This document shows, in pieces, positions 1-64,000 of a stretch of 64,000 bases of DNA. The position numbers and the translations under genes were made by a program. Numbering within the stretch: the stretch's first letter is position 1; every line of letters starts with the position of its first letter. The stretch is from Chiloscyllium plagiosum (Eukaryota), in assembly GCF_004010195.1 (NCBI RefSeq), contig NC_057718.1, forward strand, positions 73,841,931 to 73,905,930, read 5' to 3'. A model generated the notes under the pieces. The model was not told where the DNA came from. It was given only the letters and a program-made list of their open reading frames with translations, and did not search any database.

Positions 1-190
1 CCTGTCTAATGCACCTAATCCCTGAACACCATGGGCAATTTAGCACAACCAATTCACCTAACCTGCACATCTTTGGACTGTGGGACGAAACTGTGGCACC
101 CAGAGGAAACCCACACAGACATAGGGCGAATGTGCAAACTCCACACAGACAATTGCCCGAGGCAGCAGTGTTAACCACTGAGCCACCCTG
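1..190 (-). mobile_element. HE1-like tRNA-derived V-SINE (partial, runs off window edge)
   Basis: Reverse complement of the 'ggtggcacagtggttagcactgctgcctc...tgtggagtttgcac...cccacagtccaaagatgtgcagg' SINE body seen at 19430, 33305 and 54400. Confidence 0.8.
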
Positions 191-194
191 CTGC

Positions 195-740
195 CCTTCT
201 ACCCCTCCATGCCCCTCATTATTTTATAAGCCACTATAATGTCACCCCTTAGTCTCTGACGCACCAGGAAAATAGCCCAAGCCTATTCAGCCTCTCTGTA
301 TAACTCAAGCCCTCCAAACCTTGACAACATCCTTTCAAGTCTCACAGCATCCTTCCTATAGGAGGGATACCAGAAGTGCATGCAGTTTTCCAGTAATGGC
401 CAAACCAATGTCCTGTAAAGCTGCAACATGACTTCCCAACTAATATTCAATGATCTAACCAGTAGACAAGCATACTGAATGCCTTCATAACTATCCTATC
501 TACCTGTGACCCCACTTAGAAGGAATTACGAACCTCTACTCTAATATCCTTTTATTCAGCAACACTCCCCCAGACCTTACCATTAAGTGTATTAGTCCTG
601 CCTTGATTTACCTTTCCAAATGCAGCAACTCACATTTATCGAAATTAAACTCCATCTACCAATTGGCCCATTGGTCCATGTGATCAAGATCTCGTTGTAC
701 TCTGAGGTAATCTTTTTTGCTGTCCATGCACCAACAGTCA
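195..740 (-). mobile_element. CR1/HER1-like LINE 3' fragment (RT C-terminal region)
   Basis: Reverse complement resembles the + strand CR1 copies at 3075-3730 and 36345-37030 (QFWSP-type segment); degenerate. Confidence 0.75.
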
Positions 741-804
741 GTTAGGCTGCAAGCTCCAAAGCCTTCAGTAGACCACCACAGATGCAGGGTGTTTTTTTTT
801 CCTT

Positions 805-1395
805 TTTATTCACTTGAGGGATGTAAGTGTTGCTGACTGGACCAGCATTTATTGCCTGTACCTAATTGCCTGAGAAGGTGGTAGTAAGGTGCTGTTTGGA
901 ACCACTGCAGGCCAAGTGCTCTAGGTTGATACCACAATGCTGTTATGGAGGGAATTCCAGTGACACTGCAGGAACAATGATATAGTACCAAGTCACGATT
1001 GTGAGTGACTTGGTGAGCAACTTGCAGGTGGTCGTGTTCCTAAGTATCTGCTGCCCTTGTCTTTCTAGATGGAAGTTGCCATCGATTTGGGAGGTGCTAA
1101 GTATTTTTTGCAAACTTCTACAGTTTATCTTGTCAGTAGTACACTACTGCTGTTAAGTTTTGGGGTGGTGGAGGAACGTGAGAGCGTGTTTGTGAATATG
1201 ATGCCATTCAAGCCGCTTCCTTTGTCCCAGATGGTGTTGAGTTTTTTGTGTTGTTGGAGCTGCACCCTCCAGGCAAGTGGAAAGTATTCCATCACATTTG
1301 ACGTATGCCTTGTAGGTGATGGTGCTTTGGGAGTCAGATGAATTGTTTGTGGTAGTATTCCTAGGCTCTGACCTGCTCTTGTAGCCACTGTACAG
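805..1395 (-). mobile_element. Ancient L2/CR1-group LINE 3' fragment
   Basis: Shares degenerate blocks in opposite orientation with 31100-31700 and 9300-9500; no intact ORF. Confidence 0.45.
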
Positions 1396-1489
1396 ATTCA
1401 ATTTGTGCGGTTTTGTTATCTGCAGTGTACTGCGACCTGAAAATATTAAGTGGAAATGTCTCTTTGTCCTCTGTACCCATGCTGTCAAA

Positions 1490-3070
1490 TTGATTGACAG
1501 AGTGTCAGTTCCAGGAATTCAGTTTGTTCTTGAGAATGATTTGGCAGGATCCAAGGTAGGAGTGACACCCCTTGTTGTGGAGAAACCCAAGGAAGACCAA
1601 GAAATAGGAGTTAAAACAGAAATATTCTGGTACATTCCCAGACTCTGTGATAACCAGATCCCATTATCATAGGTCACAGCACGAAGAAAAAAGAGAAAGA
1701 TGAAGGTGTTGAGGTTCGGTTAGCGGATACCCTGTTTATCGTAATGGTGCAGGAAAAACCTGAGCAGGCAGAGGGTCAGGCAGAAGTATTTAGTCCTGAA
1801 AGGTTAAGGGACTTGCTATAGCAAAACAAGACGATAAAAGATATTTATGTGGATGTGTACTCCGAAAAGGAGGCAGAGAATATTCCTGAGAGTTATTATC
1901 TGAAAAATGCCTAAGACTGAAAAGGAGACCACGGCAGCTTAGTGCAGAAGAAAAATGGGCTGAAGTGCACCAGATTGTGTTGCCGGTAGCATATAGACAG
2001 GAGGTGTTATGGTTAGCACATGAACTACCTGTAGGAGTCACCTAGGAGTAAAAATAACTCAGGCTAAGGTACAAAAACATTTTTATTGGTCTGGAATGCA
2101 CAATGATTGGTTAACTTTTGCCGTACGTGTCATACATGCCAAATGGTAGGTAATCCAAGGCGGTAATAAAACCATCACCTTTGTTGCCAATTCCCGCATT
2201 TGAAGAACCTTTCACTCAAGTTTATAATTGATTATGTAGATCCCCTCCCGAGAACTAAAAGTAGGAGCCAGTACTTGTTAACCATAATGGATGTGTCTAC
2301 CAGATTTCTGGAGGCAATTCCATGATGGAGTTCAAGGCAAAAAGGGTAGTATAGGAATTAGTAGCTTTCTTCACATGGTATGGGCTACCCAGAGAGATTC
2401 AGTCAGACCAAGGATCAAATTTTACTGCTAGGCTGTTTAAGGAGGTTAAGGATAGCTTAGGTATACAGCACTTTAAATCCAGTGCTTAACATCCTGAATC
2501 CCAGGGAGCTTTAGAAAGGTGGCATCAGACCTTGAAGACCATGTTGAGACCATACTGTCAGGGTTACCCGAATGATTGGGACAAAGGTATTCCCATATGT
2601 ATTGTTTGCCATTAGAGACGCCCCAAACAAATCTACTCACTTTACTCTCTTCAAGTTAATATTTGGGCTAAAGTGAGAGACCCTTTGAAATTAATTAAAG
2701 AAAAATTGACGGGACCAAAGTCGGAGATCTCACACTTAGATTATGTATTGGAGGTGAGGGAGAGACTAAATTGAGTAGGTGAGTTAGCTAAACAGCACCT
2801 AAAGAGGGCACAATGTAGAATGAAACAGGTGGCAGATAAAAGCTCTGAGACTTGGACGTTTTCCCAAGGGGATGACATGTTAGTACTGTTGCCAGTGATA
2901 GGAAATCCCTTCAAAGCCAGGTTTAGTAGATCCTATCAAATTGAGAAAAAGTTGCTTCAGGTGAACTATCCAATAAATATGCCAGATAGTAAGAAAAGTA
3001 TTGGGTATGTCATGTGAAAGTGTTGAAACTGTATTATACTAGAGAAAAAGAACTGGGGAAACGTGTTAGT
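1490..3070 (+). mobile_element. Gmr1-like Gypsy retrotransposon fragment: end of protease region plus integrase (pseudogenised)
   Basis: Frameshifted translation gives VPGIQFVLENDLAG, HHCC zinc finger (LAHELPVG-HLG...FYW...FCRTCHTCQ), DDE core (IMDVSTRF, IQSDQGSNF, HPESQGALERWHQTLK) and a GPY/F-like module (PFKARFSRSY). Confidence 0.85.
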
Positions 3071-3074
3071 AAGT

Positions 3075-3730
3075 AGAGTTGCACGTAGGTAGGATAGAGA
3101 AGAAGGCATTTGGTATGTTTTCCTTTATTGATCAGTGTATTGAATATAGGAGTTGAGAGGTCATGTTGTGGCTGTACAGGCCACTTTTGGAATATAGTGT
3201 GCTATTCTGGTCTCCCTCCTATAGGAAGGATGGTGTGAAAATTGAAAGGGTTCATAAAGGTTTTACAAGGATATTGCCAGGGTTGGAGGGTTTGAGCTAC
3301 AGGGAGAGGCTGAATTGGCTCAGGCTGTTTTCTCTGGAGTATTGGAGGCTGAGGGGTGATCTTACGAGGTTTATAAAATCATGAAGGGCCTAGATAAGGT
3401 GAAGAGAAAAGGTCTGTTTCCTTGAGGTAGGGGGAATTCAAAACTAGACAGCACAGGTTAAAGGTAAGAGGGGAAAGATTTAAAAGGGACCTAAGGGACA
3501 ACGTTTTCACACACTGGGTAGTGTATTTATGGAATGAGCTGCCAGAGGAAGTGGTAGAGGCTGGTACAATTACAGCATTTAAAAGGCATCTGGATGGATA
3601 TATGAATAGGAAAGGTTTAGAGGGATAAGGGCCAAGTTCTGGAAAATGGGATAGATTAATTTTGGATGAGTTGGCATGGATGAGTTGGACCAAAAGGGTC
3701 TGTTTGCATGTTGTACCTCTTTATGATGAT
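3075..3730 (+). mobile_element. CR1/HER1-like LINE 3' end
   Basis: ORF 3163-3384 (LYRPLLEYSVLFWSP...LSYRERL...LFSLE..RLRGDL) plus 3' UTR ending 'gttggaccaaaagggtctgtttgcatgttgta'. Confidence 0.9.
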
Positions 3731-4029
3731 AACTATGGAACATCAAGCATCTACTCAGCCTCGAGCAGGAGGTGACACTGGTGATGGTAATCAGAGACTT
3801 TGTCAAAATGCATTTGGAGGCATGTGTACAACAGACAGGTCTGTAGGAGAAAATAGCTTTCATAGCCCAGAGGCTGCTAGACTGCAGCTACACTATTGGC
3901 ACCAGTTGCCTCAAGCATACAATTGTCTAGCTGCACCCATTGATAGGTTGGGTCTGGCAAGGGAGAGCCAGGTCCAAAACTCTCAGAATCTGCCAGACAT
4001 ATGCACAAAACTGGACTCTATTGCCCTAT

Positions 4030-4292
4030 TGTGTAAAGTGTCAATGTTGGACTGCGGTGGACAAGGTCAGAAGCTACGTGACACAAGGTTATAGTCCAAC
4101 AGGTTTATTTGAAATCATCGGCTTTCAAAGCATTGCTGCTTCACCAGGTGAAGGGAAGAGAAGCACACAGACACAGAATTTATAAATTTGGTACCTGTAT
4201 ACTTATCTTCATTTCACCTGATGAAGGAGCAGCGCTCCAAAAGCTTGGTGATTTAAAATAAACCTGGTGAAATGTGACTTCTGTCTTTGTCC
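4030..4292. mobile_element. Short inverted PLE-terminal element (family B) with hammerhead-like motif
   Basis: Imperfect inverted arms; CTGATGA-A-GGAGC..GCTCC-aAAA-GCTT at 4218-4246; flanked by direct repeat attgcccta (4020-4028, 4293-4301). Confidence 0.65.
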
Positions 4293-4919
4293 ATTGCCCT
4301 AGATAATGGTCTCTATGAGTGATGGCATGGCTTAAGTGGGGTCAAGGAACCTTAAGATCACTCCAGGTGCCCCTTACACAGAGACAGAGATTCCTCCGGT
4401 GTTGGCAATTATTGGATGTTCATTTCTGTGAATGAGGAATGTGCACTCGGTGTCCATGGATCATGCCCTGAGATGGTGGTGCATGGTGACCAACATGGAG
4501 GATCCTCACAGTCTGCTGAAGTTGCAAGCTACCCACTCTGATGTCCATGTTGAGAATTCTTAGCTTCTAGTTTGCTCACAGTGGATGGTACAGTACGAAG
4601 CTGAATTTTAGTGAATTCTGCAGTTTATAATTTTGTCAACACATGATTAATCCTGCTTAATAGGGAAAAATTACATCTTTTGAAGTGTAAAGGAAAGAAG
4701 GCCCACCTGGCATGGATTAAGGTACTGGAAACAGAAGCTCTGTCAACCCTGTAAAGTCCTCCTTATTAACATCTGGGGGCTAGTGTCAAAATTGGGAGAG
4801 TGGTATCTCAGATTAGTCAAGCAATAGCCTGATATAATGATACTCATGGAATCATACCACATACATAGCAATACAGACAATGACATCATTATCCCACATG
4901 TTCTACCCCTGGCAGGGCA

Positions 4920-5534
4920 TGTTAGATTTTTTTTCCCTGAGATTCTTACACGTGATGCAATTGCAACACACCAACTTCTGTGAACAACCAAGATTTTATG
5001 AAGCATAGTACAGTACAAACTTTCTGGAGAAACTTTTAAAACACACCTCGCAGGACTTGCGGAGTCATGTCAAAGCTCTTCCTGAACAAGGAAAACAGTC
5101 CTTTCTTTGTACAAAATCTTTACATCACAGTTAGTAATGCCCACAAGACAACCCCCAGTCACTCCCTCACAGTAACATGCCACTTAAGACACAATACAGT
5201 GGCCACATCATCCCCAGAAACAATGTAATGCAAGTCATCCCTTAATGGTCAAATCTGTTGCAAATCATTTTTTTTGTAAGTATAGGGGAGGAGTCAAATT
5301 TCAACTGTAATGTTCTTATTGTTTTCTGAATAGTGGATGAAAATGTAAATAGTAGGAGATGGCAACGTAAATGGCTCTGAATGGCAAGGAAATGGCCATG
5401 TAAAGGCTCTGAATAATAGGAGATGATAATGCAGTTTCTTAAAATGTATCTGTAAGTCAGAGGCATCTCACCCTAGCCTCAGGACATCCAATTTCCTGCA
5501 GGTCAAATAGAGCAAATTAACTCTTTAATATCAC
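4920..5534. mobile_element. Probable solo LTR (second copy begins at ~63779)
   Basis: TG...CA ends; interrupts an older LINE; first ~250 bp aligns by eye with 63779-64000 (gagattcttacac, caacttctgtgaacaacca, aaacagtcctt). Confidence 0.5.
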
Positions 5535-5660
5535 AGATAGACCCAACAGAGATGGTGGCATAGTGGTTAGCAGTCAGGAGGGAGTTGCCCTTGGCTTTCT
5601 TAGCATTAATGGATGCTGCCTGAAGAACACAGCAATTCAGGCAGCATCCGAGGACAGGCA

Positions 5661-5700
5661 AAATCGACGTTTCGGGCAAAAGCCCTTCATCAGGAATAAA
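5661..5700 (-). ncRNA. Minimal type-I hammerhead ribozyme-like motif (PLE terminus)
   Basis: Minus strand reads auuc-CUGAUGA-A-GGGC(UUUU)GCCC-GAAA-CGUC-gauu: full core, 4-bp stem II, palindromic ACGU stem III, GUC triplet. Confidence 0.6.
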
Positions 5701-5892
5701 GGCAGAGAGCCTGAAGCGTGGAGAGATAAGCTAGAGGAGTTCCACATCCATCAAAGCTTTACCTGCACATCCACTAATATCATCTATTGTATCCGTTGCT
5801 CCCGATGCGGTCTCCTCTACATTGGGGAGACTGGGCGCCTCCTAGCAGAGCGCTTTAGGGAACATCTCCGAGACACCCGCACCAATCAACCA

Positions 5893-6134
5893 NNNNNNNN
5901 NNNNNNNNNNNNNNNNNNNNNNNNNNNNNNNNNNNNNNNNNNNNNNNNNNNNNNNNNNNNNNNNNNNNNNNNNNNNNNNNNNNNNNNNNNNNNNNNNNNN
6001 NNNNNNNNNNNNNNNNNNNNNNNNNNNNNNNNNNNNNNNNNNNNNNNNNNNNNNNNNNNNNNNNNNNNNNNNNNNNNNNNNNNNNNNNNNNNNNNNNNNN
6101 NNNNNNNNNNNNNNNNNNNNNNNNNNNNNNNNNN
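5893..6134. other. Assembly gap (242 N)
   Basis: Run of N. Confidence 1.
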
Positions 6135-6870
6135 CCTGGCCAGGTAGTCACGGAGGGAACGGTCTTTGCGGAAGGCGGAGAGGGGTGGGGAGGGAAATAT
6201 ATCCCTGGTGGTGGGGTCTGTTTGGAGGTGGCGGAAATGTCGGCGGATGATTTGGTTAATGCGAAGGTTGGTTTCCACCCTATCAGAGTATTGAAAATGT
6301 TTTATGTTATAACTGTTATTCTGATTTATTTTAAGGAGGAAAACGGATAAGAAAGGTAAAACAGTAATCGTCATAGTCTCAAAGCAGACAATGGAGCATC
6401 ATTTAACATGGGTATTCCAGAAATCTGCATAATTATGTGTTCATCAGGTCTCCGTAGGTGGAATTAGCTATGAAATTCCACTAGAAATACCTGGGCATTC
6501 CTGGCAAAATCTAGCCTATACATTAGCTGAGACTTCTGAACCAATGTAGTGTCTCACGTGCGAAAGATTTTGAAGATAGGACTTTTTTTTACCCGCCACT
6601 AATGGTCAACTGGGAGGTAAGAAGCCTGTGGAATGGATGGGTTTGGGTGTTGTCTTCCTGCTGCTATTTAACTAGAAGTGGTGAAGGTGGAGAATGGCTC
6701 TTCCATACAGAAGCCAATTGATCCACTAAAGTGACCAATTAAGGCACACTTCCTCCTGTCGCTGGTATTTTATCAGTGACAGGTGGGCTGTCTGCCATTT
6801 GGGGAGACTGCCTGATGAATCCGGGCAGCCTTCTGTAAGGTGACCAGGAGGACACTCCTATTCAGATAGC

Positions 6871-6986
6871 CATGATGTGGAGGAGCCAGTGTTGGATTGG
6901 GGTGAACAAAGTTAAAAATCACATATCAGGTTATAATCCAAACAGGTGCTGTTGGACTATAACCTGGTGTTACCTGATTTTTAACA
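6871..6986. mobile_element. Short inverted PLE-terminal element (family B)
   Basis: atgatgtggagg...gttaaaaatca...caggttata / tataacctg...tgatttttaac inverted arms; 13-bp direct repeat ctattcagatagc (6858-6870, 6987-6999). Confidence 0.7.
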
Positions 6987-9559
6987 CTATTCAGATAGCA
7001 TGTGGCCCAGAAAGAGGTCCATTAGTGGCAATGATCACCTCTGCAGTAGCTGCAGGTTGCACTTACCTGGTTAGGAGGACAACATTATCTTCTTCCAGAG
7101 ACAACCCCAACAGTTGCCGGGAACCAGTTGAGTATGTGTATTTTTGCATGGCCTTTTGACAGGTGCAATCTGTTCTTTTTCTACCTTGCAAAGTAAGGGC
7201 AGTTACTATTGAAACAGTCCAGTTTAGGCAGCACTCATACTGCTTTATAAAACCACACTAGGGATACTTAAAGAGTCATTTTTGTGGCTCTCATCCCCTG
7301 TTGTGTTGTACTGAAATGTAAACATGGTGCTAGATATGGATTGGATTTTTGCTCATGGATACCCAGGTTCCAAATAATTTGGTTTGGATCATTGACAGCA
7401 GAATAGACAAAGGGAAAGGCATCACACTGAGGTGATAGGCTGTGTTTTTAAACACCACTCTCTTGGGAGGTTTAACACAAAGATTGAGAGTGTCTTGAAT
7501 GAGGTCATTCTTTCCTGAGGTTTGTTATTGTTCCTGATCAAACCAGACATTTTTTTTGTCACCTGAAATGGTCCAAGTCCCCAGTGTAAAGCCTGTCTCC
7601 TCTTATGTTCTGATTAGTAAACACTCCAAACCTCTGAACCATAACATCCCACTGGGGATTGTGGTTTTTGCAGATTTCAGACGGGTTCCAGTTTTATATT
7701 CTCAATTACATTTGCAGGTCTCATTCAAACAGCCGCTTTTCCAATATAACTAGTCAGATTTCCAATATAACTAGCCTTGCTCAAAAGCAATTAAATTAGA
7801 ATAAAAATTATAATTAGTCTCTAAGATCGTTCTGGTGTACAAGGGATAGATAATCATAGAGAGGAAGACATGGAAGAGGAAGGCTGGCATGTGAGAAAAT
7901 AACTGATATGGGGATGAGGGCTGGTAAAGAAGACAACGTGTATCTGTGAAATAGAGGATTGTATAGAAAGAATTAGAGGTGCAGAGGTAAAGAAGAGCTC
8001 TTGTATACAGGGGTGGGGGTGGGGGAAACAAACATAACTGAAAGGCAACTGGAGAAGCAGACTGGAAAGGGAGACAAAAATTTTACTTAAATCCAGGAAC
8101 TACTTATATTTGACTTCACAAAAAAGAGGTGAAATGGCAAGGAAAATCTTTAACTCTTTTTTTCCTGCTTTTTTGTATTGAGGATTGGCTTGCCAAAGTG
8201 TCCAATTTCATACTTTGAATAAAAACCTCCTTAAATGGATTTCCAACCATGTCAAGTACATTAGCTGTTGTGGAACTTAATTGGAAATACTCCTAATGTT
8301 TTATTGGGTGAGCTTTTCACTTCTGTATTAAATCCCTTGTAAGTGGGTGGTCAAAGATGAGAAACTGGTAAGTGGAACTCCATCCCGCTACATAGGCTCC
8401 CATTAGCCATTATTATAACAGCTGGATTAAGACAGCTGAATATCCCACACAGGGCATTCTTTTAGCATTTTAAAATCAGGGCCCACAGTTCAGTTGTGAC
8501 CCAATTTAAGTTAAGCAATTGCCACACTGGTCTCCCATGGTTCATTCCTTGTAGGTACATCACATCATCATCTCATAAATCAAGAGAACAGGCTTAAAAA
8601 ACAAACAATTTGGTATAAAAATAACTTTATTTTTGCCAAACAAACTAATAAATAAATTGACAGTTGGTTTATAAACCTTATTAAAGCTCATAAAGCTTAT
8701 TAAACCTCTTAAAAAGTTAAGTCTGTTTACAAAATCTGTACATTTAAAACATTTTGCTAATAAACGTTTGCAACGTTAGAAGTTTGCAAGTATTTAGACA
8801 GGCTTAACGAGTGGAGTGGAATATCTGATGAAAAGTCATCCACTTGAATCTCTTTGCAAATGCTGCATGACCAGCTGAATATTTCCTGCATTTTCTCATT
8901 TTATTTCCATGTCCTCAGTGCCAGTAACAGACAGCAGCCTAGGCAGGCAAGGAGTACTCACAAGAGATTAAATTCTCTCCACTGCCAGGTTATTTATCTC
9001 TCTGTCCAGAACACTAGGGCTACAAACATTCTCCAGCTTCTCGTGGAAGTTAAACTGCGGTAAATTGGCCAGAGTTTTGACGTCTGTACTCAGAGTCAAG
9101 AAAATGAACGCTGTCATCTCCATAGATACAGTATTCCTTGTGATCCAAGAGCCTTGGTAATTTGTTAGTGTATGCCCTATACAAGATGGACTACAGCAAT
9201 CACTATAGTTCATTTGAGAGCATCTTCCAAATTGGCGACATTTACCAAGGGAAATAGATGCATAGAAACATGTAATTTCCTCTCCACTGGACGTACATAA
9301 GTCCTGGAATTATATCGCTGTTCCTTAAATGTTGCTAGGCCAAAATTGTAGAACTCCCTCCTAATAGAACTGTGGGATGTATCTACATCACATGGACTGC
9401 AGAAATTCAAAATGACATCTCACCACTACCTGCCCAAGATCGTGGGGTCAGGTGACAAATGCTGGTCTATCCAGTGAAACTGACGTCCCATGAATGAATA
9501 AAAGAGTTACAAAAGTGAAAATGCCCAAGTGAAAAATGCAATTTGATCAGTTAGTCTTA

Positions 9560-9732
9560 TGCTTTCCTTTATTGGCCAGAGCATTGAGCTAGGAGTTGGG
9601 AGGTCATATTGCGGCTGTACAGGACATTGGTTAGGCCACTTTTGAAATATTGCGAGCAATTCTGGTCTCCTTCCTATCAGAAGGATGTTGTGAAACTTGA
9701 AAGGGTTGAGAAAAGATTTACAAGGATGTTGG
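9560..9732 (+). mobile_element. CR1-like LINE fragment
   Basis: RLYRTLVRPLLKYCEQFWSPSY...LERVEKRFTRML. Confidence 0.8.
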
Positions 9733-10445
9733 TGCAGGTGTCCCAGAAATGTTCTCTGAAACGATCTGCAAGTTGGCAGTTTTTCTTTCCCGATCTGGAG
9801 ACCATATCGGGTGCACGGACACAGTAGATGACGTGAGGAAGTACAGTTGCATTTCTGTCAGATGTGGAAGGATCCTTTGAGGCCTTGAATGGAGGTGAGG
9901 GGGAAGTTGTGGTCGCAGGTTTTGCATTTCTTGCGATGGCAGAGGAAGGTGCTGGGCTGGTGGTGGGCGTGGATCTGACATGGAGGTCACGGAGGAAATG
10001 GTCTCTCCGAAACATAGATCAGAGTGAGGAGGGAAATATATCCTTAGTGGTGGGGTCTGTTTGTGGGTGACAGAAGTGGCAGAGGATGATGTGATGGTTG
10101 TTTCAGAGAACATCTCTGGGGGACACGCAATCAATGTGGATTTCACCAGTTTCCTCATTTCCCCTCCCCGCACCTTACCCCAGTCCCAAGTCTCCAACTC
10201 GGCACTGCCATCTTGACCTGTCCATCTTCCTTCCCACCTATCCGGTCCATGCTCCTCTCTGAGCTATCACTTTCACCCTCACCTTCATCTACTTATCACA
10301 TTCCCAGCTGCCTTTCCCCCCAGCCCTGAACTCCCTCCCATTTATCTCTCAGCCCCCTGGCCCGGCTTATGCCTAAAATGTCGATTCTCCTGCGCCTTGG
10401 ATGCTGCCTGACCTTCTGTGCTTTTCCAGTACCACACTCCCAAAC
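9733..10445. mobile_element. Penelope-like element fragment (GIY-YIG region on - strand, terminal part on + strand)
   Basis: - strand FRRDHFLRD...VIYCVR...LADRFREH; + strand family-A terminus (gtcgattctcctg...ggatgctgcctgacc...cttttccag) at 10380-10440. Confidence 0.75.
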
Positions 10446-10454
10446 CTCAACTCC

Positions 10455-12345
10455 TATACTCAATGCACTAGCCAAAAAGGTACCAAGCACCTTCTTCACT
10501 ACCCTCTCAACTTCAAGGGTCTATGAACCTGCACTCCAAGTCTCTATTTTCTGCAACACTCCCCAAGACCCTACTATTAAGTCTATAAATCCCACTCTGA
10601 TTTGCCTTACCAAAATACAACACCTCACATTATCTAAATTAAACTCTGTCTGCCACTCCTCAACCCATGAGCCCATCTGATCATGGTCCTATTATACTCT
10701 GAGATGACCTTCACAGTCCAATACACCACCAATTTTGGTGTGATCTGCAAACTTACTACCCATTCTTCCTATATTCACACCCAACTCATTTACATAAATA
10801 ACAAAAAGCAGTGGACCCAGCACTGATCCTTGCAGCACACTGCTGGTCACAGGCTTCCAGTCTGAATAACAACCCTCTATCACCACCTACCTTCAAGCCA
10901 ATTTTGTATTCAAATGGCTAGCTCACATTGGATTTCATGTGATCTAACCTTGCTAACCAGTTTTCGTGAGGAATCTTGTCAAACACTTTGCCAAAGTCCA
11001 TATAGACAGCATCCTCTGCTCTGCCTTCATCAATCATCTTTGTCACTTCTTCAAAAAACTCAATCAAGTTAGTAAGACATGATTTCCCAAGCACAAAGCC
11101 ATGTTCACTATCCCTAATCAGTCTTTGCTCTTCCAAATATATATAAATTCTATCCCTCAGAATTCCCTCAACAACTTATCTATCACCGATGTCAAGTTCA
11201 CCAGTCTATAGTTCCCTGGCTTTTCCTTACTACCTTTCTTAAATAATGGCACTGTGTTAGCCACCCTCCAGTTTTCCGGCACTTCAGTCCTGGCTACCAA
11301 TGATACAAATATCTGAGCAAAGGGCCCAGGAATCACTTCCCAGCTTCCCACAAAATTCTGTGATTTATCTGATTAGGTCCCAGGGATTTGTCCACCTGCA
11401 TGTGTTTTAAGATGTCTAGCACTTCATCCTCTGTAATATTGATAATTTTCAAGATCTCATTATTTCTTCTCCAAGTATTCTAGCCTCCATATCCTCCAGA
11501 GTAAACACTGGCACAAAATACTTGTCTAGTATCTTATCTTTCTCCTGCAGTTCCACATAAATGGCCTTGTTGATCTTTAAAGGGCCCTCTTCTCTCCTTA
11601 GGTATTCTTTTGCCCTTAATGTATCTGTAAAATCTCTTTGGATCCTTCTTAACCCTACTTGCCAAAGCTATCTCATGTCCTCTTTTCGCCCTCCTGTTTT
11701 CCCTGAGTATACTCCGATTGCCCTTTATACTCCTCGAAGGATTCACTCGATCCCACTGTCTATACTTGCTGTACTAAGAGAGGACATCTTGGAGGGGATC
11801 ATCCAGTGAGCCATATGGATGGAATGTAGAAATAAAAGTGTAGTCATTATGATACCGTTAAATGATACACCTTCCAATAGCCAATGGAAATTAAAGAAAC
11901 AGGTAGGTAAGCAGATCATGGAAAGATTTAAAAACAATGGAGTTGTGATCGTGGGTGATTTTAATTTCCCCAATATTCACTGGAACTCCCTTAATGCCAG
12001 GGGCCTATAAAGGGCAGAATTTGTAGGGTGCACTTAGGAGGGTTTCTTAAAACAAAATGTAGATAGTCAAACTAGGAAAGGGGCCATATTAGACATTGTA
12101 TTAGAGAATAAGCCTGGCCAGGTGATTAAAGATTCAGTAAGGGGACCATTTTGAAAAAAGAATGATCATAATTCTGTATGTTTTAAAATAATTATGGAAG
12201 AGGATAAGATTGGTTCTTGGCTAAAAGAACTAGATTGGGAGAAAACTAATTATAACAGTATTAGGCAAGAACTCAAAAAAATGGATTGAGGGCAACTGTT
12301 TGAAGGTAAATCAATATCTGACATGTGGGAGTCTTTTAAAAGTCA
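10455..12345 (-). mobile_element. CR1-like LINE ORF2 with 5' inversion (RT on -, endonuclease segment 11750-12345 on +)
   Basis: - strand WRVANTVPLFKKG, HGFVLGKSCLTNL, YMDFGKVFD, QGSVLGPLLF, KFADHTK; + strand VVIVGDFNFPNIHW (APE endonuclease). Confidence 0.85.
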
Positions 12346-12349
12346 CTGC

Positions 12350-13320
12350 TCTTACGCAACCCCCCAATCAAACAAAATAAAGACAGAGTTCCCCCTTGTC
12401 CTCACTTTCCACTCCACTAGTCTCCACTTCCAACGAATTATCTTCAAACACTTGCACCAACTCCACTACCAAGGATATCTACCCCTCCATCCCTTCTCTA
12501 CCTTCCGCAAGGACCATTCCCTTCCACATTCCTTGTTTCGTGCCACACACCCCATCAACCCTCCAATTTCCCCTGCACCTTCCCCTGTAACCACAAAAGA
12601 TGCAAAACCTGTTGGCATACCACCTCCCTCACTTCCATCCAGGGCCACAAACAGTCCTTCCAGGTCAAACAGAAGTTCATCTCCTCTCCCTAACCTAGTT
12701 TACTGCATCCAGTGCTCCCAATATGGTCTTCTCTAAAAATGAGACCAAATGTAAACTCAGGACACATTTTGCCCAGCATTACAGCCAGGCCATAAGGGCC
12801 AGCCTGACCTCCCAGTCACCGCCCATTTAAACTCCCCTTCCCACTCCCTCTCTAACATATCCATCCTTGGCATCCTCCATTGGCACGCTGAATCAGACTA
12901 CAAATCGGAGGAACAACACCTTATCTTCATCCTGGGCAGTCTACTGCTCTGAAGACTCAACACTAAGTTCTTCAATTTCAAATAATGCTCCCACCCATCC
13001 CCCAACCTCCTTTACAGCCCTGTCTCCTCCCTTCCATTCCACTTATCGACCCTTCCTTCCAGCCACCAACAGGATTCATCCCTTCCATCGACTAACCAGG
13101 TTGTACCCATTATCTGTGTTCACCTATCACTACTTCACCTCCGGCTCTCCCCGTCTCTTTACCTGCAGCTCCCCCTACCCCTACCCTGATTCCTAAAGAA
13201 GGGTTATACATGAAACATTAAATTCTCCACCTCCTGAGGCCGCTCGGCTTGCTTGTTCTTCCAGACTCCTGCTTGTCTACTTTGGATTCCAGCATCTGCA
13301 GTTTTTTTTTGTCTCTAACA
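12350..13320 (+). mobile_element. Penelope-like element 3' portion (GIY-YIG plus terminal repeat)
   Basis: PLVLTFH...IIFKH...FRKDHSL, NLVYCIQCSQYGL, EEQHLIFILG; terminus ...ggattccagcatctgcag. Confidence 0.75.
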
Positions 13321-13623
13321 GAGTTCAGGACCAGCATGTTTCTGTGAGGATGACAGATTAGAATGGCAAGATTCGAGAACCTTGGATGGTGAGAGATCAT
13401 GTCAATTCAGTTTAAAATAAATAGGAAGCATATTTAGAAAACATAAATCAAACAAGGCCCTTGAGGAATATAAAGGAAATAGGAAATTAAAAATGACAAG
13501 TAGGATTAAGGAGATTCCCAAACATTTTATTCATATACTAGGAGTGAGAGAGTAACTAGAGAAAGGGAAGTTCACTCAAGGACAAATAAGTGAATTTGTG
13601 TGGAAGAGATTCTTAATAAGTAA

Positions 13624-14532
13624 TGTTGTGAAGGTGGAGTGTGTAAAATTGTAAACTAGAGAAAGCATTGTGCGGTCCCTTTAAAAAATTGTGTTTTTTT
13701 TTCTGTGCTTAGAGTTAAAATGAATGTTTGGCAGCAGCTTGAGTTTGCAGGAGAACAGAACATCTGAATTGAAACATTTTGTATCGAAAGGCCAAATAGC
13801 AATTTTATCAAGACAACAATCATTTCAAATTTAGCCAATCAATTTAAATCAGGTCCTTGGCTACCAAAAACCTATTACATTTAAATCTGATGGTTTTGAG
13901 AATCTAGGACCAAACCAATTGTAAAAATATTGGTAAGCCATCAAGGGTATCAAAGATGAGGACATTTCGAAAATCGGGACAGAGCCTACCACCATCTGCC
14001 AAGATATAACAGCTCTCAGCTCTTCGAGAAAGCACCATCCATTTACCATGGTACCTCAGCACACTGTCTAAATTCCTGCCAGAAGAATCTACAGAGAAAG
14101 CATTCCTGACAGAAAGATCAGCGGAGAAGGCATAGAGTTCTGGAAAACACATAACCTGGCCATCATTTTGAGGGACTAAATTCTATTGTTTTGTGACATA
14201 AGTGGGAGTTCTTTTTATTGGAACAGCTTATCATTAGAATCTTACATTATTCGGAAAAGTTAGTAGTTAGAGGGGGATTGTTTGGTATGTTAACATTTTA
14301 GTTAATTTGTTCACTGTTAGAATTACTTGTGGATTGTAAACTGAGAGCCAGGGATTTGCTTTACTTAACCACTAGAAGTTGCTAACAAAAAGAATTACGC
14401 CCCTTCACACACTTCTTTTAACAGATTATATGGCAAAGTGTTCCTGTTGGGTGATTCGGTTGTAGTTTTCGGGGGTTGGCTGGGGGGGGGGGGGGGGGCA
14501 TGTTGGTGGAGGTCAACTTTCACTATATAACA
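13624..14532 (+). repeat. 5' LTR of Gmr1-like element
   Basis: Starts TG, ends ...tataaCA; colinear with 18908-20020; followed by PBS. Confidence 0.8.
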
Positions 14533-14535
14533 GAT

Positions 14536-14558
14536 TGTGGGCTCCGGTACAGGATTTG
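14536..14558 (+). other. Degenerate primer-binding site (tRNA-Pro type)
   Basis: tgtgggctccggtacaggatttg resembles TGGGGGCTCGTCCGGGATTTG, immediately after the LTR end. Confidence 0.6.
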
Positions 14559-15226
14559 GATGGATTTGGACAGATTTGAACAGATTTAGCATATGAAAGG
14601 TGCCAGCAGATTGAAACAGGTTTGGGGACTAGTGACCTACATCTTTAAATAAAACTTGAGTGAGGGGTGGAATATCTGTTTAATTTCGGTTGCTTGTTGT
14701 TGGTTAAATTAAAAGTGGGGAAATAGCTCTTAACAGTGCTAAGAGTGGTTCGAGGGGTTGAAGATGCTTGCCAAATTTACCAAGAAAGTTTAGAAAGATA
14801 AAAAAAAGTGACACTTATTGTATTAGCATACAGGTTTAAATTGGGTTTAACTAGGGATAGAAAGTAAGTTGAAATTGTAATGGAGTTAGCCAAGTATTTA
14901 GGTATATCAGAGAAACAGTCAAGTGCAATGGAGTTAGAAAATTTCAAATTGCAAATGAGGCAATTGGAATTAGGAAGTGGATTTAAAAGACTGGAGTTAG
15001 AAGATAGAGCAAATGAAAGCAAATCACCTTAGCAGAAGTAAAAGAAAGAATGTTTGAGTTGGAAAAGATGAAATTGGAATTTGAAGCAAAAGGTTTAAAA
15101 TGATAGAAGTAAAAATATGATGTGGAGGTGCCGGTGTTGGACTGGGATGGACAACGTAAAAGTACAGGATAGCAGTGATGGTGAGAAACTCATTGTAGCC
15201 AAAGGCCTAGTAGGATATACACTAGG

Positions 15227-15675
15227 TGAGAGTGTGATGCTGGAAAAGCACAGCCAGTCAGGCAGCATCCGAGGAGCAGGGGAATCGATGTTTCAGGCAT
15301 AAGCACTTCATCAGGAATGAGACTTGTGGGTTGAGGCAGAAAGATGAGTGGGAGGGGTATTGGGTTGCGGGGAGGTAGCTGGGAAAGTGATAGGTGGATG
15401 AAGGTGAGGGAGAAGGTGATAGGTCAGAGGGGGCAGTGATGGATGAGACTGGAGGGCAGTGCCAAGTCGGATGCTTGGGACTGGGATAATATGGAGGGAG
15501 GGGAAGTGAAGAAATTCACATTTATCCTGTGTAGTTTCAGGGTCCCAAGGCGAAACAGCTGTTGGGTGGTAACAGTTTGGCGGTGGAGGAGGCACAGGAC
15601 CTGCATGTCCTTGACGGAGTGGGAGGGGAAATTGAAGTGCAACCACACAGGATAAATGTGGATTTCAACAGCTTC
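15227..15675 (-). mobile_element. PLE 3'-terminal fragment (family A) inserted in Gmr1 gag
   Basis: gtgtgatgctggaaaagcacagc...ggcagcatcc terminus; degenerate hammerhead on - strand at ~15282-15316. Confidence 0.7.
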
Positions 15676-16629
15676 CAAATATGTTGAAACATTACCAAAA
15701 TCAAAGAAAAGGATGTAGAAGCCTTTTTTGTTTCTTTTGAGAAATTGGCTAACCAGATGAACTGGCCAGAGACTACGTGGGTTCTGTTAATTCAGAACAA
15801 ATTGGTAGGTAGGGTTAATGAGGTGTTTGCAGCGCTGTCAAAGGAGGTGACAGGGGAATATGAAGAAGTAAGAAAGGCAGTTTTGAGTGCTTACAAATTG
15901 GCACAAGAAGCATATCGACAACAGTTCAGAAATGTAAGGAAGGAACTAGGTCAGGCTTATATTGAGTTTGAAAGAATTAAACAGAGCAACTTCGACAAAT
16001 AAATCAGAGCATTAAAAATAGAAAAGACATACCAGGATCTGAGAGATATTATTCAGCTGGTAGAGTTTTAAAAACTCCCTTCCAGAAGTGATAAGAACTC
16101 ATGTTGAGGAACAGAAAGTTAAAACCGTGAGAAGAGCTGTAAAGATGGCGGATGAATATGCATTAGTACATAAATCGACACCTAACTTCTGATAGCAATT
16201 ACATTCCTTGAGGGACAGACATTGGGAAAGGGGGAGATCCTTCAGTGAAAACAAAAGGTAGACCACACTGGTAACAATTTAACACACATGAAAAAAAGTG
16301 TTTTCAATGCAATAAGGTGGGACACACAAAGTCACAGTGCTGATGGTTTAAGAAAAGCACTGGGAAAGAGATTTGGTAAAAGAGGCGAAACCTGTGAGAT
16401 TAGTTAAGGCAGTGACGGAAGTTCTGAGAGAAGTTGAGGAGCTGTAGGAGAGTGAACTGCATAGCGAGGAGCTGGATAGTAAGGTAGCACCTGATCTTTT
16501 GGGACTCACCTGTGGGTAAGATTGACTCAGGTACAACATAGGGAGTAGGTAGGAAGAAAGGTGCGACAGGTCAAGGGGCGGTGCCAAGTTGGAGGGTTGG
16601 ATCTGGGATGAGGTGGAGAGAGGGGAGAT

Positions 16630-17268
16630 TTGGACAAACAAGCAGACAAAACATATCCAGAAACCCTAGCCACTCTCCCCTACATCAAAGACACCTTGGA
16701 AATGACTGCCAGACTATTCAGACCCCTTGGCATCATGGTAGCCCACAAACCCACCAACACACTAAAACAGCAGCTAATGAATTTGAAAGACCCTATACAG
16801 ACAGCAAGCAAAACTAATGTCATTTACAAAATACCATGCAAGAACTGTAACAAACACTACATTGGACAAACAGGCAGAAAACTAGCCACCAGGATACATG
16901 AACTCCAACTAGCCACAAAAGGACATGATCCTCTCTCACTCATATCCTTACATACAGATAAGGAAGGACACCACTTTGACTGGTACAATACATCCATCTT
17001 AGAACAAATCAAACAGAGACATGCATGAGAATTCCTAGAAGCATGGCATTCTAACCGGAACTCTATCAACAAGTTAGACTCCATCTACCACCCCCTGAGA
17101 AAAAGAACAGGAAATGATGTCACCAACCCAAAGAAACCCAAACATATAAATAGAAAGCAGGAATCATGTACACTGCTTCGCCTGAGGTTCACTGAAGATG
17201 TTACCTAGTAGGGTGACGAAACGCCTGAAAATGAACCTCCCAGCTCAGCGAGCAAATCTACATGCATA
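16630..17268 (+). mobile_element. Penelope-like element 3' end (second PLE family, C-type terminus), GIY-YIG endonuclease
   Basis: ORF 16630-17028 TLPYIK...KPTNTL...NVIYKIPCKNCNKHYIGQTGRKLATRIHE; hammerhead-like motif at 17185-17240. Confidence 0.85.
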
Positions 17269-17717
17269 GTACGAGGTTGATATAGGGAATGCTGTTCCAA
17301 TAAAACAACACCCCTACAGGCTTAATCCTCTCAATGCAGTGCTGGTTTAGAAAAAGTGCAAGTAATGCTCCAAGAAGACATCATAGAGATGAGTCAAATT
17401 GCCTGGAGATCGCAAATCATTTTGGTTCATAAACCTGATGGTACTGAAGAATTCTGCGTGGATTATTGGAAGGTCAACACTGTGACAAAGAGCTGACTCA
17501 TACCCAATTCTGGAGGATTGTGTGGAAAAACTGCGAAAAGCCACTTACTTTACAAAGCTTGATTTACTATTATCAGAGAAAGCAAAAGACATTTTTGCCT
17601 TTGTAATCCCAAATGGGCTATATCAATTTAAAGTAATGCCCTTTGGAATGAAAAATGCACCAGTCACTTTCCAAAGGCTTATGAACAGAACTCTTGCAGG
17701 ATTGACTGTGCAGTCTG

Positions 17718-17917
17718 GGAGAAAGTGAGGACTGCAGATGCTGGAGATCAGAGCTGAAAAATGTGTTGCTGGAAAAGCGCAGCAGGTCAGGCAGCATCCA
17801 AGGAGCAGGAGAATCGATGTTTCGGGCATAAGCCCTTCTTCAGGAAATGTCGATTCTCCTGCTTCTTGGATGCTGCCTGACCTGCTGCGCTTTTCCAGCA
17901 ACACATTTTTCAGCTCT
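17718..17917. mobile_element. Short palindromic PLE-terminal element (family A) inserted in Gmr1 RT
   Basis: Long near-perfect inverted arms; hammerhead core on - strand 17811-17844; duplicated tgtgcagtctg (17707-17717, 17921-17931). Confidence 0.8.
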
Positions 17918-18907
17918 AATTGTGCAGTCTGCAGAGATGACTTAGTGATCTTTAGCCATCCGTAGAAAGATCATGTGGTGCATTTGGTGAACTCTTTGAG
18001 AGACTACAAAAGGCAAAATTAGTCATAAACTTGGCAAATACAGAGTTTGCAAAGGTGAAAATGACATTCTTAGAACACAACACTGGGCACAGATTACACT
18101 GAGGAATGTGAAGACAAAGGCCATCAAAGAATTTCCAAGACTATTCATGAAGAAGAAAGTGTTATGATTTTTAGGACCGAGTGGATTCAACAGGAAATTT
18201 GTACCAAACGTTAGTAGCGTAGTGGCACCATTAACGGATTTGTTACAAAAGTACACAAACGTTTGGTGGATAGAACCATGCCAGTAGGCATTCGAGAATT
18301 TAAAAGCACTGTTAACCACCAGACCAGTTTTAGCCACGTCCAATTTTCTAAAACCTTTTAAAGTTGCTATTAATGCAAGCGATGTTGGTGTTGGATCTCT
18401 GTTATTACAGGAGGATGAAGGTGGAATTGAAAGGCTAATTGGTTATTTTTCAAATTAAACTCAATATCCACCAGAAAAGACATTCAACCATCGAAAAAGA
18501 GTTATTGAGTTTGACACTTGCCTGACAACATTTTAATGTTTACTTTGCAAACAATGTATCAGAGATGGTTGTGTATATCGATCGCAATCCTTTGACATTC
18601 TTGGAAAGATTTAAGGACAAAAACACGAGATTATTTCATTGGAATCTCATGTTTCAAGCATATAATTTACAGATTGTACATGTTGCCGGTCACACAAATA
18701 TTATCGCGGATGCTTTATTGCAGGTTTGAAAGAAAAATGTTTGTATAAGATAGAAACGGTGGTGTTCAATGTTATATATAAATGGAATTTGAATAAAATG
18801 TATAAGCGTAGATTAATGATCTATGGACTAGTAAAATGATAGAGTTAATGATTTTAAAGAGAAAAAATAAAGCCATCTTTTTATAATGATCATTCATTGG
18901 GGGGAGG

Positions 18908-20020
18908 GATCGCGAAGTTGGTGTGTATAAAATTGTAAAATGGGGCAAGCACTGGATGGTCCCTTTTAAAAGATGGTGTTCCTTTCTTGCTTGAAGTTAA
19001 AATGGAAATCTGTGAGCTGCTTTAAAATTTGCAGGATCTGAGAGAGTCTGAATTGAAACATTTTGAAACAAAAGGCCATGCAGCAGTTTTATCAAGGCAA
19101 GTTTTTTTAAAATTTAGCTAATAAATTTAAACCAGACCCTTAGCTACCAAAACCCTTTTAAATTTGACAATTTAATGTTTTTGACAATCTAGGACCAATC
19201 TGACTGTAAAAATATTGATAGGTTCTCAAGGGTATAAAAGATGAGGGCATTTGGAAAATTGGGGGAGAGCCAACTGCCATCTGCTAAGAGATAATAGCTC
19301 TCAGCCGTTAAAGAAAGCACTATCTATTTACCACAGTACCGGGGCACACCATCTAAATTCCTGACAAAAGAATCTCCAGAGAAAGCATTCCTGACAGAAG
19401 GATCAGTGGAGAAGACACAGAAAATTCTAGCACGGTGGCACAGTGGTTAGCACTGCTGCCTCATAGCGCCAGAGACCTGGGTTCAATTCCCGCCTCAGGC
19501 AACTGTCTTTGTGGAGTTTGCACGTTCTCCCCGTGTCTGCGTGGGTTGGCCATGCTAAATTGCCCGTCGTGTTAGGTGAAGGGGTAAATGTAGGGGAATG
19601 GGTCTGGGTGGGTTGCTCTTCGGAGGGTTGGTGTGGACTTGTTGGGCTGAAGGGCCTGTTTCCACGCTGTAAGTAATCTAATCTAAACATGTAACGTGGC
19701 GTAATTTCGAGAGACTAAATTCTGTTAGCGATTTCTATTATTTTGTTCTATAAGTGGGGGTTGACTTTATTGGAACAGCTTACCATTGCAATCTTGTAGT
19801 ATTCGGTAATAGTTAGTAGTTTGAGGGGAATTGTTCAGTCTGTTAATAGTTCAATTAATTTATTCACTGTTAGAGTTATGCAAATAAATTATTACTTCTG
19901 GATTGTAAAGTGAGCGTCAGGGACTTCTTTTACTTAACCACTAGAAGTTGCTGAAAAAAACAGATTACTCCCTTTCTCCCGCTCCTTTTGACAGATTATA
20001 GAGTGAGGTGTTCCCCTTTG
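18908..20020 (+). repeat. 3' LTR of Gmr1-like element (3'-truncated, carries HE1 SINE insertion)
   Basis: Colinear with 13624-14450; preceded by polypurine tract. Confidence 0.8.
19430..19687 (+). mobile_element. HE1-like V-SINE
   Basis: tRNA-like A box (tggcacagtgg) and B box (ggttcaattcc), V-domain, CR1-like tail with (taatc)n end. Confidence 0.85.
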
Positions 20021-20198
20021 GAGCTTTGGCTCCTCAAGCACCAACTCTGCCTAGCTCCCCCACTCACCTCCCCATCTCCCTCGAATCATCTTGTCCCTGA
20101 TCACAGACTAATTTTGAATAACCTAATCTGATGTGACCACCCTCTAGAGTAAAGAACCAGTCACTTTCCCCCTCTTATGTCGTACAATGCTTTTAACT

Positions 20199-20310
20199 AG
20201 GAGAAAGTGAGGACTGCAGATATTGGAGATCAGAGTCGAGAGTGTGGTGCTGGAAAAGCACAGAGGATGCTGCCTGACCTGCTGTGCTTTTCCAGCACCA
20301 CACTCTCGAT
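20199..20310. mobile_element. Short palindromic PLE-terminal element (family A, centre deleted)
   Basis: Inverted arms tcgagagtgtggtgctggaaaagcacag / ctgtgcttttccagcaccacactctcga; 13-bp direct repeat aatg(c/a)ttttaact (20186-20198, 20311-20323). Confidence 0.75.
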
Positions 20311-20471
20311 AATGATTTTAACTCAGACTCCAGCTCCTCTTCTTGACTCCAAAACTCTTTGAGTTACAAATGCATACATGTGTTTCTTATTGATCACCTT
20401 GGTATCGTGTAGCTCCCACATGCTACAGCAGCAACACATTTATTCTGCCATCACTATCATATTTCATTTCG

Positions 20472-20743
20472 AGATTGAGATTAGGTTAGATTCCCTATAG
20501 TGTGGAAACAGTTCAGCCCAACAAGTCCACACTGACCCTCCAAAGAGTAACCCAGACCCATTTCCCTCTGACTAATGCACCTAACACAGTTTCGAATGGC
20601 CAATTCACCTGGCTTACACATCTTTGGACTGCAGGAGGAAACCCATGCAGATACGGGGAGAATGTGCAAATTCCACACAGTCACCCAAGGATGGGATTGA
20701 ACCCGGGTACCTGGCGCTGTGAGGCAGCAGTGCTACCCACTGA
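20472..20743 (-). mobile_element. HE1-like V-SINE
   Basis: Reverse complement of the SINE at 19430. Confidence 0.8.
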
Positions 20744-21009
20744 ATAATTCGTCTAAATTCCCTCCTGTTTATATTTCATTTTAAAAAATACCAGTTTTAA
20801 TCTTATTCTTAACAAGCTATATTTAAAAGAGAGAAGAGAATAACAAGAGACTGCTTAGAGCTAACCCCAAACTAAACACCTTACTTTTACATTAAAGACT
20901 AGAAAAACTCACTAATCCTTGAGCTATTTTCCAAAGCATTTTGTGCTTTGTGAAGTCATTCCACCATTGAACTCACTACAGGTAAGCTTCTCAGTTCATG
21001 CCTTTTAAA

Positions 21010-23895
21010 GGGTTAAGGGAGTGGGGGGGGGGGGGGGGTTGCTCAGCAGAGGTTAAAGTTTCTAGATCAAGTAATAGGACAGAGAGTATGAAAAGAGTCA
21101 GAAATCTAACTTCAGGCAAAACAGATAAGGGGACATTTATGAGAAAGGGGGCAGACAACGCAAATCTGAGAATGTTGTATTGAAATGCATGCAATATTTG
21201 AAACAAGATAAATGAGCTTTTGGTCAAATGAAATTGGTGGATATCATGTTATCATATCACAGAGATGTGGCTGCAAGGGGATCAGGGCTGGAAACTATAT
21301 ATCCAAGGATACATGAGCTATTGAAAAGGTAAGGAGATGGCAGAGAGGTTGGGTTTGTCTTGTTATATAGAAATGCTATTGAATTGATAGCAAGAAGAGA
21401 TATGTAGTTGGAAATTGTAGGATCTGTGATGGGTAGTGTTAAGGAACTGCAAAGAAAGATAGACCATGATGTGAGTTGTGTACAAGCATCCTAGCAGTAA
21501 TTAGGTTGTGAGAAAGAAAATAAATTAGGAGATAGAAAAGGCATTATTACAATAAATATGGGGAACTTCAATATGCAGGTGGATTGGGAAAATCAGATTG
21601 GTAGCATATCTCAAAAAAAAAAGGAATATGTGAAATGTCTGCGAGATTTTTTTTGGAACAGCTTGTGGAAGAGACCACTAGGGAACAGGCAATTCTGGAT
21701 TTAGTGATGCGTATTGAGGCAGACTTGATTACAGAGCTTAAGGTGAAATAACCCCTAGGGGCTGTGACCATAATATGATAGAATTCACCCTGCAGTTTGA
21801 GAGGGAGAAGCTGATATCAGATGTAACAAAATGACAATTTAGTAAAGATAACTAGAAAGAAATGAGGGAGGAGCTGGCCAGATTTGGCTGGAAGTGGAGC
21901 CTTGCATGGAACACAGTGAAGCAGCAATGGCAGGAGTGTAATTTGGGAGGCACAGCAGGAATTCATCCCAAGGAAGATGAAACATATTAAGGGAAGCATG
22001 AGGTAATCGTGGTGACAAAGGAAGTCAAAGAGAGCATGATAGCAAAAGAAAAAGCTTACAATGTAATGAAGGTTACTGGAAGGATAGAGGATTGGGAAGC
22101 CTTTGAAAATAGCAGGGGGTAACTAATAAAAAACAATAAAGGGGCTAGAAGATGAAACATGAGAGGATACTAGCTAGTAATACAAAACAGGATTGTAACA
22201 GCTTTTTTTTGTTCATAGGTAAGAAAGAGGCAACAGTGGATATTTGGATCACTGGAAAATGAGGTTGGAGAAGTAGAAATGGGTAACATAGAAATGGTGG
22301 TGGAACAGAATCAAACTTTGCATCAAATTTTACAGTGGGAGACAGTGGAACTTCAAGGTAGTCACAGGGCAGAGGTGAGTGCAGTGGCTATCACTAAAGA
22401 GATGGTGGGGAAGCTGAAAAGGCTCATGCAGGCTAAATGGACCACAACCCAGAATTCTGAAGGAGATTGTAAAGGCATTAACGGTGAACTTTCAGAACTC
22501 ACTGGTATCAGGGATGGTCCCACAAGATTGGGAAATAGCTAATCTAACAACTCTGTTTAAGAAGGGAGGGAGGCAGAAGATTCAAAACTACATGCTGGTT
22601 AGCCTGACCTCAGTCATTGGCAAGATTTTAGAGTCCATTATTAAAAATAACATTGCAGAGTACTTGGAAGTGCATCACAAAATAGCACAGAATCAGCATG
22701 GCTTTGTCAAGGGGAGGCCATGCCTGACTTTGCTGTCAGAATTCTTTGAGAGGGTAACAAGCACGTTAGAGAAAGATTAACCAGCTTACATGATCTATTT
22801 GGATTTCTAAAGGCCTTTGACAAGATGCTACTCAGGAGGCTGCTAACTTAGAGCCCATGGTATTTGGGATAATGCACTGGCATAGATAAAGGATTGGCTG
22901 ACTGGCAGAAGGCAGACAGTAGGGATGGCAGCTAATGACTAGTGAAGTTCTACAGAGGTCAGTGTTGGGACCACAACTGTTCATGTTGTGCATTCATGAT
23001 CTAGAGAAAGGAACTGAGGACATTGTTACTAGGTTTGCAAATGACACAAAAATTGGTGGTGGGACAAGTTGTGTTGGGGAAGCAAGGAGACTGCAGAAGG
23101 ACTTGGACAGACTCAGTGAGTGGATAAAGAATTGCAGATGGAATATAATGTGGGAAAGTGAGATATTATGCATTCTGAAAGGAAGAATAAAAGAGTAGGC
23201 TTTGGAAATCTGAGGTGCAAAAAGGACTTGGGAGTCCCAGTTCAGGATATTCCTAAGGTTAATGTGCAGGTTTAGTTGCTGGTTAGGAAGACAGATGCAA
23301 TATTGGCTTACATTTCAGGAGGGCTAGAATACAAGAGTAGAGATGCACAGCTGACGTTGTATAAGGCTCTGGTCAGACTGCAATTGGAGTATTGTGAGCA
23401 GTTCTAAGCCTATATCTACGGTAAGAGGAGGTCTAGAGGATGTTTACAAGAATGATCCCAACAATGAATGGATTATCATATCAGAAACGGTTGAGGACTC
23501 TGGGTCTGTACTTGACAGAGTTTAAGGGTGAGGGCTTAGCTGACAGTAAACTTACAGGATACTGAGATGACTTGTTCGAGGGGATTTTTGCACCAATAGG
23601 AGAGTCTGGGACCCGAGGACAAAGCCTCAGAATGAGGAGACGATCCTTTAGAATTGAAATGGGGAGGAATTTCTTCTGCCCAGGGTGGTGTACCTGTGAA
23701 ATGTTTTGGCGCAGAAGGCTCTGGGGCCATATCATTGAGTCTATTTAAAGCAGAGAGATGGTTCTTGATTAGTAAGAGGATCGAGGTTTACAAGGAGGCA
23801 AGGAGAATGGGACTGAGAAACATATCATCTATAATCGAATGGCGGAGCATACTCAACGAGGTGAAATGCCTAATTCTGTTCCTAAATCTTATGGG
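21010..23895 (+). mobile_element. Degenerate near-full CR1-like LINE ORF2 (endonuclease + RT) and 3' UTR
   Basis: ITEMWL, LDLVM, VPQDWEIANLTTLFKKG, QHGFVKGRPCLT, SVLGPQLF, RFANDTK; many stops and frameshifts. Confidence 0.85.
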
Positions 23896-24094
23896 CCGAA
23901 CGGGTTCATTCTACGGTACAGAATAATAACTCTATGATTGGTCTTGGGGAGAGTGCCTCACAACATCTCTGCACAGAATTGGGACTAAAAGGTTAAATGA
24001 GATTGGAACTGTCTTCTCATTCCTTAAGAAGAAAGGACTAATCGGTTTCCAGCTCAAAACGAGCCGGGACATTTCCATCCTGTCTCATCCTATT

Positions 24095-24305
24095 CCATAC
24101 CGCCCTGTCAATCAGTCGTGGGGGCGTGGCCTCTAGCTTTCTGTACCCAATGGAAAAGATGAAGGAATGGCACCAACGTTGAGGCCGCGCCCATCATTGA
24201 ATCATTGACGATGTCCTTGCGGGGCAGGTCGGGAGACCCCACCATGAGAACGCGTGAGTGGAGCTTGGGGGCTCTGGGAGGTGCGCGTCGAGCCGCCATT
24301 TTGTG
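24095..24305 (+). promoter_or_regulatory. SYNCRIP: SYNCRIP CpG-island promoter
   Basis: Sharp rise in CpG; GC/KLF box ggggcgtggc (24121-24130), CCAAT (~24148), YY1 motif gccgccatttt (24292-24302) just before a strong donor. Confidence 0.7.
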
Positions 24306-24336
24306 GAACGTTGTGTGAGAGGACGGAAAGGGAAAG
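24270..24336 (+). other. SYNCRIP: Probable non-coding exon 1 of SYNCRIP (start approximate)
   Basis: Strong donor AAG|gtaagg at 24336/24337 in the CpG island; exon 2 begins with an acceptor, so an upstream exon is required. Confidence 0.6.
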
Positions 24337-25239
24337 GTAAGGTGGCTCAACTGACAGGCAGGGATTTGGGGAGCATTAGCCGGCATCGCATCTATCTACC
24401 TGGCTTTGCTGGCATGGAGTAACATGTGAGTAGGTATTGTTCCTGTTTGTAACTCGGGGTGGGAGCGGTCTGGTGCCGTGCCCGAAAATCGAGCGGTGTC
24501 AGTGAGTCCGTGGGCCGCAGGCAGAGCCGGAGTCTCAGTCTGGGTGGATGTGGGCCCGAGGCCTCGAGAGTGAGACATCTGCCGTGCTGTTTCAGCAGAG
24601 TGTGTAATCTGCAAATGGAGAGGGTGGGGATGTTAGTAGTTCCAGGATTAGTAGCATTAGAGATGCCGGAGTATGGCCTTTGTCTGTGTCACATGGCTGC
24701 GGGAAAGCTGGAACCGGCTGGTAGGCGACAGCACTGGGGTTCACTTCCTTTTCCCCATCTCTGCGACCATCACTGCGACCTGACCTTTCCCTCCGGGACC
24801 CTAACTGCTTTGGCGGGGTGGCGATGGTGAAGGAACGATCTGCTTTCCTACACCAATCATTGGATTGGTTGTATAGTTAAGTTAGCCGGCACCTCCCGCT
24901 GTTGCTGCATCCCAGATATGTATTGGTGAACGAATACTCGCTGTCGTGCACCATTAAAGGAGGCGGGAAGGCATGTTTTATTGTCTGTCATTCATCCTTG
25001 AAAATGAGTACTGATGCAAGCCCGCTGTCTGGAATGGGAACTATGACTAAAGCTGAGATCATTATAGACGGATCTGGCAATATGATTCCCAGCCGGCCCG
25101 GTTATGTCTGGTCCTTTTCCGCCCCAAAAGACTGAATAATAGTAGTGCTGTCAGTTTAGGGCTATTAATTTCTAAAACATTACCGCCCCTGTTTCTGCTT
25201 TTATTTATGTGTACACGTGTACAGATGTCCACTGAAGAA

Positions 25240-25387
25240 ATGGCTACCGAGCATATGAATGGAAATGGTACGGAAGAGCCGATGGATACTTCCACTACCG
25301 TTGTTCGATCAGAACACTATCAAACTTTACTAAGTGCTGGTTTACCAAAGAAAGTTGCGGACAAGCTAGATGAAATGTATTTAGCAG
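25240..25387 (+). CDS. SYNCRIP: SYNCRIP exon 2 (coding start; exon begins 25225 with an in-frame ATG)
   Basis: MATEHMNGNGTEEPMDTSTTVVRSEHYQTLLSAGLPKKVADKLDEMYLA-G; acceptor acag|25225, donor G|gtatgg. Confidence 0.95.
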
Positions 25388-26255
25388 GTATGGTTGCAAA
25401 TTGTATGAGTACTCTGTACTAAAACTCATCGATTTAAGTTACCTATTTCAATTTGACATGCATTCTCATGTCCATTTTTGTGATTGTACAATTTCAATTC
25501 AGTAAAAATGGGCTATATCAGTGAAAGGACATTAAATATTGCTGCATTTGCATGGATTACAGGAGCTAGCTTGGACTGACTCTTCCTGCAAGTGATCATC
25601 TATTCATAGACAAAGGATATATGCAAGAATAAGGTGACTAGATCAGTAAAATAGCCATCTTTTTTATGGAGTTGATATCATCTAGAGCCAGATTTCACAT
25701 AGCGATCAAAATGGATACTTTTCTTGAGCTGTTGAAATTCACCATATGATCTTGCAGGCACTGACATTATCTGGTGTGACACTAAGCCATTACAGAGCAG
25801 AAAGATCATGATTTGCTTCATTTTGAGTTGGTTCATTTCAGCTAGAGCCCCCTGAGTTATAACTTCAAGCTCTTAAATCACACCAGAAAAGAAAGAACTA
25901 TAGCTCCTGTTCTTATTGCTGTTCTGGCAGTTTTGTTACTTACTCTGAAGATGTTAAGAAAGTGTACCATGTAATATTTTTTGCAATCTTGAAGTCCCAA
26001 TGTGCTTCATAGACAACAAAATACTTTTGTACTGTGTCACTGTTGAAGTGTAGACAGATTTGAACCTATCAGTTTCTTCCAATAACAAGAAACTTATTAT
26101 TGCATGATTTGTTTTAACAATACTAATTGAGATTAAAATTGGCCAGGAGAATGTCTGCTGTTCAACCAGTTCATGGGATCATCAACACCTACTGAGGACT
26201 TATTTCTGATGGGTTAGTTCTCTGACGCAGCTTGGATTTGCTGCTCAATTCTCAT

Positions 26256-26379
26256 AGGCAAAAGTGAGGACTGCGGATGCTGGAAACCAGAGTTCTATTC
26301 CTGATGAAGGGCTTTTGCCCGAAATGTCGATTTTCCTGCTTCTCGTCTACTGCCTGACCTATGGTTTTCCAGCACCATT
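26256..26379. mobile_element. Short PLE-terminal element (family A) in SYNCRIP intron 2, hammerhead-like motif in sense orientation
   Basis: CTGATGA-A-GGGC(TTTT)GCCC-GAAA-TGTC at 26301-26328; 15-bp direct repeat ctgctc(a/t)attctcat (26241-26255, 26380-26394). Confidence 0.75.
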
Positions 26380-27459
26380 CTGCTCTATTCTCATGTTCAC
26401 ATTTTTAACAGCAGTATTTTGTGTAGGAGTTGTAAATTATTTTCATCTTGCTAACGCTACTTCATAAAGCTTAAATGCAGAAGTTCCCTTTCCTTTCATC
26501 TTTGAATATTATAAGCCTGTTGCTTTGCTTGAAGGAAAGTTTGAAGAAATATTCCCTTTGAATCTTCAGCTATAGGTTATTCTGATATTGATGGGCAATG
26601 TTTTTCCCCACCACTCTGCTTGAGAAGCTGCCTAGGCTAATGGCTGGATATTGGAATTCCCTGAAATTTCTTGAAATTACCTATCTCTGTTCTGCCTTTG
26701 TTCTCTTCTGCTGAAACTTATCACTGCTGATTAGCCCGCTCCACCCCAAACTTCTGTTGGCTTCCATGTTAGTTGATATTATGAAGTGTTCTATCCCTCA
26801 TTGGTTGTCACTCCTACTTGAAATCTCCACCATCACCCATTCTTAAAACTGAACTCCACTGCCCTTGCAATCTTCATCCCATCTCCAAGCTGCCTTTCTT
26901 ATCAATTGCCTTTAGATGTGTTGCTACTTCCCAAATCTATTTTATTTCTCAATCTTTTGCTTGAATCCTTCCAGTCAGGTTTCTGTTCATAAAATAGTTC
27001 CACAATGGCTCATACTGAAGTCGCAAGATGATTTCTGTGTAACTGTGAAGAAGTTTAAACTTTATCTTCATTGTCCTGACCTATAGTTTTTTTGTACAGT
27101 TGGCTACGCTGCTTCCACTGTCATTCTGTTATGTGGGACTTGCTTACATGTTGAATCACTCGCAATATCTTTTTGCTCCTGCACCATAACCTCTACCGTC
27201 CCCCTAGGATCTAGCTTTGGCCCCCCTCATTTCTCATCTGCATACTGCTCTTCAACATCACCATTTGAAGATGCAGGGTAAGTTTTCACATGCAGGTTGG
27301 TGGCATCCAGCTCACCATCACTTCTCTTGGCTCTTCCAGTGCTGAATTATCAGACAGGTTATGCAATGTCTTAGTACTGGATGTAAACAACAGCTCCAGT
27401 TCTAAATGGGCAGACTGCAGTTGTCTTTGGACTCCACTCCAAACTTCAATCTACTCATT

Positions 27460-28055
27460 TTATAGAGGTTTATAAAATTGAGAGTTTAGATCCCTATCCC
27501 TAGTGGAATCCAAAACTAGAGGGCATAAGTTTAAAATGAAAGGCGAAAGTTTATTTTTAAAAGGGGACCTAAGGGGCATCTTTTTCATGCAGAGGGTGGT
27601 GTGTGTATGGAATGAGGTGGCGTAGTTGCAACATTTCAAAGGCATCTGGCTGGGTACATGAATTGGATGGATTTAGAGAGATATAGGACTACATTAATTT
27701 AAAGTATTTGGTCGGCATGGACAATTTGGATGAAAGGGTATACAGAGGAATCTCAATTATCCAGCATTTGATTATCTAGTACATGCTAAATTGCCTGTAG
27801 TGTTAGGTAAGAAGGGGTAAATGTAGGGGTATGGGTGGGTTGCGCTTCGGCGGGTCGGTGTGGACATGTTGGGCTGAAGGGCCTGTTTCCACACTAAGTA
27901 ATCTAATCTAATCTATCTGGCAAGATTGCAAGGTCCTGATGCTCTGCTAAACTGTTAGCTGGCATTCAATTATCTGGAATTTGATTAACTGAATGAGATA
28001 CTCCCCACCCTTATCAGTCGGAGAATCGAGGTTCCTCTGTATTTCCGTGCTGTAA
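27460..28055 (+). mobile_element. CR1-like 3' end containing a nested MITE and SINE
   Basis: atagaggtttataaaat...ctagagggcataagtttaa...gagggtggtgtgtgtatggaatgag; tail resumes tttccgtgctgta after the MITE. Confidence 0.75.
27743..28039. mobile_element. Tc1/mariner (Tigger-like) MITE with an internal HE1 SINE fragment (~27780-27915)
   Basis: TIRs cagaggaatctc / gaggttcctctg flanked by TA. Confidence 0.7.
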
Positions 28056-28691
28056 GCTCTGGCTCACCATGACAATGCTCTGCAATTGTACGGGTCTGTT
28101 TGTGACTTTGATGTTATGCTTGATCCTATGAATCATTTGCAATCACAGTTTGGGGGGGAGGGGGGAGTCTTAATTGCACAATCTCCATACAATCAGCTGA
28201 CATTGTTGTAGTTTGAGCCTATTCCTGAAGCTTTGACATATTTGTCCTCTACTTGCCTAATTTCTGATTGGTGTCCTACATTGTACTCTATCTCAACTTG
28301 AGGCATCCAAGACTATCATAACTTGTACGACACCTGGTTTGCTGATATGTTTTGACTCTCGGTTTAGCAATATCTTGAGGTTGAAATGCTGATCTAGCTT
28401 CTTTGGATTTGTCCATCCCTATTTCTGTGATCTTCTCCATCCCTACACTCCTCTCATGCATGTGCTCCTCTAATTCTGGCATCAGTATGTTCTTAGTTAA
28501 AACTGCTGCACCAGTGGTGGTGATGCTTTCTGCTTAGGTCTCGAGCTCTGAAATTCCCTCTATGCCTTTCCACTTTACCTTATTTCCCATCTTTTAGGAG
28601 ACTTGAAAGTTTAACCCAGCCTTTTTGTCAATAAGCTAATACAACCTGACACAGCTCAGTGTCATGTTTCTGGTTTATAAATGTTTGTGTA

Positions 28692-28897
28692 TAGTCGGTT
28701 CTGCTATAATGCAGTAGTTCTGTTCTCGTGCAACCATGTGTTCTAAGAAAATGCGTTAATAGCAGCACTACTTAAACTAATGGGGCCAGAGTTACATTAT
28801 AACCAAAACATGCTTTAAAAGTTCGCGCTATAGAAAGTGTCAATCGTGTTATAGTGAATTCACTTTAACGAAATGCATGGCATAGCAGAACAACCTA
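28692..28897. mobile_element. Tc1/mariner (Tigger-like) MITE
   Basis: Imperfect TIRs tagtcggttctgctat / atagcagaacaaccta flanked by TA. Confidence 0.65.
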
Positions 28898-29936
28898 TAA
28901 TGTAATGCCTTGCAGCCATTTCATACTTGAAAGACACTATGTAAATTTAAATTATATTTAAATTGCATTCTAGTCTATAATACCTCTAGTACATGTAGAC
29001 AATGTGTCCCAGCTCCATTCAACAAGATCATGGCTAATCATTTGCACTCGCTGTTCTGCCTCTACCCTATAAACCTTGACTCCACTATATTCTGAAAACG
29101 AATGTTTTCAGAAATCTTGAATTTGTTAAATGACCTAACCTCAGCTGTCTGGGAAAGAAAGTTCCAATGATTCACATCCCTCTGAAAAAAATTCCTCCCC
29201 TTCACCATCTTAAATTGACCAACCCCTTATCCTGAAACTATCATTCCATGTTCTAAATTTCTCCAGGTAGAAACATTCTTTCAACAGCTGTCCTGTTGTT
29301 TTACTGAGATTGAATCTGATTCATCTAAAGTTTAGGTCCAGTCCATCTCTGAACTGTTTCTAATGCAGCTATTCCCCTTAAGTGACCAAAACTCAACACT
29401 GTACCCTTTGTGTTGGTTTCAGTAACGTCCCTGTATGATTGCAACAGGACTGTATTTTTATGTTCCTCTCCCTTGCAATAAAGGCCAGCATTTCATTTGT
29501 CTTCCTAAATATTTGATTGCTAACTTTTTCAGGAGCCCTGTATTCCGTTTTTAATTCATTTTAAATAACATCTTGCTTTTTTTTAATCCTTTAAGCTGAT
29601 GTAAATGTGAGCTTTACAAAAATTGTTAACTTAGATCAGTTAAAGTTCAGTTAAAGTACAGTCATTGGCTGAAGTACATCAAAATCCTTTTCTATCTGAG
29701 CAGAGAGAGAATTTTATTCTGGTATTTGTCATTGGTGCAATAAAACTGAGGATAGTGTGTATTGAATTTGGGGTTCCTATGCCATTTTGTGAGTTGAGAT
29801 TATTTTCACCTTAAATATTTGAAAGGATCCTATCTCAAGTACCATTTCTAATTTATTTAAATTTTAAACTGTTCGATTTCTTTGTATTGCTGAAAAGTTT
29901 TGTTAATTGATGCTTGCTTGGATTTTTTTTTTGTAG

Positions 29937-30055
29937 GTTTAGTTTCTCATAGTGATTTAGACGAGAGAGCAATTGATGCATTGAGGGAATTCAATGAAGA
30001 GGGTGCGTTGTCAGTACTACAACAGTTTAAGGAAAGTGATCTTTCCCATGTTCAG
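29937..30055 (+). CDS. SYNCRIP: SYNCRIP exon 3
   Basis: (G)LVSHSDLDERAIDALREFNEEGALSVLQQFKESDLSHVQ; tgtag| ... |gtaag. Confidence 0.97.
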
Positions 30056-32557
30056 GTAAGAATTGTTATGTTTATTCAAAGTGCAATATTGTATGCAGAT
30101 TATGATAATGTGCCATCTAAATTATATATCAGATGCTGTTGAGTTTGAAGTGCCATTAACAATCAGATGCTTAAATAGATCAACTTGCTGCAACTTGAAG
30201 TGCGGTATATTACTTATTAGTTTTATTTATCCTGTTTATAAATTCATAGTTGGTCATCTCGTTTTATCTAAAACAGTAGCTTTAAGACAGTGACCTTAAT
30301 AGCATGAATGCCATTCTTGAAGTTCGTATTTACCATAGTATTTTCATTCCTTTTTTAATTGTATAAGTAGGAAATGGTGTGTAAATGTACTGTCTCATCT
30401 GTGTATAGTTCAATAAGTTTAATATCAAAATTAAACATCAGTTGAATCTACTTTATTCTAAACCATGGTGAATTAACAGCTATGCCAATGAGACACTTCA
30501 TATATCTCTTGCAAATCTTATTATTTTATTTTAATTGAATTTCATGTTCCATTGTTTGATTCATCCTTACATGTGAGAAAACAGTTTCTCATTCAGTGGA
30601 ATTAATCAATTCCTTAGCTTAATTTAAATGTAATTTATACCAGAAATGAGGAGAAATCATTGACTTCATTGTGACACATCATTTTAAATGGGACAGAGGT
30701 ATTCAGTCAGGAGGGAGTTGCTCTGGGAATCCTCAACACTGTGGACCGTACGAAACATTAACATAGATTAGGGAGTCTCCTGCCAGCAACCATACTTAAC
30801 CCCCCCCCCCCAAAGCTTGGACATCAAGGTCACATTTGGTGTAGTGCCCCATCAGATTGCAATGACCTTGAGTCATTGGGGTTTAGAGAGCAAATTCTCT
30901 CTTTGGAGTCACTCCTTGCATGAGGGATTGTCATCAGTCATCTCATCTTCAAGTCATCTCATCTTCAGGACATCTCTGTAGGAGTTCTTTGGAGTGAGTC
31001 CTAGGCCCAGCCATCTTTTATTCAATGACCTTTCCACCAAAAGGTCATAAATGATTGTGCAGTAATCAGGTTTGGGCTGGCAAGTGGCAAATAACATTCA
31101 GATCACAAGTGTCAGGTAGTGACTACCTCCAAGAAAAGATAGCCATTGTCCCATGACATTCAAAGGCACACCCATCACTGAATTTCTTACTATTAACATC
31201 TTAAGGGTTAGCATAACCCAAAACTGAACTAGACTGGCAATATAAATAAATAGGCTAGGAATCGTGGAGCGAGTAACTCCTGACACTCAAGTCTATCCAC
31301 CTTCAAGACACAGGTCAGAAGTGTTTTGGAATATTTTTCACTTGCTTGATAAGTACACTTAAACAAGCTTGACACAATCCTGGGCAAAGCAGGATTGGCA
31401 CTTGTTCACTCCCTCTTCCACTGGTGCTTAGTAAGAGTAATATGTGCCATGTATATGATACACTGCAGGAATTCACCAAGAGACTTTGCACAGCATCTTC
31501 CAAACCCGTAACTGCATCTCTCGCAAAGGACAAGGACCACAGGCAAATTCTCCCCACCGCTCAGTATTCCTGATTTAGAAATACATCATTATTCTTCGTT
31601 GTCATTGGGTCAAAATTCTGGGGCTTCCTCCCAAATGGTATTTTGGATACACCTACACCAAACGTATAGCAGTGGTCCACAAAGGTAGCTTACTGCTAAA
31701 GGTAGCACTGTTCAATATAGTTCCATTTGAATTGGGGTGAGTCAGTGGGGCATTGACCTTTTTTTTGAGAGATTTAATTCCTGCATGCTGACCTGTAGGT
31801 GGCTGCACACGCGCGCACACCTCAATCACCACCGCAGTCCCCAACTTTGTGGCCAAACTCACCCCGACCCCATCCACGACACGTTCGCTGTGCCGAGGGT
31901 GGCAGTCTTTTTCAAGATTGATTCATTCAAACCAAAGCTTGAAGCGTTACTTCAAAGTTGCTGCTCTTCAATCAGACCTTATAGTGAGGCTTCGGGGAGT
32001 AGCAGAAGCGCTTTTACTTTTAAGAACGTATTGTAAATCCCCAGTATCCTTAAACCATTAGGGCTGTTGTTTTAACAGCATTGACTTTAGCTTTGGATTG
32101 AACTTTGAACACCAGCTTTTGGTCTTGAGCAGAAACTGAAGTCCTATTTTTGAAAAAAAAAAGGTAGAAGTGGGTTGGGTAAGCTTTCGCAACTCTCCAG
32201 GGAGTGGGGGCAGGCTACAGTTTGGAGTCTGGGCTGGGTCATTGTGATCAGGAGGTTCAGGGAACAGAAGTTTCTGTAAACAGGATTGCTAACATGCAGA
32301 AGGCACCTGTATTGTAAGTAGCCAAATAAGTTTGTTTTTTGGCTGGCAGGGAACCTATTTCACTTACCAATGTAGCAATCAAAAATATCTCCAGTTGTAG
32401 GGTGCATTGATTTAACATTATTATTTTCTGAGGAATGTCCTATGGAATCTCACTGCATTTTTAATATTGTTTGTATGGAATAAATGTTTTGCTTACAGTT
32501 GTAATTTTCAGGAATGCAGTCACAGCTTTGTGAAGGCTTATGTTTCTTTCTATATAG

Positions 32558-32665
32558 AATAAAAGTGCCTTTCTATGTGGAGTAATGAAGACTTACAGAC
32601 AGAGGGAAAAGCAAGGATCTAAAGTAACAGATGCTAATAAAGGTCCAGATGAGACAAAAATTAAG
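32558..32665 (+). CDS. SYNCRIP: SYNCRIP exon 4
   Basis: NKSAFLCGVMKTYRQREKQGSKVTDANKGPDETKIK; tatag| ... |gtaaaa. Confidence 0.97.
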
Positions 32666-33304
32666 GTAAAATGCTAATACTGAGGCAATAGCTCTTGTTA
32701 TCTGACATTTTTATAATGTTTTTGCTTAAGTTAGAGGAAAAGTCTCCAACAGCGAGGTACAACCCATGAACAGGCTGTTTTGCTCCACTGTTTGCTGTGA
32801 TCATGATGCTATTCTAAACTAAACCAACTGTCTGCGCATGGTCCGTATCCCTGTATTCCTCGCTGTTCAGTGTCTGTCTAAATGCCTCTTAAACATTAGT
32901 ATCTTATCTGGGGATGGAGAGCGGGAAGAAACTTGACTCAGCACGTTTTCTTTATATTTCACCCTTCTCACCTTAAGCGTGTGCCCCCTAATATTTGCTG
33001 TTTTCATCTGGGGAAATGGCTAGTCTGTCCACTTCATGTCCCTCGATTCTTGTATACAACTTCCAAGTTTCCCCTCAGTCTCTGACATTCTAGCAAAAAC
33101 AATCCAGCGTCTCGCAGCCAATCCACTACAATTCAGGCAACATCCTAGTAAGCCTCTTTTGCACCCTTTCCAAAGCCTTCCTAAAATGTTGTGCGCAGTT
33201 CTGTTAGCAATGTTCTAAGTGTGAACTAACTAAAGTTTTCTACAGCTGCAATATGGTGTGCTAACTTTTACATTCAATGTTCTAACTGATCTATTGGTCA
33301 CCTT

Positions 33305-33600
33305 GGGTGGCACATTGGTTAGCACTGCTGCCTCACAGCGCCAGAGACCCGGGTTCAATTCCCGCCTCAGGCAACTGACTGTGTGGAGTATGCACGTTCT
33401 CCCCGTGTCTGCGTGAGTTTCCTCCGGGTGCTCCGGTTTCCTCCCACAGTCCAAAGATGTGCAGGGTCAGGTGAATTGGCCATGCTAGTGTTAGGTAAGG
33501 GGTAAATGTAGGGGTATGGGTGGTTTGCTCTTCGGTGGGTCGGTGTGGACTTGTTGGGCCGAAGGGCCTGTTTCTAATGTAATCTTAAAAAAAAATCTAA
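33305..33600 (+). mobile_element. HE1-like V-SINE inside a - strand CR1 remnant
   Basis: A/B boxes, V-domain, gggccgaagggcctgttt tail. Confidence 0.85.
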
Positions 33601-33769
33601 AACCATGTCCATGTGTGTTGCCACTTTCAGGGAGCTACGGACTTGCACCACAAGATTCCTCCATGTCAGTGCTCCTAAGGGTCCTGCTGGTTTACCTTTC
33701 ACTTGTCCAGGTTAAACTTCCATCTGTCCTTTCTCCATCCAAGTTTCCAGCCATTGTATATCCAGCTGT

Positions 33770-35420
33770 ATCATAGAACATAGAACTGTGCAGCATAGGA
33801 ATGGCCCCTTCGGCCCACAGTGTTGTGCTGAACATGATGCCTAATTAAACTAATCCCTTCTGCCTGCCCTTGGTCCATATCCCTCCATTCCTTGCAGTCT
33901 TTTTCAAGATTGATTCATTCAAACCAATGCTTGGAGCATTACTGTTGGTCAGAGTCCCAATAGTTCCCATGTACTTCAAGATAAACATGTGCATGTCTTA
34001 AAGTATCTCTACCACCATCCCTGGAAGTGTGTGCCACACACGTACTACTGTTTCTTTAAAAAAACAGTAATACCTTTAAAATTTACAGCATCCTGGTAAC
34101 CTCTTCTGCATTCTCTCCAGAGCCTCCACACCCATTAATGTGCTGACTAGAATTGAATGCAATACTCTGTGTGGCCTAAGCAGAGCCTTATAAAACTACA
34201 ACATTATATCCCGACTTTTGTACTCAGTTCCTCGACCAATAAAGGCAAGCATGCCAAATGCTGCCTTTACCACACTACCTACTTATGTGGCCACGTTCAG
34301 GGAGCTATGAACTTCAATCCCGAGATCCCTGTGTATGTCAATGCTGTTCAGGGTCCTAACATTAACTGATACTTTTCCTTCGCATTTGATCTCCCAAAAT
34401 GCAGCACCTCACATTTACATGAATTAAACTCCATCTGCAATTTCTCTGCCCATACCTGCAAATGATCTATATCTTGCTTTTTCCTTTGACCACCTTCTAC
34501 ACTATCCACAACTCCACCGATCATTGTATCGTCTGCAAACTTATTAACTTGCCCGTCTACGTTTTCATCCAAATCATCTATAAATAACACAAACAACAGA
34601 GGTCCAAGTACAGATTTCTGTGGAACGCCACTAGTCACAGACCTCTAGCCTGAAAAGCAACCTTCTACCACTACCCTTTCCCTTCTATGGGCAAGCCAGT
34701 TCTGAATCAGTGTGACCAAATCACCATGAATCCCATGCATCTTAATCTTCTAGATGAGGCCAACATGAGGAACTTTGTTGAAAACCTTAATAAAATCCAT
34801 GTAGATAACATTCACTACTGAACCCTCATTGACCACCTTTGTCACCTCCTTGGAAAATTCAATCAATTTAGTAAAACGTGACCTACCCTGCACAAAGCCA
34901 TGCTGACTGTCCCAAATTAGGCTGTACTTTTCCAAATGCGTGTGAATCCTATCTTAAGAATTCTCTCCAATAGCTTCCCTAGCACCAATGTAACACCAGT
35001 TTCTAATTTCCTGGATTATCTCTATTTCCCTTTTTGAATAGAGGAGCAACTTTAGTTAATCGCCAGTCCTCTGGGACCCCTTTAGTGGCTAATGAGGATA
35101 CAAAGATCATGGTTAAGGTCCAAACAATTTCCTTTGCCTCTCTCAGTAACCTTGGGTAGATCCTAAAGGGACCTGGGGACTTAATCCACCTTGATGCTCT
35201 TCAAGAGACTTCTTTCCGATCTCAAAATACTGTGTTGTATTAGCATTGTCCACACAATCTTCTGTGTCTTTCTGGGTGAATACTGATGCTAAGTACTTAA
35301 GTGAGATCTCACCCACATTTCCTGCCTCCAAACATAAGTTCGTTTCTTTATCCTTGAGTGGTCCTACCTTCTTCCTAATTATTCTCTTGCATGTAAAGAA
35401 TGCCTTGGTGTTCCTCATGG
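33770..35420 (-). mobile_element. CR1-like LINE (RT and 3' end)
   Basis: SQHGFVQGRS, YMDFIKVFNKVPH, TSGVPQKSVLGPLLF, KFADDT, MEFN..KCEVLHFG. Confidence 0.9.
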
Positions 35421-35850
35421 GCCTTTTGACAATCTTCCTCTCTATTCACAACTCTTGTGTTGTCTGCAAACTTACCAATCAGACTACTACATTTTCTTTC
35501 AAAATATGTATATACAGACAAACAAAAGCTCCCAGCACTGATTATTAACACTACTGATCACAGACCCCCAGTAAGAAAAATAGCCCTCCAGAACTACTAC
35601 TACTACTCTTTTCGGTGACCAAACCAACTGTATGTCAGAAACAAAATCAGAAATGGCTGGTAAAACTCAGCAGTCTTGCAGCATCTATGGAGAGAAAGCA
35701 GTGTTAATGTTATTATACATTTTTGATTTTGATCTATATTTTGATTAACCTTCCTCACTAATCACTCTGCCACCATTTTTTGTTTTGCCTAACTCTTTCC
35801 AATTGAACTGTTTGCCTTTTTATCCAAATAATTTGTGATACCTATATTAT

Positions 35851-36285
35851 AAAGTTTGTGAGAAGATTTGTAGCTCGGGTGCTCATTGTTGTGGTTGTGT
35901 TCGCTGAGCTGGGAATTTGTGTTGCAGACGTTTCGTCCCCTGTCTAGGTGACATCCTTAGTGCTTGGGAGCCTCTTGTGAAGCGCTTCTGTGATGTTTCC
36001 TCCGGCATTTATAGTGGTTTGCCTCTGCCGCTTCCAGTTGTCAGTTCCAACTGTCCGTTGCAGTGGTCAGTAAATTGGGTCCAGGTCGATGGGCTTATTG
36101 ATTGAATCTGTGGATGAGTGCCATGCCTCTAGGAATTCCCTGGCTGTTCTCTGTTTAGCTTGTCCTATAATAGAAGTGTTGTCCCAGTCAAACTCATGTT
36201 GCTTGTCATGAGTTACCAACTAGCCACGAAACGACACGACCAGCTATCCTTAGTAGCCACACACGCAGATGACAAGCAACATGAA
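35851..36285 (-). mobile_element. PLE 3' end (family C) with internal inversion and degenerate hammerhead
   Basis: aaagtttgtgagaagatttgtagctc terminus shared with 38400 and 60492; inversion at ~36210 (tcatgttgcttgtca / tgacaagcaacatga). Confidence 0.75.
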
Positions 36286-36344
36286 TAAGAAAATTGATTC
36301 TAGCTGCAATATGGATTCACAGATACTAATAGTTCTTACTCATT

Positions 36345-37032
36345 TGAGGGGGTGTTGCTGGAGTACAGGTTCATAGCTCCTTGACAGTAGAATCATAGGT
36401 AGATAGGATAGTGAAGAAGGTGTTTGGTATGCTTTCCTTTATTGATCAGAGCATTGAGTACAGGAGTTGGGAGGTCATATTGTGGCTGTTAGGCCTCTTT
36501 TGGAATATTGCGTGCAATTCTGGTCTCCTTCCTATCGGCAGGTTGTGAAACTTGAAAGGGTTCAGAAACGGTTTACAAGGATGTTGCCAGGGTTGGAGGA
36601 TTTGAGCCGTAGAGAGAGGTTGAATAGACTGGGATGGTTTTCCCTGGAGTGTTGGAGGCTGAGGGGTAACCTTAGAGGTTTGTAAAAACAGGGGCACGGA
36701 TAGGATAAATGAGACATATCTTTTCCCTGGGATGGGAGAGTCCAGAACCAGATGGCATAGGTTTAAGGTGAGAGGGGAAAGATATAAGAGACCTAAGGGG
36801 CAACCTTTTCACGCAGAGGGTGGTATGTATATGGAATGAGCTGCCAGAGGAAGTGGTGGAGGCTAGTACAATTGCAACAGTTTAAAAGGCAACTGGATGG
36901 GTTTATGAATAAGAAGGGTTTGGATGGATATGGGCTGGGTGCTGACAAATAGGACTAGATTGTGTTGGAATATGATCGGCATGGACGAGTTGGACCGAGG
37001 AGTCTGTTTCTGTGCTGTACATCTGACTCTGA
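36345..37032 (+). mobile_element. CR1/HER1-like LINE 3' end
   Basis: VRPLLEYCVQFWSPSY..LERVQKRFTRMLPGL; typical 3' UTR. Confidence 0.9.
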
Positions 37033-37579
37033 CTTGTGAACCTCAGTTGACCTAACGGGGGTGCCCTATATACAGCCCATGACGCACACGTGGGCTACCA
37101 CCCCAATTCACATGACTGAATGTCTGGCTCCATTTGAAGTTCAGTTACTCGTTTTGCAGAGGGCTGCTCCTCCAGTCAGAGGTAGTTTTCTCTCCCGTGT
37201 GTGCTGTTGCAGGATTACTAGTTAGTCTGTCAGCAGCAAATGAGAGGGAGAACTGGTCTGAGTGTGGAAGATCAGCCTGAGGCCAGGAACATGATGAAGT
37301 CTGTAATAGGCCCTGGGAACAGACAGTTTTTGCTTTCATTTTCAAATCTCCAGCAACTGCAGTACTTCACAGAATCTGACTGAGGTTCAGCTTCTTGTTG
37401 GGGGCAGTCTGGACCGCGAATGCAATCAGAGCTGAAAGAGAGTTCAGGGACTGGACAAGCTTGATAGCCTGCGTGGGTCACCCCTTCTCCATTGAAAGCT
37501 CCATTGCTGCTTATCTGAGAGTTTCAGGCCAACCTGTCTGCACTCAGTCAAAGGGTGACAATTTTTGGTGGACTGCTTC

Positions 37580-38945
37580 AGAAAAGATAGTCAACATGGC
37601 TTTGTCAAGGGCAGGTCGTGTCTCTCAAATTTCATTGAGTTTTTTGAGAAGGTGACCAAGCATGTAGATGAGGGTAGGGCAGTTGACGTGGTATACTTGG
37701 ACTTCAGTAAAGCCTTTGATAAGGTTCCACGTGGTAGACTGATGGAGAAAATGTAGAGACATGGAATTGAGGGTGATTTAGCAGTTTGGATTAGAAACTG
37801 GTTTTCTGGTGGTTGATGGAAGATATTCAGTCTGGAGTCCAGTTAATAGTGGTGTGCCACAAGGATCTGTTTTGGGACCACTGCTGTTTGTCATTTTTAT
37901 AAATGACTTAGACGCAGACATAGGTGGATGGATTAGTAAATTTGCAGATGACATTGAAGTAGGTGGAGTAGTGGACAGTTTGGAAGAATGTTACAGGTTG
38001 CAGGGGGACTTGGATAAACTGCAGAATTTACCTGAGGGGTGGCAAATGGAGTTCAATGCAGCTAAATGTGAGGAGATGCACTTTGGGAAGAATAACAGGA
38101 AGGCAGAGTTCTGGGTCAGTGGAAAGATTCTTGGTAGTGTGGATGTGCAGAGGGATCTTGGAGTCCATGTACATAGATCCCTGAAAGTTGCCACCCAGGT
38201 GGATAGTGCTGTGAAGAAGGCACACGGTGCTAGGTTTCATTGGTTAGAGAGATTGAGTTCCGGAGCCGCAATATCATGCTGCAACTATACAAAATGCTGG
38301 TGCGGCCATACATGGCATATTACCAGGAGATTTATCAGGGCGTTACCTGGTGTGGAGGGAAGGTCTTATGAGGAAAGGCTGAGATGTGGGTCTGTTCTTC
38401 AAAGTTTGTGAGAAGATTTGTAGCTCAGGTGCTTGTTGTTGTGGTGCTGTTCGCCGAGCTAGGAATGGGAGTTGGTTGTCCTTTTCTTCCTCTCTAGTGA
38501 ATCTGATTCCTCTGAGTGTGGCGTTGATGATCTGGTGTGTGCCTTCTATTTCTGTGTTTTTAATGTTGGTCTGTTTTTGGGTCTGTTCTCATTGGAAAGA
38601 AGAAGGCTAAGAAGGGATTTGATAGAGACATACAAGATGATCAGAGGATTAGATAGGGTTGAAATACGTTTTCCTAAGATGGTGACGTCAGCTTGTACGA
38701 GAGGGCATAACTACAAATTGAGAGGTGATAGATTTAAGACAGCTGTCAGAGGAAAGTTCTTTATGCAGAGAGTGGTAAGGGCGTGGAATGCCCTACCTGC
38801 TAATGTAGTCAACTTAGCCACATAAGCGAGATTTGAACAATCCTTAGATAAGCACATGGATGATTTTGGGATAGTGTAGGGGGATGAGCTGAGAATATTT
38901 CACAGGTCGGTGCAACATAGAGGACTGTATTGTTCGATGTTCTGA
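37580..38945 (+). mobile_element. CR1-like LINE RT and 3' end, with PLE-terminal insertion 38399-38577
   Basis: SQHGFVKGRSCL, YLDFSKAFDKVP, SGVPQGSVLGPLLF, SKFADD; insertion flanked by tgggtctgttct (38387-38398, 38578-38589). Confidence 0.9.
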
Positions 38946-40368
38946 GATGTAAAGTTTGTACAAGTGTTTGGCTCGCATTTGGGAAAGGATTTTGCTGCCT
39001 TTAGACTCTGCGTGCTGAGGAAACTTGAAATACTCAAACTGGTGCTGTTGGTCAGGAGTGAGCTATTTTAATGAACCAAATTGCTATTAATAAATTGCGA
39101 GTAATTACAAAACTGGATTTTAAAAAAAAATCTGCAGAACCTTGTAATGATGCTCCCTGACGCATTCAGTGTTTTAGTTTAGGATCATACTGAAATTTTG
39201 TGCTCCTTTAAAAAAATCTAATCTTAAAATCTAGATGGCTTGGTTTGGAAGTATGGGTGTTCTTTTAAATTAGTTCTAAATTAGTAATGAGATTGAAGAT
39301 GGATGGTTCCTTTTTAAAACATTCTTGTCAGTTATTTTCCTAATATCTAAGATGTTGATAGCATCATAAAAAGAGGCTATTTGGCATTCACATCTCTGGA
39401 AGAACAATCTAATTCTGCTCCCCTGCAAGTTGGAGCTGTTTCTTTTGATTTCCTCTGTTTAGATATCCTCAAGATTTTGTTTCTCCATCAAAAGTGTTCT
39501 TGATTTCCTCCTTTAAGGTGAGCACCAGCTTCTCCAGTCTGTATCAGTCCATGGAACTAAAGGTTTCCTGCTCTTGGGTTCTTGAAATTCGATGCTGCAC
39601 TAATTGAGGACTAGCCAGTATCTTTCAAAGGCTCACCTACTTTGTTGGATTTGTGCTATATCATCCTATGAATATTGTTCATTGTATGTTTTTTTTATAA
39701 CATTTTCAACTTTCCTGTCTTTTGTTAACGATTTGTGCAAATATGCCTCATGTTTCTGTTCTTGCATCCTTCCTTTAGCATTGTAATCTTTATGAATTGC
39801 ATTGCCTGTCCTTCATATTTGTTTCTTACATTTCATCTATCACCTTGATCCATTTCACAAGCTTATCAACACCTGATCAGAGTGTTCTTGGTTCTGTGGG
39901 CATTTGTTTCCTTCTGGTGGTTCTTCTAGATTTCGATAGCAGGATGTTTTAAAACCTTAAGCAATGAAGAGGAGTGGGCCAATTGGCTCATCGAGCCTAC
40001 TGCACCAATCAAGTCCATGGCTGCAGCCCCTTGACTCCTTGTTGCTTAAAACTCTGCCTTGAGGTTGAGTCACTGAATATATTCAGCAGGTCTCTGGAAG
40101 GGAATTCTTAAGACTAACCACGCAGAAAAGCTGAAGTAAGTGTGCACTTAAACGAAGACTGTAGGAAATGTTGTCTTTTAACCATATCACCTATCATTCT
40201 CCTAAGCTTCAATAGGTACAAGCCAAATTAACTTTCCCTCAAAAATACCGTTCTTTTTATCACGGGACTCTTCTCTTCTTTGAACTACAGTGCAAATACG
40301 TCCCTCCTTGAGGCCATAACTTCACAACATTCCAACTAGGTCTCACTAATGCTTTGTTCAGTTTGACC

Positions 40369-40400
40369 TTGGATTATAATTGAATTCAATTATAATCCAA
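40369..40400. repeat. Perfect 32-bp palindrome
   Basis: ttggattataattgaattcaattataatccaa equals its own reverse complement. Confidence 0.95.
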
Positions 40401-40641
40401 AATATCCATGTAGTAAGGGTTGGAGTAAAGTATCCTGGTAAACTGAAAGTGATTGAACCATTGATACCAACTGAGGACTTGACTTGTCGGTAGAGAATTG
40501 TATGTGAACCTGTCATCTGCCTGTTTAAAGTTTGGCTGTTTTCTCAATTAAGCTTGGCAGGTCTGTGTTCCTTATTTTCTAGGTTTTTTGAATGAATTAT
40601 ATATGGTGGTTTTGGATGCTTGAGCCTGTTTGCTTTCTTAG

Positions 40642-40755
40642 GCCCTCTTGGAAAGAACAGGATATACACTTGATGTCACTACAGGGCAGAGGAAGTATGG
40701 TGGTCCTCCTCCACCTACGACACATTCAGGTCCTCAACCTAACATTGGTACTGAG
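40642..40755 (+). CDS. SYNCRIP: SYNCRIP exon 5
   Basis: [38 protein letters not shown]; ttag| ... |gtaag. Confidence 0.97.
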
Positions 40756-41032
40756 GTAAGCATCATTGACTCCTAAATATAGGAGAGTTCTTCAATCTTG
40801 GGGGGAGAAAAAACCATTAGTAGTGATAAACTTAAAAGTACAGCATGTGTAGACATTAACTTGTTAGGTTAACCAAGTAAGAGCATTTCAAGTGCTATCT
40901 TGATGTCAGCTTAGCCACATGTTTGTTAACCATGTGAACAGAACAGTTCTTTTGTGTTGACCATCAGTTTTCTTTAACCATGAAAACCCAGTTCCCTTTA
41001 TGAATGCTTTAACATTGATCCAATTTTACCAG

Positions 41033-41209
41033 ATATTTGTAGGCAAAATACCACGGGATCTCTTCGAAGATGAACTTGTCCCTCTGTTTGAGAAAGCTGG
41101 TCCAATATGGGATTTGCGTCTGATGATGGATCCTCTGACTGGCTTAAATCGAGGGTATGCTTTTGTGACCTTTTGCTCCAAAGAAGCAGCACAGGAAGCA
41201 GTCAAATTG
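41033..41209 (+). CDS. SYNCRIP: SYNCRIP exon 6 (RRM1)
   Basis: [59 protein letters not shown]. Confidence 0.98.
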
Positions 41210-41292
41210 GTAAGGTTCTGTGGTGCATACACATAGTATATCTATTCGCTTAAGTAGGATTCATAAACTAACTCTTTTATCAATTTTGTCAG

Positions 41293-41428
41293 TGTGATAA
41301 CCATGAAATTCGGCCTGGTAAACACATTGGTGTTTGCATTTCTGTGGCAAACAACAGACTTTTCGTTGGATCCATTCCAAAAAGCAAGACAAAGGAGCAG
41401 ATTATGGAAGAATTTGGTAAAGTTACAG
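41293..41428 (+). CDS. SYNCRIP: SYNCRIP exon 7 (RRM1/RRM2)
   Basis: CDNHEIRPGKHIGVCISVANNRLFVGSIPKSKTKEQIMEEFGKVT; follows an 83-nt intron. Confidence 0.97.
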
Positions 41429-42597
41429 GTAAAATTGCATCACTTGCCTCATCACATTATCCCAGTTGATGCATACTGCCTATTTGATAGCTACATGAAT
41501 AGGTGCAATCCAACACAATTATTGCTACTTTCCAATATGATCAAGGCAGTTAAATTGCCTGAACCTCAGATGAGTGAGATAAATTTGACATCAAATTCTA
41601 CTGTTCCAATGCACAGTTCATTTCCAAAGTATTCAGTTTTTATTGCTGACTGAAGAAGCTGAAGTCTGGTTGCACTGTGGCAAAATGTTCTCTTGAACAT
41701 TGATAAATGCCTATGTTGGTCTTAACTGTCGGTATGATATAACTGAGATTCCCTTTTATAAAAAAAAATGTATGTTTTCCTTGTAGTTGTTTCTTTGCTG
41801 TGTTCCAGGAAGATGATAAAATCCTATAGTAGGTTGATTTGGACTTCTAATTAGTCACTAATTCTGCCATCTGCCCTAATTATGCTGCTTGTCACTAGAT
41901 GTTTAGGAGACCTCCTATTGATCTTAGCCTAGGTAAGGGACTTGTGTTGATTCTTTCTCCATCTTCACACTCTGGTATAATGTGATTCTCCTTTAAATCA
42001 TGCTCCTTTGAACTTGAATTGTAATTGTCAATGATGAATGTGGGCTAAATGTTGGTGGAGCTGAAGAATCATTGCCCAGTTCATCAGATCATGATTGGAT
42101 CTTGTCCTAATCTCCCCTGATGTTTGCTTTCTGTGGCCCTATTCTCTTAAAACATTTACAGTTCTACTATGTTACTTTTGGATCGATGGTGTTACAGTGG
42201 TCTGTTGGGTTTCCTTTAGTATGAGTTCACATCAAATTTTGGGCGCATTCCGTTTGCCTTGACTGTGGACGAAAATTTGTTTCTTGCAGAGAAATGCTAA
42301 GTTTCGGCCATCCATTTTTGTTCTGTCCACTTTCATCCTCCTTTCGCACCAAACTGTAAGCAAATTGCTTCTGTAGATTCTTTTGAGGGAGAGAGGATTT
42401 TTGTGACTATTTCCCATGTATCTGGATAATGTTTTTAAAACTGAATGATCTTTCTTCCATACTTAATTTTTTTTACATAGGTGCTCATGCTTTACTGAGA
42501 GACGTACAAAAGAAACTACAGAAACTAGATAATGTATAAAAATAAACCTGTGGATTTTTTTTTTGATATGTCCTATCCTGTTAATTTATTTTGGCAG

Positions 42598-42803
42598 AGG
42601 GACTCACAGATGTGATACTGTACCACCAACCAGATGACAAGAAGAAGAATAGGGGTTTCTGTTTCTTGGAATTTGAAGATCATAAATCTGCTGCCCAGGC
42701 CAGACGCAGACTTATGAGTGGAAAAGTGAAAGTCTGGGGCAATGTTGTAACAGTGGAATGGGCAGATCCTATTGAGGATCCTGATCCAGAGGTCATGTCA
42801 AAG
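42598..42803 (+). CDS. SYNCRIP: SYNCRIP exon 8 (RRM2)
   Basis: (E)GLTDVILYHQPDDKKKNRGFCFLEFEDHKSAAQARRRLMSGKVKVWGNVVTVEWADPIEDPDPEVMSK. Confidence 0.98.
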
Positions 42804-43735
42804 GTATTTAACCTTGAACATTGTGATTAACGTGCTACATCGCATTTAAAGCAATCTGCTCGATGAATATCAATTTTTGAGGTGACAGGCTTCAAGATTC
42901 CCACTACAGTTCATTCATGGAGTCCTGCTATCGTCTCTAATAGCAGTAAAGTTTCCCTTCCTGACCTCAGGTGCTGACAGCATCTTCGTCGTCTGAATTT
43001 TGACCCAGTTCTGCTGGGCTTGCTAAATTTGGCTACTTAAACAGTCAGTTTTTTGTACTGGTTCTCAAAGTACCCACAATCTACCAAACGTATTTGTAGG
43101 ATTATAAAAAACTGCTGCCTTGATGGACGCACCTCCAACTATATTTGAGAATCTTAGCACCATCCAGGATGGAAAGATCTCTTTGATTTAGCACCTTTTC
43201 TGTTAGTCTAAACATACCATCGTTTGCAGGCTTTAATCTTCATGAAAAGAATACATGAAAGTAGCTTGTTTATTCAGTAGGATCATTCAAGCATCATCAC
43301 AAAAGGAGGTGCAGAACTGATTCCTTGAGTAGTCATCAACTACGTATCCCTCTCTGAATCCTAAATTGAAATAAGTCTCGCTATCCCTTCATTGGTTCAA
43401 AATCTCGGACTCCTTAACTAACACCATTGTGCAGTTATCTTTGCTGTATTTCGTCTATAATGTTGCAAAAAATGCAGCCGAACCATCATCTTGACGGCAC
43501 CTAGGAGTGGGTGTTGCAGATTTACCTTGGTGGTGGCAGCCAAATTCTGAAGTGAACAATTTAGAACAAAATTATAATGTGGAACTGCTAGAATTCGACA
43601 CTGCTTCCACATTGAGCTGCAACTATTTCACTGAACTGTGAACAATGTTTTTTCATTGTTGTAGTGCTGAGAATGATATTTAGAAGTTGATGCCAGTAGT
43701 TGGACATCACATTTAATTGTATTTTCTCACTGCAG

Positions 43736-43885
43736 GTAAAGGTGTTGTTTGTTCGTAACTTGGCCAGTTCAGTAACAGAAGAACTACTAGAAAAAACCTT
43801 CAGCCAGTTTGGCAAGTTGGAGCGGGTAAAGAAGCTGAAAGATTATGCATTCATTCACTTTGATGAAAGAGATGGTGCAGTTAAG
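43736..43885 (+). CDS. SYNCRIP: SYNCRIP exon 9 (RRM3)
   Basis: VKVLFVRNLASSVTEELLEKTFSQFGKLERVKKLKDYAFIHFDERDGAVK. Confidence 0.98.
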
Positions 43886-44543
43886 GTAAAAATTCTGCAG
43901 AAACATTCTGCTTTCAGATTTCAGAGTGAGATGTAACATTGCATATGTAATTTCAAGTAAATTACAAGCTTTGAGTCTGCTGTGATCTGTGATGAAAAAT
44001 TCTTTTTCATCATCTTTCGACTGATTAAGACATTGATGGATAATTAATTTGCTGAGATCATGTATAGTATGTTTTTATAGGTGGCTTTTGAGGGTATGCG
44101 AGCTGTGAAGATGGATAGGCAATCAATTGCATCCAGTTTACCAATGCACCTATTTAATTTTTTTATTCCCTTGGTACTTAGTAATTTATTTTTGAAGTGG
44201 TTACTCTTTGCACAAGTTTGTGAACAATTTGGTTAAATAAATCACATTTAAACACTGCTTGTGGATTTAGTTTTGTAGGATATTTAAAAAATCTGAATGG
44301 CATGTACTTTTGACATTAAAACCTATTCAACATCAGCTTTAGTTGATGGATGTTTCGTCATATGACATTTGGCTTGCCTGTGAATACATTTGCTGGAATT
44401 CAGTATAACCCAATTGTACAGTTTTGTATGTGGCATTCAAACTGCTGCAACCAAAGATATCCTGTAATGGTGACATTTTCTAATTGATGTACAATTAGAC
44501 TGTTTTACAGTGCAATCATTTACCTGTTTCTTCTCCATGACAG

Positions 44544-44665
44544 GCCATGGATGAAATGAATGGGAAGTATTTAGAGGGTGAAAATATTGAAATTGTTCTT
44601 GCTAAACCACCAGACAAGAAGAAAAAGGAACGGCAGGCTCAAAGACAGGCTGCTCGATCTCAACC
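44544..44665 (+). CDS. SYNCRIP: SYNCRIP exon 10
   Basis: AMDEMNGKYLEGENIEIVLAKPPDKKKKERQAQRQAARSQ(P); acag| ... |gtgagt. Confidence 0.97.
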
Positions 44666-45576
44666 GTGAGTGCATTTTACTTTTTGTGCTTATGGTTCAA
44701 ACATATATGATTTACAAAATGTAAATGATCCTTGGAGTGGTGGGGAAGAGGATTCCATTCAAGATGGTGGTGCTTTTCAGTATGAATGGATTCTGGACCA
44801 AATCTAGATTTTTGCATGGAGTTGGGTGAAGGTGGAACTCCATGAGGTTGATCCTAATGGATATTAAGTAGGTGGTGTTTCAGAAGCTCTGCGACTTTAA
44901 TAATGGTCATTTTCACAATATATCCTTCTGTATAGTCATGAAGTGTTAATGGGCCTCAAAGGTGCAGCAGTACTATCCCCTTTGTGAACCTGTTGCATTT
45001 CAGCTACTAATTATTGAAAATGGAAACTGCATGTTGAGGATTGAAACAGTTTCCTTTTGAGCCCATTATTTTGTCCTTGGTTAAGGTGTACCTTTTGTAA
45101 TAAATAAAAGGTGCTTAAAACTAGGTACATTTCTCATTTAAGATATGAAGTACAGTTGACATCTCTCCAGTTCCAACACCAAATCTCTCTAAATGAGATT
45201 GCCGTGAGCTTATTCAGCTATTATTCAAGTCTGTTATGCCATTTGGTTAGATCATCTCAAATAATTTCTTTTACTCTCCAGGACCTCTGAGTTGAGGGGT
45301 GGGAAAATATCAGCTGGTCTGAGATGATTATATCCTTTTCTTTTCAGCTATGTAGGTCCTCAGAAAGAAACGTAGTCAGGGCAAAACTAGTTTTGTTCTG
45401 GTGAATCTGCTGTATTGCTTCTCAATGTCTTTTATCTTAAGTGTGATACCTGAAACTGAATGGAATATTCCAGTAGAGTCTGAGAGATCTCTGATTTTAA
45501 ATTTGAAAAGAATTGCTTAACAGTATACCTAAATTTATGGGCTTGAGTTCAAACTATAAACTTTCTTTAATTCCAG

Positions 45577-46168
45577 GTATGAGGATTATTACTACTACCC
45601 TCCTCCTCGCATGCCCCCTCCGACAAGAGGCAGAGGACGTGGAGCCAGAGGAGGTTACAGCTATCCTCTAGATTACTATAGTTATGAAGATTATGATTAT
45701 TATTGCTATGATTACCATGATTATCGTGGAGGATATGAAGATCCATACTATGGCTATGATGATTATCAGACAACTACTAGAGGAAGAGGTGGCAGAAGTG
45801 GAAGAGGTGCCCCTCTTGCCAGGGTTCGTGGAGTTTCCCAACCACGTGGAAGATCTGGATTCACACCGCGTGGTCAAATGGCAGGGAGAGGTGCTCGTGG
45901 TGCAAGAGGGGGTGCCCAGGTGCAGCAGAGAGGCCGCGGGGTACGTGGTGTGAGGGGTGGCCGCGGTGGAAATGTAGGAGGCAAACGAAAAGCTGATGGG
46001 TACAACCAGCCAGATTCGAAGCGGCGCCAGACCAATAATCAGAACTGGGGCTCCCAACCTATTGCTCAGCAACCGCTCCAAGGTGGTGATTATTCTGGTA
46101 ACTATGGTTACAAATCTGAGAACAACCAGGAGTTTTATCAGGATACTTATGGGCAACAGTGGAAATAG
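45577..46168 (+). CDS. SYNCRIP: SYNCRIP exon 11, long form (hnRNP Q3-type C-terminus: Tyr-rich, RGG, basic NLS-like motif)
   Basis: YEDYYYYPPPRMPPPTRGRGRG...GGKRKADGYNQPDSKRRQTNNQNWGSQPIAQQPLQGGDYSGNYGYKSENNQEFYQDTYGQQWK*; internal donors after 45940 and 46082. Confidence 0.97.
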
Positions 46169-48013
46169 ACCATTAGGGGTTCAGTTAATGTGACTGATAG
46201 GTTATCCGAACTGACTTTGAAATGCAGATTAGCCTTTAATCTGATTGGCTGCCGCTTGCTAATTGGTGACATCTGGCAAGAATCCTTATTGCAGATGTGT
46301 ATATATTTTTACAAAACCATTCACTTGGGACTTCACTGCATAGTCTGCAACGATTCCACTTGACTGTGGGAAAGGCTTTATTTTGGTGTTTTTTTTGAAA
46401 TTCGGCTGTTTTGATAAAGGCATTCCATCATTCTGTTAGAAGAGGATGGACATAATTCATCATGATTTTGCCAAAAATGTTTTTAGAAATCTGGCTCATA
46501 ACTAAACATAATCTCATATTTGGCTTTTGTGTATGTACATTACTGGTAGTTCTGTTTCCGTGGCTTTTAAAGTTAATGCGTAATTTGCAAAATTAGCTTG
46601 TTGCTTTTTTCCAGAATTTCTTGTATTTGAAGTAACTGAAGAAGCTGTATGTTACTAACTTGCATTACCAAGAGTGGGCAAGTTAAATAAATTTGTTTGT
46701 TGTTGACTGATATTTCAAAATTACTACCAGTTATTTAGTTTGGCTATTCCAGAAGTGACACTTTGTCAAGTTCATTCTTGTATTCTCTATCTACTGTCAA
46801 TGTCTATTTCAATAAAATTTCAAAATTCTACCAAACCACATGAATTTTAACTAAATTCCATTTTGTTGCATAAATTTTCCTTTTGACAAATTTTTTCCAA
46901 CCTTGCAAAAAAGTTATCCAAATTTTCCAAAGAATTCATAATGGAAAACCTTGGTCAGAATGGTTGAATTACAGAATGAAAGACTTAGGCGTGTGTTCAT
47001 GTCTGCATGATTTAGGTAATTGAACAGACAGCTTATATTTATGAATGATAATTAAAAGTGAGACATTAGCTTGTTTAAAAACAAAATCCAAGAGTGAATT
47101 CCCCAACCCCCTGGTCTCTCTTCTGCAAGGCTTCCAGTTTCCTTGCAATGTAGTTTAGTTTAGGTTGATTTAACAATGATTGAACATTCAGGTTTCTGTC
47201 TCACTTGCTGCATTGCTGTTTTGGGTTCTTTAACCTGAATCTAATATGCACCGCTGTCTGTGCCATGAAAGTACTCTGGGGATAAAACCATAATATTTTA
47301 ATTTAATAAAGATCTTTGTGATTTTTTTTATTATTAATTTAATTGGTGCTAATGTTTCTTCATAAGGATAAAGTTATGAAAAAAAGCTCCAAAATGCATT
47401 TCTAAATCTCCAATCATAAATTAACAGCCTATAATTTTCAGCACTAAATGCTGTCCATTGTTTGCTTAATTTCTAAAATGCTTATTTGCCTAATGAAATT
47501 ATTGAAGTTTGTTTAACTGAATTGCTCAAACATGTCACTTTGATTCTAAATTCTGATGATAGTAGGAGTGTACCATTTCTTAGCTCAATCCTAAATGAAC
47601 TGCAGTGCTAATTAATTTTGCACATAATTTGTGTTTTAAAATTCATTTGAATAAAATTCTGCTTCAAATTGTTCTTGTTGCTTTAAACTATCAATTACAT
47701 TGCATACATTGAATGCTACGGGTTTTATGTCCATTGCTGTAAGTAAATTCTGTTGAAAAATGACTAGGTATTTTTAATAAATTGGAACCTAATTAAGTTA
47801 AATGATACACTCCTTGGTTTTAAGTTGCACTCAAATGTAATTGCTTGATTTGTCGTATTAAATTTTGATCCTGAAATGCAGGAAAATTTAATCTTTGCAT
47901 TAATAGGAGCAATGTGCTTTAAAAACAGTGCCATGTGTCAGCCTTTTTTCTCTTTCTAAAATGGGTTTAGTATTGGATCCTAATTTAATGGCTTCCTTTT
48001 GTTGCCTGGCTAG

Positions 48014-48052
48014 CAGGAAAACGAGGTCGAGGCCGGTCCTGACCTGTTTTGA
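48014..48052 (+). CDS. SYNCRIP: SYNCRIP alternative terminal exon (hnRNP Q1-type end (Q)ENEVEAGPDLF*; alternative frame (A)GKRGRGRS*)
   Basis: Branch-like cctaat (47979-47984), pyrimidine tract, TAG-CAG tandem acceptor (48011-48016); VEAGPDL matches the recalled hnRNP Q1 C-terminus. Confidence 0.85.
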   Translation, partial: QENEVEAGPDLF

Positions 48053-48391
48053 TGACGACTGACTTACTATGTGGAGGTTACACTGGAAGCTGCTAATGGA
48101 GATGATGGTAAGATTCCAGACCATGACGCCAAATGGAGAGCGGGAACAGCCAAGGAAATGAAGAGCTTCAAATCTAAACATATATGGACTATAATTTTTA
48201 AATTTTGTATAGCCAATGTACCTTTTTGTAATGTACAGAGGTAGTGGTGGGTGATGACGTTGGAAGTTTGAGAAGCAATTTCATAATGTTCATAGGATTC
48301 ACATGATGCCAGACTGCTCAGAAGACTTAAAACTGTGCACAATCATATTCGAGCTCAACTGATTGTAGTACTATATTGTTATTGCTCATCA

Positions 48392-48549
48392 CTACCTCAA
48401 ACATTCTGTAAGTCATTATTCTGAAGAAGCGAACTACTTGCAGATGGAAGTGTAATCGCCAAACTATCAGGTAGTCGAGCATTCCAGAAAAATGGTTCTT
48501 TTCTGAACCCATCTTTTTTTTTTAAAGAAAGGGTTGGTTGACTACCTCA
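48392..48549 (+). promoter_or_regulatory. Two let-7 8-mer target sites in distal 3' UTR
   Basis: CTACCTCA at 48392-48399 and 48542-48549. Confidence 0.6.
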
Positions 48550-49584
48550 GTAGCCGAGGATTAAACTACCCTGTGTACTGTAAATAGAGAACTGTAAGAC
48601 AAAAACAAGGCTTGTTTGCTACATTTGTCCACAAAGGAAAAGAACCCTTTTGTATCTTATTTCTAGTCTGGAATTTCTTTTGTTAACTCTGGCTAATGTG
48701 GGGTGTATGAAGTTATTGTTTGACCCTTTCATTCTTACAAATGACCAGAAACAAGTCTTGCTTTTGTCTCTATTAAACTGAAATTGCTGTCTTGCCTTTT
48801 CAGATATTATAGTTAGCCTTAGGTTGTATGATAGTTGAAAGGAGATGTTACTTTTGTAAGTAATAAGATGTTGAGAATTGAAAATTCAATTTGACTGCAA
48901 ACTATAAATTCTGAAATAAAGTACAATATCCCTTTTGATGGTTTTGTGTAGGTTAGTCCTAATTGCACATATCTTTGTGTTCTAATGAAGTTGATGTAAA
49001 TTGCATTCTCCAATCCACTTTTTGGATTTGATGTAAAATTGAACTAAGCACACATTGTTTATAAGGTATCCTTCGAAGTGGCACCTTCTTGCTTTGTATG
49101 TCTCAAGTGTCCAAACTGCATTTCCTAGAAATTTTTCAATTTCTATTCCTTGGTTCCTAAAATTGTATAATGCCATGCCACATTAGTATTAACACCAAAT
49201 AATAGATCAAATTTTGATGTTTATCTTCAAAACTAGATGCAAATTTACAGCCAGTGTTGCAAATTGAAAATTATAACTATTTTACTAGTGTTAGAAGTTG
49301 ATGGCTAAATTAGGGTGTTTCCTTTCAGCATATTTAAAAGGGGTAAACAAGTTGAAAGACTTAAGAATATCACGCTATCATACTTTAGAACATATTTAAC
49401 TTTCTTGAACCTGTAGCAAGCTACGAGGATATGTTTTTAGTAAGTGTTCATAATTCATAGCACTACTTCTGTAGACTTCCCTTAGTCCATTTGCTTTTAA
49501 TAAACTTGTAAAAAAGTTGTACTATAAGATTTTAAATTGGATAGCTGGGTTAACACTATACAGGTGTTAATTTGGGTGGGTGAC

Positions 49585-49832
49585 AATAGATAATAGGTGC
49601 AGGAGTAGGCCATTCTGCCCTTTCAGCCTGCACCACCATTCAGTATGATTATGGCTGATCATCCTTAATGAGTATCCTGTTCCTGCCTTATCTCCATAAC
49701 CCTTGATTCCACTATCCTTGAGAGCTCTATCCAACTCTTTCTTAAATGAATCCAGAAACTGGGCCTCCACTGCCCTTTGGGGCAGAGCATTTCACACAGC
49801 CACCACTCTCTGGGTGAAGAAGTTTCTCATCT
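49585..49832 (-). mobile_element. CR1-like LINE 3' end
   Basis: ggagtaggccattc...caccattcagtatgattatggctgatc...; - strand FLDSFKKELDRAL. Confidence 0.8.
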
Positions 49833-51027
49833 CTTTCCTGGATTTGGTTTTGAATATACTATATACCATAGTGTTATAGTGCCAAGTTTTTAATTCCAGA
49901 TTGAATATTTGACATGTAACCTAAAGTAATAGTAAAATAGTATCAAAAACTGAGTTTATCTCAAGTTACTGAACTACAGAAGGTTCCAGTTTAATCTGTA
50001 TTCAGTTCTGGGTTAGTTGATTTCAGCTGGAGGTACAGTTGTTCTTGCTATGCCCCTAAATTAAGGATAGAAAATAAGTCAAAAACTTGCCTTGCCACCC
50101 CAGCAGTTTTGTTGGGAAGTGCACAAATCTCTCTTGGTTTAAAAGGAATATTAGCATTTCACACTAAGGTTCCCTGTGTGAATACTTATCACGCAATTAA
50201 GATGAAGATTACAGATTTGCACACCAAGGGATTGATGTAGAGGATGAGAGAAATTTTTGGTGTAGATTTTTAAAATAACATCCTTACCACAAAAATCAGA
50301 TATTTGTGAAAGGTTGTATTTGATATTGGTCCTACCATGTCTATAACGATCAGTACTGTTCCATTTTACCCAGAGCAGTGCTTGTCTGTATTCCAATCTG
50401 TTTCAAAATGTAATGCTTGTACCCCTTAAATTAAGCTGTAATAATCATGTTATACTGTTGATATATAACAGACATTGTGGGTTTAATGTCTTTGTTTTGG
50501 TAGTGAAGCTGTGTGGAGTGCAAGGATGTATCAGTAATTGCATGGTCACGTGAGCATGGTTTCCTACCTTAAATATTTGTCCATGTTTTCTGTAAACTTA
50601 ATTGTGGATCAGGCTTAGATGGATACAGGCCAAGAAAATTGAACAAATATCTAGGTCAAGAAGAGGAATAGAAGGCTAAGATATGTGAAAGTTTTAAAAT
50701 TTGAATCTCCCATTTAAAAAGGGATATTGTGACTTTGAAATATATACCATACTTTGCAAATAGACAAAAGATTAAAACATGAATGCAACTAAAGAAAACA
50801 TCGAGGAAAAAGTTGCTGGTTTTCTGTTTAGTGTGATTTCAATTTAAAACTATCTGATCAATCATTGCTTTCATCCACCCATAGAAACTGGAGATGTTAC
50901 TTGCCCTTTTTAAGGAACTTACTGCTAAATACAGCAAGATTTCATTGGCATTGACCATCATTGTTCATTCCTGCAGATAAACATTGTTTTATACTGTAAG
51001 CTGGAGGTGAGTGTAACTTATTTTTGT

Positions 51028-51033
51028 AATAAA
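51028..51033 (+). terminator. Candidate distal polyadenylation signal (others at 46811, 47305, 49499)
   Basis: AATAAA followed by U-rich sequence; usage unverified. Confidence 0.3.
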
Positions 51034-54000
51034 GATTTTGATTTTTAACTGTCTTTCCAATGGAGGTTTTCTTTTGCAGATACAGTTCCAGTGTTCAAAA
51101 GGGTACAGTATTCAGAAAATCAAACTGTTCTTTAGGTTTGTATGGGTTCATCAAAACAGGCTGACAGTGAAGTAGCTAAAAGGCAACTTAGAATTGTTGA
51201 CTCCCTCACTGTGCTTTAGAAAATGATTTTAAAATGCAAGGCAAGTTTGATATTTGTACTTTTGTTAGGGAGTTCTTAACTCTAGATTGCCACTCAAGTG
51301 ATCATTACTTTTGGTTCCTGAAGAAGGGTTATATGTGAAAAGTTGACTTCTCCGCTGCCTGATGCTGCCTGGCTTTGTGTTCTTCGATCCTCCTGCTTGT
51401 CTACTTTTGGATTTCAGCATCTGCAGTTTTGTCTCTTCTGTGATCCTCTACAGTTTAGGTTATGCAATTATAGGGTATTGTAGTTGTTTTTTCGCCAAAT
51501 GTAATGTGCATTTGTTTATTGGAATTGTAAGTCATTATATTTTTAAAAACAAAAGTAAACAAAAACATATTGGAGGAACTCTGGTTTAGTTCTGTCTGGA
51601 GAGAAAACATTTCAAGTCTCGTGACCTACAGAGCTGCACTGAAAGAGGGTCACTGGACGATAGGTTAACTTTGTCTTTGCAGATGCTGAGTTTCTCTAGC
51701 AACTTCTGTTTTACCTGATCCAGAGTTACTGTGGTTAACTTAACCATCCCAGTTCACTAAACAGGTGTGCTAAGATTGAACTTTGATCTTTTCTGGTCTT
51801 CACAGTGGTATGAACTGGGCTGCTGGAATTTTCTTCTTTCAATTGAGAGACCAGACAGTACACATTACATTTTGCATACTCGTTCAGGGGCTGACTCTTT
51901 TTTTTAAATCTCTTCTTTCTCTACCTCTTCTTTCTCACACGCTACTCACCAATGAAATGACTACAGCCATGGCTCTAAAATAAGTAGTTCCTGCTCCAGA
52001 TACTGCATTGCAGAAAATTAAACATAACTTTATGGACAATTCATAAAATCCATCTTAATGAATGGTACGCATTGGGTGACTCTATGATTCATTGAGTGTT
52101 CTGTTTAATTATATTGCTGGCCTTCTGCAATTTAATTTTTCCCTCACTAGGACTTGCTATTGCATGATTGTCTTTTTGTGCTTGTCCTAGGAAGAGGAAT
52201 AAACCCCTTACTAGTGTTCTTCGCTATTCAGTGTCTGCAGTCATAAGTTGATTGGACTCAACAGGACTGCTGTGTTAAATGGCTCATGGAAGGACTTGGA
52301 GGAGCTATGAGGAAAAAGATCTCCCTTTTTCTTATCCCTTAAAAAAAAAAGCATAAATACTTTTTTTTTTAAAAGTAAGCTTAGCTGCAGGTATTGTGAA
52401 AAATCTCTAAGTGTTCACTAAAACTAAAGATCTGTTTTAAAGATATAACGTATACTTTGCTTACTTAAAAGATCCTGACAGTCAGTTTTCTTTTTTTCCA
52501 AGAAGGTTGTTGGGAGTGAAGCTAGTCTGAGAATTCTCTCCTTCGTTGAAAAAATAATGGAGTTTGAAAATCACTTATAAACCTAATGGTAGCAAATGCA
52601 TGAGTGATTGAGCCTGTAATGGGGGAGGGGTGGGGTGCATGTTCTCACTGATTCTATAGGGTTGAATTTTCCAGAGAAAAATCAACCATGTGTGTGACCT
52701 AAGTTGTGAGGGCGATTTCACCACAGCTGTGATTATTGTTGTTCAAAGTAAAAGTAATTTGATGTCATCAATGCCTCTCAATTGGGAATGAATGGTTCGT
52801 GATAAAATGGTTCCTTCATACCTCAGTTTTTTTTACAGGTACCAAATCTGGGGTGACCATTAAGTTGAGTCCCTGTAAATATTTAGACCATACACTTGAC
52901 TGAGATATAAGTGTCTAGCTGGAAATCTGGTATCCATGGGAATTTAGTATGGAGATTGGTGAAAGGAAAATATTTCTACTTTTCCTGGCTTTCTGCAGCA
53001 GTAAAAGGCAAGTTTTTTTTGCCAAGTGGTTGGTGAATGTTATTATTGTAAAACAGGAATCATTTAGTAATTGTAAAACTTTTCTTAATGTTTACTGGCT
53101 ATAAAGCTTAGATTGGCTGGTGAGTATTTTCTATTAATTGTAATTTCAATTAAAGCAAGCAGAACACTAATTGAAATAAAAATATAAGCACAGGCAGAAT
53201 GATGGAATAATTAAACTTGATTCAGTGAAGTAATTAAACCCTATAAAGATGGGGAGCGCTCAGACTTGTGCAATCCAAGGTCAATCATCTGCCTAGGATA
53301 TCTTAAATACAGCCATTGTGCTGGAGGCTGAGCTAAAGAGACTGCAATGCATCAAAATTGTGTTACCTGGACACTGCTTCAGGAAGCAGTCAGACCTCTT
53401 AAGCTCATCTAATCTAGTAACTGCTCATGGACAGGAGGTTGTAAATGAATGTGAGGCAGGTAAAGTAATTGAGATGCAAGTAGCAAAGCTGTTGGAATTG
53501 TAACTTCAAGATTACTGCAGCCTTGTGACTGAAAAGGGGCTGCATTGAGGATGAGTGAATTGACTTAATCGCAAAGTACAGGAAGCCATTTTAGTAGGGA
53601 GTAGAAGAGTTGATAGCAATGTAGTGGACAATATACTCAAGGCAAATGGAAGCAGTTCTATGTAACTGTAACGTTTGTCCTAAATCCTGACATTGGGCAG
53701 GCATTTGACGTGAGCTAAAATGGAAATTTCAGTTGGAGAGGGAAGGATCCAGTTGTTGCTCCACATTAATACCTGTGATCGTGGAAAGAAGTTCAACTTC
53801 AAAGGTATTATCAACAAGGAGCTAAATGTTTTTAAAAAAGGTTCTGGATTATTAACTGAGCCATGAGCAAATTGGAGTAGGGTCAGTAAGATGTGGGTAT
53901 TAACAAGGTGGCTGAAAGAAGTGCTTTTGATTCATAAGACACTGCCTGGGCAAAATGGGAGCTATATCTTTGGGATGGTCGTCATATGACCTGTGCAGTA

Positions 54001-54399
54001 ACCAGTATTTTGAGTTGGTACTTGGCTAAATATTGGGACTGAGGGAAGATGTGATTAATTCTAGAGAACAAGGCAGCATTAAGGGAAATAGTGGTAATTG
54101 TCTGATCCTAGTAGGGTTGTCTGAGGGTCTTGATGTTTCAGATCCTAAATTTTATTGAGGCTGTGGAAAATGCCTGTGTTCATGGCTGATGTACACCGAA
54201 TACTGTATGGTCTTGACAGAGCAAAATCTGCATAGTACTGCTGGCTTGTGAATTGATCTTTGTGGCCAAAAGGGTGCACCACATTAATGCAGTCCCTATA
54301 ATGGCAGCAAAGATACAGCAGGCTAAAAGTTTCACAAATGGCCAATCAGATCCTCTCCATATTGATGCCATGTTTTAAATTCCTGATGTCATTACATAG

Positions 54400-54688
54400 A
54401 TTGTTAACAGTGTGGAAACTGGCCCTTCGGCCCAACAAGTCCACACCGACCCGCCGAAGCGCAACCCACCCATACCCCTACATTTACCCCTTCACCTAAC
54501 ACTACAGGCAATTTAGCATGGTCAATTCACCTAACCTGCACATCTTTGGACTGTGGGAGGAAACCGGAGCACCCAGAGGAAACCCACGCAGACACGGGGA
54601 GAATGTGCAAACCTCACACAGTCAGTCGCCTGAGGTGGGAATTGAACCCAGGTCTCTGGCGCTGTGAGGCAGCAGTGCTAACCACTGC
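54400..54688 (-). mobile_element. HE1-like V-SINE
   Basis: Reverse complement nearly matches 33305-33600. Confidence 0.85.
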
Positions 54689-55499
54689 TTCATGTTTCAA
54701 CCTCTGGACCTGGATCTCCACCCCAATGTTTTAACTGGCTGGGTCCATCATGTCTGCTGTCGCCTCACCCTCACATTTTTGTAATCAACCTGTTTAGAGA
54801 TGTTATGTACCCCCTGAAGCAGGTGAGGCTTGAATTTGGACTTCCCAGCTCAGATGTGGGAACACAACCACTTTGCCATAAGAGCATGTACGTTTCTTGT
54901 TCTGAAGCTATTTCACCTTCCCCTCCTGAATTTAGTGACTGGCTCTGTCCACATGGGTTTTCACTTTGAATCATAACATTTTGTTGAGGACCCATTTTGT
55001 TTGCAGTTTTGTGACAGAGTAAGTGTCAGCAACGTTCACCAGACTGATTCCTGGAATGGTGGCACTGTACTATGAAGATAAGTGATTGGGCCTGTATTCT
55101 TGAGTTTAAAACAATGAGATGATATTGAAGTATATTTAAAAAAATAGAAATCAACCAGTAGGTGGAGGAAAGATGTTTCTTAGGATGTCATGTTGGACTT
55201 AATTTTGAAAACTGTTTCTGCCTCCACAGATGTTGCCAGAACTGCTGAGCTTCTCCAGAATTTAAAAAAAAAAGTTTGATTTCCAGCATTCGCAGTATTC
55301 TGCATTTGGTCCCCTTGGCTGGGAGGATCTAGAACCAGAAAACTCTGAATAAGAGCTAGATTGAGGAAGAGTTTTTTCAGAATTATGCATCTTTTTGTTT
55401 GCTCCTGAGTGCTTGTAAGTCTCAAACATTCTGTATATTGAATACAGAGAATGAGCAACATTTAGATATTAAAGTAATGTGGAATCTCAAGCATCAACA

Positions 55500-56440
55500 T
55501 AGTTTTATTACTCATTTCTATCATATACACCTGCAGTAAAAATTAGACAGTGTTCCTCTAGGACTAAGTTGCTACATGGACAAAACAAACTACACTTTCA
55601 TACACAGGGTGGCTTAAAGTGCATAAGTGTAAAACTTGCAAGACAGCACAGTAATTCCTGACATGTCAAGACAATAAACACAATGGTGTACAAATTACTG
55701 TAATAAGAGTGATAATTAAAACATTTGTTCAAGCAGCAATTTGAAGTTGTGTAAAGGGTTTCAGCTGGAATAGAGTCTGATCCAGTTTTGAGGAGCCTGA
55801 TGGCATGGGTGAATGAAGAAACTGTTGCACACTATGGCTGTGACAGACCAAATGCTTTGGTATTGTCTGCCAGATGGCATGAGAGAAAAGAGTTTAATTG
55901 AGGGCAGTGTGGGGTCTTTCACGATTCTCTTAACCTTTCTGATACAGCGTGTGGTTTAAATGTCTGCAATGGAGGGAAGAGAGACCCTGAAGATCATCAG
56001 CTGTCCTCACTATCTGTTGTAGGGTCTTACAGTCTGCAATTCCTGAACCATGCAGCGCTGTGGGTACTCTTGGAATTGTCAATGGACCCCCTGTAGAATG
56101 TGGTGAGGATGGGAATGGGAGCTGGGCTTTCCTCGACCTTATCAGAAAGTAGACACTGCTGGGCTTGCTTGGCTGTGGAGCTGGTGTTGAGGGACCAGGT
56201 GGACGCCAAGAAATTTGGTGCTCTTCATGGGAGCCATCAATGTCCAGCGGAGAGTGGTTGCTCCATACCCTCCTGAAGTCAACAACCATCTTTCGTCTTG
56301 TCCACGTTCAGAGACAAGTTGTTGGCTCTGCACCGTCTGTTAGCTGCTGTACCTCTCTGTATGCTGACTTGTTAGTCCTGCTAAAGACAGCCATTACAGT
56401 TGTCATCAGCGAACTTAATGGTATGATCTGAGCTGTGCAT
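55500..56440 (-). mobile_element. Rex/Babar-like LINE 3' fragment
   Basis: - strand VVDFRR..SPLDIDG, TKFLGVHL, TWSLNTSSTAKQAQQ, ILTTFYRGSI. Confidence 0.6.
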
Positions 56441-58029
56441 CTAGAATCTAAGTATATTGCAGGAAAATTTGGGTCTGCAGTGTGCTGCTAGTAAGTATGA
56501 TGGCGGCAGGTCAAATTGAGGCATTCAAGAGTATTGATTGTAGTTATCTAAATAACTGCACGGACAAAAGGCAGGGGAATAACACTAAGTTATGGGTGGG
56601 GGGGGTGGGCGTGTTGAATTTAATATTTTTTTTAAAAAAAGCTAGCTACAGGAAACTTGGTCATTTTTGCAGACAAAGTAGGTGTTCTGCAAATCGGTCA
56701 CCCAGTGTAGAAGAGATTAACGAATGTGGTAGAAATTGCTGTTTTGATCTGGCTGGGGCCTTGGATAGTGAAAGGAGAGGAAGTGAATGGGCAAAAGCCA
56801 GAAATGTTGTTTTTCAGTAACTGAAGGATTACATGCAAAATGTTGACTTCACAACCTGATGCTGCCTGGCTTGCTTTACTCTTCCAGCTGGTCTACCTTG
56901 GATTCCAGCATCTCCAGATTTTTGTCTCTAACCAATTTAGTATTTACCAAAACTCGAGTGTCATAAGTGTATTGCTGAATTTTCAGAGAAATTATGCATC
57001 CATGTTTCCCTCCTATCTGCTGATTATAAATGCAAACTGTCTCTTTGGACTAAACAAAAGAAAACTAAGGTGTGGTGGGTAAATTGGCAGTGATAAACTG
57101 GACAATATCAGTAATAGGCATGTCAACAGACAGGCAATGGTTAATGAACAAATACATGCCTTTCAAGAGTTAAATGTTCCTTTCAGGTTATAGGATACAA
57201 GAGGAGAGAGGTCTGATTTGGCCAACAGAAGAAATTAAGGATAGAATTAGATCCAAAGAGGAGTCCTATAAAGCTACTTGAGTCCTGAAGAATTTCACTA
57301 GACCGGGAGAGATGGTGAGAATCGCTAGGGAAAAGGCTACTTGACTTCTTCCCTACCTGTTGCAGATATATTACTAGTTCCATGATCAATCTGGTGAATG
57401 GTTATCAACTAAAAATGTAAATTCTTTTTTCCACACTTAATGCCTAACCTGCCTCTCTTGACAATGAATGGCATCATAGTTGAAGCCTCCACTGTCAACT
57501 GCTTGGGGTAATCATGGATCAGAAAAGGAACTGACTAGCTTTGTAAATACGCTGGTAGTGGACAGATTGCAAGTTTTACAACAAATTTCCCTACTTGTCT
57601 ATAAGCATTTAGTTAATACTGTGTAAGTGTTTTTCCTTTTGTAGCACTGCAACTAAGTTAAAGCAGAAGTATGGGTTATTTCACACTTAGATGTGGGGGG
57701 GGGGATATCTTGCAACACGAGCACACTTCCAAATACAGGGTATATAAGGCTTTATAGAATCAATGGAGAAAGCAATTCGGAGAGTGATGGTGTAGTGGTA
57801 TTATCACTGAACTAGTAAGCTAGTTTTGAATTCTACCACAGCACAGATTGGAATTTGAATTCAATAAAAATGTGAAATTAAGAAATTCCAATAATGACTA
57901 CATAAAAACCATTAATGTCCTTTATGTGAGGAAAATTACTATCCTTGTGCAGTTGATCTTGTGTGAATCCAGACCTCCAGCAATGCAGTTGACTCATTTC
58001 TGTCTGAATCACCTAGCAAGCCACTTAAG

Positions 58030-59560
58030 GTCTTCCCAATAAGTATACAACTTGGCTCTTGTACCCTGCAAAACATGTCCTCACATCTGAGGGTGAGTGC
58101 TATCGTTGGGCTTGGTCAAGCAATAGTCTTGTATGATTACACTCTCAGAACCAATGTCTAACTGGTAGGCCAGGACCAGACCCAGATGCAGCAGAGGTGG
58201 TAGAACAGTGATATGCATTTGGAGGGGAGTTGCCTTAGGAAGCTTCAACATTGACTCTGACGCCACGAAGTCTCATGGGATCAGGTCAAACCCCTGCAAC
58301 AAAACCTCTGGCTAATAAATCAGTACTCCTCCAGGTTGAACTCTTAGAGAAAGTTCTGAGGGGTGAATTGGGGGATAACTTCAGCATCCATTCCCAATAC
58401 TGGTTCTGCAGTAGCATTATTGATTGAATTAGTTGGGTGCATAAGGGCACAGCTGTTGGGCTGTTTTTTCTCTGATTCTCATACTTGACTTTATCCTTAC
58501 TACTTGGCCTGTCAAAGATGCATCACTCATGCAGTAGGAATGATCATCTCCCAGTTCGTTTGGATATGAAGTCCAGTTATATTGTAAATGCCCTTTGTCA
58601 TATGGTGCGGCATAGTCTCTACTAAACGGGACAGACTTCTAACATCTGTTGGTGCAATTCTGGGTGTTCATGAGGCACTGTAGGCTTTCAGCAGTAGCAG
58701 CATTGTACAAAACAATTTGTATCCTTGTGGTCTGGCATATTCCCCATATTATAATTATTCCACCAAGCCAGGAGAATCAACTATGATACATTGAAGATTG
58801 CAAGAAGAGTGGCAGGAAGGTGCACCAGATGTCAACTTGGTGAGGTCTTAAAACTGAAATATATGTGTTCCAAAAGGCATGAGATGCAAGTGATAATTGG
58901 ACAAAGTGATTCGACAGCCAGTGGATCAAATCAAAGCTTTGTAGTCTTGCTACATGTAGTCATGAATAGCAGTGGACAATTTGTGGAGGAGTAAGCTCCA
59001 CAAATATCCCCCCCCTCAATAATGTGGGAGCCCAGCAAGAGAGAAAGCTGAAGCATTTGTAACAAACCTCAGCCAGACGTGCTGTGTTAAATCTGTCTTT
59101 GTTTCTTCCAGTCATCCCCAGCATCATAGATGTCAGTCTTTTCACTCCATGTAATATCAAGAAGTAGCTAGAGACATTGGACACTGCAAACAGTATAGGT
59201 CATGGCAACGTTCTGGCAATTGTACTGAAAACATGTACTCTGGAAATTGCCACATCCCTAGATAAGCAGTTCCCATTTAGCTGCAACACTATATAGTTGC
59301 CCTATTCATAAAAAGCAGGACAGATTCAACTCGGCCAGTTAGGCCCCATCATTCTAAACTCAGTAATCAGTAAATGAAGCTTACTTGTGGAAGTGCTGCT
59401 GTTGGACCGGGATGGACAAAGTTAAAAATTACACAACATCAGTCTATTGTCCAACGAGTTTATTTACTTTCAAATAAATCTGTTGGACCATAACATGGTG
59501 TCCTGTGATTTTGAAGTTTTCATCAACAGTACTATGAATTAGCACTCACTTAGCAATAAC
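58030..59560 (+). mobile_element. Highly decayed L2/CR1-group LINE with a small family-B PLE-terminal insertion (~59385-59520)
   Basis: Similarity to 4750-4915 block (gtcaagcaatag..., cagacccag..cagaggtgg); degenerate RT-like PIHKKQDRFNSAS. Confidence 0.45.
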
Positions 59561-59939
59561 CTGCTCAGTCCCACGAAGATTATTCTACTTGTCTGGCTAT
59601 GCTGTAAGTCATCTGTTGCAATTAGGATGTTATGCTGTGTATTTGTAGCATTCGTGTGAATTATCCTCCTATTCTTAAATTCAGTAGCTGTCAAGGGGTC
59701 TAAAGACTAGTTCAACCAGTGTTCTACCCTTATTTATTACCTACAACTATATGGATTTTATATCTTCCGATTCAAGATAATCTCCTGCTATCATACTTTA
59801 TTCATCCCCTGTCAACATTACAAACTCCACCACCGTAACTGAGTAGATGGAGGAGTCTCCGGAAGGAGAGATGAGGCCTGAGGCTGAAGCCAGGATCTGA
59901 CGATTAATGGGCCCATGACAGCAAGGTGACAAGTCAGTA

Positions 59940-60490
59940 TTGAGGCTGAGGGTGGGCGGATCATTATGGGGAGAACAATGTTAAAAATCACACAACACCA
60001 GATTATAGTCAAGATTGGAGTTGTGCTGGAAATGCACAGCAGATCAGGCAGCATCCGAGGAGTAGGAAAATTGACGTTTTGGCAAAAGCCCTTTGATTTT
60101 CCAGCTCCTCAGATGCTGCCTGATCTGCTATGGTTTTCCAGCACTGCTCTAATCTTGACTCTAATCTCCAGCATCTGCAGTACCCACCTAACCCCAGGTT
60201 ATAGTCCAACAGGTTTATTTGGAAGTACTAGCTTTTGAAGCACCGCTCCTTCTGCAGGTGATTGTGGAGTAGGACCATAAGACAGAACCTATAACAAAAG
60301 ATTACAGTGTCATGCAACTGAACTGATATACAATAGAGATTTGTTAAATATATCACGTCAGTTGCATGATACTGTAATCTTTTGCTATAAATTCTGTGTC
60401 TTATAGTCCTACTCCACAACCACCTGAAGAAGGAGCTGCGCTCCGAAAGGTATTGCTTCTGAATAAACCTGTTGGACGATAACCTGGTGT
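59940..60490. mobile_element. Long palindromic PLE-terminal element (family B) with nested family-A element (60011-60193)
   Basis: Arms 60194-60320 and 60358-60490 are imperfect reverse complements; hammerhead-like cores on both arms; nested element flanked by ccag(a/g)ttatagtc. Confidence 0.75.
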
Positions 60491-60491
60491 T

Positions 60492-60635
60492 CAAAGTTTG
60501 TGAGAAGATTTGTAGCTCGGGTGCGCGTTGTTGTGGTTCTGTTCGCCGAGCTGGGAATTTGTGTTGCAGACGTTTTGTCCCCTGTCTACGTGACATCCTC
60601 AGTACTTGGGAGCCCTCCTGTGAAGTGCTTCACAG
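60492..60635 (-). mobile_element. PLE terminus (family C)
   Basis: Matches 35851-35990; - strand CTGAGGA-T-GTCAC...GGGGAC-aAAA-CGTC. Confidence 0.75.
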
Positions 60636-60639
60636 GAGG

Positions 60640-61303
60640 AGGGGCCTGGGGCCGATTATTATCGAAACTGAAGGGGGCCTGAGGCGAATGACATCCAATC
60701 ATTACGCGAAGGAGGCGGTGCTTGAGGTTGTGGGCGGGGTCTGTCGTCACGGTGATCCAGAGGCTGAGGGCGGGACGTTTCGTCACGGGAAGGATGTGAT
60801 GCTAAGACTGAGGGCGGGACGTTTCGTCTCGGGAAGGACGTGGCGCAGGGGCTGAGGGCGGAGTCTGTCGTCACGGGAAGGGGGTGGTCCAGAGGCTGAG
60901 GGCGCGGCCTGTCTCACGAGAAGGAGGTGGTGCAGAGGCTGAGGGCGGGACCAATCGTCACGGGAAGGAGCCGGTGATCAGGCTGAGGGCGGGGTCGTCA
61001 CGGGATGGAGGCGGTGCTTGAGGCTGAGGGCGGGGTCGTCACGGGATGGAGGCGGTGCTTGAGGCTGAGGGCGGGGTCTTTCGTCACGGGAGAAGAAGCA
61101 GGTCGTGCGGCTGTGGGCGGGGTCGAGAATTTGGAGCGTGGAGGTGATTGATGGGTCCGCGACAGCGAGGCTGAGACAGAAACAGGCTTGTGTGTAGGCC
61201 TGACGAGGGAAGGAGGCGTTGCTTCTATTCCTGTGCCGTAAACGGTGAGAGAGAAAGAGCAATGTCGCGGCGCTGGTAAGCCCAGGCCTTGGCGGAAGTC
61301 AAT
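60640..61303 (+). promoter_or_regulatory. SNX14: SNX14 CpG-island promoter / 5' UTR
   Basis: High CpG; repeated GGGCGG and CGTCA; ETS-like ggcggaagt (61291-61299) just before the ATG. Confidence 0.7.
60724..61125 (+). repeat. GC-rich minisatellite (~10 x 36-46 bp) in SNX14 promoter
   Basis: Unit gaggctgagggcggggtcgtcacgggatggaggcggtgctt; near-identical copies at 60979 and 61020. Confidence 0.9.
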
Positions 61304-61440
61304 ATGTTGTCAATTCGGCGGGCGGTTCAGAATCTGGGTTTGAGACTCAGATTTCACCTGTTCCGGGATATCGGACGCCAGTATCCGGTCTTCTGCTTCA
61401 TTATGTTGCTGCTCACTCTTTCCACCCTGCTGTTTAACAG
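61304..61440 (+). CDS. SNX14: Sorting nexin 14, first coding exon (gene continues beyond window)
   Basis: MLSIRRAVQNLGLRLRFHLFRDIGRQYPVFCFIMLLLTLSTLLFN(R)|gtaaac resembles the recalled human N-terminus (...[33 protein letters not shown]), including the first TM helix; SYNCRIP-SNX14 synteny; too short for the ORF track. Confidence 0.9.
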
Positions 61441-61705
61441 GTAAACAAAAAGCCGGAGTGCTGAGTGGATTAGAGGGAGGGTAGTCTGACGATCTCACTG
61501 AGGGAGAAGGTGAGGGATGGGCAAGAAGAAAGTAGGAAGGAAGAGTAGAAATGTTACTACTCGCCATCACCACCAGCGCTCGGTGTACCGTCAATAAGAA
61601 GCATTGCAGTAACTCGTCAAGGCGCTTTGGACAGTACCTTCCAAATTCACATCCACCACCATCTGGAAGGACAAGTAAAGCAGATGTATTGGGTATGTTG
61701 TGTTC

Positions 61706-63775
61706 TAGGGGAAAGTGAGGACTGCAGATGCTGGAGATTAGAGTCTAGAGTGTGGTGCTGGAAAAGCACATCTGGTCAGGCAGCATCTGAGGAGCAGGAG
61801 AGTGGCCATTTCGCCCATAAGCCCTTCATCAAGAAGGAGGGAGTGGCCCGAGGGAGGGGGGGGGGAGGTGGTTGGGCTGGGGGAGTGAAGGTAGCTGGGA
61901 CTGCAATAGGTAGATGAAGATGTGGGTGAAAAGTGATACAAACGAGGATGGAGCAGATAGGTGGGAAGGCAGATGGACATCTCTTTGACTATGACTATAA
62001 CAGTAAGAGGACGGTTTCAAGTTGGAAGGTTGGATCAGGGTTAAGGTGGGGGGAGGGGAAACTGGTGAAATCCACATTCATCCTGTGTGGATGGAGGGTC
62101 CCAGGTGGAAGATGAGGCATTTTTCCTTGAGGTGTCGGATGGCTAGAGTTTGGAGAAGATGTGCTGGAAGGCATTGCTGACCATGAGGGAGGGGAAATTG
62201 TGGTCGTTGAAGAAGGAGGTCAACTGGAATGTTCTTTGGTGGAATTGGTCCTCCTGAGAGCAGATGTGGCAGAGGTGGAGAAATTGGAAATAAGGGATAG
62301 CATTTTGACAGGAGGCAGGGTGGGAGGAGGTGTAGTCCAAGTAACTGTGGGAGTCGGTGGGTTTGTAGTAGATGTTTGTGTTAAGTCGGTTGCTGGAAAT
62401 GGAGACAGAGAGGTCCAGGAAAGGGAGGGAAGTGTCAGAGATGGCTCAGGTGAACTTGAGGTTTGGGTAGAAGGTGTTTGTGAAGTTGAACTGTTCAACC
62501 ACGTGGGAGCATGAGGTGGCACCGATAGTCACCGATGTAGTGGATGAAAAGGTGGGGAATGGTGCCTGCGTAGCTGCGGACGATGGACTGTTCCATGTAC
62601 CTGACGAAGCGGCAGACATAGCTGGGGCCCATGCGGGTGCCCATGGCTACCTCTTTGCCTGAAGGAAGTGGGAGGATTTGAATGAGAAATTGTTAGGGGT
62701 GAGGACCACTTCAGCCAATCAAATGAGTGTGTCAGTGGAAGGGTACTGGTTGGGTTTGTGAGAGAGGAAGAAACGGAAGGCTTGGAGGCCTTTGTCACGG
62801 TGGATGGATGTGTACAGGGACTGGATGTCCATGGTGAAGATGAGGTTTTGGGGGCTGGGGAAAGTCATGGAGGAGGTGGAGGGTGTGGGTGGTGTCCCAA
62901 ATGTATCTGGGGAGTTCCTGGACCAAAGAGAACAGGACAGTGTCGATGTATGCAGAAGTAAGTTGGGTGGGGCAGGAGATGGCTGAGACGATGGATCGAC
63001 TGAAGCAGAGCTGAAAATGTGTAGCTGGAAAAGTGCAGCAGGTCAGGTAGCATCCAAGGAGCAGGAGAATCGACATTTCGGGCATGAGCCCTTCTTCAGG
63101 GCTCGTGCCCGAAATGTCGATTCTCCTGCTCCTTGGATGCTGCCTGACCTGTGCTTTTCCAGCAACACATTTTCAGCTCTGATCTCCAGCATCTGCAGTC
63201 CTCACTTTCTCCTAGATCGACTGAAGCAATCAGGTTTGTGAATGTTGGTAGGAGGTAGAACTGGGTGGTGCGGGGTTCCTGGATTATGAGGTTGGAGGCT
63301 GTTCTGGGAGATCCCTTGAGGTGACGAAGTTGTGGATGGTCTGAGAAATTATGGTTTGGTGATGGGAGGTGAGGGGACAGTAGGAAGTTGGTGCCTAGCT
63401 TCAGTGGTGTTGAGGTTGGTGCGCCAAACCACCACTGCACCCCCCCCCCCGGTCTGCTGAATTGATGGAGTTTGGGGTTGGAGCGGAGGGCTGTGTGTTG
63501 CCATGGTGAGAGGTTGGAGTGGGTGAGAGAAGTTGAGGTGGTCAATGTCATGGTGGTAGTTGGAAATGAAGAGATCGAGGGTGGGTAACAGACCAACATG
63601 GGGTGTCCAGGTAGATGCGGTGTGTTGGAGGCGGAAGAGGGAGTCCTTGGAGGGTGGGTGGGAGTCTTGATGGAAAAAGTCTGCATGGAGGTGGAGGCGA
63701 CGGAAGAAAAGTTCAGTGTCGAACGTGTGTTGAATTCATTGATCCAGGATCTGCTGGGAAGTGTGGCAGCATGGT
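61706..63775 (-). mobile_element. Penelope-like element (family A) with degenerate RT and terminal repeat, in SNX14 intron 1
   Basis: - strand TMDIQSLYTSI, AMGTRMGPSY, degenerate YxDD (YIGD), DYTSSHPASCQNAIP..QFL; terminus ggggaaagtgaggactgcagatgctggag at 61708. Confidence 0.85.
63008..63214. mobile_element. Short palindromic PLE-terminal element (family A) inserted into PLE RT
   Basis: Near-perfect inverted arms around fused hammerhead halves; perfect 14-bp direct repeat gatcgactgaagca (62994-63007, 63215-63228). Confidence 0.85.
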
Positions 63776-63778
63776 TAA

Positions 63779-64000
63779 TGTTAGGTTCTTTTTCTTGAGA
63801 TTCTTACACCCTTGATGCAACTTCTGTGAACAACCAAAATTTTATTAAGCAAGTACAAGCTTTCCAGAGGAACCCTTAATACACTTTGCAGAGCTTTCTG
63901 AGCCGTGTCAAAGATTTTTCTGAATAAAAGAAACAGTCCTTCCTTTATACAGTACAAGAGTTTCCCACTGCAGTCAGTAACGCCCACAAGACGACCCAGC
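63779..64000. mobile_element. Probable LTR, same family as 4920-5534 (runs off window)
   Basis: Starts tgttag and is colinear with 4920-5160. Confidence 0.5.

Follow-up and report, generated by a model that had tools for sequence, protein, structure and literature searches.

The locus holds a minimal type-I hammerhead ribozyme motif inside a rearranged fragment of a Penelope-like element (PLE), near the left end of the 64,000-nucleotide stretch of DNA that was analysed as a whole, hereafter the window. Reading the minus strand directly from 5693 to 5666 gives CUGAUGA-A-GGGC-UUUU-GCCC-GAAA-CGUC, with all 11 core bases kept, and the intact minimal hammerhead claimed by an earlier note on this DNA is therefore present as it was described. 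The features at the locus are the following:

5666..5693, minus strand: minimal type-I hammerhead with a 4-bp stem II, a UUUU loop, the palindrome ACGU and a GUC cleavage triplet
5662..5697, minus strand: the hammerhead with its weak helix I (5694-5695 with 5665-5664, a U·U mismatch, and 5697 with 5662)
5622..5739, minus strand: pseudo-LTR fragment of a PLE that bears the hammerhead, recognised by homology to other copies in the window
5610..5622, plus strand: fold-back, an inverted duplication of 12-13 bases with which the insertion ends on its left side
5740..5892, plus strand: GIY-YIG endonuclease remnant, antisense to the hammerhead, with the inversion junction at 5739/5740
6135..6272, minus strand: remnant of the RT-endonuclease linker of the same PLE family in hammerhead sense, 89% to amino acids 256-301 of protein P0001

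Position numbering and the cleavage chemistry, by a 2'-OH, are the standard ones for hammerheads. On the minus strand, C3 lies at 5693, N7 at 5689 and A9 at 5687, followed by an extra unpaired base (A5686) between positions 9 and 10.1 that recurs in 15 of the 15 core-bearing copies of the window. Stem II is made of GGGC (5685-5682) and GCCC (5677-5674) around the UUUU loop; it is closed by G10.1-C11.1, and its pairs have predicted probabilities of 0.83-1.0. After GAAA (5673-5670) come C15.2 (5669), G16.2 (5668), U16.1 (5667) and C17 (5666), so that the predicted cut falls at 5666/5665, and the focal copy has, besides 11 of 11 core bases, the GUC triplet, U16.1 and H17. Helix III is a loop-less ACGU, palindromic at 15.2-16.2. 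Helix I consists of 2 bp (C-G, U-A), a U·U mismatch and an A-U pair, which is within the published range of 2-6 bp, at its weak end. The ATG inside the core, taken as the start of an open reading frame, is followed by only 17 codons before a stop. Judged by its sequence, the site is a real minimal hammerhead motif that has every sequence feature of the minimal hammerheads of PLEs, whose consensus reads CUGANGAH, G...C, GAAAN, palindrome, NUH, with the extra base as a conserved feature (PMC4209133). The viroid precedent that the earlier note invoked for this extra A is not needed, the base being part of the PLE consensus (PMC4209133). Its statement that a palindromic, loop-less stem III calls for a dimer is likewise borne out: the palindrome is ACGU here, and the need for a dimer is published for motifs of this kind (PMC4209133).

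The hammerhead sits in a 118-base piece (5622-5739, minus strand) that is common to many repeats of the window, and family reads diverge beyond both 5622 and 5739, where they have loose ends. The note had placed the motif at a PLE end. A PLE terminal repeat is indeed present, but a clean element end is not: the focal copy lacks the last ~60 bases and the tail of its family, and the fold-back, of 12 bases, which forms a hairpin in the predicted fold of 5608-5740, stands in their place. On the other side, the endonuclease remnant, antisense to the ribozyme, scores 27 bits with Pfam PF01541 (cut-off 22.6) and is 96% identical to amino acids 341-391 of P0001. This uncharacterised protein of Chiloscyllium punctatum has RT motifs as well as a CX4CxxC linker and was the best of 28 matches among 33 candidates in the longer-protein search. 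A run of N separates the endonuclease and linker remnants, and the order within the insertion is sense linker, inverted endonuclease, sense terminal repeat. The 88 and 82 family contigs that diverge on the two sides of 5739/5740 show this junction to be peculiar to the focal locus. Elsewhere in the window, at three loci (12368-13193 on the plus strand, 15651-15314 on the minus strand and 10129-10454 on the plus strand) the endonuclease remnant and the terminal repeat follow each other co-linearly, which indicates that the hammerhead belongs to the normal 3' repeat and that the inversion is local to the focal copy. Inverted 5' copies are a known trait of PLEs (PMC8557442). We found no convincing target-site duplication for the focal insertion, the best candidate being 9 bases with 2 mismatches. 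Two further PLE pieces were seen in the window: an inverted fragment at 9728-10454 that has lost its hammerhead core (10364) and, at 62116-63094, an old RT remnant invaded by the hairpin at 63 kb.

As to the class of the element, a CX2-5CxxC linker is found in P0001 and in the window copy at 12290-12736, the corresponding stretch of the focal copy not being readable. Since this linker is shared by Neptune and Nematis (PMC8557442), and since a recent preprint reports only Neptune and Poseidon among vertebrate PLEs (bioRxiv 10.64898/2026.07.22.740005), the focal element is likely of Neptune type, an assignment made by linker motif and reported vertebrate distribution rather than by a tree; the focal copy itself has no RT core.

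To place the focal copy among its relatives, we searched the window with profiles built from it (E<=0.01) and obtained 19 matches for families A and C, which are sisters and were counted together, 6 for family B, and 3 for family D, which is of Poseidon type. The 19 include hairpin arms and weak pieces, and 8 of them keep the full core; families B and D add another 7 cores, so that the four PLE families together have 15 copies with a core. Not counted in this census were tails, pieces lacking the core, arms whose start falls within it, and two deleted copies (10364 and 56821). The earlier note's count of about a dozen relatives was thus a fair one, and all seven that it named are present; its minus-strand coordinates are low ends (C3 lies at 15314, 17843, 61832 and 63099). 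The copies at 13193 and 51318 belong to the diverged sister family. Two entries among the relatives deserve their own lines:

26301..26328, plus strand: second-best family A copy, helix III AUGU (wobble), in sense orientation within an intron of hnRNP Q (SYNCRIP)
4147 (minus), 4218 (plus), 60257 (minus) and 60424 (plus): second hammerhead family, with stem II GGAGC/GCUCC and helix III AGCU

The copy at 5693 is the sole one among the 15 that keeps the 11 core bases together with a complete stem II, an ACGU of Watson-Crick pairs and the two pairs of helix I, and the copy at 26301 differs from it by one wobble. Being in sense orientation within an hnRNP Q intron, the latter is more likely to be transcribed than the focal copy. 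SYNCRIP we take to be the gene name for hnRNP Q; its exons lie at about 25226-46168 on the plus strand, and the exon at 42600-42803 matches hnRNP Q from the PDB with E=1.4e-43. Another SYNCRIP intron holds a C/D-box snoRNA-like sequence (43984-44059, plus strand; Rfam snoMe28S-Am982, 45.3 bits against a gathering score of 49, E=1.6e-4).

The remaining copies are decayed, often at CpGs, as had been noticed: of the other 7 cores in families A and C, 6 have CG->TG or CG->CA at 15.2-16.2, G12A at a CpG accounts for 3 of the 11 core changes across copies, and each of the four copies with GGAGC/GCUCC (4147, 4218, 60257 and 60424) has a disabling change. Across the four families the core is constant and the helices vary: stem II is GGGC/GCCC, GGAGC/GCUCC or GUUACC/GGUGAC, helix III is ACGU or AGCU, and helix I is UC/GA, AC/GU or CA/UG. 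These helices were read by position in a script rather than through an alignment-based covariation count (MAFFT misaligned the Poseidon-type copies). Core positions are changed in 11 of 165 cases (6.7%), and the 40 bases that follow the cut site in 71 of 519 (13.7%; Fisher p=0.019). The contrast is biased, as copies were picked by a core that could still be recognised and differences between subfamilies add to the flank count; read with this bias in mind, it speaks for selection on master lineages and not on single copies.

Some observations concern the ends of these copies. Five insertions are hairpins made of family A ends (17715-17920, 20197-20310, 26255-26380, 60008-60190 and 63008-63214), with target-site duplications of 11-17 bases and, by eye, a tail of ~35 bases on one arm only; they fit the two RT start sites and two-strand extension described in PMC11167929 as well as the one-sided tail of PMC8557442. 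Many copies (17843, 26301, 51318 and 63099) have their start not at the cut site but slightly ahead of CUGA, by a few bases. Summed read depth drops by 79-87% just upstream of the core (5696-5697), part of which is subfamily difference, and the loose ends there agree poorly (0.32-0.49). A pyrimidine tract followed by AG, resembling a 3' splice site, lies just upstream of the focal hammerhead (5712-5711, minus strand), and similar tracts are found 8 bases upstream of the core at 15314 and 17 upstream of that at 60424; in the Penelope of D. virilis an intron ends at helix I (PMC4209133). The Poseidon-type element of the window has a hammerhead of its own (16612-17260 on the plus strand, 35960 and 60602 on the minus strand) and no zinc linker before its GIY-YIG domain, and an ATG at 17192 opens its stem II, like in the Anolis element.

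A pattern scan of metagenome contigs gave 0 matches to the motif. Copy number and age were approached through four of 24 listed sequencing runs, aligned to 4951-5850 at 88% likeness. In two contig sets of unrecorded kind, summed depth over the core was 2.35 and 13.8 million, against 8.5 and 26.6 in near-identical flank contigs; the ratios, ~2.8 and 5.2 x 10^5, give an order of magnitude only and no direct copy count. From this rough depth ratio the family probably has of the order of 100,000 copies, in agreement with the high copy number that had been claimed for the motif. Among 40 of the 122 variant rows for family reads, the only variant inside the motif is at N7 (5689), a free position, and over ~240 bases the same rows show no fewer than 4 changes private to the focal copy (5627, 5635, 5757 and 5784); it differs from most family members by at least ~2%, a lower bound. 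At 2-5% divergence a 28-mer is computed to stay unmutated 62-24% of the time. Since the focal copy has few private changes, an intact motif is expected even without selection, and the copy is likely young, as judged from these changes. In one run, a single-copy contig agrees with the flank as far as 5609, after which come 168 unmatched letters, a hint of an empty site in that run.

Dimer cleavage of PLE hammerheads has reportedly been described by Lunse, Weinberg and Breaker (2017). A monomer of the focal motif cannot form helix III, because C15.2 and G16.2 without a loop cannot pair intramolecularly. In its predicted fold (-11.4 kcal/mol) UGAUG pairs with CGUCG, the pairs of helix I reach probabilities of only ~0.03-0.04. 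When 133 bases of context are folded, the core is predicted to pair with upstream sequence. The double hammerhead has a predicted energy of -10.3, versus -22.8 for two misfolded monomers, although nearest-neighbour energies omit the tertiary contacts of the core and so understate the active fold. We found no intact same-strand partner near the motif in the window, the nearest same-strand cores being a broken one of another family at 4147 and, at a distance of 9.6 kb, that at 15314, in which both stem II and helix III are disrupted. On the RNA side, 1,100 family reads aligned, 47 of them at least 99% alike, with a mean depth of ~718 over the core. In the same sample (~2% of one single-cell poly(A) run, a kind of data that hardly shows 5'-OH ends) depth was 0 over 5551-5610, the flank adjoining the insertion, and reads did not pile up their starts or ends at the cut site. 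The organism of this run may differ from the species of the window or lack the focal insertion, and a second RNA run gave 0 reads. Strand ratios were 432:286 over the core and ~4:1 antisense over the endonuclease, ratios that oligo-dT priming can bias; family RNA is present on both strands, so partners in trans exist in principle. The suggestion that this copy may still be active is thus not supported, given the missing same-strand partner, the predicted misfolding, the lack of locus-specific RNA reads in one weak test, and an intactness that a young copy would show by chance.

The closest published counterpart is the minimal hammerhead of PLEs described by Cervera and de la Pena in 2014 (PMC4209133), which shares with the focal motif CUGANGA, the extra base, a G-C-closed stem II, GAAA, a loop-less palindrome and NUH, and which likewise occurs mostly as solo copies in truncated elements, with second copies on the opposite strand and thousands of copies per genome; its Nematostella representative has a layout like that of the focal motif (PMC4209133). 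The differences are that cartilaginous fish are not among the 56 of its listed examples that were compared, that the focal helix I is short (2 bp, mismatch), and that copy number, as a rough estimate, is probably 10-50 times the 4,000-9,000 of coelacanth and Xenopus (PMC4209133). For minimal hammerheads, monomers do not cleave and dimers cleave little (PMC4209133); of Xenopus retrozyme dimers, 1 of 9 was cleaved (bioRxiv 10.64898/2026.07.22.740005). PAc, a Poseidon element of Anolis carolinensis (Frangieh et al. 2024, PMC11167929), also has a hammerhead in its terminal repeat ~110-130 bases upstream of the element end, an AT-rich target and a tail on one side of the insertion. Unlike the focal Neptune-type fragment, PAc belongs to the Poseidon clade and is full-length and tandem, with an ORF that starts from stem II; its motif needs protein in order to cut, insertion persists in mutants, and RNA-seq reads do not end at its site (PMC11167929). 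With the Neptune-clade PLEs of Craig et al. 2021 (PMC8557442) the focal element shares a C-terminal GIY-YIG domain, the inverted arrangement and 5' truncation, along with, to judge from its relative P0001, the CX2-5CxxC linker, whereas those have a 30-40 bp tail and the focal copy has neither tail nor detectable target-site duplication and ends in a fold-back. Animal non-LTR retrozymes (PMC7229834; bioRxiv 10.64898/2026.07.22.740005) resemble it in their dimer-dependent type-I hammerhead and their origin from PLE terminal repeats, yet they form tandem arrays and the focal copy is solitary. We found no PLE hammerheads from sharks in the literature searched, the hammerhead retrozymes that the preprint reports from one chondrichthyan aside.

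Taken together, we put at about 0.85 the probability that the focal motif lies in a young, truncated and internally inverted PLE copy of Neptune type and is inactive at this locus, a passive relic. In a full element, two tandem terminal repeats would place two motifs in one transcript, as published for elements of this kind. The ACGU of each would pair with that of the other into a 4-bp helix III (A-U, C-G, G-C, U-A), giving a double hammerhead in which each CUGANGA/GAAA core would slowly cut the other motif behind its GUC through attack of a 2'-OH; for the single PLE that has been assayed, cutting requires the bound protein of the element itself. Selection would have kept the core in master lineages, and scattered copies would inherit it and decay neutrally, CpGs first. 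The focal copy would have lost too few bases to be broken, with no fit partner in cis and its core in a predicted dead hairpin. The motif is thus probably functional in the master element, where it would process tandem transcripts with the help of protein, and the focal copy has the sequence that could cleave in an engineered dimer.

Other readings of the motif were weighed against this passive relic. That it is a chance match to a short, degenerate pattern could be argued from the Rfam hammerhead models, which miss it (no hammerhead among 21 window matches at E<=10), and from a helix I of only 2 bp. A descriptor that allowed one extra base after A9, run on the window along the lines the earlier note had proposed, gave 7 matches, 3 of which (5693 on the minus, 26301 on the plus and 63099 on the minus strand) have the strict form, with at least 4 bp in stem II and no loop on helix III; 200 dinucleotide shuffles yielded 0.03 such matches per window. 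An identical core occupies the same place in four PLE families with differing helices, and the motif is published as a general feature of PLEs (PMC4209133). Because of this conservation across families we consider chance refuted, its probability being practically nil. Cleavage of the focal copy in vivo would need a minus-strand transcript, such as one that starts divergently at the SYNCRIP promoter ~19 kb away, ACGU pairing in trans and a helping PLE protein. The completeness of its core, stem II and Watson-Crick palindrome, unmatched among the 15 copies, the abundance of family sequence in RNA and the protein-assisted cutting shown for the Anolis element (PMC11167929) would all suit it. The zero depth over 5551-5610, the small share of closely alike reads (47 of 1,100), the lack of a read-end pile, the predicted folds that bury the core, and the marginal combination of a 4-bp intermolecular helix with a 2-bp helix I make it unlikely all the same.

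Host co-option, with selection keeping the motif intact at this locus, would account for a perfect core beside decayed relatives. However, the endonuclease remnant next to it is in just as good a state (96% at the amino acid level), which points to a young insertion as a whole; the single-copy contig hints at an empty site beyond 5609, and the ORFs examined show no gene over the locus, so that we hold co-option to be very unlikely. Hardly any more credit can be given to a retrozyme or SINE-like unit that is non-autonomous and multiplies by way of circular RNA processed by the hammerhead. Many short hammerhead-headed pieces are found in the window, and animal retrozymes derive from PLE terminal repeats and occur in one chondrichthyan (bioRxiv 10.64898/2026.07.22.740005). 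Retrozymes are nevertheless defined by head-to-tail tandem units that each carry a hammerhead, while no family A copies stand in direct tandem in the window (spacings 1.3-42 kb) and the focal copy is fused to PLE coding remnants.

Minimal hammerheads of PLEs are already known; what is probably new is their presence in a shark-like host lineage at very high copy. It is tempting, if quite improbable, to think of the young and intact hammerheads dispersed over shark introns, among ~100,000 copies that share a self-complementary ACGU, as a latent genome-wide system for cutting RNA, with CpG methylation of the palindrome as the host's way of disarming it. If this were true, any two same-sense copies in one long pre-mRNA, or copies in two transcripts, could pair and cut host RNA when the PLE protein is expressed. 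The field still asks what PLE hammerheads do: in vitro, the Anolis element can transpose when no cleavage takes place, and Naiad elements do without hammerheads. A single locus gives no answer to it; the focal copy does offer a young, intact sequence for tests of dimer and protein-assisted cleavage, and a genome like this one, whose several young families are very numerous, lends itself well to the question of their role.

Follow-up and report, generated by a model that had tools for sequence, protein, structure and literature searches.

Five short insertions in the 64,000-nt window (the whole stretch of Chiloscyllium plagiosum DNA that was analyzed) are, judging from their sequences, very probably independent and extremely truncated insertions of a Penelope-like element (PLE), and given this identity twin priming is their likely origin. 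The whole explanation, namely independent truncated PLE insertions made by twin priming, is the best available and on balance a probable one.

All five insertions described in the initial annotation, each lying between direct repeats, were recovered at positions 17718, 20199, 26256, 60011 and 63008 (the copies are named below by these starts), and their sizes range from 112 to 207 bp. The copy 63008..63214 (207 bp) lies within the RT gene of a longer PLE, its host, and is bounded by an exact 14-bp target-site duplication (TSD), the left copy of which (62994..63007) is identical to the right one (63215..63228). The others are 17718..17920 (minus strand, 203 bp) with an exact TSD of 11 bp (17707-17717/17921-17931); 20199..20310 (minus strand, 112 bp) with a TSD of 13 bp and one mismatch (20186-20198/20311-20323); 26256..26379 (minus strand, 124 bp) with a TSD of 15 bp and one mismatch (26241-26255/26380-26394); and 60011..60189 (plus strand, 179 bp), where the repeat is 17 bp long with two mismatches (59994-60010/60190-60206) or 13 bp with a stricter edge. 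The repeat lengths claimed earlier (11, 13, 15, 13 and 14 bp) thus hold, copy 60011 admitting either value, and the TSD length is variable among the five copies (11, 13, 15, 13-17 and 14 bp). The TSD scores are 10 to 14, and a score of 10 was reached by only two of 300 random position pairs given equal slack.

The target is single-copy at both sites for which uninterrupted paralogues are available for comparison (63008 and 60011). When the insert and one copy of the repeat are removed from 63008, 26 nt remain, compared with 27 in all five intact relatives that span the site, out of 33 relative proteins examined. The target of copy 60011 is the end of a second PLE-like family, and it is present once in a paralogous copy of this family (6949-6986). 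A BLAST search of the window with the 63008 copy retrieved the other four copies and additional pieces at 5630, 10364, 15224, 56858 and 61704.

As aligned to the long element, each short copy is the PLE 3' end with its tail, joined to an inverted piece that lacks the last 30-48 nt. In coordinates counted backward from the 3' terminus of the long element (61706, minus strand), the tail-bearing arm starts at -130 in 17718, -65 in 20199 and -42 in 26256, at about -99 in 60011 (different alignments yield -94 and -110) and at about -120 in 63008 (-132 with another alignment scoring). The tail-less arm reaches inward to -107, -82, -130, -121 and about -126 to -128 in 17718, 20199, 26256, 60011 and 63008, respectively. 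In each of the five copies its outer end is set back from the tail end by about 30-48 nt, lying for example at -32 in 17718, -39 in 20199 and -48 in 26256. Hence the description of one end as constant and the other as varying was correct for the fixed tail end, whereas free variation of the other end was not seen. Toward the interior the tail-less arm is clearly the longer one in 20199, 26256 and 60011 and marginally so, depending on the scoring, in 63008, while the reverse is true for 17718; the inner ends therefore vary independently.

In the 63008 copy the tail-less inverted arm occupies 63008..63100 (minus strand), with its outer end set 35 nt in from the tail end, and the tail-bearing direct arm occupies 63098..63214 (plus strand) and corresponds to the last ~120 nt of the PLE, including a tail of 35 nt (63180..63214, plus strand) that is present at one end only. 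This terminus is common to many copies, as contigs from public sequencing runs have loose ends at the equivalent place, 17718. Three letters at the inversion centre (63098..63100) fit both arms; here the antisense match to an independent copy reaches 63100, and the start of the sense arm was placed by eye. Three letters likewise fit both arms at the centre of 17718 (17844-17846), the centre of 20199 has one extra letter and no letters matching both arms, and matching letters at the centres of 26256 and 60011 were judged by eye only. A script looking for letters shared by target and element at the tail-less end found them in one of the five copies (63008, two letters), with two copies being misplaced by the script, and this result was set aside.

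The inversion centres are different in all five copies, none of the 10 copy pairs sharing one, and the copies represent at least three sequence variants, both arms of a copy carrying the same variant letters. Strong hairpins are formed by four of the five copies (folding z from -9.7 to -21.6), to which the earlier label of self-complementary applies. It does not apply to 26256, a plain inversion with non-overlapping arms that folds no better than shuffled sequences (z -1.3).

The same terminus, with its tail, is found on the element that hosts the 63008 copy, as had been noted in the initial annotation. This host PLE (61707..63777, minus strand) is 5'-truncated and contains a decayed RT with stops and frameshifts, most of the linker and the endonuclease part being deleted; Pfam returned nothing for three open stretches of the decayed RT. 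An inverted terminal arm was not found on it, and its flanking repeat of 12 bp with two mismatches has a score of 6, a level attained by 73 of 300 random pairs and thus no better than chance. GC-rich short tandem-like repeats are located upstream of the long element (60695-61125). A search with the host RT gave 33 protein hits, matching at up to 76%, of which the named ones come from elasmobranchs (Chiloscyllium, Rhincodon, Hypanus, Mobula, Amblyraja); relatives of this RT possess a C-terminal GIY-YIG domain with two cysteines inside. The full-length relatives P0027 and P0030 have RVT_1 and GIY-YIG matches, the latter above the Pfam cut-off in one of the two, and this order of RT followed by GIY-YIG in full-length relatives points to an endonuclease-bearing PLE as the parent. 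Eight of 11 endonuclease-bearing relatives contain a CX2-5CxxC linker, a part that the long copy in the window has lost. The parent is probably a PLE of the Neptune type, an assignment made from the linker and from host ranges; from host ranges we presume Neptune rather than Nematis. The linker marks both of these clades in the available text of PMC8557442, and the relatives of the host RT share it, together with GIY-YIG, with them. Neither metagenome nor viral contigs contained a match to a 24-letter motif of the terminus.

Longer insertions in the window have the same layout as the short ones. In 15224..15676 a tail-less antisense arm extends into endonuclease-coding sequence, the centre is near 15640 and the sense arm is cut short, and in the inverted remnant 9733..10439 antisense linker and endonuclease sequence continues to ~10096 and is followed by a sense arm ending without a tail. 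Since the centres of these two insertions lie in endonuclease-coding sequence, the short copies are the lower end of a range of sizes. Endonuclease-coding pieces are present in the 15224, 9733 and 5612 copies. The last of these (5612-6272) is well preserved, its proteins matching at up to 96%; its hammerhead core (5693, minus strand) is intact, it has coding pieces on opposite strands, and it encloses the only assembly gap of the window (5893-6134), a gap possibly due to the inverted repeats. The terminus is also present as an older and more divergent copy (56790-56935), with endonuclease-like minus-strand pieces at its left and no TSD that could be found. The second family has a different terminus and similar inverted stumps (59979-60491, 4058-4293, 6903-6993 and 59418-59519), one with a hammerhead-like core at 60424, and a repeat directly to the right of the second-family element (~60500-60631) resembles a related terminus. 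A search of the window revealed no TSD above chance for 15224, the sense part of 9733-10439, 56800 and the four second-family hairpins.

As stated in the initial annotation, three of the five short copies retain the core boxes of the hammerhead ribozyme, at 17843 (minus strand), 26301 (plus strand) and 63099 (minus strand); a motif scan found six cores in the window and zero to one in each of 20 shuffles. The motif is situated on the tail-bearing arm in 17718 and on the inverted arm in 26256 and 63008, 20199 has none, and in 60011 the core is cut off. In 63008 it is a minimal type I motif (63068..63099, minus strand) with the core boxes and a stem II of 4 bp, and should be taken as a motif only; the surrounding hairpin would sequester it. 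When hammerhead regions were folded as monomers, stem II was formed in three of four and no significant hammerhead fold was obtained. Another hammerhead-like core, the third, with a stem II of 7 bp, was seen at 17192 beside endonuclease-like coding sequence (16801-16971). The minimal type I hammerhead was defined for PLEs in PMC4209133, and the cores of the short copies fit this definition, as described in the available sections, in their core boxes, the extra letter before stem II and the lack of a real stem III. No Rfam family, hammerheads included, matched at gathering scores; sub-threshold matches at E up to 10 were to miRNA-like and snoRNA families, those to miRNA families involving four of the five short copies. 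A reading of the short copies as microRNA genes was rejected. Elsewhere in the window, 43984-44059 resembles a C/D-box snoRNA (snoMe28S-Am982, 45.3 bits, cut-off 49; SNORD96, 30.1 bits, cut-off 43), also below the gathering score.

Beyond the window, four of 24 listed public runs were compared with the reference interval 17600-17843 (one arm and its flank) at 80% likeness. Two DNA runs from two organisms yielded 120,766 and 114,563 matching contigs; with more than 100,000 contigs recruited per DNA run the PLE family is very abundant, the summed contig depth not being taken as copy number. Loose ends of contigs are concentrated at the tail end (17718), with 2071 and 1195 records and a flank agreement of 0.34-0.36, and the flanks beyond them are unrelated. 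Loose ends at 17758/17762 follow the element up to a point about 30-35 nt before the tail end, beyond which they are heterogeneous; we read them as a second terminus about 30-40 nt in. Joints that jump back to the tail end by 33 or 34 nt were present in both DNA runs (10+9 and 6+2 contigs), and in two organisms there are contigs in which the 33-34 nt tail by itself is repeated in tandem (reference 17718-17751). Such tandem tails suggest that the cDNA often stalls at the tail boundary and then restarts. Restarts at the inner site are suggested by joints that run from positions 17797, 17798 and 17806 back to about 17752-17758 and whose orientation was deduced from the letters between.

Among the 15 listed of 117 joints in the four runs, eight connect opposite strands, all at different places, with at most 8 contigs and a depth of at most 195 (single-locus contigs have depths of 5-16), and no centre is dominant. 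These data have to be read knowing that the counters of run X1 overflowed, that the listed opposite-strand joints all touch the end of the stretch and that contigs may break at hairpin centres. One joint of a tail-only arm to an inverted arm, as in 26256 (17753 to 17838/17843), was found in all four runs at a depth of at most 155, in 3+6, 3+5 and 2+4 contigs and in five raw RNA reads with five different starts. In total, 3,740 of 12,955,460 RNA reads matched; there was no pile-up of starts or ends and 89% continued into unlike sequence, the source being a poly(A) single-cell library that is weak for short or circular RNA.

Together, the different centres, the three or more variants, the longer insertions of the same layout and the lack of a dominant joint among those listed bear out the part of the initial annotation that proposed extremely truncated PLE insertions. 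Its companion proposal, fold-back priming, finds no support in the simple version. As a general rule, simple fold-back of the tail-bearing cDNA predicts a tail-less arm contained within the tail-bearing one, which is true for 17718 only. In 20199, 26256 and 60011, and marginally in 63008, the tail-less arm reaches deeper into the element, so it cannot have been copied from the tail-bearing cDNA. The geometry of the arms and the restart joints favour twin priming over simple fold-back.

In the twin-priming scheme the GIY-YIG endonuclease of the element would nick both target strands 11-17 bp apart. One nick would prime cDNA synthesis at the tail end of the RNA. The other would use a second start site lying one tail-length further in, for which a second RNA or another terminal repeat is the probable template. 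Both cDNAs would stop early, at independent points, after which their 3' ends would be joined, sometimes via about three matching letters, and the gaps filled. Overlapping cDNAs would give a hairpin and non-overlapping ones a plain inversion as in 26256, the hammerhead being a passenger of the terminal repeat. This mechanism is the likeliest one and covers all five copies with no extra step; what we observe is the geometry, from which we infer the steps of this and of the fold-back model. Several considerations temper its firmness: only five short copies were dissected, the variant letters shared between arms fit one template molecule as well as two alike ones, twin priming and fold-back alike predict matching letters at the centre, and a fold-back of the longer arm with subsequent trimming can be drawn for any lopsided hairpin.

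In a more elaborate fold-back, the 3' end of an antisense strand, either cDNA or antisense RNA, loops around to serve as its own primer, copying proceeds as far as the tail, and one arm of the hairpin is trimmed before integration. This is a serious competitor, although we consider it less likely. It accounts for the matching letters at two centres, the variant letters shared by the arms and the greater length of the tail-less arm in three to four of the five copies. Moreover, self-priming on an antisense template was proposed for PLE inverted repeats in the accessible part of PMC3846280, and the trimming could perhaps be done by the endonuclease, by which the tail was suggested to arise through resolution in that of PMC8557442. 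However, the template arm would have to lose 35-48 nt at precisely the end that target priming would fix to the chromosome, with the opposite outcome in 17718, and 26256 would need a loop of ~85 nt with all of the pairing sequence trimmed away. The direct restarts at the tail end and at the inner site are also left unexplained, whereas two start sites have been shown in vitro according to the main text of PMC11167929.

The second alternative of the initial annotation was a non-autonomous, ribozyme-bearing mini-retroelement; such an element or a retrozyme, in which a short hairpin or a tail-plus-hammerhead unit is transcribed and re-inserted by the PLE protein, is improbable. Non-autonomous PLE derivatives do exist, as reported in portions of PMC8557442 and PMC7761336, and the recurrence of the 26256-type joint in all four runs is the sole residue favouring a replicating unit. 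This joint has two plainer explanations, since it coincides with an apparent stall point of the cDNA and with the position at which the match of other variants to the reference ends; its depth is at most 155. A replicating ribozyme-bearing unit is further contradicted by the absence of a hammerhead from two of the five copies, by the absence of tandem same-strand hammerheads from all of them and by the lack of a common unit length, as no copy pair shares a centre and the sizes continue into coding insertions; nor do the 3,740 RNA reads from the poly(A) single-cell library, weak as it is for short or circular RNA, have start or end pile-ups. We likewise rejected an identification with the metazoan non-LTR retrozymes, which consist of tandem 150-300 bp monomers bounded by same-strand hammerheads in the available description (PMC7761336); the short copies have no such monomers and at most one core each, two of the five having none. 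A DNA-transposon MITE that resembles a PLE end by chance would be short, non-coding, flanked by a TSD and, as in four of the five copies, hairpin-forming. We rejected this explanation, which is hardly credible: the TSD length is not fixed but ranges between 11 and 17 bp, only one end carries the tail, so that the ends are not inverted repeats, 26256 lacks an inverted repeat altogether, and the copies consist of 3'-terminal sequence from an RT-coding element.

The layout is already known for PLEs, and the insertions belong to an ordinary class that offers a modestly useful mechanistic clue. Complex PLE insertions with an inverted 5'-truncated copy, a tail of 30-40 bp at one end and a TSD are described in parts of PMC8557442, PMC3846280 and PMC8969392, Pen2a having a tail of 31 bp and a TSD of 9 bp (PMC3846280), and opposite-strand hammerheads 100-700 bp apart have been tied to truncated PLEs in PMC4209133. 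The present copies resemble these published insertions in the inverted truncated arm, the tail at one end, the variable TSD, the strong 5' truncation and partial tandems, and differ from them in being reduced to the terminal repeat only. Compared with the rotifer examples as far as the consulted text covers them, the TSD is longer (11-17 bp vs 8-10 bp) and the copy number far higher. How PLE inverted repeats are formed is stated as an open question in sections of PMC8557442 and PMC3846280. Penelope is listed among whale shark repeats in the available text of PMC8455134; in agreement with the initial annotation, which knew of no description in sharks, we found in the openly readable literature neither a paper on a shark PLE hairpin family nor one applying twin priming to PLEs.

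In L1 insertions made by twin priming the arms are usually non-overlapping. Here, unlike in L1, the position of the second priming point hardly varies and the cDNAs usually overlap, which would require two RNA copies or repeats. In L1 twin priming (Ostertag and Kazazian 2001, as summarized in the accessible part of PMC2246262) both sides of the target break prime cDNA, giving an inversion within one TSD, and 26256 has this form. The purified PLE protein of Anolis, a predicted dimer, nicks and extends both strands and starts at two sites bounding the tail, and hammerhead cleavage is not needed in vitro (main text of PMC11167929). The element concerned, PAc, a Poseidon element of Anolis carolinensis, is like the present family in having two termini one tail apart and a hammerhead apparently unneeded for insertion; it belongs to another clade, and the main text of PMC11167929 explains the tail without tracing the inverted arm to the two starts.

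Short PLE hairpins can pass for MITEs or microRNA precursors, and their correct naming therefore matters for annotation. As both arms, the centre and the TSD of such stumps are contained in a single read and the family is abundant, they are good material for discriminating between twin priming and fold-back. It is possible, though we put this forward tentatively, that PLEs in general integrate by a built-in double target-primed reaction, with a dimer, two nicks, two fixed starts and end-to-end joining. If this is true, one double-primed mechanism would account for the tail and the inverted terminal repeats as well as for hairpin stumps and plain inversions, and the genome would contain a very large natural record for testing double-primed PLE integration.
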